Positions 1 to 64,000 of a DNA stretch of 64,000 nt are shown one piece after another. The number at the start of each line of letters is the position of its first letter. Within the stretch, counting starts at the first letter, position 1. The notes beneath the pieces are model-generated. The model did no database searches. It saw nothing but the letters and a program-made list of their open reading frames with translations, and was not told the DNA's origin. A program made the translations under genes and the position numbers. Source of the stretch: Squalus acanthias (lineage: Eukaryota); the NCBI GenBank assembly GCA_030390025.1, contig CM059432.1:45696001-45760000 (forward strand). Reading direction: 5' to 3'.

Positions 1-1285
1 GGGTATAGAATCTTCAGGCGAGACAGAGGGGGTGTAAAAGAGGAGGGGGTGTCGCAATATTAATCAAGGAGTCAATTACTGCTGTAAGGAGGGATGATAT
101 CTTAGCAGGTTCCTCTAATGAGGCCATATGGGTAGAACTTAAAAACAAAAAGGGGGCAAGCACTTTGCTGGGAGTGTACTATAGGCCCCCAAACAGTCAG
201 GGGGAGATAGAGGAACAGATATGCAGGCAAATCTCAGAGAAGTGTAGAAATAATAGGGTAATAATAGTAGGGGATTTCAACTTCCTCAATATTAACTGGG
301 ATAGTCAGAGTGTGAAAGGCTTAGAGGGTGCGGAGTTCTTAAAGTGCATCCAGGAGAGCTTTTTGAGCCAGCATGTAAAAAGTCCTACAAGAGAGGGGGC
401 GGTACTGGATCTAATTCTAGGGAATGTAGCCGGGCAAGTGGCAGAATTGTCAGTAGGAGAGCATTTTGGTGACAGTGACCATAATTCAGTGAGATTTAAG
501 GTAGTCATGCAAAAGGACAAAGATGGACCGGAAATAAAGGTTCTAAATTGGGGGAAGGCCGATTTTAATATGACAAGGCAGGATCTGGCCTCTGGCCAAA
601 GTGGACTGGGATCAGCTACTTGTAGGAAAATCCACATCAGAGCAGTGGAGTCTTTCAGAAAGGAAATAGAGAGAGTACAATGCCAACATGTTCCTGTAAA
701 GGTCAAGGGTGGGACCAACAAGCCCAGGGAACCCTGGATGTCAAGGGATATACAAGAATGGATTAGGAAAAAAAGGGAGGCTTTTGGCAGATACAAAGGA
801 CTAAAAACAGTGGAAGCCCTAGAGGAGTATAGGAAGTGCAGGGGTGTACTTAAAAAAGAAATTTGGAGAGCGAAGAGGGGGCATGAAAATACACTGGCGG
901 GCAAAATAAAGGAAAATCCCAAGGTGTTTTATAAGTATATTAAGGGCAAGAGGATAACCAGGGAAAGAGTAGAGCCCATTGGAGACCAAAGTGGCAATCT
1001 GTGTGTAGAGCCGGAAGATGTAGTTGAGGTTTTAAATGAATATTTTGCATCTGTGTTCACTATGGAGAAGGACGATGTAGGCATAGAAATCAGGCAGGGG
1101 GATTGTGATATACTTGAACAAATTAGTATTGAGAGAGAGGAGGTACTAACGGTTTTAGCGGGCTTAAAAGTGGATAAATCCCCAGGCCCAGACGAGATGT
1201 ATCCCAGGCTGCTGTATGAGGCAAGGGAGGAGATTGCAGGGGTTCTGACACAAATTTTCAGAACCTGTCTGGCCACAGGGGAGGT

Positions 1286-2169
1286 CAAAATTGAGAGGTC
1301 GCACAACACCAGGTTATAGTCCAACAGTTTTATTTTAAATCACAAGCTTTCGGAGTTACAACTCCTTCGTCGGGTGAAGTGAGGAGATACAGAATCGTCA
1401 AAGCATATATAGATAGAGAACAATGCATGTGTAACTTACAATTGCAGACAACTGAATTCAATCATCCTGACTGTTTATCTGCCGAGGTGTGATAAAGTTA
1501 ATCAGGTCAGCCAGGAAGGTACCACATCAAAGACATAGCAAGATACAACTGAGACAATGAGGTGGAGTCGCATGGGGTCTAACGTGTCAAAAGCTGCCGT
1601 CTGTATGTAAAACGATTAACTTTTAAAATTTTTACTTTTTTACTGGGAATCACATCTGTGAACAAGCCAACGACGACTCGAGTCCGGATCACGTCATGTA
1701 TCGTGACATAAACCCAAGATCCCGATTGAGACCGTCTTCATGAGTGCGGAACTTGGCTATCAGTTTCTGCTCGATGATTTTGCGTTGTCGTGTTTTCCTA
1801 AGGCCGCCTTGGAGAATGCTTACCCGCAGATCCGAGGCTGAATGTCCTTGACTGCTGAAGTGTTCCCCGACTGGGAGGTAACAATCCTGCCTGGCGATTG
1901 TTGCGCGGTGCTCGTTCATACGTTGTCTCAGTGTCTGCATGGTCTCGCCGATGTACCATGCCGCGGTGCATTCTTTCCTGCAACGTATTAGGTAGACAAC
2001 GTTGGCCGAGTCACATGAGTATGTACCATGTACCTGGTGGGTAGTGTCCTCACGTGTGATGATGGTATCTGTGTTGATGATCTGGCATGTCTTGCAGAGT
2101 TTGCCGTGGCAGGGTTGTGTGGTGTCGTGGTCGCTGTTATCCTGAAAGCTGGGTAATTTGCTGCGAACG
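1286..2169 (-). mobile_element. 5'-truncated Penelope-like element (Neptune type) with intact GIY-YIG endonuclease
   Basis: ORF ending at 1689: Cys linker PCHGKLCKTC, NVVYLIRC...WYIGET...LRQRMNEH...GLN; 11-bp TSD ACAGGGGAGGT at 1275-1285 and 2170-2180. Confidence 0.92.
1340..1377 (-). ncRNA. minimal type I hammerhead-ribozyme-like motif in the Penelope 3' end (variant core)
   Basis: Minus strand UCAC-CCGACGA-A-GGAG(uuguaa)CUCC-GAA-AGCU-U-GUGA; stems I and II plus palindromic stem III; core has C where U4 is expected. Confidence 0.6.
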
Positions 2170-3651
2170 ACAGGGGAGGTGCCAGAGGACTGGAGAACAG
2201 CTAACGTAGTCCCATTATTCAAAAAGGGTAGTAGGGATAAACCAGGGAATTACAGGCCGGTGAGCCTAACATCAGTGGTAGGGAAATTATTGGAAAAAAT
2301 TCTGAGGGACAGAATTAGTCTCCACTTGGAGAGGCAAGGATTAATCAAGGATAGTCAGCATGGCTTTGTCAGGGGGAGATCATGTCTAACCAATTTGATT
2401 GAATTTTGAGAGGGGGTGACTAGGTGTGTGGATGAGGGTAGTGCAGTTGATGTAGTCTACATGGACTTCAGTAAGGCTTTTGTCAAAGTCCCACATGGGA
2501 GACTGGTCAAGAAGGTAAGAGCCCATGGGATCCAGGGCAATTTACAATCCAAAATTGGCTTAGGGGCAGGAGGCAGAGGGTGATGGTTGAAGGTTGTTTT
2601 TGTGACTGGAAGCCTGTGTCCAGTGGTGTACCGCAGGGATTGGTGCTGGGTCCTTTGCTGTTTCTAGTGTACATTAATGATTTAGATATGAATGTAGGAG
2701 GTATGATCAGTAAGTTCGCCGATGACACGAAAATTGGTGGAGTGGTAAATAGCGAGGAGGGAAGCCTCAGGCTACAGGACGATATAGACGGGTTGGTTAG
2801 ATGGGCAGAACAGTGGCAAATGGAATTTAACCCTGAAAAGTGTGAGGTGATGCATTTTGGGAGGACTAACAAGGCAAGGGAATACACAATGAATGGTAGG
2901 ACCCTAGGAAGGACAGAGGATCAGAGGGACCTTGGTGTGCATGTACATAGATCCCTGAAGGCAGCAGGACAGATAGATAAGGTGGTTAAAAAGGCATATG
3001 GGATACTTACCTTCATTAGCCGAGGCATAGAATATAAGAGCAGGGAGGTTATGATGGAGCTGTACAAAATGGTAGTTAGGCCACAGCTGGAATACTGTGT
3101 GCAGTTCTGGTCGCCACACTATAGGAAGGATGTGATTGCATTGGAGAGGGTGCAGAGGAGATTCACCAGGATGTTACCTGGGCTGGAGCGCTTCAGCTAT
3201 GAAGAGAGACTGGACAGGCTGGGGTTGTTTTCCTTAGAGCAGAGCTGAGGGGGGACCTGATTGAGGTGTACAAAATTGAGGGGAATAGATAGGGTAGATA
3301 GAAAGGAACTTTTCCCCTTAGCAGAGGGGTCAATAACCAGGGGGCATAGTTTCAAGGTAAGGGGCTGGAGGTTTAGAGGGGATTTGAGGAAAAACTTTTT
3401 CACCCAGAGGGTGGTTGGAATCTGGAACTCACTGCCTGAAAGGGTGGTAGAGGCAGGAACTCTCACAACATTCAAGAAGCATTTAGATGAGCACTTGAAA
3501 CGCCATAGCATACAAGGCTACGGACCAAGTGCTGGAAAATAGGATAAGAATAGACAGAGCTTGATAGAATAGACAGAGCTTGATGGCCGGCACGGACACG
3601 ATGGGCCGAAGGGCCTCTTTCTGTGCTGTATAACTCTATGACTCTATGACT

Positions 3652-3995
3652 AAAACCAAAACAATTGTCTTCAACTCCCAGCACCAACACTGTACCCTTG
3701 CCACCATTTCCATCCCCCTCCCTGACCACTGTCTCAGGTTGAACCAGACTATTCGCAACCTCAACGTCTTATTTGTCCCCCCAGCCACCAAGTTGAGCTT
3801 CCGACCCCATATCCTCTCCATTACAAATACTGTTTACTTCCACCTTCGTAGCATCATCCGTCTCTGCCCCTGCTTCAGCCCATCTTCTACTGAAACCCTC
3901 CTCCATTCCTATGTCACCTTCAGACTCAACTATTCCAACGTTCTCCTGTCCGGCCTCCCATCCTCCACCCTCCATAAACTTCAGTTCATCCAAAC
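3652..3995 (+). mobile_element. L2-type LINE RT C-terminal fragment
   Basis: KTKTIVF...IRNLNVLF...YFHLRSI...ETLLHSYVTFRLNYSNVLLSGLP...LHKLQFIQ resembles L2 ORF2. Confidence 0.75.
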
Positions 3996-5226
3996 GATTG
4001 TGTAACAGACTTTGCCAAACATTTTGCCACCCGAGATCTTCACACTTCTAGAAAAGTTGGAACTGCAATTGCTCAGCCAGACAGTCGTATTCCCACATTC
4101 TCAATTTCTTTATGCAGAGAGATGTTAGAGCATGAAATACTTTGTGACAGGAAGTAGTTGAGTCAGACAACATGGAGTGGAAATTAATTTCTGCCCGTTT
4201 TCGGGCCTGAAATAGGCGGCGCGCTTGAATTGCGCGTCAGACGCTCACCCAGAATTGGGCCTCGGGCCTCATTAGAGTATTGTTGACAAGCTACGGAAGT
4301 GAATTGGTCATCCAGAGGCTTTTAGATCAAAATATTTGCTTCTACATCAACCTTCTCATTTAAAAATATATAGTTGGTATTGACTACTGTAGGAACGGCT
4401 GAAATTAGGGGCCCAACTTTACCAGCTCTCTCCTCAAAGAATAAAAATATTAGCCAAGAGCTCTACCAAACTGGAGAACCCATACCTTATGAAAGAAACT
4501 GGAGAAAAAATAGACATCTAGCAAGTCAAAAAATGATTTACATGCAAGTCAAATTTAAATATTTTTGTAGCTGGAAACAATCTGCAAAGAAAATGCAGGA
4601 CTACAGTGGAGCTTTGCACCTTTATAAAACTTATCAAAACAACATCTGTAACCTGCAATTATCTTAAAATACAAACTAATTAAATAATTCTAAATATTTC
4701 CTTTGAACCGTTTCACTGATTTCATCATGGAATACTTTATCAGTTTTCTTTTCAGAAAAATCCTTGAAATATTAGCATATTTCCATTAAAACTTCGAAAA
4801 AACTGATAATGTGCATTGATCCTGAGTTACATTGATGCAGAATTTTACATTTGTACATTTAAATCAATCATAACAAAATGTGTGCTACCATTTTGTTATT
4901 TTTGACCATGACTCTTAGGGGTAAAAATTCAGTTGGTTGCGTCTCCCGTTAGCGCCTTAAATGGGCGCTAATGGGGCGTTAAGCCGCTAACGCCCGGGCG
5001 CGGCGCTGTTTGCGCCGCTCGAGAACTTAACTTGAGATTGTGCGGCGGCGCTAAAACTTACCGCTGCGACCACCTGCGCGCGCAGATTGTGACGTCAGTC
5101 CGTGGTGCAACGCCGTTGGGGCGCCCCGGAGCGGAAATTGAGTGGCGCCCCCTGCCTTACCGCCTGGCGCTTCCAACGACCGGAAGACTGGAACGTTATC
5201 AATCGGTCTGGGGCTGGGGGGGGCGC

Positions 5227-5234
5227 TATTTAAA
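5227..5234 (+). promoter_or_regulatory. TATA-like box for the transposase gene
   Basis: TATTTAAA about 200 nt upstream of the ATG, preceded by a G-rich GC-box; a (GA)n tract follows at about 5287-5324. Confidence 0.45.
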
Positions 5235-5429
5235 GGGGGCCTCTTCCTGTCTTTTTCTGTGGTCGACATTTATGCACCACTCGTTCTGAGAGAGAGAGAG
5301 AGATTCGGAGAGAGAGAGAGAGAGACTTCTACATTGACTCAACGCTTTGTGAGGTAGTTTTGCCTAGTTCATCCTAACTTTGCTGCTACTTTCGTTGCTG
5401 TACCTCATTACTTTTCTGGCAAAGAGAAG

Positions 5430-6590
5430 ATGGGGGCTGCAATGATTGGGGGCGTCGTCCTGCTCCAGCTCAATCGGAGCAGAGTGAGACGCAGACAGAG
5501 AGTGGCAATGATGGCCAGACGGAGGAGGCCCATCAGGCGCATGTACAGGAGAGCTTACCCTCCCAGGGTATATCGTGAACAGCTCTCCTACATCCACATG
5601 TCCGAGGAGCTGTGTTTGCGAAGGCTGCGATTCAGCAAGGAGGTGGTCACTGAGCTCTGCCACCTGCTGCAGCCAGATCTGCAGCCTCAGCTGAGGTCCA
5701 GGACGTCTCTGTCGGTGGCAGTGAAGGTCACAGTGGCCTTGAACTTCTACGCCACTGGCTCATTCCAAGCTGCTGTTGGGGACCTCGCCAATATCTCCCA
5801 GTTTGCGGTGCATCGCTGCATCTGGCAGGTCACCAATGCCCTCTTCACAAGGAGACGAGACTTCATCTCCTTCCCTATGACCCCAGACAAGCAGCATGAC
5901 CGTGCTATGGGCTTTGCGAGGGTAGCGGGCTTCCCCATGGTGCAGGGCGCCATTGACTGCACGCATGTGGCTTTGCGTGCTCCGCGAGAGAATGCAGAGG
6001 AGTTCCGGAACAGAAAAGGGTTCCATTCCTTGAATGTGCAGTTGGTCTGTGACCACAGACAGGTGATTCTCGCTGTCAATGCCCACTATCCGGGCAGCTG
6101 CCACGATGCTTTCATCCTGCGCCAGAGTACTGTGGCAGAAATTTTCGAGGCACCGCATCAGCCAGTCGGTTGGCTTCTGGGGGACAAGGGGTACGCATTG
6201 AGCACCTGGCTGATGACACCGCTCCGTGCGCCAAACACCCCTGCTGAGCTGCGGTACCAGGAAAGCCAACAAGCAACGAGGAACATTATTGAGCGCACAA
6301 TCGGCGTGCTCAAACAACGATTCCGCTGTCTGGACCATTCCGGAGGAGCCCTGCAGTACTCGCCTGAGCAAGTTTCCAAATTCGTAGTGGTGTGCTGCAT
6401 GTTGCACAACATGGCAATCCTCAGGACGCAGCCAATGCCACCAGGCCTTGCAGCACCACAAGAGGAGGAGGAGGAAGAGGAGGAACTGGCCGAGGACGAT
6501 GATCAGCAGCAGCACCAAGGCAGGAGGGCAGCCCACAATGGTCAAACTGCAAGGGCCGTCCGTCAACGACTAATAGCAAGCCGCTTCTAG
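5430..6590 (+). CDS. Harbinger (HARBI1-like) DDE transposase, 386 aa, uninterrupted
   Basis: Motifs GAIDCTHV, PGSCHDAFIL, LLGDKGY, IERTIGVLKQRFRCL, CCMLHN; N-terminal HTH-like region; acidic C-terminal tail. Confidence 0.95.
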   Translation: MGAAMIGGVVLLQLNRSRVRRRQRVAMMARRRRPIRRMYRRAYPPRVYREQLSYIHMSEELCLRRLRFSKEVVTELCHLLQPDLQPQLRSRTSLSVAVKVTVALNFYATGSFQAAVGDLANISQFAVHRCIWQVTNALFTRRRDFISFPMTPDKQHDRAMGFARVAGFPMVQGAIDCTHVALRAPRENAEEFRNRKGFHSLNVQLVCDHRQVILAVNAHYPGSCHDAFILRQSTVAEIFEAPHQPVGWLLGDKGYALSTWLMTPLRAPNTPAELRYQESQQATRNIIERTIGVLKQRFRCLDHSGGALQYSPEQVSKFVVVCCMLHNMAILRTQPMPPGLAAPQEEEEEEEELAEDDDQQQHQGRRAAHNGQTARAVRQRLIASRF

Positions 6591-6701
6591 GGCCCCTGCC
6601 AGTGCTACAAACACGAATCAACCCAGCACGCAACCCCTAAGCCGGCCAAGGCACCAATAATTCCAACCACCAGCCATGTATATTTTGAATACAGAAACTT
6701 A

Positions 6702-6857
6702 TTTATTGTACAAACTCTGTGTGTGTCAATTCCTCATGACAAACTCATAGAAATAAACACAAAAAAACAGTCAATAACATAACTGGTTCTCACAACCTGG
6801 AGATAATGTCCAAAACACTAAACAAAAGTTGGGCCATGAACCTCGGCCTTTAATAAA
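6702..6857. terminator. convergent polyA signals between the two Harbinger genes
   Basis: Minus-strand AATAAA at 6702-6707; plus-strand AATAAA at 6752-6757 and 6852-6857. Confidence 0.55.
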
Positions 6858-6884
6858 AAAATGACCAGCATTTTGGCACACCTC

Positions 6885-7952
6885 CTACTTTTTGCCCTTC
6901 GAGGGTGATCTCCTTCCCTTGCGCACTTCCCCCCTTCTAACCCTACTGCTCCTCCGTAATGGGACCTCAGTGGCTGCAGCAAGGCTGGTGGAAGGCTGCT
7001 GCTTGTCAGACCCTGACACTGCAGATGCCCCTGAAGGACGGCCTCGACCACTTCTGGGCCTGGAGGGCCCGGCTGCAGACTGCACCAACTCTGCATGGGC
7101 GGCAGCAGTCTGTCCTACAGGCGGTGGCAAGTGCAGTGGAGAAGTGACAGTGTTGGCAGCAGGAATGCTGTCATCGTGAGAGAGGACAGCAACTCCCTGC
7201 TCGCCCGACACACTGGCACTCCCACGGGGCAGCACTTCAGCATCCGGAGCAATTTGCCTGAGAACAGATTGCTGGCCTGCTGCGGCGCGGTGACAGCCCC
7301 GGGGACATGTGCACGAACCATCGAGGATGGCAGCAGTCAGTGCTCGCGTGGCCTCAATCTGAGTCTGCATGAGAGCAGGCTCAGATGGGTTCCTGGCAGC
7401 CAGTGACTGAATTGCAGCAGTAAGCTTTAGTGTGGCATCCGCCTGTGCTACAGCGAAGTGCTCCACACTCCTTGCCAGTGCCTCAATGCATTCGGGCACC
7501 CTTCCCACTGCACCCATGAGCTCAGTGTGCATGACCACCGCCTGGCTGTTCATTTCTGCAATCAGCCGCTCCTCCTCTGCGTCCATTGCATTAGGAGTGT
7601 CTGGCATACTCTCCCTCTGGGGAGAAGGCTCCCGTTCTTCCCTCCCCCCCCCCATGGCGTTGCTGCAGCCCGCTGGGTCCTGGAACTTCACCATCATCAG
7701 CCCCTTCCCCCCTGCTCCCCCGTTCTTCCCTCCCCCCCCCATGGCGTTGCTGCAGCCCGCTGGGTCCTGGAACTTCACCATCATCAGCCCCTTCCCCCCT
7801 GCTCCCCTCCGGGGAAGGCGTGTTCCCAGTGTGGCCATGGGCTTCCTCGGGAGAGGGTGGCACTGATGCTCCGGCTTCCTCTTCCTCCTCAGCTGCAGCA
7901 TCACTCCCAGTGGCAGCTTCAGGGACCATCTCCTCAGCTGGTGAATCACCAT
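6885..7952 (-). CDS. Harbinger Myb-like protein, exon 3 (apparent +1 frameshift at the C10 run 7644-7653)
   Basis: ctttcag|AT GGT GAT (phase 1) gives acidic DGDSPAEEMVPEAATGSDAAAEEEEE; with 9 G instead of 10 the frame continues through REEREPSPQ... to the basic tail ...RKGRRSPSKGKK* at 6885. Confidence 0.75.
   Translation of the reverse strand: MVIHQLRRWSLKLPLGVMLQLRRKRKPEHQCHPLPRKPMATLGTRLPRRGAGGKGLMMVKFQDPAGCSNAMGGGGKNGGAGGKGLMMVKFQDPAGCSNAMGGGREEREPSPQRESMPDTPNAMDAEEERLIAEMNSQAVVMHTELMGAVGRVPECIEALARSVEHFAVAQADATLKLTAAIQSLAARNPSEPALMQTQIEATRALTAAILDGSCTCPRGCHRAAAGQQSVLRQIAPDAEVLPRGSASVSGEQGVAVLSHDDSIPAANTVTSPLHLPPPVGQTAAAHAELVQSAAGPSRPRSGRGRPSGASAVSGSDKQQPSTSLAAATEVPLRRSSRVRRGEVRKGRRSPSKGKK
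7631..7807. repeat. 87/88-bp tandem duplication in Myb-gene exon 3
   Basis: Two near-identical units differing in C-run length (10 versus 9). Confidence 0.9.
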
Positions 7953-8111
7953 CTGAAAGCAGGGAGGTACAAGAGTGGCTTTAGCGTGAGGACAGGGTGG
8001 CAGTAAGGGAGGAATAAGTGCAGCGAGTTAGCAAGTTGGATTGAAAGTGTCAAAGGCTGGTATTGTGAGGGACAAGTGGAAGGACAGAGGACAAAAAGGT
8101 GATGACCTTAC

Positions 8112-8274
8112 CATTGCTGTCCACAACGGGGTCGGCGTCTCCAGTGGCGACGGGACCGATCACCCGGCTTGCCACAATCCTGTGGACGCGCTCCTCCAGA
8201 TCGCTGAGGGGTTGCAGCTGAAGCCGCCCTCCACCCGTCCGTTGCTGCTGTCTCCGATTATGAGCCAGCTTAGC
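8112..8274 (-). CDS. Harbinger Myb-like protein, exon 2
   Basis: tttttcttgcag|GCT AAG ...; AKLAHNRRQQQRTGGG (the RTGGG motif is typical of this family); donor AAT G|gtaagg; 163 nt. Confidence 0.88.
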
Positions 8275-8301
8275 CTGCAAGAAAAAGGACAGCATCTGAG
8301 T

Positions 8302-8410
8302 CAATATACAGCCATGGTCTTGCCTGATGTGCCTCCCATAGGTGAATAGCCCTTACAATATACAGCCATGGTCTTGCCTGATGTGCCTCCCATAGGTGAA
8401 TAGCCCTTAC
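8302..8410. repeat. perfect 54-bp tandem duplication in Myb-gene intron 1
   Basis: caatatacagccatggtcttgcctgatgtgcctcccataggtgaatagccctta x2, starting at 8302 and 8356. Confidence 0.95.
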
Positions 8411-8558
8411 TGTATGCAAAGTGTGGAATGTGTGTGTGTGTTTGATGAAAGGGCCATAGGTGTTGGATGAGTGTTGTGCATTGGGGTTTTAAGACCCTCT
8501 GGCCATAGAGTGAGGTTGAGATGGAGGGATGGAGAGGTATTGAGAAAAAGCCACTCAC

Positions 8559-8795
8559 CCTGACGACCCGAGTGAGGTCGTTGAACTTTTTGCGGCACTG
8601 GACATGGGTCCTGGGCACCATGCTCCTGGAGGAGACGCTCTGAGCCACCTCCCTCCACACTCTTCTGAACTCGCGTGGCAAAGGCCTCCTGCCACTCTCT
8701 GGGAACAGCATGCATCGTCTGCGCTCCACTGCGTCAACCAGAGCATCCAAGGCCCGCTCGGTGAAGCGATGAGCGCGTTCTCTCACCCTCTCCAT
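8559..8795 (-). CDS. Harbinger Myb/SANT-like DNA-binding protein, exon 1
   Basis: Kozak-like gccaagcATGG; RAHRFTERALDALV...VWREVAQSVS...RTHVQCRKKFNDL (Myb/SANT trihelix); donor AGG|gtgagt. Confidence 0.9.
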
Positions 8796-9390
8796 GCTTG
8801 GCAGCAAAATGGATTACAGGTCTCTCCAGGCTGAGATTCAAGGCTGCAATGAGCAGGGTGTGGCTGGGGAGCAAGTGGCCCCCCCCGCTTTAAGAAGTGT
8901 CCGGCGCCAGTGTGTCTGTGTTCCCTCGCTAACTGGCAGCAGCTGCGCTGCGCTCGTGCGCTGAGTTAGCGCCTCACTCCTAGGCCTTTGCGCCTTAAGA
9001 GAGGTGTGCAGCGCCTAATTTAGCGCTCCACTCACCTCCCGGGGCGGTAAAAGTGAAGTTTCCTGTCAGTGCCGATAATTAGCGCCAGGCGCTAATGTTT
9101 GCGCGCGGACGATATTTGCGCCCCAAATGGGGCGCGACCTAATTTCTACCCCTTAGAGTTCAGACATGTCTCTGATTAGGCCACAAAACTCCATATTGTG
9201 TAACAGTCTGCTTATGACACATTGAGAAAATGATCTGCATGGTTAATGTTTTCTAGTAATTGATTTTTTTCAACTTACGCATTGGGTAAGTTAGTGTTGA
9301 AGCTGTTTCCACTCCATGATTTCACATCCACTGATTTGAAAGAAAATGGACATACCAGAATTCAGGATCAACTTGGATCATGGAGATATG

Positions 9391-10180
9391 GGGTTGCATT
9401 TTAATTGGGAGTTGGGAGCGGGGGGAAGGCTCTGAAGCGGTCGGAAAACCTAGGAAAACAGGTTTCCCACAGGCCCTGCTGAATTTAGCAGCAGGGCCTG
9501 ATTTCCATGGGAAACCTGTTTGGCTGGCTCCAGGCATGTTAGGCCTGCGGCGCTAGGCTGCAGAGAGGAGGGAGAGAGGGATCGTGGAAGGGCCGGGGGG
9601 GCGGCCAGAGGAGCTGTGGGGGTCGCTGAAGATCAGAGGCGGCAACAGCATTGTGGGGGGTGGGGGGTCGGATGAGGATCGGGGGCCAGAGGAGCACGGG
9701 GGAGGGGGGAGGTCTCATGGAGGGGGGGGGGGAATCAGAGGCCTATGGGGGGAGGATCAGAGGCCTGGTGGGGGGGAGGGATCGGAGGCTTGGTTGGGGG
9801 GGGGAGGGGTGGAAATTGGAGGCCTCGTGTGGGAGTCTCCGATCGAGGGTGTGGGTTATGTAGGGACCCTGGATCCAGGAGGTAGGTGTAAAGGCACTTA
9901 CCTCCTGGATCCCGCAGTCCTCACCTTGCATTAGATGGTGGTTTTCACAAGGCCTGCAAAACCCGACCAGCTAAACTTAAATTCAAAAGGGAGGTTAAAG
10001 CAGAGGCTTCCAGCCTCATTATAATATTTAAAAAGATGTCCCAATTTCTGTTGGTTGCCCGCCCCCGTTAAAACCAGAAGTGCATGGGTTAGAGGCGAGT
10101 TCTTGTCAGGATTCAGATTTTTAACACTAACTTTCCACACGACCCCAACCCACCCGTTTTTTTAGGTTATAATTCCCCCC
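9391..10180. mobile_element. non-autonomous TIR element (Harbinger-like MITE, G-rich centre)
   Basis: Ends GGGTTGCATTTTAA versus reverse complement GGGGGGAATTATAA; internal motif cagcctcattataatattta shared with the copies near 43820-44570 and 56860-57410. Confidence 0.6.
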
Positions 10181-10562
10181 TTGAAAACTGGTCAAATTAG
10201 CGTTCATTGACGTGAACAAATTGCCAATTATTCCAGTTTATTTTACTTTCAGTTCCTATGAAGCATAGATCAAGAAGAATGTTTGTTTAAATGTGCGATT
10301 CAGTAATATAACTTGCAGACTGCTCACTTGCCAATTAGATAGTTGGAAGATTGCATCTGCAGGCTCTCTCAATCACATTCATGAAAACAGTTTTGTTGAA
10401 GGGTCCTTCTGCTGTAATATTAAAATATCTTTCTCTTTCAAGTGCTGACTGAAATGCTCTGGACTTATTGGCTGAGGAATTCGACAACGCAGCGCTCATC
10501 TTTTGGCTGCTAAACAGCCTCCTAAGCCTTCTGTAGAGCGGGCAGGAAGCACACGCTCATTA

Positions 10563-13500
10563 TTTTTTTTTATTCGTTCATATGATGTGGGCATCGCTGG
10601 CAAAGCCAGCATTTATTGTCCATCCCTCATTGCTCTCGAGAAGGTAGTGGTGAGCTGCCTTCTTGAACCGCTGCAGTCCGTGTGGTGAAGGTACTCCCAC
10701 AGTGCTGTTAGGGAGGGAGCGACGATGAAGGAACGGTGATATATTTCCAAGTCAGGATGGTGTGTAACTTGGAGGGGAACTTGCAGGTGATGATGTTCCC
10801 ATCCGCCTGCTGCCCTTGTCCTTCTAGGTGGTAGAGGTCGTGGGTTTGGGAAGTGCTGTCGAAGAAGCTTTGGCGAGTTGCTGCAGTGCATCTTGTAGAT
10901 GATACACACTGCAGCCATGGTGCACTGGTGGTGCAGGGAGTGAATGTTTAAGCTGGTGGATGAGGTGCCAATCAAGTGGGCTGCTTTGTTTTCGATGGTG
11001 TCGAGTTTCTTGAGTGTTGTTGGAGCTGCACTCATCCAGGCAAGTGGAGAGTATTCCACCACACTCCTGACTTGTGCCTTGTAGATGATGGAAAGGATTT
11101 GGGGATTGAGGATGTGAGACACTCGCCACAGAATACCTAGCCTCTGGCCTGCTCTTGTTGCCACAGTACTTATGTGGCTGTCCAGTTAAGTTTCTGGTCA
11201 CTGGTTACCCCCAAGATATTGATGGTGGGGGATTCGGCGATGGTAATGCCGTTGAATGTCAAGGGGCGGTGGTTAGATACTCGCTTGTTGGAGATAGTCA
11301 TTGCCTGGCACATGTGTGGCGTGAATGTTACTTGCCACTTATCAGCACAAGCCTGAATGTCATCCAGGTCTTGCTGCATGTGGGCATGGACTGCTTCATT
11401 ATCTGAGGAGTTATGAATGGAACTGAACACTGTGCAATCGTCAGCAAACATCCCCACTTCTGACCTTATGATGGAGGGAAGATCACTGATGAAGCAGCTG
11501 AAGATGGTTGGGCCTAGGACACTGCCCTGTGGAACTCCTGCAGTCCTGGGGCTGTGATGATTGACCTCCAACAACCACAACCATCTTCCTTTGTGCTAGG
11601 TATGACTCCAGCCAGTGTAGAGTTTTCCCCTTGATTCCCATTGACTTCAATTTTACCAGGGCTCCTTGATGCCACACTCGGTCAATTGCTGCCTTGATGT
11701 CAAGGGCAGTCACTCTCACCTCACCTCTAGAATTCTGCTCTTCTGTCCATGTTTGGACCAAGAAAAAACAGAAAGGCAGAGTATTTTCTGAATGTTGAAA
11801 GATTGGGGAATGCAGATGCTCAAAGGGACCTGGGTGTCCTTGTACATGAGTCACTGAAAGTGGATGTGCAGGTGCAGCAAGCCATTCGGAAGGCAAATGG
11901 TATGCTGGCCTTCATTACAAGAGGATTTGAGTACAGGAGTAAATAAATCTTACTCCAATTATATAGGGCTTTGGTGAGACCACACATGGAGTACTGTGTA
12001 CAGTTTTGGTCCTCTTACCTAAGGAAGGATATACTTGCCATAGAGGGAGTGCAACGAAGGTTCACGAGATTGATTCCTGGGATGGCGGGACTGTCGTATG
12101 AGAAGAGATTGAGTAAACTAGGCCTGTATTCTCTTGAATTCAGAAGAATGAGAGGGGATCTCATTGAAGCATACAAAATTATTACAGGGCTTGATAGGAT
12201 GGATGCTGGGAGAATGTTTCCCTTAGCTGGGGAGTCTAGAACCAGGGGCCACAGCCTCAAGATAAAGGGTAGGCCATTCAGGACTGAGATGAGAAGAAAT
12301 TTCTTCACAGAGGGTGGTAAATCTTTGGAATTCTCTACCCCAGAGGGCTGTGGAGGCTCAGTCATTGGGTATATTCAAAACAGAAGTCGATAGACATCTG
12401 ACTAGTAAGGGCATCAAGGGATATGGCGATAGGGCCGGTAAATGGAGTTGAGGGAGAAGATCAGCCATGATCTCATTGACTGGCGGAGCAGGCTTGAAGG
12501 GCCGAATGGCCTACTCCTGCTCCTATTTCTTATATTCTTATGTAAGGTGGTAATGAGGTCTGGAGCCATGGTCCTGGCGGACCCAAAACTGAGCATCGGT
12601 GAGAAGGTTGTTGGTAAGTGCCGCTTGATATCACGGTCAATGACACCTTCCAGCACTTTGCTGATGGTTGAGAGTAGACTGATGGGGCGGAAATTGTCCG
12701 GATTGGATTTGTCTGGACAGGACATACCTGGGCAGTTTACCACCTCGGGTTGACACCAGTGTCGTAGCTATACTGGAACAGCTTGGCTAGAGGAGCGGCT
12801 AGTCCTGGGGCACAAGCCTTCAGCACGACAGCCAGGATGTTGTCAGGGCCCATAGCCTTTGCTGTATCCAGTGCACTCAGCCGTTTCTTGATATCATGTG
12901 GAGTGAATCAAATTGGCTGAAGACTGGCTTCTATGATGGTGGGGACCTCAGGAGGAGGCCGATATGAATCATCCACATGACACTTCTGGCTGAAGATGGT
13001 TGCAAATGCTTCAGCCTCGTCTTTTGCACTCGCGTGCTGGGTTCCGCCATCATTGAGGATGGGGATATTCATGGAGCCTCCTCCTCCCGTTAGTTGTTTA
13101 AATGTCCACCACCATTCAGGACTAGATGTGGCAGGAATGCAGAGCTTTGATCTGGTCCATTGATTGTGGGATCGCTTAGCTCTGTCTATAGCATACTGCT
13201 TCTGCTGTCTAGCATGCATGTAGACCTGTGTTGCAGCTTCCCCAGGTTGGCACCTCATTTTTAGGTACACCTGGTGCTGCTCCTGGCATGCTCTTCTACA
13301 CGCCTCATTGAACCAGGGTTGGTCCCCTGGCTTGATGGTAATAGTAGAGTGAGGGATATGCCGGGCCATGAGGTTACAGATTGTGGTGGAGTACAATTCT
13401 GCTGCTGCTGATGGCCCACAGCGCCTCATGGATGCCCAGTTTTGAGCTGCCAGATCTGTTCTGAATCTATCCCATTTAGCACGGTGGTAGTACCACACAA

Positions 13501-14008
13501 CACAATGGAGGGTGTCCTCAGTGTGAAGACGGGACTTCGTCTCCACAATGACTGTGCAGTGGTCACTGCTACCAATGCTGTCATGGACAGATGCATCTGC
13601 GACAGGTAGATTGGTGAAGATGAGGTCAAGTATATTTTCCATCGTGTTGGTTCTCTCACCACCTGACGCAGGCCCAGTCTGGCAGGTATGTCCTTCAGGA
13701 CTCGGCCAGCTCGGTCAGTAGTGGTGCTACCGAACCACTCTTAGTGATGGACATTGAAGTCTCCCACCCAGAGTACATTCTGTGCCCTTGCTACCCTCAG
13801 TGCTTCTTCCAAGTGGTGTTCAACATGGAGGAGTACTGAATCATCAGCTGAGGGAGTTGGTAATCAGCAGGAGGTTTCGTTGCCCATGCTTGACCTGAAG
13901 CAATGAGATTTCATGGGGTCCGGAGTCAATGTTAAGGACTCCAAGGGCCACTCTCTCCTGACTGTATATCACAGCGCCACCACCACTGGTGGGTCTGTCC
14001 TGCCAGTT
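10563..14008 (-). mobile_element. CR1-superfamily LINE of a second family ('family B'), degraded ORF2
   Basis: LDLIFTN...SSDHC endonuclease end, [37 protein letters not shown]; 3' tail ...gggcaataaatgctggc...gaataaaaaa; split by a CR1 at 11763-12543. Confidence 0.88.
11763..12543 (+). mobile_element. 5'-truncated CR1 nested in the family B LINE
   Basis: VRPHMEYCVQFWS...RGDLIE; tail ctcctgctcctatttcttat; AAG on both sides. Confidence 0.9.
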
Positions 14009-14011
14009 TGA

Positions 14012-15726
14012 TTTTTTTTGACAGCGGTTCAGGAACCTGCTGTCAGCCAGCCGCAACGTGCCTTTCCCAATGGCGAGTCTGTGATCACAGATCGGACCCA
14101 ACCCGCAGAGGAAGGCGACCCAATTAAAGCAATTATTGGCTTGTTGACAGACCCTTAATAATGGTTTTAACCTTACCTTTAAACTTTAACTGCTCGCCCA
14201 CGGGGTCCACGCTGCTCATGGAGCACGTCTGTTTACCTGAGGTGGGAGTTGAATGGCCATTGAATCAGCTGATTAGTTGATAGCTTGAAATGTACTATAA
14301 AAGCTCCTGCCTCACAGCTGTTCACTTTCCAAGCTCAGAAGCTGTTGCTTACTCCATTTGGAACACAGATTGAGCTTTCTGCAGGCTGCAAGTGTTTGGA
14401 GAAAACTCTCCATCAAGTGTCACCTCATTGGGACAACCTCTCTCACCATTGACAGATTGCTTCTGTCATCTCAACTTCACCTGCCATCTATTCCATCAGC
14501 ATGGGTACCTTTTATACTGTTTCACCTTGGTCCTCAGAATCTGACCATGATTAGCCCCAACACCAGCAGCACCACCAGCAGCACCAAAAACAACACCAAC
14601 ATTCTCCGCAACCACCTAATGCTGCACAGGACAGAGGGCATCAGCACCTGAGCACATTGCTAACTGAGAGGCCAGGGATGGTCTCACCATGGCCAGATTT
14701 ACTTCACTTGACACTGTACACCCTGGCTACCACATGATGTGTTGGTGTGGCGCCACCCCACACCAACACCTTAAAGCATCCCTACAATGCCCAAGCCATT
14801 CCTTTCACACTCACCACCATTGCGGGGTGTACCGTTATGTCTCACCATTCACTGCAACTCACTAAGCCACTTCCAAAGGTGCACACAAATCTGTCCAAGA
14901 ACGCAAAGTGTTGAAAATAAAAGTTTCAATGTTTGACACCCCATTAACAGAAACTTTACATGAACATTGGATAAAACACCCAAGTGACTACTCTTGTGTG
15001 TTGTTAGTTGGTTTGATTGCACTAGGATGAGGGTGAGTGTGAGGGGTGGCTAGTGAGATGGGGAAGTGATAATGTAGATAGAGAGGGATGGGTGGAGGTG
15101 CAAGGTAAGTTGGTGTGAGTAAAGATGTGCAGGAGTAGGGTAGGGAAGGCAGAGTGATGGGGATGTGATGAGAGGCACAGCAGGATGAAGGTGAGTGTGG
15201 CTTTGTACTCACGTTTCCTGATCTAATGAGATCATTGAAAGGTTTGCTCCACTGCACCCAGGTCCTCCTGACGACATCCCTGCTTGTGCCCTCCTGTGCA
15301 ATGTGCAACCAGGCTGTGTTGCTATCCTGGGGAGGTCTCTTCCGCCCATGGGAAGGGAAGAGGACCTCCCTGCGTGCTGTGACTCCCTCCATAAGCATAT
15401 GGAGGGAGTCATAGGAGAACCTGGGTGCAGCCCTGCACCTCTGTGCAGTGATTGTCAGTGTTTGCAGCACCTCAATGCTGTAGAACACTGACAGCACAAA
15501 CATCAAATGTAATGTGGCCACGGTCCCTTTAAGGATCCCAGCTCAAGACTCGTCATGAATGACGTCACCAGACCCGCTCCATCTCATTGGGCTGGGTAAC
15601 GTGCTGGGTGGGCTTAATAGGCCCCATTAAGGTAAGTTCATTTTCAACCGTGGGATGGAGCCAGCAGCGGGGCCGCACCCCGCCACCAGCCGCACCGGAC
15701 CCGCTGAGGTGAGCAATATCTTGGCC
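14012..15726 (-). mobile_element. internally deleted Harbinger derivative with a decayed Myb exon
   Basis: ORF 14988-15521 PRFSYDSLHMLMEGV...AWLHIAQE...RTWVQWSKPFNDL; reverse-complement copy of 61417-63198; right terminus aatatcttggcc. Confidence 0.8.
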
Positions 15727-18287
15727 TTACTCTCCGCAGTACGCCCGCTTCATGGAAATGGGGCCCGCAGCACAATATTGGGGCCGCCTTGGGCCTCACC
15801 ATTCAGGGGCAGGGACTGAGCCCTGCACCTGCCACCGACCAACTTTCTAGGCCACAGTATATTCTGTTTTTACTTCAGATATCATTTTGCTTTGTTTTTG
15901 GAAAGAACTGGAGGTACAGCACCTCCACAAGGGTCAGGACAGTTGAGGAAAAGGAGCATGGAATAAGAAGATACAAAATATGCTGCATAAAAGGTTCTTA
16001 TGTACAATTATGCCAGTAGATAATGGTTCTTGGCTGGAGAACAATTAGAAGCTATTACTTTTTCTAAAATGGTGTGACATACAAGACACTATCGGCTAGA
16101 TTTTCCAATTGGCATTATTATAACACCAGCGCTAACCCATTTAAAATAAATAGAATACTGCTGCCAGCAAAGTAACACCTAGTAAAATCTAGGTTTATGG
16201 GCAATTCTTGTATGTGGATCAACCAGCATTAGATTCGCCAATAAGGAAAGCCCAACTATGCTCTCAATGCAGCGTGATTTATTGACAAGTCTTTCTTATC
16301 TGTTATTACAACACAGTATGTGGAATGAAGATATTAGGTCAGTATTGCAAATCATGTCAGCATGCATCAATATCTTTCAGCTAACCAATCTCTAAACTAA
16401 ACCACTGTAAAATATGATAGAAGGTCAAACGAAAAATTCATGGAATTCATGTTTTAAGTTTATGTGAGTCAGCACAGCCACAATATGGACAAATAAAAAA
16501 CACACACATTTTACAGTTTCTGTATTATATTCCAAAGCAGAAAGGAACATCTTTTATAAAATCATAAAGTCAGACTAAGATGTGGCAGAGCATTAGCATC
16601 ATTGACCTAGCAATGGCACCTATTAAATCAAAATTGAAGAAGTCTGTTGTGTGTATACAGTCAACATAGCTCAGAATATAAAAAGCCAGAGCTACAATAA
16701 AGCTTTGTAATTATAGTTTGTTTTTGGCATGGTTTAATTACTGTACTGATGAAAGACCAACTGATGAAATCAGCAGAGAAACTCTGAATAGTGTTAAGAG
16801 CTGGAAAGAGAGCAATCTGTGCAAGAAAATACGTCTTAGGTAGCAGGGAATTAGTCTCACTTGCGCAGCAAAGAACACCACTCCAATCCTTAAAAAACAC
16901 TGTAGTACATCCAAATATAATTCTGTTAAAGCACCACCTTTTTAAGGACTTTTATAAATTCATAAATAAAAATGCACAGCAGATTACATTTTAACAATGC
17001 ACACTACAAATCTCTTCAAATTCACATAGGGAATAGCAGCTCTCATATTATTCTTATCACTGTAGACAATGAAAAATGCTAAAAAGGTTAACACCATAAT
17101 GCAAACTTTCCAGTGCTAATTAACAGAACAAGTCCCATGTCAATTGTGGAGTTAGTTGGTCTTGACTGCTCATCCTCAGACTAAAGGATGCTGAATGGAG
17201 GATGATATTTAAAAAGAGTCAAATTTATACTTATATTCTACTCTTTTTCTTTCTTTCACAAATCAAATCCAATCTACCTCCTCCCCTCTCCAAGCTTACA
17301 TTTCTTCAGCTGGAAGGTCAAGGCAGCTCAACTTCTGTTGATAAATGACCTTGCATTTTCCGATCAGGTATGCCTCGTTAGAAAAGTGGTTGGAGATCTG
17401 TTACCCTGGATCTCCATTATGCACCTATTTCCAGCAAGTAATACATTGGGAGTAAGACGCATCTTCTTGAGATTGTTGGAAGATTCATTTAAATATTAAA
17501 ATGTGGGCGGGAACATCCTGGACGCAATTTCCCGATGTTCATGTGTGCAAGACATCCATGCATAATTGAACTGAACATCCAGGGTTGTTGGATAAATACA
17601 AAGTTGATTTAAAGAATAAGTTGATTTAAGGTATATTTCAGTAATTTCTTGATCTTGCTTGCACTTAGATTCTCATGAGCATTTGTGCAAAATTGTTCTA
17701 ATTTATTTTGCTTCCAGCAACATTACTAGTGGCAGATGGGAATTCCCAATCGGAATACCCTTATTGAGGGATGCCAGGCTATACAAGAGCTGGTCTGTGC
17801 CCATTCACCAGTACCCACACACCCTCTCTGCAGACAGAAGTGAATGTATCTCACTTTGGCAGGCCATTAGTGCAGGTGGAGGTCCTGTTCACAAAGGAAA
17901 CTGGGACCCTGGAACCAACCTCACCACTAAGGTATGTCAGTGCCTGACCAACCAGAATGTTGGGTGCCTCCTCAGAAGTACCCTGTGACAAAAACATACC
18001 CTTTTTCTGTGCTCATTTAAAAAAATATTTATATCACTAGAACTAGAAGAGGTTAAAACAGGACCAAACAGAGAAAAACACATTAGTTCAGTTCCGGATG
18101 AGCTGACTGGAATGTTTTTCATAAATGAAAAGGTTGAGGAACAAATTCAAGGTGTCAACTGGCCAGAGTTGCCACATTCAATGACAAGCATTTTTGCCAT
18201 TCTCAATGATGGCCTGCGTTCAATATTAATGAATGGCTGTTTGTTCCAATGAAATCATCTGCTGCTTTTGTGCCAGGAGCATCGCAA

Positions 18288-18403
18288 ACTACATTACAAC
18301 AGTGACTACACTTCAAAAGTACTTCATTGGCTGTTAAGCACTTTGGGACCTCCTGAGGTTGTGAAAGGCGCTATATAAATGCAAGTCTTTCTTTCTTCCT
18401 TTC
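18288..18403 (+). mobile_element. SINE 3' tail (SacSINE1/L2-like)
   Basis: acagtgactacacttcaaaagtacttcattggctg...aaaggcgctatataaatgcaagtctttctt; a related copy lies at about 54755-54862. Confidence 0.65.
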
Positions 18404-19737
18404 AAGCCCCCTGGACACAGATCTATGAATGGATTCCAGTCTGGGGTAATGAATTTGATTGACAGCTGTTGGAGGTCTCTAAGAGGTGGACAATGCCATT
18501 GATTGGCTGGAGCCCTCTGCGACACAGAGTCCAGGGCATTGTCCACCTCTTACAGAATTATATTTGTAGTCCACAGCCAGAGTCTGTCAGTCTTCTGGCA
18601 GCCAGGGACTGAGTCTTGCAGCCAGAGGGCTGTCTGTGTTTTAAAAAGCTAATGCTAACTGGGACAGGTATCCTCTATTGGACTTTCCAGCCTTTAGAGA
18701 GATAGCGAGTTACATTTTTCTTGTTTTATATAATTAAGGCATTTAGAGAGATAAATATTTCACAGCATTAAAACTGTTCATTCATCTACATTATGTAAAT
18801 AAAACCAAGTTGTTGGTTCAAAGCCTCCATGTTGATTATATCCAGAGGAGAATTAATGTGGCAGCATGTGATATATCCCAGTGGCTGTGCAGAGAATAAG
18901 GGCGCTCTGTTCTGATCTCTGGACCTTGGTTATTGTTTACCTGGATATTGCTCAGAAGTAGTGCACTCTTGGGGGACATTTGGTCTGCTTGTGAGAGTGA
19001 TCGGTGAAGCTTTATCAGAGAAAATTCTAAGGTAATAATCTGTAAACATGACATACTCCAATCATAGTATGCCATGTTTCAGTGGGACTGCCAGGGTGAT
19101 CAACAGCCAGTGTACCATCACTGGCCACACCTGATATGATGCCGCTAACCATATCTGCAGTCGCTACTGAACAACAACCATGTTTTCATAGGGTACAGAT
19201 CAGAAAGCCAAATGCAGAGCAGTGACCATTCAGGATAGAACTGGCACATCCAGTGACAGTAACGATTAGATGTGGCCTGCAACTTGGCTCAAGCTCCTGT
19301 TAGGCATGCTGCAATGCCGATGGGAATGGCACCATGAAGTGATATAGAGGGCCAGCTTCCATCCACCGCCACTTCAGCAGCCAAATTGGGGGTTGGATGC
19401 TTGGCAGGCCCACCCCTTATCTGCAGACTCATCCCTGCATCTTGGTTTCCTCACCCTTCATTTTTGTCCGTCACTTCTCATTCCCCTTCAGCCTCGACAA
19501 AAGCTATTAACGGACTGAGTTGCTTTTTGAGCATTTCCAAAAGCTTTCAGAATTTTTGTTGCCCTATTGGAACACTGCCCTTTTAATTGTCCCCATACAA
19601 TTAAATTTCCCTTATATTCAATTTTCTCCTCCAACCACTAATGTGCTCCCTGCATAAACCCAAATCTACAACTGGAGGTATGCACATTTATAATAATAAT
19701 GATCTAGCCTTGGAAAATTGGGTGAGAACAACACACT

Positions 19738-19743
19738 TTTATT
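19738..19743 (-). terminator. candidate RIPK2 polyadenylation signal (AATAAA)
   Basis: Minus-strand AATAAA about 480 nt after the stop; other AATAAA hexamers lie further downstream (e.g. near 16277). Confidence 0.3.
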
Positions 19744-20224
19744 TGAGCTGAACTAAAAACCATTTCTAAAATTTCAGGCGTAAACTTCACTCATATTAAT
19801 TCATCTAGGTTGTAGTGTCATCCTAATACGAGGCAATCAATGGAGTTTGCTGAGAAAACATAATGAAGAACAGCCTCTAATCTCTTCCAGGTGTGACACG
19901 CTATATTTCGCGGTGGCATTCAATGTAACAACCTGGTAAGACACTATTAGAATTAATTTTCTGCTTGTTGGACAACCATCAATTTGGTGTTTCCAAACTG
20001 TGACAACAGTGTGGAGCAGGCAACCTGACTAAATGGGATCTGTCCGTGATAAAATTCACAATTCCTGGCTTGTAAGAAGATTATTCCAACTTTTAAAACA
20101 TTGTACTGTCACTAGGTGCAACTGCAGTGCAGTACAAACACCACTGAAGATGAATGAACCAAGACATTATAGCTTAAAGGACCCAGGACAACAGCAGACC
20201 TGAAGAAACAAATCTGAATAATAG

Positions 20225-20571
20225 TCACTTGTTTTTGAACTGGTTCGACATCAGGCTCATAAAAGAGTGTGGACTGGATATTGTAGATAGTTCTGGATAA
20301 GGCTGAAGGCCCATCTGCTTATTGTCTTTTAACTTCTGAACAATAACTCTGGCAAAGTCTTCTCCTTGGTTGTCACTAGTGTCTAAGAGTTGTCGGACTT
20401 TAGCTGTTCTCGTGGGTTTGGTGCTGATTAACTCATAGTCCTCTTTCATTATTAGGTCACGGGAAATCAGGGCATCCAGGGTTTGATTCAGACATGCTTC
20501 GGTCATCTGATTGATGATATCCTCCCTTTTGCTTTGAATCCACTGATGAGCCACACCTTGAGAGACAAACT
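20225..20571 (-). CDS. RIPK2: RIPK2 last coding exon 11 (CARD, stop codon)
   Basis: ttcacag|AG TTT GTC ...; [65 protein letters not shown]...[15 protein letters not shown], very close to the RIPK2 CARD; TGA at 20225-20227. Confidence 0.97.
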
Positions 20572-22174
20572 CTGTGAAGAAACCTGCATATAAGACTTAC
20601 AACAGTAAATGTAGCCCAATACAAACAGCAGCAACAGTGCAGGGGTTGGAGGATCATATACCAACATTGGCTGACATTTGAACAAACAGTTGCAATGGTA
20701 GTGCTTGGCACTTTTTTGGGGCTGGACATCTGGCAAGGTATTTTGTGACAGAAAAACGGCCCAATGTCTGAGCACAGCGTGGAATAGTGTCCAAAGTGCA
20801 GAGAACTCTGGAATTTATGATGGGCAGGGATAGAATTTGGGGTGGGATCAGGAATCCTAAGTCTCTGCCCTATTTACCACCATTAGAAATTCCAATGGAT
20901 TTGGGTTAGGCACACCCATTAGTGGGTTTCTTATTTTGGTACCATGCAAATTAGAGAAATAGACATCAGGGATGCCTGAATGTTCCTGCTGTCCAGCATT
21001 ACTAAGGGCATGGAAGGAGGAGGTTTTAATTTTAAGGGAGCAGTTTTCTGAAAGCAAGAAAACCAATCTCCGGAGAAAGTGGCAGCATTTCTGAATGTTT
21101 TCATCTTCTTGAGCCAGCAATCCACTTACACAGCAGCCAGGCTCAGCTGCTAAATCTCACCCCTAGATGAGGTGGGCACCCCAAGTGCGGCCTCCCTGTG
21201 TGGAAATCTGTCTGCAATATGCAAATGTGCCTGACCCCGGGATTTAAGATGCTACAAGTAGAAGTTCCACTCTAGCCCAGATCTGCTCCCAAAGGCTCTC
21301 CAGAGGAATTTCAGGGCGAGCTTCCTTAACTCTTGCAAACTGTCAGTTATCATTTTGAGGTCACTTTCAATCAAAATTGGGAGCCACCTTTACCTGCTGA
21401 GAAGAAAGCAACTATGCTAACTCCAGGGATTCCTCAATGTGTGAAAGGCTGCTGGAGCTTCCATTCTATTGAGAGGTGAATTGAGATTACGAGCGGAAAT
21501 GAAGAAGAAATTGCACAAGTACAAGATTGCATATATGCAGCTGTTCAAAAGCTGAATTTGCATCTTTACATGTCTGGCTGCAGAGCCTTACTGATGTCAG
21601 GGGAATGTCATTATAAGGCAGCAATCTGAAAATTGCATGGATGGAGTTTGCAATGGAGATCTTGATTATGTTACAAAAAATCATTCTACCAGGTTAAGAA
21701 GCAAATGCTCCTATCCTGACCTGCCATTGTGAATCACCCTGTAAACTCAGATTTTGAAAATAGCTTTCCCTTGTATGAATGCTATCAGGTGATAATTTGC
21801 AACATGACTACATGTTGGAAGTGGGATAAGATTTCAAAACCAACAAATATCCAATTATTTGGTGAAGTATTAATGTATTCTGGGATCAATTCACATGATA
21901 GTTGTAGCCATATGAATATTTATATTATTACACTAGCTTTGCCTAACATGCAACCCAACAAATGAACAATTCACTGTATATTTTGACTTGGATCAAAGGA
22001 AAGAGAATATTACAGACATACCATACCAGCCTATTAAGGTCATTAGTCAGACCAGACTATCATCCCTTCTGCTGCAAAAGGTAAAACTTAGATACCAAGG
22101 AGGGGAGTCTCCCTCTCTTCTCTACCCCCAGCCAGCCCTTCCCGACAGCTTTTCCATTTTTACGTAGTTACAAT

Positions 22175-22878
22175 GGCCCTGAATTTCCGATTGGAGGCAT
22201 CCTGACGGCGGATGCCTCCGATAGGAAAAAAATCAACACACTTACCTGCTGGCTCCGTAGGTCCCGAGACTTACGATCCTGGGCCTCTGCTCTATGAAAT
22301 GCGCAGAGGCCCAGGTATCCCAGGGGCGCATGTGGTTCGCAAGCATCCCTGGGATACCAAAGAAGGGAATCCCCCTTCACACTTTTGACAGTTCTCTACA
22401 CACAGATCTGTCAAAAGTATTAATGAGGTTCATTTAAAAAAGTTAAACATGAAAAAAAAAAATTTTTTTTAATCACATTTAAAATTAGTTAAAATTACAT
22501 TAAATTAAATGTTTTAAACAAAAATTTCAATTTTTGAAAAAAATTAACGTTTTTTATGGGGCTAAAAATAAACTTACCTTTTTTAAAAAGTATTTTTAAA
22601 TTATAAATGAGTGAAAAATATTTATTTAATTTTTTAAACTCTTATGCTTTTACCAGGCGTAAGATTTTTAAAGGTTTTCAGCGAGCGGATGTTACAACTC
22701 TCTGCCCGCGGAGGCCCTTTTCCTGGGCAGGTGGATGATCGGTCAAGAGGATTCTTGACAGATCGCAAGTGCCAGGTTTTAGTGCATGCATTTCGTATGC
22801 CTGAAACCGGCACTTGCGAGGCCCCTACGGGTGCGCACGCACCTCGTACACACCCGTGGGGGTCGGAAAATCCGGCTC
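22175..22878. mobile_element. ~700-bp MITE (AWT-target family) in RIPK2 intron 10
   Basis: TIR GGCCCTGAATTTCCGA versus reverse complement GAGCCGGATTTTCCGA; flanks AAT and ATT; AT-rich core; related to 31945-32687 and 43025-43768. Confidence 0.8.
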
Positions 22879-23068
22879 ATTAAATCATGCATTTCTTGCT
22901 TTTATAGTCTGATGGGGTTGGTGTGAATCTAGACTTATGAATATCAGCATTGACATAATATATTTTGCATTCAGCTGGTATTTTTTGAGATATTAAAATA
23001 TCAGTGTCTTCAATCATGGTTGTACAGTTGGATCGCTATAGACTGAATTACAATATGTCTGTACTCAC

Positions 23069-23272
23069 CAGTGGAAGACTGGAAAGCTATTAATCCCTGT
23101 CCATAGTCCGATTCACTTTCAGGTATTCCCCTTCTAGGTGTAAAGTTGTCGTCTGGTTGACATATAGCAGTCTGAGGCAAATTATCTTCTTCACTGGGTG
23201 CAACTAAAGATGGTGTGTACAATTCTTCTTCTTGACATTTCATACTAGACAGTACATTTTCATCTGTGTTAC
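23069..23272 (-). CDS. RIPK2: RIPK2 coding exon 10 (linker)
   Basis: gcatag|GT AAC ACA ... TCC ACT G|gtgagt; 204 nt, phase 1-1, open; an alternative in-frame acceptor would start the exon at 23263. Confidence 0.72.
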
Positions 23273-23321
23273 CTATGCAGGAACATCCATAAGATACAGG
23301 TAAGCATTATGGGCACAGATT

Positions 23322-25860
23322 AACATAGAATCATAGAACAGTACAGCACAGAAGGAGGCCATTGAGCCCAACAAGTCTGCACCAGCTCTGTCGAAGAGCA
23401 ATCCAGCAATCCCCTGCTCTTTCCCCATATCCCTGCAATTTTTTTCTCCTTCAAGTATTTATCCAATTCCCATTTGAAGGCTATGATTGAATCTGTATCC
23501 ACCACCCCTATCAGGCAGTGCATTTTAAATCCTAATCACTCATTGTGTAAAAAAGGTTTTCTTCATGTCGCCTCTGGCTCTTTTGCCAATCACCTTAAAT
23601 CTGTGCCCTCTCATTATCGACCCTTCAGCCATTGGAAACAGTTTCTCTTTATTTACTCTATCTAAATCCTTCATGATTTTAAACACCTCTATCAAATCTC
23701 CTCTTAGCCTTCTCTGCTCCAAGGAGTACAACCCCAGCTTCTCTAGTCTAGCCACGTAACTGTAATCCCTCATCCCAGGAACCATTCTAATAGATCTCTT
23801 CTGTACCCTCTCCAAAGCCTTTACATCCTTCCTAAAGTGTGGGGCCCAGAATTGGACACAATACTCCAGCTGGGGCCAAACTAATGTTTTATAAAGGTTT
23901 AGCATAACTTCCTGGCTTTTGTACTCCATGCCTCTAGGATCCCATATGCTTTATTAACTGCTTTGTTAACCTGTCCTGCTACCTTTGAAAGATTTGTGCA
24001 CCTTAGGTCTCTCTGTTCTTGCACCCTCTTTAAAATCATACTATTTAGTGTTTTTGGTCTCTCCTCATTCTTCCTACCAAATGTATCACCTCACACTTCT
24101 CTGTGTTGAATTTCATCTGCTATGTGTCTGCCCAGCCCACCAGCCTGTCTATGTCTTCTTGAAGTCTATCACTATCTTCCTCACTGTTTACTACACTTCC
24201 AAGTTTCGTGTCACCTGCAAATTTTTAAATTGTGCCCGGTACCTCCAAGTTCAATTCATTAATGTATATCAAAAACAGCAGTGGTCCTAGTACTGAACTT
24301 TGGAACGCCACTGTATACCTCCCTCCAGTCCAAAAAACAGCCATTTACCACAACTGTGTTTTCTATCCCTTAGCCAATTTTGTATCCATGCTGCTACTGC
24401 CCCTTTTATTCCATAGGCTTCAATTTTGCTAACACGCCTTCATATGTGGTACTTTATCAAACGTCTTTTAAAAGTCCGTATACACAACATCAACTGCACT
24501 GCCCTCATCCACACTCACACACACACACTCACCAAAAAACTCAATCAAGTTAGTCAAACACGATTTGCTCTTAACAAATCCGTGCTGGCTCTCCTTTATT
24601 GTAGAGCTATATCATGCTTGTCCTAGTGGCTGTTAATTTTCTCCTGGATTATTGTTTCTAAAATCTTCCCCACCTGACTGGCCTGTAATTGCCAGGTTTA
24701 TCCTTCTCCCCCTTTTTGAACAAGGGTGTAACATTTGCAAATCCTCCAGTCGTCTGGCACCTCCCCTGTATCTAAGGAGGATTGGAAGATTGTGGCCAGC
24801 ACCTCCGCAATTTCTACCCTTCCTTCACTCAGCAGCCTAAGATGCATCCCATCCGGACCGGGTCACTTATCCACATTAATTACTGCCAGCCTGTCTTGTA
24901 CCTCCGCTTTATCTATTTTTATCTCATCCAGTATCCCAGCAACCTCCTCATTTACCATAACTTTGGCAAAGTCCTCTTCCTTGGTTAACAGCGATGCGAA
25001 GTACAGTAAATTCTTGTTTAAACGGCACTTAATCATCCGGAATTCTTTAATAACCGGCAAAATAGATAACCGGTAATCTTGCTGAATCCATCCAGCACAC
25101 GTTTTGCCGAGTCCGAGTCTCCCGCGGTGGCCGAGTTAGTCAGTGGTTTTTATTTTTGTTTGTGTTAAAAATTGCCTTGGTAGGTATACCTCTCTGTTAT
25201 CCAGAATTTATCATCAACCGGCACCATCCTGGTCCCGTAGGTGCCGGATAAGAAAGAGTTCACTGTACTCATTTAGCACCTCAGCCATGCCTTCTGCCTC
25301 CACAACTTGTTCTCCATTTTTGTCCCTAATCGGCCCCACCACTCCTCTGACAACCCTTTTACTGTTAATATGCCTATAGAAGACCTTATAGTATTCTTGT
25401 ACTGTCTCTTTGCCTCTTTATTTCCTTTTTCATTCTCCTCTGTACTTTTTATATTCAGCTTGATTCTTCCTTGTATTATCAAGCTGAAATCTGTCATACG
25501 CCCCCTTTTTCTGCTTCATCCTACTCTCCAAGTACTTTGTCATCCGGGGAGTTCTGGCTCTGGTTGCCCTCCCTTTCCCTCTTGTAGAATTGTACCTACA
25601 CTGTACCCGAACCATCTCCTCTTTAATGGCCGCCCATTGCTCCATTAAATTTTTGCCTGCCAGTCTTTGACTCCAATTTACCCGGGCCAGATCCCTCCTC
25701 ATATCGCTGAAATTAGCCCTCTTCCAGTTAAGTATTTTTATTCCAGATTGCTCCTTATCCTCTTTTTTGAGCCAGGTCTCTGTTATCGTCACTACATCAT
25801 ATTCCCACATGGCTATTTGCACCTACAGCTCACCAACCTTATTAACCAGACTTCATGCAT
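23322..25860 (-). mobile_element. degraded CR1 LINE (HER1-type tail)
   Basis: PQLEYCVQFWAPHFRKD...RRLRGDLIE, WKRANF, YDVVTITETWL; many stops, frameshifts and deletions. Confidence 0.88.
25004..25265. mobile_element. pogo/Tigger-like MITE (TA TSD) inside the CR1
   Basis: TA|CAGTAAATTCTTGTTTAAACGGCAC ... GTGCCGGATAAGAAAGAGTTCACTG|TA. Confidence 0.8.
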
Positions 25861-25861
25861 T

Positions 25862-27112
25862 TAAAAAAATTGTTCCTGGGATGTGGGCATCGCTGGCAAG
25901 GCCAGCCATTTATTGCCCATCCCTAATTGCCCTTGAGAAGGTGGTGGTGAGACGGCTTCTTGAACTGCTGCAGTCCGTGTGGTGAAGGTACTCCCACAGT
26001 GCTGTTAGGGAGGGAGTTCCATGATTTTGACCCAGTGACAATGAAGGAACGGCGATATATTTCCAAGTCAGGGTGGTGTGTGACTTGGAGGGGAACGTGC
26101 AGGTGATGGAGTTCCCATGTGCTTGCTGCCCTTGTTCTTCTAAGTGGTAGAGGTCGCGGGTTTGGGAGGTGCTGTCGAAGAAGACTTGGCGAGTTGCTGC
26201 AGTACATCTTGGAGATGGTACACACTGCAGCCATGGTGCGCCGGTGATGGAGGGAGTGAATGTTTAAGGTGGTGGATGGGGTGCCAATCAAGCGGGCTGC
26301 TTTGTCTTGGATGGTGTCGAGCTTCTTGAGTGCTGTTGGAGCTGCACTCATCCAGGCAAGTGGAGAGTATTCCATCACACTCCTGACTTGTGCCTTGTAG
26401 ATGGTGAAAAGGCTTTGGGGAGTCAAGAGGTGAGACACTCGTCACAGAATACCCAGCCTCTGACCTGCTCTTGTAGCTACAGTATTTATGTGGCTGGTCC
26501 ACTTAATTTTCTGGTCAATGATGACCCCCAGGATGTTGATGGTGGGGGATTAGATGATGGTAATGCCGTTGAATGTCAAGGGGCGGTGGTTAGACGCTCT
26601 CTTATTGGAGATAGTCAATGTCTGGCACATGTGTGGCACGAATGTTACTTGCCACTTATCAGCCCAAGCCTTGAATGTCGTCCAGGTCTTGCTGCAAGCG
26701 GGCATGGACTGCTTCATTGAGGAGTTGTGAATGGAACTAAACACTGTGCAATCATCAGCGTTCATCCCCACTTCTGACCTTATGATGGAGGGAAGGCCAT
26801 TAATGAAGCAGCTGAAGATGGTTGGGCCTAGGACACTGCCCTGAGGAACTCCTTCAGTGATGTCCTGGGGCTGAGATGATTGGCCTCCAACAATCACAAC
26901 CATCTTCCTTTTTGCTAGGTATGACACCAGCCAATGGTGAGTTTTCCCCCTGATTCCCATTGACTTCAATTTTACTAAGGCTCCTTGATGCCACACTCAG
27001 TCAACTGCTGCCTTGATGTCAAGGGCAGTCACTCTCACCTCACCTCTGGAATTCAGCTGTTTTGTCCATGTTTGGACCAAGGCTGTAATGAGGTCTGGAG
27101 TCGAGTGGTCCT
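25862..27112 (-). mobile_element. family B LINE, 5'-truncated
   Basis: WHQGALVKLKSMG...[10 protein letters not shown]...ADDCT; YKAQVRSVMEYSP; same tail as the 10563 copy. Confidence 0.88.
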
Positions 27113-27116
27113 GCTC

Positions 27117-27446
27117 TCATGCAGTCTCAGTGTGATGAGACCCAAGCTCAGACCACTATCATGCAGTCTCAGCTTGATGAGACCCAAGCTCAGACCACTG
27201 TCATGCATTCTCAATGTGATGAGACCCAAGGTCAGACCACTATCATGCAGTCTCAGCTTGATGAGACCCAAGCTCAGACCACTGTCATGCAGTCTCAATG
27301 TGATGAGACCCAAGCTCAGACCACTATCATGCAGTCTCAGCGTGATGAGACCCAAGCTCAGACCACTATCATGCAGTCTCAGTGTGATGAGACCCAAGCT
27401 CAGACCACTGTCATGCAGTCTCAGCGTGATGCCACCTAAGCTCCGA
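27117..27446. repeat. 42-bp minisatellite, 7 full units plus 1 partial
   Basis: Unit tcatgcagtctcagtgtgatgagacccaagctcagaccacta starting at 27117, 27159, 27201 ... 27411. Confidence 0.95.
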
Positions 27447-27469
27447 GTGCTGCCATGGGACACCCGCTC

Positions 27470-28892
27470 CGACGTGTACTGGAGGGCTCCTCTCGAGCGG
27501 TCAAGTCAGCGGAACCGTTGCTTCAGTAGCCCGATTGGTCTGCTCGATGATGTTTCTGGTGGGAGCATGGCTCTTATTACGAGTGCTGGGCAGGAGTGGT
27601 GGGATTGTGGAGAGGAGGCATGAGCCAGGTGTAGAGTGGATAGCCTTTGTCTCCAAGCAGCCACCCTCCAGTTTGCTGTGATGGCTGGAAGATTGCTGGC
27701 ATAGCGGACTGACGCAGGATGAAGGCATCATGGCTGCTACCAGGATAGCGGGCATTGACCATCAGGAATCTCAGGGCATGATCGCACACCAACTGCACAT
27801 TAAGTGAGTGGCAGCCTTTGCGGTTACAGAAGATCTCAGGATTGTTATACGGCGACCACAAAGCCATGTGGGTGTAGTCGATGGCGCCCTGCACCATGGG
27901 GAAACCCACTATCCTGGCAAAGCCACATGCGTGCTCTTCCTGCTTCTCTCTGCTCAGAGAGAAGACAACATAGTCCCTTCTCCTGGTGTAGAGAGCCTCA
28001 GCGACCTCCCGGATGCAGCGATGGCTGGCAAACTGGGAGATGTTAGCTACGTCTCCTGCTGCAGACTGGAAGGATCCGCTGGCGAAGAAATTGAGCCACG
28101 GTGACCTTGAGGGCCACTGAAAGAGCTGTGGACACCCTGCTCTGAGGCTGCAGGTCTGGTTGCAGGAGGTGGCAGAGTTGTGTGACCACCTCCTTGGTGA
28201 AGCAGAGCCTCCTAATACACTGCTCTTCGCTTAAATGGATATAAGAGAAGTGCTCTCTGAAGACCCTAGGTGGGTAAGGCCTATTCGAGAGCCCTTTTGG
28301 CCTTCCTCCTCCTCCCTTTGCACGCATCTTCTCGTCTTCTTAGCTGCCTCCGCTTCTTCTCCCAAAGATCCTGGAGCGCGAGGTGGACTGCCAGTACAGC
28401 CCCCATGATTGTGAGCAAGTGTTGTGAGCAGAAGCCTTGAAATAATAATGAAGGCGTTCTCCACTTGCAACAACACTCCCTGTCACCTTAGGAACTTGAA
28501 AGAAGTTAATAAAGCTGCTGGAGTTGCAGAAAGTTGCACAGAGCCAGTCAAACTGAAGAAACATGTCAGGTGCAAGTTGTTGCTGATGATCCCTTTAAAT
28601 ACAGCTGCTGGAGCCTCCTTCCTGCTGGTCAACGCTTGCTCAGCTCATCGTAATTAAGGCATGCCGGTAAGTGGAGCGACGATGTCCAAACTCACAGATC
28701 AGGTGTCAATTGAGCATTGCACACTCACCGACGCACGATCTGCTTCATTTCAATGATTTCCGCGTTCGTTTCTATCAGCAGCACTGCCAGCCACCCCAAA
28801 ATGGCGGTCGCCGCGGGACCCGCCATCAGTTGACCATTTTTTCACCAGATTATGGCATTAAGGGTGGCAATAAGCCACCCAGTTTCTAGGCC
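27470..28892 (-). pseudogene. decayed Harbinger transposase with its upstream terminus
   Basis: ATGGGGGCT start at 28406; RPYPPRVFREHFSY, GFPMVQGAIDYTH, PGSSHDAFILRQS and WLLGDKGY in shifted frames; TIR-like agtttctaggcc ending at 28892. Confidence 0.88.
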
Positions 28893-29241
28893 ATGATTTT
28901 TACCAGAGACTGATGAAACAAAAAAAAACTTTAGATCCCTCTCCCCTTGTTCTACTTCTTTCTCCATTTCCCCCTCAAGCTTCACCATCTCCTCATTAAC
29001 TTCACCCCCTTCACCACCACCACCATCAACTTCATTTAGTACGTGGAACCTGTTCTCTGTTCCCTGCGTCACTTTACTGATCTTCCCACCTCTCTTACCA
29101 TTTCTTAATGTAATCCACTTACGGCCTCTTCTTTGTTTATAATTTCTCTAACAGGCACCTCATGCTGTCCCACCTCTGTATCTGTTTCACTTACCGAGTT
29201 TAATATCAGCCACACAACATCAATAAATTACTCTCACTTAC

Positions 29242-29407
29242 TGATATCCTTGCACACATCAACGCTGCTTTCCGATACTGTGGGCATAATGTTGTATGGA
29301 GATATCGAGGGAGCTGTTGGCGACAGCTGATGGAGCACTACTGTTGACTGCCGAAAGGGGAGATCTTCCTGATGTGAGGATAAGGTACGTGGACCTAGAT
29401 TCATTGC
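29242..29407 (-). CDS. RIPK2: RIPK2 coding exon 9 (linker)
   Basis: ctacag|GCA ATG AAT ... GAT ATC A|gtaagt; 166 nt, phase 0-1, open, Ser/Pro-rich; phases join exon 8 to exon 10. Confidence 0.7.
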
Positions 29408-30348
29408 CTGTAGCACAACAGAATCAAATTAAGCAGGAAAAGAGAGAGAGAAAAATACAGCAATTTATACAGATATCAAATTATTTCAAAATTAGGAGAG
29501 AGATTGAAATGTTTGAAGTTTACAAACAATATCTACCAATTACGGTAATTTTACATGACAGTGCTAGTGTCTCTGATAGCAACTGCTACCTTTGTTATCT
29601 GACCATGGGCAGGCCAAGCCAGATATACACATTTGTGGCCGTTTCTCTGTTGTTCAATGCTGTAGAATCCACCCCATATCATACACAGGCAGGGGGCATG
29701 CCACAGCACGGGAGACAAAGAGACGATAGAAATGCTTCTTTTTGAAGCAGCTCTGTAATTTAAAGAAGTCATAATGTTCCAAAAGGTTTGTCACAAAACA
29801 AAAGAGAAGTGCAGTGAACACAAAATATTGAAGGTCAATAAATCCATTTGAAATGCACTACTGCTTGGACAGAACATAATACTCGGCACTACAATAAAAA
29901 AAAACTGCTTCCCTTTCAATGAAATTACTGTGGATATTGCACCCTTTTGGGCAAATACTAGTTTGCTTCCCTGGTTGTGCACCAACTGCACTTGAGAGCG
30001 GGCAACAACTTAATTCTGGCCTGTATCAATGGCACTCTTAACTAGCGAGGATGAACAGCAACCTAGGGATAATTCTACATCCAGTTTTCCCTCACTCATG
30101 AAAGAAGCATAACGTCTTCACTCAGAAACTCACTACAGCTACACAGATGAGATTGAGGGCCAAACACGGGAAAATCGAATCTGTATTTTACCACACAAAG
30201 GCATTATTCATTAATAGTCCAATGTCATAAGCTATTGCACTTTCAATATTTCATTTATCTAGTGTACATCACATTTCCAAACAGCTTTTTATGACCTATG
30301 AACATATCTCCTCCTTCTTAGGCAGTCTCTCGGAACTGAGGATGACAT

Positions 30349-33110
30349 ATGAACATACGAACCATGATAGACAGAACAATGGTCCATCGAGCCTGTCCCA
30401 CACAATTGCGATACCTTGTGTATCACAATATATACTCTCCCCCCCCACCCAAAACCATGTGATCTCCTGGGAGAGGCAAAAAAAGATTTTAAAAAACCCA
30501 GGCCAATTTGGGGAAAGAAATCTGGGAAATTCCTCTCCGACCCATCTAGGCGATCGTAAACTAGTCCAGGAGATCACTCTGGCCCTGAATTCCCTGCAGT
30601 ACGAACCTTCTGTAAGAGGTGATCTCCACCCCAACCAGAAACAGGTCCAGCTCTCGCTTGAAGGAATTCAGCGAGTCCGCGTCCACCACACGTGACGGCA
30701 GCCTGTTCCAGAGATCCACTATTCTCTGGGAAAAGGACCATCTCCTGACATCTAACCTAGATCTGGCCTTATACAACTTAAATTTGTGATAAAATGGTCC
30801 TCCCTAACCTATTTAATTGGAACAAACTGTCAGCGGGAACACAATCTATTCCCTTCATTATCTTATAAACCTCAATCAGATCACCTCTAAGTCTACGCTT
30901 CTCTAAATTGTAGAGTCCCAACTCTTTTAGCCTATCTTGATAATTAGGATGCTTTAAACTGGGTATTAGTCGAGTGGCCCTCCTCTGTACACTTTCCAAA
31001 GCCTCAATATCACCCACCATGTGAGGAGACCAAAACTAGACACAGTATTCCAAGTGCGGCCTGACCAAGGTCTTGTACAAGGAAAAAATAGTATGCCTCA
31101 GCTTGTACTCAATTGTCCTGGATACACTCCAACACCCTATTTGATCTAGTTATCGCTTCATGGCATTACTTATGTACCTTTAAAGATGTATGCACTAGAA
31201 TCCCAAATCTCTTTCTATCTCCACCTTCTTTAATGCTTTTCCCTGAAGGGTGTATGAATGTTGAGCATTTGCCCTGCCCACATCCATAACACTGCACTTA
31301 TCCAACTTATACATCATTGGCCAGTCATGAGCCCAATCACCCAACACATTAAGATCTGCCTGAAGCAGACTAGCATCACACAGATCTTAGTATCATCTGC
31401 AAATGTTCAGATCGTGTCCCAAACACCTACATCCAGATCATTAATAAAAATAGTAAGGAGCAACAGTTCCAACACTGATCCCTGTGGGACACCACTGGTG
31501 ACCGGTCTCCAAACAAATCCAATTCCATCTATAACTATTTTTTGCCTACCTCCTGCCAGCCAGCCAGCCAATTCAGCTCAATATATGACCACTAATACCA
31601 AAGGCTTCGATCTTAGAGAAGCCTCTTGTGCGGTACCTTATCAAAAGCTTTTTGGAAATCTAAGTAGACAATTTCTACTGGACTTCCCTCATCTACCAAT
31701 CTTGTAGCTGCTTCAAAAAATACAAGTAGATTTGTAAGACATAACCTCCTTTTTATGAAGCCATGTTGGGTGTCCCTAATATTCCCCTCCTTGTCCAAGC
31801 ATTAATATATTGCATCCTTCAAGCATCTTACCTATTACTGATGTTAAACTAATGGCCTAGTTTCCTGGATCCGTCTCGTTAGCTTTTTTAAAGATGGGGA
31901 CTACATTAGCCTCCTTCCAGTCTACAGGAACCATTCCAGAGTGCAGAATTCCGATCCCTACGGGTGTGTATGCGCTGTGTACTCACCCGTAGGGACATCG
32001 GAAATGCCGGTTTTAAGCATGCACTGTGCATGCGCTGGAAACCGGCATTTCCGATCTGTCAAGAAAGCTCTTGACAGATCCTCCGGCTGCCCGGGAGAAG
32101 GGCCTCTGCGGGTGGAGAGTTCCGTTTTTTGGAGACCCTCCGCCCGCAGAAAACACTTACAATTCTTGCGCCTGGTAAAAGCAGGCGTAAGGCCTGCTTT
32201 TATCAGGATAAGAGTTGAAAAAAGTTTAAAAAAAAATTTCCACTGATTTATCATTTAAAAATACTTTAAAGAAAGGTAAGTTTATTTTTAGCCCCGTTAA
32301 AAAGTTTAATTATTTTTATCAAAAAATAAAATTTTTGTTTAAAATACTTAATTTATTATAATTTAAAGTCATTTTAAAAATGTGATGTTTTTTTAAATTT
32401 ATTTAAAGTTTTACTATGTTTTGGGGGTGATCTCTATTCATATATTTGACAGGAAGACCTGTATGAAGGGAGATTCCCTTCTCTGATTGGCTCCCCATGG
32501 CCCACGTGATCCCAGGAACGCTGCGAACTACCTGCGCCTCTGGGATACGTGGGCCCTGCGCACCGGCAGTTTGGAGAGGCCCAGCAGCGGAACTCTGCGC
32601 CTCCCGGGAGCCCTCCAGTCTTGGCGCAGATTTTTCCAGATCGCAGCCCTCCGCCCGCGGGAGGCCTGCGATCGGAATTTCTGGGCCATTAAAAATATAG
32701 ACTAGGAGCTCGCACAGCTCATGCCCCATCTCCCTGAGCACCATTGGGTGGATATCATCCAGCCCAGCTGCTCTATCTATTTTCAAGTTCTTAATTCTTT
32801 CTAAAACAATATGTTCATCTATATTACTAGTTTTGTTAGTAACATTATTAAATTCCCGTAGTTGAGCATCATCTTCAAGGGTGAAGACCGATGCAAAGTA
32901 CTCATTTAATATTTCCGGCATACCCAATGAGTCCTTTGTAACCTGTCTTTGAACATCCTTCAATGGCCCGATACAGTCTTTGTCAGTTCTCTGACTCTTC
33001 ACATAACTGAAAAAGCTTTTCCCATTACTTCCAGTTGTCAACAATCCTTTTTTCCATTAGCCTTCTATTCCTACTATTGCAGCTTATATAATACAAACAA
33101 AACATTGCAA
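30349..33110 (-). mobile_element. old CR1 LINE, split by a MITE
   Basis: LESVQRRATRLIP, YLDFQKAFDKVPH, EILNEYFASVFT fragments. Confidence 0.85.
31945..32687. mobile_element. MITE of the AWT-target family, opposite orientation to the 22175 copy
   Basis: Right end tcggaatttctgggcc|ATT; left TIR eroded; interrupts the CR1 ORF at LVYIFN. Confidence 0.75.
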
Positions 33111-33129
33111 CTGGACTAACTGCTTCCTC

Positions 33130-33720
33130 TATATTAAGGTTTTCTCTCATCTGAGAGAGACAAGGCCCACGGCAGCACCTGTCCATTTCCCTTGCCTCTT
33201 CTCTCGTCTCTCTTCTCTGCTTTTTGACGATGACATGGCCCCTCTTGTCCTCACCTTCTATTACCTAGCCTTGTTCATTTATACTTATCTCCAACATAAT
33301 TTCACTACAAACTACATCTTTCCCTCCATTCCCTCTTTAACTTTACAGAGGGACTGTTTCTCTGCAATTCCCTCATTGTCCCTTGTTACCTGGTCCACCC
33401 TGACATTTTTCCACGTACCCATTGTTTCTCCCCACACTACTGTCACACCCTTCCCCGTGAGACAGCAATTTAAATGTACTTCCTCTAATTCAGCATACTG
33501 TATTTGCTGCTTGTGGTGTGGCCTCCTCTAAATTGGGGAACCGCTTTGCTTAACATCTCTATTATGTCTGTAGGCATGATCCTGGCCTCCATGTGGCTCA
33601 GCACTTCAATTCTCCCTTTCACTGTTATCTGATTTTTCTGTCCTGAATGTAAACCAAGAATAGTACCTTATCTTCCTCTGGGCACCTTGCAACCCTCTGG
33701 TCTGAGCAATGGCTTTAGTG
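33130..33720 (+). mobile_element. highly decayed Penelope fragment
   Basis: Resembles the reverse complement of 50600-51400 (cccttgtcctcaccttc; VRQQFKCTSSNSAYCICC versus VKQRFTCTS..LVYCIRC). Confidence 0.6.
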
Positions 33721-34368
33721 ACATCACATTGGCCAAAGTAATTTTCAACTTCACTGCCATTACATAACACACCTGATTTTCTTTTCATTGAAATTGAGTT
33801 CCGTAAAGGGCGGCGACCCGCTCCGCCAGGATATTGCCCAAGCAGCAGAGTTGAAAATGACCCCCGCTGTCTCCTTCATTGTCCTACCAGTTTCTCCCAT
33901 TCACATTCCACTCCCTTTTGAACTTTTGTCATTCTAATGCATTTTTACAGTCTGTCTCAGATCAACACATTTTCACCTTGTTCCAACATTCCAGTCTGAT
34001 TTCTTAATCCATCATCTGCAGATATTAGAGTAAATGTTGTAAATTTGCGATCCCAATGCAGTGCTTTTCATGCCAGGAGCACATATTAGGAATTTGGGTG
34101 GATTTTCAGCTATTATTTTCACATGACTCTGTACTGAGCGTTGGCAGATTTCTGATCTAGTTGTGGGAAGGTATGAATGGCCATTAAGCATAATGCTGTC
34201 TTCACCGCAGACGTCCTGGAACATACTCAAGGAATGGAACTGCCTTAAAAAATACCCCAGCACAAAACTTTACAGTGACCTTAACCTTGAATTTGATGTC
34301 AAGGATAAATTAAACAAGGAGGATTTTTTTTGGAGTAAGTAGTTGAAGTCAAGGCCATTGTCGGATCT

Positions 34369-34990
34369 ATCCCGGGGATGAGGGGGTGGTCATATGAGGA
34401 GAGGTTGGGTAGATTGGGACTCTACTCATTGGAGTTCAGAAGAATGAGAGGCGATCTTATTGAAACATATAAGATTGTGAAGGGGTTGGATCGGGTGGAT
34501 GCGGGGAGGATGTTCCCGATGACGGGTGAGACTAGAACTAGGGGACATAGTCTTAGAATAAGGGGCTGCTCTTTCAAAACTGAGATGAGGAGGAACTACT
34601 TCACTCAGAGGGTGGTAGGTCCATGGAATATGCTGCCACAAAAAGCTGTAGAAGCTACATCATTAAATAAATTTAAAACAGAAATAGACAGTTTCCTAGA
34701 AGTAAAGGGCATTAAGGGTTACGGGGAGCGGGCAGGAATTTGGACATGAGTCTAGGTTCGGATCGGTCATGGCCCTGTGGGTAGTGGAGCGGGCCCAGGG
34801 ACCGTGTAGCCTGATTCTGCTCCTATTTCGTGTGTGCAATTCTGTTAGATGCAGGAGATGGTTCTGTGATAGATAGTAGATTGGCGGTTAGGATCAGATC
34901 AGCCATGATCTTATTGAATGGTGGAGCAGGCTCGAGGGGCCGATTGGCCTACTCCTGCTCCTATTTCTTATGTTCTTATGTTCTTATTCT
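34369..34990 (+). mobile_element. CR1 3' end (left arm of the palindrome)
   Basis: MRGWSYEERLGRLGLYSLEFRRMRGDLIE...; double 3' tail ending (ttcttatg)n. Confidence 0.92.
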
Positions 34991-34994
34991 TGAC

Positions 34995-37352
34995 AACATA
35001 AGAACATAAGAAATAGGAGCAGGAGTAGGCCAACTGGCCCCTCGAGCCTGCTCCGCCATTCAATAAGATCATGGCTGATCTGATCCTAACCGCCAATCTA
35101 CTATCACAGAACCATCTCCTGAACCTAACAGAATTGGACACAAGAAATAGGAGCAGAATCAGGCTACACGGCCCCTGGGCCCGCTACGCTACCCACAGGG
35201 CCATGACCGATCCGAACCTAGACTCATGTCCAAATTCCTGCCCGCTCCCTGTAACCCTTAATTCCCTTTACTTCTAGGAAACTGTCTATTTCTGTTTTAA
35301 ATTTATGTAATGATTTAGCTTCTACAGCTTTTTGGGGCAGCATATTCCATGGACCTACCACCCTCTGAGTGAAGTAGTTCCTTCTCATCTCAGTTTTGAA
35401 AGAGCAGCCCCTTATTCTAAGACTATGCCCCCTAGTTCTAGTTTCACCCATCATCGGGAACATCCTCCCCGCATCCACCCGATCCAACCCCTTCACAATC
35501 TTATATGTTTCAATGAGATCGCCTCTCATTCTTCTGAACTCCAATGAGTAGAGTCCCAATCTACCCAACCTCTCCTCATATGTCCATCCCCTCATCCCCG
35601 GGATTAACCGAGTAAACCTTCTTTGTACTGACTCGAGAGCAAGTATGTCTTTTCTTAAGTATGGACACCAAAACTGTATGCAGTATTCCAGGTGCGGTCT
35701 CACCAATACCCTGTACAACTGAAGCAATACCTCCCTATTTTTATATTCTATCCCCTTAGCAATGAAAGCCAACATTCCATTGGCCTTCTTAATCACTTGC
35801 TGCACCTGCATACTAACCTTTTGAGTTTCGTGCACCAGGACCCCCAGATCCCTTTGTACTTCAGTACTTTCCAGTTTCTTGCCATTTAGATAATAACTTG
35901 CTGTACTATTTTTCCTGCCAAAGTGCATAACCTCACACTTTCCAGTTTTGTATTCCATCTGCCAAATCTCTGCCCACTTACTTAGCCTGTCTATGTCCCC
36001 TTGCAGATTTTTTATGTCCTCCTCACTCACTAATTTCCCTCCCATTTTAGTATCATCTGCAAACTTTGATATGTTACACTCGGTCCCCTCCTCCAAATCG
36101 TTAATATAGATTGTAAAGAGTTGGGGACCCAGCACTGACCCCTGCGGAACACCACTAGTTACTGATTGCCAGTCTGAGAATGAACCATTTATCCCAACTC
36201 TCTGCCTTCTGTTAGATAGCCAATCCTCTATCCATGCCAGAATATTACCCCCAATCCCGTGATTTTTTATCTTAAGCAATAATCTTTTGTGTGGCACCTT
36301 GTCAAATGCCTTTTGGAAGTCTAAATACACCACATCCACTGGTTCCCCTTTATCCACCCTGTGTGTTACTTCCTCAAAGAACTCCAGCAAATTTGTCAAA
36401 CATGACTTCCCCTTCATAAAACCATGCTGACTTTGTCCTATTAAATTATGATTATCCAAATGTCCCGTTACTGTCTCCTTAATAATGGACTCCAAAATTT
36501 TACCTACCACAGATGTTAGGCTAACCGGTCTATAGTTTCCAGCCTTCTGTCTACTGCCCTTTTTAAATAAGGGTGTTACATTAGCAGTTTTCCAGTCTGC
36601 CGGGATCTTTGCTGAGTCCAGGGAGTTTTGGAAAATGATTACCAATGCATCCACAATCCCTACCGCCACTTCCCTCAAGACCCTAGGATGTAAGCCATCA
36701 GGTCCAGGTCATTTATCTGCCTTGAGTCCCATTATTTTACCGAGTACCACTTCCTTAGTGATTTTGATCGTGTTTAGCTCCTCCCCCCCTATAGCCCCCT
36801 GTTTGTCCAGTGTTAGGATATTCTTAGTGTCCTCTACTGTAAAGACTGATACAAAATATTCATTCAGTGTATTTGCCATCTCCATATTTCCCACCATTAA
36901 TTTCCCATCTCCATATTTCCCACCATTAATTTCCCGGTCTCTTCCTCCAAGGGACCAACATTTACTTTAGCCACCCTTTTTCTTCTAATATAACTATAAA
37001 AACTCTTATATCTGTTTTTATATTTTTTGCTAATTTACTTTCATAATCTATCTTCCCTTTCTTAATCAATCTTTTTGTTATTTTTTGCTGTCTTTTAAAG
37101 TTTTCCCAATCCTCTGTCCTCCCACTAGATTTGGCTACCTTGTAAGCCCTTGTTTTTAGTCGAATATTATCCTTAATTTCTTTACTTAGCCACGGATGAC
37201 TGTCTTTTCTTTTACACCCTTTTCTTCTCAGTGGAATATATATTTTTTGGAAGTTGTAAAATAACAGCTTAAATGTACACCACTGATCATGTATCGTCTT
37301 ACCCTTTAATCTATTTTCCCAATCCACTCTACTCAATTCTGCTCGCATACCT
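34995..37352 (-). mobile_element. young CR1, 5'-truncated, with an uninterrupted 484-aa RT C-terminal ORF (35224-36678)
   Basis: [47 protein letters not shown]. Confidence 0.95.
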
Positions 37353-37465
37353 TCATAGACAAGGTTTTAACGTGCAAGCTGGTAAGTGCTTTTAAAAAAA
37401 AATGTCTTCAGGTTTACTATATCTTTTTAAACGGAAATACTTGGGATAAAGCATATATTTATTAC

Positions 37466-37543
37466 CTGTACTGGTGTATTAAGTGACTTTAAGTCTCCAT
37501 TGAGTTTTTCATATGATGAGAAAAGGCCCGAGTCACAATTTCC
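37466..37543 (-). CDS. RIPK2: RIPK2 coding exon 8 (linker)
   Basis: tattatag|GGA AAT ... GTA CAG|gtaata; 78 nt, phase 0-0; GNCDSGLFSSYEKLNGDLKSLNTPVQ (SLNTPV resembles mammalian SLNIPV). Confidence 0.75.
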
Positions 37544-37919
37544 CTATAATAATAATAATAAAAATTATAATTTGAAAACAACTAAATATAGGCTCAATAA
37601 CAAAGAAAGGTCGTATAGATTTTGCCAGGTTACTAAACAAGCAGTTTGACCATACTGATAGTAGGTCAGTGAGTCAGGCTAGCATCAACGTGGGAGTTCT
37701 GCTCCCCCTACCCATATGGCGGTAAAGTCATCTATTTTTGTTTGTATTTTGTTTGCATTATATTCTTCCATCCATGCTGTGACCATTTTTCATTCAAGGT
37801 AACAGGCATGCGCCCCGCTGCTAGCTCTTAACCTACTTTACTGCAAGATGCATCAGAAAATACAACGGTTTTTGGTGAGAAGTTCACAATATTACACCAG
37901 GTCACAAGATAATTACAGA

Positions 37920-38700
37920 GGAGGAAAGCAGTTCTGCCCATCTGACTTCATCCATCCAGAAATACCCAAAGGTTTCCAGCTGCTGCAATTAATTGTTTCT
38001 TAAATGATTCCAGGGTATTTGCCTCCACTTTTCTATCTGGAAGTCTATTCCAGTATCGATCAATCTTCGTGTGAAGGAGAACTTCCCGATATCAGTCCTA
38101 AATTTGGCTTTTATCATTTTAAATCTGTATCCTCTAGTTCTACTCTTAAAATTTAGTTTAAAGTGATTTTCCAAATTTACCTTTCCTGCTCCTCTACAAA
38201 AATCAGGCACCTCCCATCAAGGGTGAAAAGCCCAAACTTTTCTAGTCTTTCTTCATAACTCAGACCTCAAACAGTTGGTGTCAACCTTGTGGCTATTCTC
38301 TGCACTACCTCCAGTACATGCATCTCAGATGATGTGAACTAAATACACTAGTCAAAGTGTGGTCTGATTAGAGCACTATACTGTTTGAATATAACTTTAT
38401 CTGAATGGTACACTGCTGGTTTGGCGATATAGCTCAACATTCTATTGGCTTTGTTCAAATCCCTCTGTTTGTCTTTGTTTCCCAAGCTCCACAGGCAAGC
38501 AAGTTGCTTCCAATGCTGGTTTGAGTTGGTTGCTTAGAGGTATGAACGAGATAACTGTCCTTCTAATTCTGTCTTCTTCCCCATATCTCACAATAAGCCT
38601 GAATTTGCCACCTCTCCACCAACCAGGAGGTTGCATGTGCATCACTTGCTGTGGTAGTGCAATGCATTGACCCAAACAAAACAAGCCGCTGACCATGTGA
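37920..38700 (-). mobile_element. old CR1 3' fragment
   Basis: RTRGYRFKM...FRTDIGKFSFTRR; heavily decayed. Confidence 0.55.
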
Positions 38701-38832
38701 TTATAGTAATAATTACACGTTGGATATAATGGTCAATGTAAAAACGAATTTATATTTACTAATCCTGGCAATTAGGGTAAAAGTCCAAACCACACTTTTT
38801 TGGCCGAAGGAAATAAATTCAAACACACTTAC

Positions 38833-38918
38833 TTTTGCTCTTTTAAGATACAAAATATCTTCAAGTAGATTCAGTTCATTAAATGCTCGAACCACTGGTT
38901 CCAATTCCATGAGGCATT
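38833..38918 (-). CDS. RIPK2: RIPK2 coding exon 7 (end of kinase domain)
   Basis: acaaag|AA TGC CTC ... GCA AAA|gtaagt; 86 nt; CLMELEPVVRAFNELNLLEDILYLKRAK. Confidence 0.93.
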
Positions 38919-40169
38919 CTTTGTAAACAAACAAGTTTTAGATTAACGGTTATTCATTTTGTCTTGAAATTTTGAAACCCTATAATTAATCCTGTTCTCC
39001 TTACTGTACAGTTTTGTAGAACATAGGGCTGGAGTTTCCACTAGGTTGCAGTGTTTCTTTCAGCGTACCCATTTAAATTTTCAATATCGTTATGAAAGTT
39101 TAATTTAATTCAATCACGGGGTGACTGATTGGACTCCCCGGCCCCATGAAATTCAAACCTGGCCAATTTCTCCCTGCTCCCTTCATATTTCGGAGGCTGC
39201 AGGCCATGCTATACTGCGGCAGGCACAAAATGTCAGCTGTGGACATTTCCTCTTTTCCAGCCCCTTCCAGTCAAAGGCAAGCAGCTCCACTTGGTGGGGG
39301 TTACCACAGTAGGCCTGCTGCAATTAGGCAAATGAAGCTGACAGCAGAAGATCCACAAAATTGAACTTTTTGGGAGGTGAGTGGGTACATAATCTGCCCA
39401 GCCCATCATGGCTGCTCTGATTGTCACCGAAAGGGTCACCGATAGTCATTTTTGTAGTACAACTATGGACTGACTCAACCCATTGCTGACAGCAGCTGAA
39501 TGGAAATTTACCTCTGCCAAAACACGTCAAGTTTCCCAAGGCTTTGGCACATCACAGGGCTGCAAACCTGCATTTCTTTTAACATGTAAAAGAACTTTTA
39601 AATACCACAGAAGGAGGAAAGTTTGAAAGTACTTCTTCTTGCAATACCATTTTTCATTCATATTGGTAACAGTGCATGACAGACTGACCAGATAACCACA
39701 AGTTCTGTAAAATCTGTGGTCTAATAGTTTTTAAAAAATATATAGGAGACTGCATTTTTCATGTAAAAACCTTTGTTAACCATTTAATCCACAATACAAA
39801 TAGAGAATGGCAATTCATACAAAATAACTTTTGTCACAGAATTTGTTTCAGTGCTAGTGCACAAATGATCGATTTCCAGAACCTACTGTAATGACAGAGT
39901 GCTCAGGAATTTCTTTACCTGACTGAATTATCTACAAGAAAGTGGCAAAAAGCATGGTTAGAATGTCAAGTCTTCAACTGATTCAAATGTAGTTCATACT
40001 CATTGCGCACGAAACATTCAAACATAACACCGCCTTAAACTATTGCAATTTTAAATCATATTTTAATGATGTCAGTTTAGAGGGAGTTGTAGACATTAAA
40101 CTGGTCTGACAAGGTGAGGTTAATAATTCAGCGATGTATATGTGATTGTATTCAAGAGAGACATTAACT

Positions 40170-41140
40170 ACAGGAGGAAGTCGCTTTTCCCTCCCAGGAG
40201 TGAGAGCAATGGGACTGGTGGTGGGTAAGGAGATTTAGATAGCGAGAGAGATGAGAAAGATATCAACAATTACTTTGCAGGTGTTAAGGCTTCACATGAT
40301 GGCAAGATTGGAGAGAGTGGCCATGGCTGGGGAATTAATATGCAGGGCAAGGTTGAGTGAGGACAGGCCAGCAGACATGTCAGAGGAGAGGAGCTGAAGG
40401 GAATTTAGCTGAAAGTTGAAATACTGAGGATGAATCATTGCTTGGTGCAAAGGATTAGGGAGGAGAACAAAGTGAGGAAATAACCTTGGGGCTTTGGAGG
40501 TTGGTGCACAATGAAGACTTTATAGGAGAGGCAGAAAGGGTGGAAGAGGAATGATATCAAAGGATCAAGGAAGAGGCCGAGAAATGATCTGGTGATGGAG
40601 CTATGCCATTATCTTGGCACCTTAGGTGGGGTATGTTGTGGAATTATTTAGCTGGGTGTAGTAGCTTTGATGTGTGGGAAAGAGTTACTGCACGTGACCC
40701 AGGTTTATGTCAGACTCAGGATGTTAACAGAGTCATCTAAGATGAGGTCATGGATGGGAAGGGCCATGCTTGCAAGGCTACCAACATTCTGGAGAATGAC
40801 AAGATGGGCCAGTGGTTGAAGATTGGCCATGCGGACAGTAGACAGGGAACAGGAAAGAGGTTAAAAAGATTAATAAAATAAGTAAGATATTCACTGAGAG
40901 AGGGAGCTGAGGCAGTTGGGGTTCTGATCTGGGAGAACTGGCCACCGGTGTGGCAATAGGAGCATGCTGGGTTTGTGCTGCAGTGCTATGGAAGTCGGTT
41001 TTGTTGAAGCGTTTGTTTCCAGTTCCTGCCAGGAAGTAGTTCCAGGCTCCAAACAAGTGACCAGTGTTCCAACTTCAGTAGGAAAATGAGAAGGGGAAGG
41101 CTGTTTAAAACCAATACAGTACCAATCCCACTGAGGAACG
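40170..41140 (-). mobile_element. old L2-like LINE fragment
   Basis: Purine-rich plus strand; minus-strand pieces such as LAGTGN and VYCP resemble decayed L2 endonuclease sequence. Confidence 0.45.
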
Positions 41141-41314
41141 TGCAATGATTGAATCAGGGAATAATTACTGTAAGTGATGAAGAATATCGGCTGGCAGTGG
41201 ATTAAGGATCCACTGCAGGAGCTTCACACATCCTATGTTGGCACCATTTTACTGCAATCACCCATTGTACAGTTATCCTTTCATTCCATAGACTGCACAT
41301 TTGTAACAACTTAC

Positions 41315-41476
41315 TAATAAAGGAAGGCCGTTCATTGGGGTCTTGAGACCAGCCACTAATCATTAGCTCAAGCAGTGTTTCGCGGTTGGGGATGTCCAAT
41401 GATAAACTCTCCTCACTGGTGTCGGGTCGTGAACCCTGTAGTACACTAAACATGACCTGCACTGGGTTTGTAGCAT
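41315..41476 (-). CDS. RIPK2: RIPK2 coding exon 6 (kinase C-lobe)
   Basis: tctcag|AT GCT ACA ... TTT ATT A|gtaag; 162 nt; ATNPVQVMFSVLQGSRPDTSEESLSLDIPNRETLLELMISGWSQDPNERPSFI. Confidence 0.95.
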
Positions 41477-41872
41477 CTGAGAAAAAGAGTTGTAGATGAG
41501 AAACTTTAACTTTTACATTCAAAATGTAAAATGTTATACAATGAAGAAATAGACAACAGATTTTTACAAAAAGGTACAAAATCAAAGCTTCCTTATAACT
41601 ATCCTGTGCCCTACACTCTTGTGGCTGTGCTGACTGGACCAAAGTAAATTATTTCATGCAGGCATTTTCATTTAAAATGATGAATAATTTCATTTAAGTG
41701 ACCTGAAAGATCGTTTTTACCAAGATACACGATTCAGCAACACAAAGCATTAAATGCTAATCAAAGTTGTTGGAAATAACTTGGGCATGACGTAATTCGA
41801 GGTTTACAATTTTTCCCATACCACAAAACACAGCCCTTTGTAATCAGGAACAAAGTTTTGAGAAGTAGAAAA

Positions 41873-42278
41873 AGACGCAAGAACAACTGCCATTTACATA
41901 GCATTTTTCACGACGTCCCAAAGCACTTCACGGCTAATGAGATTGTTTTAAAGTGTTGCACCGCTGTAATGTCGGGAACTGTGGCAGCAAATTTGCGCAC
42001 AGCAAGATCCCACAAGCAGCAATGAAATAAATGACCACATAATCTGTTATGCTAATATCGGTTGAGGGATAAATGTTGGCCCAAACACCAGGAGAACTCC
42101 CCTGCTCATCTTCAAATAGTGCGATGGGATCTTTTATGGTGGCACTTCCAACAGTGCACCACTCCCTCAGTACTGCACTGAAGTGTCAACCTAGATTATG
42201 CGCTCAAGTCTCATGGAGTGGGACTTGAACTCACAATCATCTGACTTAGAAGCGAGAATGCTACCACTGAGCCAAGTC
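41873..42278 (-). mobile_element. Deu-domain tRNA-derived SINE (SacSINE1/AmnSINE1-like) in RIPK2 intron 5
   Basis: Minus strand: A-box tggctcagtgg, B-box gagttcaagtc, Deu core gcagtactgagggagt...aaaagatcccat...gagcaggggagttctcc...tttatccctcaacc, L2-like tail. Confidence 0.85.
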
Positions 42279-42405
42279 TGACAATTAAACATGTTGATAA
42301 AAATGAAATGCGTTACCTGTTAATGGATAGATTAAAATTTATCAATTACATTTATAGAGCATAAAGTCAACACAAGATCTGAAATCAAAACCAGGTAGAA
42401 CTTAC

Positions 42406-42455
42406 CTTCAAATGGCTGTTTTCTTGAAAGGACTTCCCACATTATTATTGCATAG
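42406..42455 (-). CDS. RIPK2: RIPK2 coding exon 5
   Basis: catag|C TAT GCA ... TTT GAA G|gtaag; 50 nt; YAIIMWEVLSRKQPFE; phase fits both neighbours. Confidence 0.95.
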
Positions 42456-43024
42456 CTATGAAGGGAACAAAGTACATTTAGGCACAAATTTTATAAACTG
42501 GTAACGAACAACCACAAATGATATTTAACCTAATCATTTCGGTAGCAAGCTCTGCCTGAAGCAACTTTAAACACTCAATTACAGTGGAATATTTCTACAA
42601 ATAAATCCCTTCAGAAATGCTCTGATTCTTGGAAAATGTTAAAATAATTCAGCACATTTGAAATATTTAAATAGAGAACATGAACACAGCAAATTCCAGT
42701 CCTTGAAACAGGAAGTTCACAAGTTCTGAGTGAAAAGGATATTTCCAGTTATGAAAGGTAAGGTGTTAAGTTTGCTAGGAACATAATGAGAATTGGGCGA
42801 CTGCAATCCCCTGGAACTTGCGGATTGCCCTCGGGATTTGGATAGGAATTTCCCCTGGATTTCTCCTGTAGATTTTTTTTCTGATTTGATTGATTTGCCT
42901 CTCTAAAGAGGTTGTGCAGATGGTGAATGTGGTTGCATCATATCTGGATGGGATGGGCTCATAGGACTTTTCTCTTCCTCCTTCTCATATGATGCATGAC
43001 CTTAATTGCACTTGGTTCAATAAT

Positions 43025-43768
43025 GGCCCAAAAATTAGTGAGTGAGCCTTCGTGCGAGGGTAAGGCTTCCCCGCGATCTCTCACTGCGCGCTGGCTTTTT
43101 TATTCCCAGCTCGCACGAACTTGATGTTCTGGACAGCAGCTGTGCAGTGCTTTCGTATCCCACAGGCGCAGTTAATTCGTGCGAGCTGTGGGATCACGTG
43201 ACTCAGTTAGAGCCAATGGCAGCACACCATCTTTCATTCATAGCTTTCACAGCACGGCTGTGAAAGCTATGAATACTATACCCCCCAAAAGAACAGCTAA
43301 ACCTCAATTAATTTTTTTTTAAAAACCATCACATTAATAAAATAAGTATAGTTAAATAAATTAACCATTTTAAACAAAAAATTAAATTTTTGAAAAAATT
43401 TAAAATCTTTTAAAAAGTTATAAAAATAAACTTACCTGTCTTTAAAGTCTCTAAAAAAGATATACCTGTTAAAAAAAAATTCAAAATAATACTTAATTAA
43501 CTACTTACCTTGTTAAAAGAGGGTCTTACGCCTCCTTTCTTTATGTCTAAAATGTTCCATGCTTACCTGCGCGTTCAAAGCACTAAGTGCACTGCGTGCG
43601 CGCAGCCTGTAGCGCGCACGCGGTTCACCTAGGAACCGCCCCCTTTTGAATTCACCAAGTGCCAGTTTTCAGCGCATGCGCAGTGCATGCAGAAAACCGG
43701 CAATTGGAGACAGAATACGCGAGAGTACACAGTGCATACTCTCGCATAGCGGCACTAATTTTTGGGCC
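43025..43768. mobile_element. MITE with perfect 16-bp TIR and AAT TSD
   Basis: AAT|GGCCCAAAAATTAGTG ... CACTAATTTTTGGGCC|AAT. Confidence 0.92.
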
Positions 43769-43819
43769 AATATTTACTTCTGCCAGTGCAGTTCCCACTA
43801 ACAATAGAAGACACAAGAG

Positions 43820-44570
43820 CACCCGAAATTTATGGGGAGGCTGGGGTGTGTGTTTGCAGCCAGAAAACCCAGAAACGTGGCGGTCCTGCTGAATTTAACG
43901 GCAGGAACTCATTCGTATTTTCTTACTCCGTTTCCCGCCCGGCAGCCGGCTAGATTGAAAGGCTGGCCAGCTGCCGGGCGGTAAAGAGACCTGTACAAGG
44001 CCACATGCTGAGACCGTTGGGGTGGTCCCTGGCAACCAGGAAACATGATGGGAGGGGGTTTAGAGCGCAGCAACGAGAAGGGAGGGAGTGATCGCAGGAA
44101 GGGAGTGATGGGGCGGGGGAGGGGTGGTTGGCCGATCACAAGGAGGGAGAGATGAGGAGGGATTGTCAGTTGATCATGGGGAGGGAGAGATTGCAGTAGA
44201 AGATTTGCTTGAGGGGCTGGGGGAAGCATGCCTGCTCCTCCTGGCCCACAAGCAGTGCTGGAAAAGCACTTAACTGCTGGATCCGTCAGCTCCCGCCTCC
44301 TTTTAGCTGCCGGGTTTCCCGAGCCTTGGGAAACCCGGCCTACAGCCATTAAATTTAAATGGCTCCCGAAATCTGAGGAACGGAGCCTCATTAGCATATT
44401 ATAATTATGGACTCACCTCTCCAGAGTGGATTACTCAGATGCCCCCAAACCCGCCACAGTTAAACCGGATGTAGGCATGTTTGTGGCAAGTTGGGGGTCA
44501 GGTTTCACATATTTACCGATTTAACCTCCTCAACACTTCCCCGCCTGTCTTAGGGGAGTTAAAATCCCCG
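43820..44570. mobile_element. non-autonomous TIR element (same family as 9391-10180)
   Basis: Shared motifs cctgctcctcctggcc, gctgccgggtttcccgag, gcctcattagcatatt; terminus gttaaaatcccc. Confidence 0.6.
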
Positions 44571-44599
44571 ACCTCAAGATGGCTGGATTATGTTCCCAT

Positions 44600-44925
44600 G
44601 GAGCGAGCCTTTGGCTTAGTGGTAGCATTCCCATCTGTGAGCCAGAAGGTACACGGCCTGAACCCTGCTCCAGACAATGGAGACCCGAGCTCTGACTCTG
44701 AATTCTGGGTTGACATCCAGTGGGATACTCGCGACCGGTGGGTGTGGGTGGCCTCCTCTCATCATATGAGTCATGGGAGCCCGTTAAACCGTCCTGTCGT
44801 AAAAGACTAACCACCCTATTAGCTGGTACAAAGATAGTTACGACTATGGAAGGAGCGTTCACATCACGGCCTGTCAATCAGCTTGCGAATATGCTCTCAT
44901 ATACGATACTCCCATACTATCTTTA
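44600..44925 (+). mobile_element. tRNA-derived SINE-like element
   Basis: A-box tggcttagtgg, decayed B-box ggcctgaaccc, followed by a non-tRNA body. Confidence 0.5.
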
Positions 44926-45414
44926 AACTAAGTTGGCATGTTTAAGTACAAAATATAGAGGGGTCAGCTGGGTTTGACAACACTTGCTCAACACACGATT
45001 ATATATTGTTCTAATTTACAGATTCACTGGTACACATTTTCACAGCACTACTTTCATTCTAAGCACACCAAAAGCTACAACAGACCGGAAAGTCCTAATA
45101 TATCAACACAGCTGAAATGATAAACAATTTAAATTACATTTTTGAAAATATGCCTTTCGATACAAATGTCTCAGCTTGTCAAAGGAAACAAACTACAGTA
45201 CAGAACCCTTACAAAAATCTTAAAAACATGGACCTCATGGCACAAAATGGTGTAATTCCACTGAATTTCCATAACTGGGAGATTGCACCGTACTGTGGAA
45301 CTCACTGAACCGACATGACTCACAAATCTAAACTCCAGCTGTTTTCTCTTTTTATTTTTCCTTTCCCAGGAGGTTGCATGGCTGTGGGGGAGTGGGTGAG
45401 AGAATGGGGACAAT

Positions 45415-45505
45415 GGTGCTCACCGTTGCTCAAGGGCAACTAGGGATGGGCAATAAATTCTGGCCTTGCCAGCGATGCCAACATCCCACAAACGAATAAA
45501 AAAAT
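45415..45505 (+). mobile_element. family B LINE 3' tail only
   Basis: ctcaagggcaactagggatgggcaataaattctggccttgccagcgatgccaacatccc...gaataaaaaaa. Confidence 0.8.
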
Positions 45506-45681
45506 ATCATGGTTTCTCAAAGATATGTACAAGTGCAAACAGAATAACAACATAAACTGAACAACCAGGCACTCAACTCTTCTAATTGTTCTACTGCTGT
45601 ACTAAAACTCTCCATTCCCTAAACAGAGTGATCAAGTTGACACATTCAGATATGGCTGAATGACTCTTACACATTCTACTA

Positions 45682-46048
45682 CAGGAAACTCTTTATTAAC
45701 CGGCACCGACGGGACCGGCGTGGTGCCGGTTAATCAAAAAGTCCGGATAACGGAGAGTTATATCTCTCAACGTACAAGAGCCCCGTACACATTGACATGT
45801 GCCTGCATTCGGAGCTCCGTCTCCCCGGGGACCGCCAGCTGACCATCTGTCGTGTCCGCTGCCTACCCGGGCTGCACATTCCCCTCCCAATCTACACGCT
45901 CCGATACAAGGCAAACGCCTCGGGGTTTTTTTTTTTAAAGTTAATTTTAAACGAGAGATGAAGGAAAACCCCGGTTACCTACTCAAGAATTTTGCCGGTT
46001 AAGAGAGATTTCCGGATATTTGAGTGCCGGTTAATAAAGAGTTTCCTG
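45682..46048. mobile_element. pogo/Tigger-like MITE with perfect 25-bp TIR and TA TSD
   Basis: TA|CAGGAAACTCTTTATTAACCGGCAC ... GTGCCGGTTAATAAAGAGTTTCCTG|TA. Confidence 0.92.
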
Positions 46049-46796
46049 TATTTTGATTTCTGTGAAGATATCCTTACTTTAAAATCCTCTTAGCCAATTT
46101 ACAACCCGTGCTCAGCAGAAAGCGGTTTTAACTTTTAACTCATCGTGTGCTGGTCTCACAGACTGCGCAGAAAGAATAGCGAGGTATCCAAGTAGTGTGA
46201 ATCCTGTTCCCACACTGCCAAGCAGTAAACAGTTTGGTATTCCCCCTAGTTTAAGTTAATATTGTGTCACAGCGCCGATGAAGTCAATGGGTCACGACTT
46301 TTGCATCTTAAGTACGCCCTCGATGGCCTGAATGTAACAGGTTGGAGGCGGGATTCGATTTTCAAGATTTTAACCCCTCGCCTGACCTTTCCTTGCCCAT
46401 CGCTGGGGGGGGGGGGGGGGGGGGTGTTAAAATCGAGGCTATTGTATCTCAGACAATTCCATACATCACAAACATAAAGATCTGAAGGAAAGAAGAATAG
46501 CAGATAATATTTGCCTTCTAAAGGCACACCATGTGCCAGCAGATACCTTACAAGAAAATAAATGGTTCAGAACATAGAATACGGGGATATTAAAACAATA
46601 GTTAGACACTACATTGCAAAACTAGGCTAATATTAGGTGGGTCTGGCAAAAGATTTTTTTTTGACCTGGGAACAGAAAGGGAGTCATGTGTCAAATTTCA
46701 TTACGGGCCCTCTCATGCAAGAGATAATGATGGGAAACTATTCAAAACAATCATTTTATTTGTTCTGTAAAGTGTAAAGAAACCATCCAATTTTAC

Positions 46797-46954
46797 CTGT
46801 ACATGTCATGTTTTACATCTGCACGCTTTGCTTTGTTAGGCTCATACTGCTCTGGAGCCATGTAGATAATTGTCCCTCCTGCTGTTGGCGATTTAAGGCC
46901 TGATGATTTACTCATAGTCAAGCGGCGCCATTTTGAGAGTCCAAAGTCTGCAAT
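46797..46954 (-). CDS. RIPK2: RIPK2 coding exon 4 (DFG, activation loop, APE)
   Basis: Not in the ORF track; read by hand: atttag|ATT GCA GAC TTT GGA ... ATG TAC AG|gtaaaa; 158 nt; [53 protein letters not shown]. Confidence 0.96.
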
Positions 46955-47164
46955 CTAAATAAACAATAAAAATCCACTACTGAATTCAGCTAAACAAATA
47001 TATTCAAACTTTAATGACAAAATAAATCAATCTTCTGTTTGAACAGTATGAGATCACATTGTTACCTTGTGACTTTAGAGTGCAGGCACATCAGAATGTC
47101 TGAATATCCTAAAAGGGATTTGAAGGAATTAAAACAGCTATTTGATTGGATTTAAAATAAAATA

Positions 47165-48668
47165 TTTATTCATTCACGGGATGTTGGCATCGCTGGCAAG
47201 GCCAGCATTTATTGCCCATCGCTAATTGCTCGAGAAGGTGGTGGTGAGCCGCCTTCTTGAACCACAGCAGTCCGTGTGGTGAAGGTACTCTCACAGTGCT
47301 GTTAGGGAGGGAGTTCCAGGATTTTGACCCAGCGACGATGAAGGAACGGCGATATATTTCCAAGTCAGGATGGTTTGTGACTTGGAGGGGAACTTCGAGG
47401 TGAAGGTGTTCCCATGTGCCTGCTGCCCTTGTTCTTCTAGGTGGTGGTGGTAGAGGTCGTGGGTTTGGGAGATACTGTTGAAGAAGCTCTGGAGAGTTGC
47501 TGCAGTTCATCTTGTAGATGGTACACACTGCAGCCATGGTGCACCGGTGGTGGAGGGAGTGAATGTTTAAGGTGGTGGATGGGGTGCCAATCAAGCGGGC
47601 TGCTTTGTCCTGGATGGTGTCGAGCTACTTGATTGTTGGTGGAGCTGCACTCATCCAGGGAAGTGGAGAGTATTCCATCACACTCCAGACTTGTGCCTTG
47701 TAGATGGTGGAAAGGCTTTAAGGAGTCAGGAGGTGAGACACTCACCACAGAATATCCAGCCTATGACCTGCTGTTGTAGCCACAATAGTTATGTGGCTAG
47801 TGCAGTTAAATTTCTGGTCAATGGTGGCCCCCAGGATGTTGATGGTGGGGGATTTGGCGACGGTAATCCTGTTGAATGTCAAGGGGAGGTGGCTAGACTC
47901 TCTCTTGTTGGAGATAGTCATTGCCTGGCACTTGTGTGGCGCGAATGTTACCTGCCACTTATCAGCCGAAGCCTGAATGTTGTCCAGGTCTTGCTGCATG
48001 CAGGCACGGACTGCATCATTATCTAAGGAGTTGCGAATGGAACTGAACACTGTGCAATCATCAGTGAATATCCGCACTTCTGAACTTAAGATGGAAGGAA
48101 GGTCATTGATGAAGCAGCCGAAGATGGTTGGGCTTAGGTCAATGCCCTGAGGAACTCCTGCAGCAGTGTCCTGGGGCTGAGATGATTGGTCTCCAACAGC
48201 CACAATCATCTTCCTTTGTGTTAGATATGACACCAGCAAGTGGATAGATTTCCCCCTGATACCCATTGACTTCAATTTTACTAGGGCTCCTTGGTGCCAC
48301 ACTCAGTCAAGTGCTGCCTTGATGTCAAGGGCAGTCACTCTCACCTCACATCTGGAATTCAGCTCTTTGATCCTTGTTTGGGCCAAGGCTGTAATGAGGA
48401 TGGAGCCAAGTGGTCCTGGCAGAACCAAACTGAGCATTGGTTAGCAGGTCATTGGTAAGTAAGTGCTGCTTGATAGCACTGCCGACGACACCTTCCATTA
48501 CTTTGTTGATGATTGAGAGTGGACTGATGGGGCGGTAATTGGCCGGATTGGATTTGTCCTCTTTTTGTGGGCAGGACAACCCTGGGCAATTTTCCACTTC
48601 GTCAGGGATGCCAGTGTTGTAGCTGTACTGGAACAGCTTAGCTAGAGGTGCGGCTAGTTCTGGAGTAT
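47165..48668 (-). mobile_element. family B LINE, 5'-truncated
   Basis: NPANYRPISPLS, WHQGALVKLKSMG, GVPQG, FTDDCT; same tail as the other family B copies. Confidence 0.88.
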
Positions 48669-50222
48669 TAATGCTGGCAGCTTTCCAGTACCTTTCTCCA
48701 ATGGCTACTCTTCATGTGTATCCCAAGACAGCAAAAGTCAGCAGGCTATTTTATCACTGGGGATGGGAACATTACAGTTGACCCTGGTCTTGCCCTCATC
48801 CAGTATGCGATATGTAGATATAGATATACACACGCAAACTTTCCAGAAGATGCCACCTGCAACGTTCCCGTTAAGCTGCGTGGCATAGACATTTAGAGTG
48901 TCCTGCAGGAAAAAGAAATATCAGCCAGGATTTTCAGTCCTGATTGTAATCGAACAACCCCCATTGGAAAGTGCATGATGTTGGGTAATGACAGGATTGG
49001 GCTCATCTCTGGGCACCCCATGGTCAAATGTCTGTTGTCACTTATTGTCTGGGGTCACACATTACAGCATGGCCACTTGGAGATCAGCTGGTGTTCAGGG
49101 AGCCATACACCAGCAAGAATCACCACAGCATTTTTGTTCTGAAGTCAAAGAATAAGATCATGGTTCTCCACTTGATCACTAGCTCTATTACAGTAGAGGA
49201 AGTTTGAATACATTAACTGAGGTGATCAAACTCTCTTTCTACCCATCTTGACTAGCCAGTAGCAAAATGTTAAGTCAATTTAGTGACATTAAACCAGCTG
49301 AGTAATGTTGGCATCCAGAAACAAAAAAATAGTCCAAAACAGCTACACAGGGGAGGGTAAATTGCTCCCAGTATTGGCAACAGTGAACTGTTGAAAACTG
49401 TGTCAGATATTCTAACTTTTAAAAGGTTATTAAAATACCCAAATTATTTAACAAATACATCAAGATGAAGTATTATGGATGTGGGTCCCTTACAGGCTGA
49501 GACAGGAGAAATTATAATGGGGAATAAGGAAATGGCAGAGAAATTAAACAAATACTTTTGGGGGGAATTTTCCCAGCCCTGAGGAGGCAGGTTTGGAGGC
49601 GGGACTGCCGGGAAAGTGGCAGAAACTGGGAGCGGGTACCTACCCCGCTCCCAACCCGCCTCCGTGCCATCTTCCCGGGAGGCGGGTCCCCGAGTCGCAC
49701 AGGGACCCGTCTCCTCGAGGCGGGAAGGGGATTAGAGCCAATTAACTGCCTGTTAACAGGCAGTTTTGAGGCTTTTCCACATTTTGGGCATTCTGCTGCG
49801 GGCTTCCTGGCAGGTGCGAACCTCGCCAGGGTCAGCGAGGTGAGCAGTGGGTCTGCGGGGGTGAAAGGGGTCGAAATGTAAGATGTAGAGGTGAGTGATG
49901 GGTGCAAGTGTGGACAGGCAAGTACGAGAGGTGTGTGTAAAGTGTTAGAAAAAGTTTCCTTACCTTTGTTTCTTCCTGCAGCCTTCAACCGTTGAGGATC
50001 CAGAGGTGCCTCATCTCAAGGGCAGAGATGACAGAATGGCTGCTGCATTCTAAGATGCTGCAGCCATCTGCTTTCTGCTGGAGAGAGAAGTCTTGGTAAG
50101 CCTATGTGCAAGGGCTCACCTTAGAACAGAGATTGTCAGTGTTTGACAGCTTCTCAAAGCTGTCAAACGCTGACAAATCATCTGTCAAAAAATTTTCAAC
50201 AGATGAAGCATCATATGCTGAC

Positions 50223-51640
50223 ATAACAACAGAAAACGCTGGAAAAACTCAGCAGGCCAGGCAGCACCCGTGGAGAGAGAAAGAGAGTTAACGTTTCAGG
50301 TCGATGACCTTTCGTCAGAACTGGGAAGAGCCGGAAATCAAATAGATTTAAGGCCAGAGTAAAGCTGGGAAAAGGGGGAGGGGATAAAAGAACAAAGGGG
50401 GAGATGAAGAGACATTAAGAGACATTAAGAGATATGCAAGGCTAGAGGTGGTGTTAATGTGACAGATTAAGGCTGAAAGAAGTGTGAAATCCACTGGCAG
50501 AATGAAGGACAGCTGCCAGCTTCTAGGAGGAAAAAAAAAAGGTGGGGGGGGGGGCAAATAAAAGGGTGGAAAAAATAAAATATAAATGTGATTGGAGCTG
50601 AGGTTATGATCTAAAATTGTTGAACTCGATATTGAGTCCAGAGGGCTGTAGCGTGCCTAAACGAAAGATGAGGTGCTGTTCCTCGAGCTTACGCTGCGCT
50701 GCCGTGGAACAGTGTAATAGGCCGAGGACGGTGAGGTCAGAGTGGGAGTGAAGCGGTGAATTAAAGTGACAGGCCACCGGGAGCTCGGGGTCCCCCTTAC
50801 GGACTGAACGGAGGTGTTCCGCAAAGCGGTCACCCAATCTGCGTTTGGTCTCCCCAATGTAGAGGAGACCACATCGTGAGCAGCGAATACAGTATACTAA
50901 ATTGCAGAAGTACAAGTAAATCGCTGTTTCACCTGGAAGGGGTGTTTGGGGCCCTGGACAGTGGGAAGAGGGGAGGTGTAAGGGCATGTGTTGCATCTCC
51001 TGCGCGTGCACGGGAAGGTGCCGGGCGAAGGGGAAGGGGTGCTGGGGGTGGTAGAGGAGTGGACTAGGGTGTCGCGGAGGGAGCGGTCCCTGCGGAATGC
51101 TGAAAGGGGAGGTGAGGGGAAGATGTGTTTGGTGGTGGGATCACGCTGGAGGTGGCGGAAATGGCGGAGGATGATCCGTTGAATGTGGAGGCTGGTGGGG
51201 TGAAAGGTGATGACAAGGGGAACCCTATCGTGGTTCCAGGAGGGAGGGGCAGGGGTGAGGGCAGAAGTGCGGGAGATAGAACGGACACGGTCGAGGGCCA
51301 TGTCAACCACGGTAGAGGGGAATCCTCGGTTGAGGAAAAAGGAAGACATGTCGGAAGCACTGGTATAGAAGGTGGCATCATCAGAGCAGATGCGGCGGAG
51401 ACGGAGAAACTGGGAGAATGGAATAGAGTCCTTACAGGAGGCGGGGTGGGAGGAAGTGTAGTCCAGGTAGCTGTGGGAGTCAGTGGGCTTGTAGTGAATG
51501 TTAGTCAATAACCTATCCCCAGAGATGGAGATGGAGAAGTCGAGGAAGGGAAGGGAAGAGTCGGAGATGGACCATGTGAAGGTGAGGGAAGGGTGGAAAT
51601 TGGAAGCATAGTGAATGAAATGTTCTAGTTCAGGGCGACG
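50223..51640 (-). mobile_element. 5'-truncated Penelope-like element (RT C-terminus plus GIY-YIG, one frameshift)
   Basis: YKPTDSHSYLDYTSSHP...SQFLRLRRICS (Penelope RT thumb), PCTRRRCNTC linker, LVYCIRC...YIGETKRRLGDRFAEH...GLN; 12-bp TSD TCATATGCTGAC at 50211-50222 and 51641-51652. Confidence 0.93.
50286..50322 (-). ncRNA. minimal type I hammerhead ribozyme motif in the Penelope 3' end (canonical core)
   Basis: Minus strand AGUU-CUGACGA-A-AGGUC(auc)GACCU-GAA-ACGU-U-AACU. Confidence 0.8.
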
Positions 51641-53586
51641 TCATATGCTGACGTCATCTGTCACTGGCTTTTCCTTAATTGGCTGGTAAGCCCGCAGGGG
51701 GCGGGCTTAACAAGGCCAATCAAGAGAAAATAGCATGCATTCATCAGACGTCGTTGGGAGCGGGACTAGAACCTGGAAGGCAGTAGTCCCGCCCCCAACT
51801 CGTCTCGGCTGGCAAAATCCAGCCCTTTGTGTCTGTCTTCATGGAAGAAGACACAAAAAACTTCCCAGAAATAGTGGAGAACCAAGGGTCTAGCAAGAAT
51901 GAGGAACTGAAAGAAATTAGTAAAAAAATAGTACTGGAGAAATTAATGGGACTGAAAGCTGATAAATCCCCTGGACCTGATGGCCTACATCCTAGGGTTT
52001 TGAAAGAGGTGGTTATAGAGATAGTGGATGCATTGGTTGTCATTTTCCAAAATTCCATAGATTCTCGAATGGTTCCCGTGGATTGGAAGGTAGCAAATGT
52101 AACCCCACTATTTAAGAAAGGAGGGAGAGAGAAAACGGAGAACTACAGACCAGTTAGCCTGACATCAGTAGTAGGGAAAATGCTAGAATCTATTATTAAG
52201 GACGTGGTAACAGGGCACTTAGAAAATAATAATAGGATTGGGCAGAGTCAACATGGATTTATGAAAGGGAAATCATTTTTAACAAATCTGTAGAGTTTTT
52301 TGGGGTTGTAACTAGCAGAATAGATAAGGGGGAACCAGTGGATGTGGTGTATTTGGATTTTCAGAAGGCATTCAATAAGGTGCCACACAAGAGGCTATTA
52401 AACAAAATTAGGGCTCATGGGATTGGGGGTAATGTAGTAGCATGGATTGAGGATTGGTTAATGGACAGAAAACAGAGAGTAGGAATAAACGGATCATTTT
52501 CGGGTTGGCAGGCTGTAACTAGTGGGGTACCGCAAGGATCAGTGCTTGGGCCTCAGCTATTCACAATCTACATCAATGATTTCGATGAGGGGACCAAATG
52601 TAATATATCCGAATTTGTTGTTGATACAAAGCTGGGTGGGAATGTAAGTTGTAAGGAGGATGCAAAGAGGCTTCAAGGGGATACAGACAGGCTAAGTGAG
52701 TGGGCAAGAACATGGCAAATGGAATATAATGTGGAGAAATGTGAAGTTATCCACTTTGGTAGGAAAAATAGAAAAGCAGAGTATTTTTTAAATGGTGAGA
52801 GATTGGGAAATGTTGGTGTTCAGAGGGACCTGGGTGTCCTTGTACACAAATCACTGAAAGTTAACATGCAGGTACAGCAAGCAATTAGGAAAGCAAATGG
52901 TATGTTGGCCTTTATTACAAGAGGATTTGAGTATAAGAGTAAAGACATCTTACTGCAATTATATAGGGCCCTGATGAGGCCACACCTGGAGTAGTGTGTA
53001 CAGTTTTGGTCTCCTTACCGAAGGAAGGATATACTTGCCATAGAGGGAGTGCAACGAAGGTTCACCAGACTGATTCCTGGGATGGGGGGGATTGTCCTAT
53101 GAGGAGAGATTGAGTAGACTAGGCCTATATTCTCTAGAGTTTAGAAGAATGAGAGGTGATCTCATTGAAACATACAAAATTCTTACAGGACTTGACAGGG
53201 TAGATGCAGGGAGGATGTTTCCCCTGGCTGGGGAGTCTAGAACCAGGGGTCACAGTCTTAGAATAAGGGGTCGGCCATTTAGGACTGAGATGAAGAGAAA
53301 TTTCTTCACTCAGAGGGTGGTGAATCTTTGGAATTCTGTACCACAGAGGGCTCAGTCGTTGAGTATATTCAAGACAGAGATCGATAGATTTTTGGATATT
53401 AAGGTGAATCAAGGGATATGGGGATAGTGCAGGAAAGTGGAGTTGAGGTAGAAGATCAGCCATGATCTTCTTGAATGGCGGAGCATGCTCGAAGGGCCAA
53501 ATGGCCTACTCCTGCTCCTATTTCTTATGTTATTAACTATTATAATAGCATAATACTGAATTATAATTGAACAGACCATTTCTTAC

Positions 53587-53742
53587 CTTTACATGAAATT
53601 CACCATCTAATAGAATATTTTGTGCCTTCAGGTCATGATGCAGCAATGGTGGGTTCATGTTGTGAAGGAAATTCACGCCGAGTGCAATTTCATATAGTAT
53701 GCGAAGTCGCAATGACCAAGGAAGTGTTGGATAAGTATCTTT
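53587..53742 (-). CDS. RIPK2: RIPK2 coding exon 3 (catalytic loop HHDLK)
   Basis: tgcag|AAA GAT ... GTA AAG|gtaaga; 156 nt; [52 protein letters not shown]. Confidence 0.96.
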
Positions 53743-54961
53743 CTGCATCAGAAAAATACAAGTCTGTTTTTAGAAGAGACCTCATCTGGAAAGATAGATG
53801 ATTGTGCATCTGACTCCGCTATAGAATTTCGACTCCGCTATAGAATTTAACATTTTTAAGTTTGTTAAAAGCAGAAGTTGTCTAGCCTGTTAACAGTTAG
53901 CCCAGCCACAGAAAATCTCATGATTAGTTGTAAACATATAGTTGGAGGATCCAGTTTTCAAATACCAACTAACAGATGAATGTATTCCACCTCCACCAAC
54001 CTTTTCTCTTGCTGGCACACAAGACTCTTTAAAGTATTTTTCACCCCTACACTTCTCAATGAGAGCTGGTGTGCAACCTGCTCCAACACTCCAACCAATG
54101 CCTGTCTCAAAGCAGCCACTGGGAGAGGCACTAGAGAGGGAGGAGTGTGGAAGTGCATTTCCTCTATGAGGAAGTATCTAGCATATACTAGGGCACTCAT
54201 CATAATAGTACCACAGAGATCAGAAACGAAGAGGTGGTGGTGGGGGGTGGGGGTTGTGCCGGGGCGCGGAGAAGGTAGTACGAATCTATACCCAGCACCT
54301 CCGTAGCATAATCTGAAATACCCATACCTTAAAACATGAGCTGTGGAAACAAAATGTTACTTCAAGACACAATTTTGGTACTTTATGAAATAATTTTTTG
54401 GCAGTGAAAGGTCTAACAGTAACCAATGTAATGTAACAAATTTTTGGAGCCAAAGGACAAACTCCAATTGGAAGATTACACTAAGAATTTAAAATCCACT
54501 CTTCTGTAGAATTTCAAACAAAGATAATGACAAATAGTCTGGAGAGGAAAATTATTATCCAATGGAACATCAAACTAATTTGGCCATTCATGTTAACTAG
54601 GCATCTGATAATCCAGTAACCAGACTAAATGATTTAGATCTAAATCTCCAGTTAATAGTCAAGATGGAAATCCTGCTCTGATTATGCATTTTAAAGCCAA
54701 AGTTTTCCCATAGATTAGTGTGTTATACTGCACACATTTACTAGGCCTTCACACTTCCTACAATACAACACTGACTACACTTCAAAAGTGTTTAATTGGC
54801 TGTAAAATGCATTGGGATAGCCTGAGGTCGTGAAAGGTGCTATATAAATGCAAGTCTTTCTTTTTTTAATCATTTCTTTCCAAGGTTTGCTAAAAGAAAT
54901 TACATGTTAACAATGTGCACAGAATAACTACCACAGGAACATCTTCACTGGAACACATTAC

Positions 54962-55115
54962 CTGATGAAGAAGTTGGTCCAAAGACCCATTGCTCATATA
55001 TTCCGTCACAATGCCCATGAATTCAGGTTCATTGCAAATACCATAAATTTGGATTATGTGGGAAAATCTGGCTCTGTGCAAGACCTCTGCTTCCTTCAAT
55101 AGACTGTTCCTTTCC
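54962..55115 (-). CDS. RIPK2: RIPK2 coding exon 2 (kinase N-lobe, alphaC helix, gatekeeper)
   Basis: cctaag|G GAA AGG ... CAT CAG|gtaatg; 154 nt; translates [51 protein letters not shown], matching vertebrate RIPK2 exon 2. Confidence 0.95.
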
Positions 55116-55752
55116 CTTAGGAAAAAAAGAAAAAGAAATATTGAAACCATTCACAGAAGCATTTCCTTTGTCGCTCAAAGGGAGATTATGAGGGAAGGGA
55201 AAGAGCCAGAGGAGTTATATATTGTTGTTGCATTGATATCACACCCAAACAACACAAAAATATGTTTGTAATGCAGTGAGATGTTTCAATGCAACAGTGA
55301 AAAATAAAGTTTTCAAAAGACACTTTACTAGTTATAATGTCCCTTAAGCATACAGGATTAGAACAAACTTAAAACACAGTACCCTGCGAATATCAAAGCT
55401 TACATGACCTACCATTTAAAAATAAAAGTGTGATTCAACAAATTTGAACTAATCATGATTACAGAAGATATAACTTGCATACCATATGATTAGAATACAT
55501 TTTGTAAATCCGTAGACAAGATGCAACTGGCAGCATCCAAAGGCACCACTGCACATAGATCTGCATTATTCCCAATAAGGATATTTGCACGGAGTGGCCC
55601 GACTCGCAAAAAGCGTGTAAATATTCCAATACAAATAATTCTATAGTATGCACCACCAACAGGTAGAATGAGTTTGATATTCCTCACAAAGGCTTGGGAC
55701 AAACTATTAGGTTGAAGTTAACTTGCCAGTAGAGAAATTTTATTCAGTACAT

Positions 55753-56552
55753 GTAGCCATCCTTGGCTACAAAGTACACCCACCTCCAAGTCAAAAGGGT
55801 ACTGGTTCAAGTTGCACTCTAGGACCTGAGCAGGTCATCTAGTATCACATAATCTTCAATGCAGTACACAGGGAGTGCTGTAATGTTTTAACTGCCATCT
55901 TTCAGATGAGACTGAGACCACGCCCCACCCCCTCCCCATCCCACGATCAGCCCATTCAGGTGTATGTAAAAACTTCGAAGAGGAGCAGATTTCTGACCAA
56001 AATTCTTCCCTCAATCAACAGCCGCAAAAACAGATCAACACCGCCATTAACAGATAAACACCACAACCTTCCATCTTTACAGCATCTTTAACATTAAAAC
56101 ATCCCATGGTACTTCAAAGATAGATATATCGCAAACAGATGCCGAGGCAGGAAAGCAGCAATTAGGAGGGGTGATCAAAAACTTGGTTAAAGAAATGAGT
56201 TCTGAGGATATTTTTAGAAGAGAGAGGTTCAGAGGCAGAGAGGGTTTTAAAGATGAAGAGGAGGATTTTAAATTAGAGATGTTAGGGGACAGGCAACTAG
56301 TTTAGGTTAGTGAGGATGGGAGCCATTGCAAATGGTCTGTAGTGGAGGATAGAATAACTGTACCAATTGGTGACGGGTTGTAAATTAACTGTCAATCATT
56401 TTGGTTGCTATTTGTGGGACGTTACTCTATGCAAACTGGCTGTCGCATTTGCCTACATACAAAAGTGACCTCACTTCAGAAGTAATTAATTGGCTGTGAA
56501 GTGTTTTGGGACATTCTGAAAATGTGAAAAGTACTATATAATGGACGTTTGT
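55753..56552 (+). mobile_element. decayed Deu-domain SINE split by an L2-like insert (about 56040-56385)
   Basis: B-box ggttcaagt, core gcagtacacagggagtgctg...ccatctttcagatgagac...ttccctcaatcaac; tail resumes near 56390. Confidence 0.65.
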
Positions 56553-56859
56553 TCCTCACTCAACTATAGGGTGCATCAAGGCCGAGCCCAATGCTATACT
56601 TTTCAACAAGGGTCACTAATTATAGATCAGGAGTGGAAACCATTGCTTATTGTTTCCCACTGTAACTTGGGAATACCAAAACTAATTATAGTCTCCAACA
56701 GTGCCACCACTAAGAACAGCTGAGCCAGCTCAGATCAGGGATTGATCCTGGGATCTTTCTGAACTGTATGGGCTGGAAACTGGGGCAGGTTGCGTAGGCG
56801 GGGGCTGGAGTTTCAGACAGAGTTTTAACTCCACAGCGTGCGTCTTTTGGCCCTGACAG

Positions 56860-57410
56860 ATTCTCCGCCCGGAAGTCAGTCTGATTGGCAAGCTTGGCTT
56901 GCAGTTGGGCAGGAAGCACTCCGGAGGAGGCCACAGGACCAGGTAGGTCTGAGCCCCAACCCTGGGGGTGGGGGAATCCGATCCCAAAGGGGAACCGGTC
57001 CCGAAGGGGAACCGATCCCCGACCCCGGGGTGGGGGGGCAATCCCGGGGAGTGGTGGGGGAGCTTCGGGAGCCGTGAGGAAGCATTCCTGCTCCTCCTGG
57101 CCTACAAGGATTGTTCCGAGGTTGTCATCGCTTCACTGCAGCTGCCGGGTTTCCCGAGACCTGGGAAACACAGCTGGCCACAGAAAAACCTGCAAAGTTA
57201 AGTTATATCCAACACTTCCAGCCTCATTAACATATTTAAAATGCCAACCCGCCTCCTGGGAGCGGGTTGCTGCCCGCCCCTTATCCCGCCTCAGTAAAAC
57301 CTGGAAGTCGGCGGGTTGGAGCCGGCTTCCCGACCCGCTCGGAATTTTTGCCCATTTAACCCCCCACCCAAATCCACACCCACTCGCTCACCTATGTTAA
57401 AATTTCCCCC
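56860..57410. mobile_element. non-autonomous TIR element (same family as 9391-10180)
   Basis: Shared internal motifs; terminus gttaaaatttccccc. Confidence 0.6.
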
Positions 57411-58167
57411 TGTTGCTCAGAATCACATCACGTGAAATATTTACCCACTGAGCTATCAGATGAACATTCCATACATCTAACCGATTGAATTTTTTCCAGT
57501 GACACAAGGATTTTCCCATAACTCATCTGTACTTGCATCACAATGGAATTTGCAAAGGGAAAATAAAGGGGATTTCCTCAGTGTGTTTGGGGCTCCTGTA
57601 AAAGTTGTAAAACTAAAACCAAAAGATTTATTCAGAACTTCTCAAAACTGTGGAGAAAAGTAATGATGCTGGAATTTATTTGTGTTGTGAAATTTAAATA
57701 AAGGGCAGAGCTACAAATTAGGATCGGTAACTGCTTTTCTTAAACAATGAAAATTGAGAATTTTTTCTCATGGAACAACAACAGTGAAGCAACTCTGTCC
57801 ACAAGGAAAAATCCAAGAATCGAATAACAGCTCTGAAGCAATGTGAGCTGGGGAAGGAGAGTTCTTGCAAGTCGACAACAATGAGTCCACTTCAAAAGGG
57901 ACTTCAGTTCGATGATGATCAATCCTAATGATGGATAGGATAAGTAGGAGTTTTTATACAGCCTCCTTCACACTGTCACGTCGATTAACTCCAGTGAGCT
58001 GAATTAATATTCAGCCAGACTTTTTTATATGTACATTTTCTCTTCAAAGTTAATGTGGCCAAAAACCCACAAATGCTGCATTCGCAGCATAAGTGCCAGA
58101 ATGCGTCCGCCTGAAACCTGCAGCGCTGGCCTTCGCCAAATCTGGCAAGACCATGGGACATGTACTG

Positions 58168-61028
58168 TCATAGAGTCATAACGACACAGAAGGAGGCCAT
58201 TCGGCCCATCGAGTCCATGCCGGCTCTCTGTAGAGCAATCCAGTCAGTCCCATTCCCCCGCTCTATCCCTGTAGCCCTGCAAGTTTATTTCCCTCAAGTG
58301 CCTATCCAGTCTCCCCTTGAAAACATTGAGTGTCTCCGCTTCCACCACTTCCGTCGGCAGCGAATTCCAGGTCATCACCACACGCTGCGTAAAAAAGTTT
58401 TTCCTCACGTCGCCCCTGTATCTCTTGCCCAAAACCTTAAATCTTTGTCCCTTAGTCCTTGTACCATCAACTAGTGGGAACAGCCTTTCCCCGTCGAGCC
58501 TATCCAAACCCGTCATAATCTTGTACACCTCTATCAAATCACCCCTCAACCTCCTTTGCTCTAATGAAAACAAATCCAGCTTCTCCAACCTGTCTTTGTA
58601 GCCAAGATCCCCCATCCCTGGAACCATTCTGGTAAATCTCCTCTGCACCCTCTCAAGGGCCTTCACATCCTTCCTAAAGTGTGGTGACCAGAACTGGACG
58701 CAATACTCCAGTTGTGGCCTAACCAGCGCTTTATAAAGGTTCAGCATAACTTCTCTAATTTTGTACTCAATACCTCTATTTATGAAGCCCAAGATCCCAT
58801 ATGCTTTGTTAACCACTCTCTCAATATGTCCCGCCACCTTCAGGGACCTATGCACATTAACTCCCAGGTCCCTCTGTCCCTGCACACTCTTTAAAACTGT
58901 GCCATTAAGTGTATATTGCCTCTCCCTGTTCCTTCTGCCAAAATACATCACCTCACACTTCTCAGTATTAAATTCCATCTGCCACTTGTCTGCCCATTCT
59001 GCTAGCCTTTCTATGTCATGCTGCAGTCGATTGGTATCATCCTCACTGTTTGCCACATCCCCAAGTTTGGTGTCATCGGCAAATTTAGAAATTCTACTCC
59101 GTATTCCAATATCCAAGTTATTTATATATATCAAAAAAAACAGTGGCCCCAGCACTGACCCTTGGGAAACACCACTGTCTACCATCCTCCAGTCTGAAAA
59201 ACAGCCATTTACCACAACTTGCTGTTTTCTGTTCTTAAGCCAATTCCTTATCCAAGTTGCCACTGACCCACCTATTCCATGAGCCTCAATTTTGTTAACC
59301 AGCCTTCTATGTGGTACTTTGTCAAACACCTTCCGAAAATCCATGTAGACAACATCCATTGCATTCCCTTCATCAATCCTCCCTGTTACTTCATCAAAAA
59401 ATTAAATTAGATTAGTCAAACACGATCTGCCTTTTACAAATCCATGTTGGATCTCCTTAATTAGCTTAAACCTCTCCAAGTGCCTGTTAATAATCAAGGA
59501 AAAAATTGTTTCTAAAACTTTACCCACCACTGACCGGCCTATAGTTACTAGGATTGTCCTTTCTTGAACAATGGTGTCACATTTGCCACTTTCCAATCCT
59601 CAGGCACCTCCCCCGCATCTAAGGAAGATTGGAAAATTATGGCAAGCCCTTCCGCTATCTCCTCCCCCAATTCCCTTAGCAACCTGGGATGCAAGCCATC
59701 TGGACCAGGCGACTTGTCCACTCTAAGCATACCCAGTCTTTCTAGTACATCCTGTCTATCAATTTTCACCCCTTCCATTGCTTCTACTTTTTCCACTTCT
59801 ACCGATATTTTGTCAGCATCCACCTCCTTAGTAAACACCGATACAAAGTACGCATTGAGTATTCTAGCCTTGCCCTGCGCCTCTAAGCATATATCACCTT
59901 CTTTGTCTCCAATAGGCCCCACCCCACCTCTTACTACCTGCTTACTGTTTACATGCCGGTAGAAGGTTTTTAAGTTCCCTTTTATGTTAACCGCCATTCT
60001 CCTCTCATATTCTCTCTTTGCCAATCTTATTTTCATCTTCACATCCCCTCTCAACTTACTGTATTTGGTCTGGTTCTCCCTTGAAGAATTCACCTGACAT
60101 GCATCATACACCCTCTTTTTTTGTTTCATCATCTTCTCTATCTCCCTCGTCATCCAAGGAGCCCTTGCTTTGGTTCCCTTACCCTTCCCTCTTGTTGGAA
60201 TGTACCTAGCCTGTACTTGGAACATCTTCTGCTTAAAGATCACCCATTGTTCTGTTACAGTTTTTCCTGTCAGTCTTTGGTTCCATTTTACCCTGGCTAG
60301 ATCCTTTCACATCCCATTGAAGTTAGCCCTATTCCAGTTTAGAAGCTCCACTCTAGATTGTTCCTTGCTCCTCTCCATTGCTAATCTAAATCTTATGATA
60401 CGATGATCACTCGTACCCAAGTGTTCTCCCACAGACACTTGGTCGACCTGGCCCACCTCATGCCCCAGCACCAGATCCAGCAATGCCTCCTTCCTAGTTG
60501 GACCAAGAACATATTGGTCAAGGAAATTCTCCTGAACACATTTCAGAAATTCCTCCCCCTCCTTTTCCTTTACCCTAGCATTATCCTAATCGATATTTAG
60601 GTAATTAAAGTCCCCCAATATCACCACTCTATAGCTCTTGCATATCCCTGCAATTTCCCTGCAGATTTGCTCCTCTAACTCCCTCTCACTATTTGGAGGC
60701 CTATAGAATACCCCCAATAGCGTGATCATACCATTTTTGCTCCTCAACTCTAACCAAATGGATTCTGTCCTTGTCCCCTTAAGAATATCCTTCCTTTCCA
60801 ACACTACAATGCCTTCCTTAATCAGCACTGCCACCCCACCTCCCTTTTTCCTTCCCTATCTTTTCTGAACACCTTGTACCCTTGATTATTAAGTGCCCAG
60901 TCCCCACCGTTTTTAAGCCATGTCTCCGTTATTGCCACAACATTATATTGCCACACGGCTAATTGTGCTTGTAGCTCACCAACCTTATTCACCACACTTT
61001 GTGCGTTTACGTACATGCATTCTAAACC
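58168..61028 (-). mobile_element. CR1 LINE (HER1-type tail), near full-length ORF2 with frameshifts, in RIPK2 intron 1
   Basis: CMYVNAQS, VAITETWL, GVFYRPP, LGDFN endonuclease motifs; PGPDGLHP; KFADDTK; 371-aa RT C-terminal ORF 58244-59359. Confidence 0.93.
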
Positions 61029-61416
61029 CGTTTTTGAATTTTTCATAGTCTTTCTTTAGGTTATTGCTTTCAGAATTGCAGGGGTAAAGGTAAAAAGTAA
61101 TTTAGAGTGATGGATGCAATGAAACCAGCTGTTCAGTGTTAAAACTAAATTCTATATTATTGGATACAAAAATGTTCCAAAAAATGATAATAGCTTCATA
61201 AAGTCTGTTTATAGAGGCCTCTTTTCATGTTCAATACTCGAGTTAAATTGCTGCACAAGTTGTTAGGAAGTTATACATCAATATTCTCCTTCAGCTAAAG
61301 CACTGTATTAGGGCTGGGGGAGAGAGAGAGAAGAAATCAGAGTTCAGCCACAATGTTGATAATAGTCTTTATCTATTTATCAGTTTCAATACTGATGAAA
61401 ATCAATCTGAAACTTT

Positions 61417-63198
61417 GGCCACGATTTCGCCAGCGGAGGCGGGATCATGGTGGGAGAGGTGGTTGGCAGGTTCCGGTCCCGCTCCTGGCTGCAGCTGCTC
61501 TGCAAAAAGGATTTTCCATTCATAGGCCTTGTTAAGCCCACCCTGCAGGGTTGCTGGCCAATTAAAAGGAAGCAAGTCAGATGACGTCATTTGATGATGC
61601 GTCATCAGCCGGTTTCTTTAAAGGGACCATGGCCACATTCATTTTGACATTTGTGCTGTCAGTGTTCTGCAGCATTGAGGTGCTGCAAACACAGACAAGC
61701 ACTGCACAAAGGTGCATGGCTGCAGCCAGGCTCTCCCATGACTTCCTCCATATGATTATGGAGGGAGTCACAGCATGCAGGGAGGTCCTCTTCCTTTCCC
61801 ATGAGCGGAAGACACCTCCCCAGGAGATCAACGCAGCCTGGTTGCACATTGCACAGGAGGGCACAAGCAGGGATGTCGTCAGGAGGACCAGGCTGCACTA
61901 GTGCAAACCTTTCAATGATCTCAGTAGATTACGAAACGTTACTGCCAAGCCACACTCAACCTCATCCTGTTATGCCACTCATCACATCCCCATCACTCTG
62001 CCTTCCCGACCATACTCTTGCACATCTTTACTCACACCAACTTGCCTTGCACTTCCACCCATTCCTCTCTATCTACATTATCACTTCCCCATCTCACTAG
62101 CCACCCCTCACACTCACCCTCATCCTACTGCAAGCATACCAACTAAGAACACACAAGGGTAGGCACTTGGGTGGTTTATCCGATGGTCATGTGAAGTTTC
62201 TGGTAATGTGCGGTCAAATATTGAAATCTTTATTTTGAACACTTTGCATTCTTCGACAGTTTTGTGTGCACCTTTGGAAGTGGCTTAGTGAGTTGCAATG
62301 AATGGTGAGACATAACATCTCCCCCCCCCCCCACAATGGTGATGAGTGTGAAAGGAATGGCTTGGACATTGCAGGGATGCTTTATGGTGCTGGTGTGGGG
62401 TGGTGCCAACCTGCTGCATCATGTGGCAGCCAGGGTGTACAGTGTTAAGTGAAGCAAATCTGGAAATGGTGAGCCCATCACTGGCATCCCGGGCAGCAAT
62501 GTGGTCGGGTGCTGATGCCCTGTGTCCTGTGCAGCTTCTGTTGATTGCGGAGGAAGTTGGCGATGTTGGTGTGCCTGGTGATGTTGGTGTTGGGGCTGAT
62601 TGTGTTGGGATTCTGAGGACCAACGTGAGATTTTTTCCAAGGGCACCGATGTTGCTGGAATAGATGGCAGCTGAAGTTGAGATGACAGAAGCAATCTGTC
62701 AAAGGTGGGAGAGCTTGCTCCAAGGAGGTGACAGTGGATAGAGAGTTTACTCCAAACACTTGCAAACTGCATACAGCTCAAATGTTTCTTCCAAGTCCTG
62801 AAGGCTCAAGCTTCTGACATTGGAAAGTGAACAGCTGTGAAATGGTAGCTTTCATACCACTTTTGCAGCTGTCACCTATTCACAGCAATGGGAAGACATA
62901 GAGAACCCGACCTACTTACCTGATGTGATCTCCGAATGAAGTGAACCCTGTTAAAATGTGGTAAAATAGAAAAAGGCTGACAAAATAGTAGTAAACAAGC
63001 ACTTAACAAACAGTTAAGTATCTTAAATCCTCCCCCGCCGCTTGGTGTCGGGTCTGTTCTGAAATCGCAGACCCGACACTCTGGAAACTTACATGGAGGT
63101 GGGTTCGCAGCGGGTTCCCAACCCGCTGTCAATCACTTCGATTTTGATATCGGACCCGCCTCCAAACCCGCACTCTGAGCGCCGGAAAAATTCTGCCC
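61417..63198 (+). mobile_element. internally deleted Harbinger derivative (TTT TSD) with a decayed Myb exon
   Basis: TTT|GGCCACGATTTCGC ... GAAAAATTCTGCCC|TTT; ARLSHDFLHMIMEGV...AAWLHIAQE...RRT; sister copy of 14012-15726. Confidence 0.85.
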
Positions 63199-63201
63199 TT
63201 T

Positions 63202-63272
63202 AACTCTGTTTCTCTCTCCACAGATGCTGCCTGATCTGCTGAGCGTTTCCAGCATCTTCTGTTTTTATTTCA
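63202..63272 (+). mobile_element. Penelope 3' tail (continues the hammerhead relic at 61392-61416)
   Basis: aactctgtttctctctccacagatgctgcctgatctgctgag...ccagc matches the reverse complement of about 50225-50289. Confidence 0.75.
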
Positions 63273-64000
63273 GTACTGTGCTTCCTTGGTGCTAGTGTAA
63301 GTATGAAGCCCCAGATTGGCAACAGCGCTACTATTCCGAAACCAAAGCAAACTACTCGATGATCATTAAGGTCACTTTTTTATTGCTGATTTACAAACCT
63401 GAGGTTTTTGTGTATATTTCAGGTTCTATTTTTAGTGTTAAGAATCGGGGGAATTGGAAACCCAGAAATCCAGGTAAATTCAGAGAAAATCTGCTTTTAT
63501 TTGGAACATTTGAATGGAGTTGATGGCTCTATCGAAGCAATCCAAAAGAGTTCCAGCAATGGCCCAGATAATTACCCATCAAGCAGACAATACTACCACA
63601 TGCGCCACATTTGAAGGAGAGAATTACAATGAGGTAGTGCAAAAGATTCAGAGGAGGTAACAGATTTTTAATTTATTGTATAATTTTAAAAAACGTTCAA
63701 GGACAGACAGAACTGTGGGCAAGGCACAGATGACATCTTTTAGGCAGAGTTTTTATTTCCTTTCACGTTTTATGTACTTTCGATGCATACACAGTATACG
63801 CTTTTCTCCATCTTTAAAACTTTAAATGGGAATGTGCAGGCAGGAAGGAAATCATAAAAGAATCGGATTGTTTTCTCCACGTTGAAGTTTAAAGACATTT
63901 TGTAGTGCTAAAAGAAAGTCAGATATACCAAGCAAGAAGGTAACGTGCCCAATTTTGGGGCACCTTTCTGACAGATGTCAAGGAGAGGGTGTAGAAGAGA

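Follow-up and report, generated by a model that had tools for sequence, protein, structure and literature searches.

A two-protein mechanism has been described for Harbinger elements (PMC2836001, PMC9392472, PMC4561436), and the zebrafish elements Harbinger3_DR and Harbinger3N_DR were reconstructed (Sinzelle et al. 2008, as cited in PMC2836001, PMC9179366 and PMC9392472). In one sea-krait assembly, 269 intact copies of Harbinger-Snek were reported (PMC8437027), a count at odds with the statement of the first-pass annotation that intact vertebrate copies are uncommon. Among cartilaginous fishes, a 2022 survey did not find Harbinger elements in the elephant shark, and it called for study of other members of the group (PMC9179366). 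A later shark genome paper gave Tourist/Harbinger as its commonest DNA transposons, and the elements are not described in the part of that paper cited here (PMC12498223).

The stretch of shark DNA analysed here (the window, 64,000 nucleotides) was found to contain a full-length 4.2-kb two-gene PIF/Harbinger DNA transposon at 4918-9152. It has a DDE transposase, a separate Myb/SANT gene, a 3-bp target duplication of the TWA type (TTA) and short terminal inverted repeats (TIRs). It is a new member of the known PIF/Harbinger superfamily, whose architecture and mechanism were already known. The sequencing runs compared with it included X1 and X2, which are DNA runs under one organism label (A), and X6, from organism B (184 records). 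The features of the element are as follows.

4915..4917, strand not applicable: left target-site duplication TTA, matching the one TTA that run X2 has at the empty site
4918..4929, plus strand: 5' terminal inverted repeat, 12 bp, 11/12 match to 9141-9152
4918..5260, strand not applicable: 5' subterminal region, CpG-rich (observed/expected 1.18), with several copies of the TAGCGCC/GGCGCTA motif
5227..5234, plus strand: putative TATA-like box TATTTAAA of the transposase gene
5354..5424, plus strand: predicted 5' leader intron, 71 nt, with GT donor, branch-like site at 5374 and AG 5 bases before the ATG
5430..6590, plus strand: transposase open reading frame, 386 aa, open, with D176, D226, D252 and E288 present
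6702..6857: convergent 3' ends with candidate AATAAA signals, minus strand at 6707-6702, plus strand at 6752 and 6852
6885..7952, minus strand: Myb-like exon 3, with a frameshift in the assembled sequence and a stop codon at 7591-7593
7631..7807: tandem duplication in Myb-like exon 3, one unit of 88 nt and one of 87 nt
7953..8111, minus strand: Myb-like intron 2, predicted GT-AG, 159 nt
8112..8274, minus strand: Myb-like exon 2, to which relatives align
8275..8558, minus strand: Myb-like intron 1, predicted GT-AG, 284 nt
8302-8409: perfect 54-nt tandem duplication inside Myb-like intron 1
8559..8795, minus strand: Myb-like exon 1, Myb/SANT DNA-binding domain, 74 relatives
8889..8894, minus strand: putative TATA-like CTTAAA 5' of the Myb-like gene
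9141..9152, minus strand: 3' terminal inverted repeat, 12 bp, 11/12 match to 4918-4929
9153..9155, strand not applicable: right target-site duplication TTA

The TTA duplications, 12-bp TIRs, uninterrupted 386-aa DDE transposase, TATA-like box and polyA signals reported by the first-pass annotation were thus all present. The retained CpGs that it had also listed were confirmed at the two ends (observed/expected 1.18 and 1.05) and not in the interior, where the ratio was 0.57 for the transposase and 0.38 for Myb exon 3 compared to 0.37 elsewhere in the window. The TAGCGCC/GGCGCTA motif occurred four times in the 343 nt of the 5' end, three times in the 253 nt of the 3' end and not once in the 3,366 nt of the interior, and these subterminal copies are predicted binding sites of the Myb protein. 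The ends of the element were fixed by contigs that cross the empty site and by a jump in depth at both ends. A TIR and target-duplication pair was dropped as sufficient proof of an element, because the window contained four pairs of this type and 30 shuffles gave a mean of 1.43 with a range of 0-4.

Empty alleles were present in both of the organism-A DNA runs examined (2/2). In run X2, record 16 (depth 10.7) joined 4450-4913 to 9152-9385 over 697 letters with a single TTA and no substitutions. In run X1, record 1 (depth 13.3) joined 4450-4917 to 9154-9385 over 699 letters with 2 substitutions, and at the exact insertion point it carried TTA plus two extra letters, which possibly represent an excision footprint. 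Since contigs crossing the site without the element occurred in two organism-A samples, the insertion is polymorphic, as a check proposed in the first-pass annotation was meant to establish. No filled allele was found in the sequencing runs examined, in which contigs show presence and not absence. As Harbinger excision is usually precise, the clean empty allele may predate the insertion or may have been left by a later excision. The empty target was near-palindromic, with 10 of its 11 central positions paired, at a single site that gives no consensus.

Related contigs at 90% identity or more numbered 26,666 in X1 and 39,920 in X2, and each flank was covered by one contig. A sister copy at a different locus was recovered from X6 in pieces over 5226-9012; it had other flanks and differed by 9 substitutions in 3,613 letters (99.75% alike). 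Together with the empty alleles, this copy upholds the earlier proposal of a recently mobile two-gene Harbinger family, and the element likely moved recently in evolutionary terms. Such recency is relative, because at 7e-10 per base per generation, a rate taken from another species, the epaulette shark, the 0.25% divergence between the two copies corresponds to some 1.8 million generations; with so slow a mutation rate in sharks, near-identity says little about youth. About 45% of the matching contigs were only 90-95% alike, which together with the CpG-depleted coding interior indicates a long family history. It is nearly an even chance, falling slightly on the lower side, that the family is now dormant and the insertion an old segregating allele, slow shark mutation having given old copies a young look. 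The 1.8 million generations, the depleted interior CpG, the flank haplotypes that differ to a similar extent (2 in about 700 in X1) and the occurrence of 33-85% of sampled words in runs of five organism labels, with 43-48% for organisms C, D and E, all agree with dormancy. It is opposed by the X2 empty haplotype, which shows no substitution from the filled one, by the undamaged transposase and ends, and by the two extra letters in X1, which may record a later excision.

In a profile search the transposase matched DDE_Tnp_4 at E 5.6e-38 and also Plant_tran, at E 7.3e-12. We take D176, D226, D252 and E288 to be its catalytic columns, and D/D/E was retained in 52 of 104 relatives. Sharks and rays were named for 112 of the 120 relatives listed, with a best identity of 65%. 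In a quick tree of 38 chosen rows out of 121, the transposase shared a 7-row branch with six sawshark proteins (support 97). Synonymous changes made up 10 of the 17 differences listed compared to 23% expected (p 0.002), in a test based on 40 of 190 difference rows and ignoring transition bias. No related solved structure was found by the transposase profile search. A domesticated HARBI1/NAIF1-like host pair, or an element placed by misassembly, is very improbable: the relatives in the database are all labelled 'putative nuclease HARBI1' and several are without catalytic residues, but the single-TTA empty alleles, the TIRs and the related contigs, which number in the tens of thousands, refute a fixed single-copy gene that would have neither TIRs nor target duplication, and a misjoin is unlikely to generate a precise second copy of the empty-site TTA.

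Elsewhere in the window, the minus strand carries kinase exons between about 55.3 and 42.4 kb and, near 20.5 kb, a CARD exon. This kinase-CARD layout fits RIPK2, which is presumably the right name for the neighbour. The element lies about 11 kb downstream of this gene, in agreement with the position first given for it. The sole sizeable match to the element in the window was a decayed transposase of 71% identity, preceded at 28601-28591 by the same 11 letters as the transposase TATA-like box. The element ends and subterminal DNA gave only chance-level matches of 11-19 letters elsewhere in the window. The different ends and the 71% identity rule out the element as parent of the other Harbinger pieces in the window, a role that had been suggested for it.

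The Myb/SANT gene is convergent to the transposase on the minus strand, with three predicted exons and a Myb_DNA-bind_5 match (E 5.4e-9). Its domain and GT-AG introns were as first annotated; an intact frame was not found. One extra C in the run at 7644-7653 (10 C in the 88-nt unit compared to 9 in its 87-nt twin) shifts exon 3, so that the Myb product ends at 253 of about 488 aa, and the conserved C-terminal half sits in another frame that reaches 6885. The only AG acceptor within the scanned range was at 7953, and the product spliced from it stops at 253 aa. An exon 3 start at 7954 gave an open 489-aa product and was rejected, as an AG acceptor is lacking there and the first third of the exon would be read in a frame matching no relative. 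Among 75 Myb-like relatives, two aligned upstream of the C run in the spliced frame and six aligned to exon 3 beyond it in the second frame, with P0124 giving the best match (E 4e-23); the relatives and the sister copy in X6 confirm the Myb-like frame. For the 355-aa C-terminal open reading frame, a word-indexed search of 8,000 candidates yielded no relatives, and Atlas leads scored only 0.77 and 0.76. A predicted complex of transposase residues 30-340 with the Myb C-terminal helices scored 0.01 with alignments not used, which speaks neither for nor against an interaction. None of the runs listed was recorded as RNA. Run X17, whose RNA origin is only guessed, covered both Myb introns, and no splice joint was among the 15 of 58 joints listed, a result that favours neither splicing nor its absence. 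The assembled sequence therefore holds the open transposase and lacks the open Myb gene of a self-sufficient copy, and the complete working system suggested by the first-pass annotation is not supported in the form stated.

The tenth C is a real mutation or an artefact with equal probability in our judgement. We put just under half of our belief in a copy that is itself intact and autonomous, with the tenth C an assembly homopolymer error and a true Myb-like protein of about 488 aa. Both A runs were one A shorter than the window at the 4505 run in the flank, a hint of homopolymer errors in the assembly, and the C run is one letter shorter both in the twin duplication unit and, at 7644, in the 99.75%-alike X6 copy. 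However, long G/C runs slip in vivo too, the family has other run lengths (for example three letters fewer at 7733 in X17), and a one-letter gap at 7644 was seen in only four contigs of X1 and three of X2.

The reading we prefer, and hold to be highly probable, is that of a full-length, polymorphic cut-and-paste PIF/Harbinger element that was likely inserted within the present-day allelic time span, would move by the two-protein mechanism and would be mobilised in trans. By analogy with work in zebrafish and rice, the Myb-like protein would bind the subterminal repeats and deliver the transposase to the nucleus and the element ends, and the transposase would cut at TTA and insert at a palindromic TWA site. 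In its assembled form the copy would yield a working-looking transposase and a Myb protein of 253 aa, which has the DNA-binding domain and is missing the conserved C-terminal half. Because its helper Myb gene is frameshifted, it would need sister copies with an open frame, such as the X6 copy, to move. Rather doubtful, though worth stating, is the further proposal of a natural vertebrate Harbinger family still moving in a living shark, with open two-gene sources in existence and three alleles at this locus (filled, cleanly empty and TTA with a two-letter footprint).

These findings provide direct evidence for mobility of a full-length two-gene family in a shark on the time scale of allelic variation, at a site adjoining an immune-signalling gene. 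If the family is still moving, it would offer a natural transposase/Myb pair that works without being rebuilt, and also genetic markers for animals in which point mutations are very scarce. Natural open copies, should they prove to excise in cells, would supply a vertebrate Harbinger pair for work on mechanism and structure.

Harbinger3_DR, which served as the working model, resembles the shark element in its two separate genes for a DDE transposase and a Myb/SANT protein and in its 3-bp duplication; it has an extended target preference, to which the one near-palindromic target of the shark element may correspond. Compared by description only, it was rebuilt from a consensus, whereas the shark element occurs naturally and has empty alleles in the population. 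The rice Ping/Pong/mPing elements share the TWA duplication and the two proteins, and their mostly precise excision and mobilisation in trans would apply to the shark element too (PMC2836001, PMC4561436), but they are plant elements. According to the cited accounts, mPing with matching target duplications never leaves both of them behind, which would make the TTA plus two letters in X1 an unusual footprint. The closest sequences, at up to 65% identity, are the 'putative nuclease HARBI1' models of Pristiophorus japonicus and other elasmobranchs; these names are automatic, no model is within 90% identity, and none has an element structure attached. Harbinger-Snek is likewise a high-copy vertebrate two-gene Harbinger, for which intact copies, one-gene variants and short derivatives are reported (PMC8437027). 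Again compared by description only, it is reported to have been acquired horizontally, with its nearest relatives in sea urchins (PMC8437027), whereas the shark and ray relatives and the sawshark placement of the transposase would fit vertical descent.

Contigs of four sequencing runs, which reveal presence only, were compared with the window, and 20 of the 24 runs listed (five organism labels, ten studies) contained the element stretch or part of it. In run X2 (sample S2 of organism A), one contig of depth 10.7 and 697 letters joined 4450-4913 to 9152-9385, and in run X1 (sample S1 of the same organism) one contig of depth 13.3 and 699 letters joined 4450-4917 to 9154-9385, the junctions being derived from the contig record coordinates. 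The X2 empty allele contained a single TTA with zero substitutions in both flanks, and the empty target site was near-palindromic. The X1 empty allele was two letters longer at the site and carried flank substitutions at 4677 and 9199. Because contigs of both runs cross the site without the element, the insertion is polymorphic, a check the first-pass annotation had proposed, and the boundaries it had drawn are confirmed. The filled allele may be present in S1 or S2 as well, and one of these samples could be the source of the assembly.

The X1 site consists of one TTA and the final two letters of a second TTA. There is about an even chance that it is the footprint of an imprecise excision; against this reading, the accessible part of PMC4561436 reports that mPing with matching duplications never left both of them after excision. 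The extra two letters may instead come from a slip of that length or from the way the contig was reported, and independent reuse of the site, on a haplotype with two flank substitutions, is possible. The filled allele has the following features.

4915-4917 and 9153-9155, flanking TTA
4918-9152, element, with terminal inverted ends of 12 bp each (11 of 12 positions matching)
5354-5424, small intron in the transposase leader, predicted from located signals
5430-6590, plus strand, open transposase frame, 386 aa (DDE_Tnp_4, E 5.6e-38)
8795-8559, minus strand, Myb-like exon 1 with Myb/SANT domain (E 5.4e-9)
8274-8112, minus strand, Myb-like exon 2, joined by predicted GT-AG introns
from 7952, minus strand, Myb-like exon 3, at a predicted GT-AG junction

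Every testable defining feature of PIF/Harbinger was present. The TTA duplications, the inverted ends and the uninterrupted DDE transposase had all been described correctly, and the TATA-like and AATAAA signals lay where they had been placed. Taken alone, the inverted ends and TTA pair are weak proof of an element, with 4 such pairs in the window compared to a mean of 1.43 in 30 shuffles, one of which reached 4. CpG retention held at the two ends (1.18 and 1.05) and not in the interior (0.57 in the transposase and 0.38 in Myb exon 3, compared to 0.37 in the remainder of the window). Seven TAGCGCC-type repeats were found in the two ends and none in 3,366 interior bases. The kinase and CARD exons on the minus strand, approximately 11 kb away, fit RIPK2, as first annotated. 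An exon-like stretch bounded by AG-GT was seen at about 63420-63655 (plus strand), upstream of the oppositely oriented RIPK2-like gene.

The transposase retains D176, D226, D252 and E288, which we take to be the catalytic residues. Among 3,524 candidates, 360 relatives reached an E value of 1e-20 or better. Of the 120 that were listed, 112 bear shark or ray names, and the best identity in that listing was 65%. When 38 of 121 rows, picked for length and spread, were placed in a quick tree, the transposase grouped with six Pristiophorus proteins (support 97) within a 31-row cartilaginous-fish branch (99). Because of this position and the mostly shark and ray relatives, the host is likely a shark, and vertical descent would be the simple reading. 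Ten of 17 listed differences within the transposase were synonymous compared to 23% expected (p 0.002, among 40 of 190 rows), consistent with purifying selection between subfamilies. The ray proteins P0004 and P0005 (Mobula and Narcine) form a tight, short-branched pair near the element's clade with catalytic residues lost, possibly a ray-specific domesticated transposase; several further short-branched groups across sharks and rays resemble it.

The convergent Myb/SANT gene was upheld in its domain, exons and predicted introns; as assembled, it is frameshifted. Exons 1 and 2 amount to 400 nt, and the sole AG acceptor in the scanned range leads to a product ending at 253 aa. Exon 3 contains a tandem duplication of 88 and 87 nt, the 88-nt unit having 10 C at 7644-7653 and its twin 9. 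When 75 Myb-like proteins (74 relatives and the database protein P0006) were aligned to this region, the spliced frame was matched by two upstream of the C run, another frame was matched by six downstream, and that second frame was matched by none of the 75 upstream. The related protein P0124 spans the switch, with residues 234-264 in one frame and 264-553 in the other (E 4e-23). The full-length frame would be approximately 488 aa. In the 253-aa product the DNA-binding domain is retained, whereas the helical C-terminal half and the basic tail are missing. Its function is likely lost, because the Myb protein of a domesticated plant pair requires its C-terminal part to bind the transposase-derived partner, as stated in the accessible part of PMC5339849. 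As assembled, the element is not a self-sufficient copy, and the intact working two-gene system proposed earlier is not established.

Whether the tenth C is a real mutation or an assembly error is about even. At 4505, X1 and X2 are each one A shorter than the window, a difference that may reflect homopolymer errors of the assembled sequence, a private indel being the alternative there; against an error at 7644, the one-letter gap occurs in only 4 contigs of X1 and 3 of X2. In X6 (organism B, 184 records), pieces across 5226-9012 showed 9 substitutions over 3,613 letters and were one letter shorter at 7644, with the window's flanks uncovered, so by sequence a close sister copy with an open Myb-like frame is located elsewhere. 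A divergence of 0.25% corresponds to approximately 1.8 million generations at 7e-10 per base per generation, a point mutation rate with a wide interval given for another species in the accessible part of PMC10587355, and this estimate counts against youth in years. Contigs matching at 90% or more numbered 26,666 in X1 and 39,920 in X2, compared to one for the flanks; identity was 99% or higher for 22% of them and 90-95% for 43-45%. Summed contig depth is not copy number; dividing it by the flank depth and then by 31 gives a family floor of the order of a thousand loci, counting deleted derivatives and sister subfamilies.

Other Harbinger pieces in the window were as follows.

27458-28892, minus strand, decayed sister that retains the 5' end and a transposase (71% identical at the nucleotide level), truncated by a minisatellite at about 27114-27457
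14270-15853 (minus strand) and 61417-63200 (plus strand), two elements related to each other (83% identity across 1.4 kb)

The sole sizeable match to the element was the decayed transposase at 28278-27458, which is 71% identical, carries frameshifts and stops, and has a different end. The two related elements have a TTAAAGGG-type box, GGCC-type ends and no transposase; their Myb/SANT exon remnants (near 15.2-15.4 and 61.7-61.9 kb) share 34-43% protein identity with the element. The first 343 and last 353 element bases gave only 11-19-letter matches in the rest of the window. The 71% identity, other ends and unmatched termini rule out the element as parent of these derivatives, for which it had been suggested as autonomous source; it may cross-mobilise them. 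At 43025-43768, approximately 740 bp with 12-bp GGCC-type inverted ends, AAT/ATT flanks and high CpG probably represents a Tourist-like MITE from a different family. At 1285-2170, a CR1-type LINE is interrupted by a GIY-YIG (Penelope-like) piece. An X6 loose end past a Harbinger right end matches 1295-1322 by eye in 27 of 28 letters, and therefore an element of this type was the target of a Harbinger relative, the triplet used being apparently other than TWA.

In the proposed mechanism, the Myb-like protein would bind the ends, likely at the TAGCGCC-type repeats, and import and position the transposase, which would make a staggered cut at TTA and insert at a TWA site of palindromic form. Should the tenth C prove real, the element would be mobilised in trans, and we speculate that the short Myb-like protein might compete for the ends. 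The zebrafish work behind this scheme is reportedly that of Sinzelle et al. 2008, known to us via citing papers. The scheme is drawn from zebrafish and rice work in the accessible parts of PMC2836001, PMC9392472 and PMC4561436.

No description of a full-length or polymorphic shark Harbinger was found in the searched literature; subscription papers, supplements, Repbase and Dfam may contain one. In the parts of the sources available, Harbingers were not found in elephant shark, other cartilaginous fishes being flagged as unexamined (PMC9179366), and were the commonest DNA transposons of a reef-shark genome (PMC12498223). Intact vertebrate copies, first described as uncommon, are already known from sea krait, with 269 in one assembly according to the accessible part of PMC8437027. 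The element belongs to the known PIF/Harbinger superfamily, and the analysis adds evidence that the insertion is polymorphic and that one allele may be a footprint.
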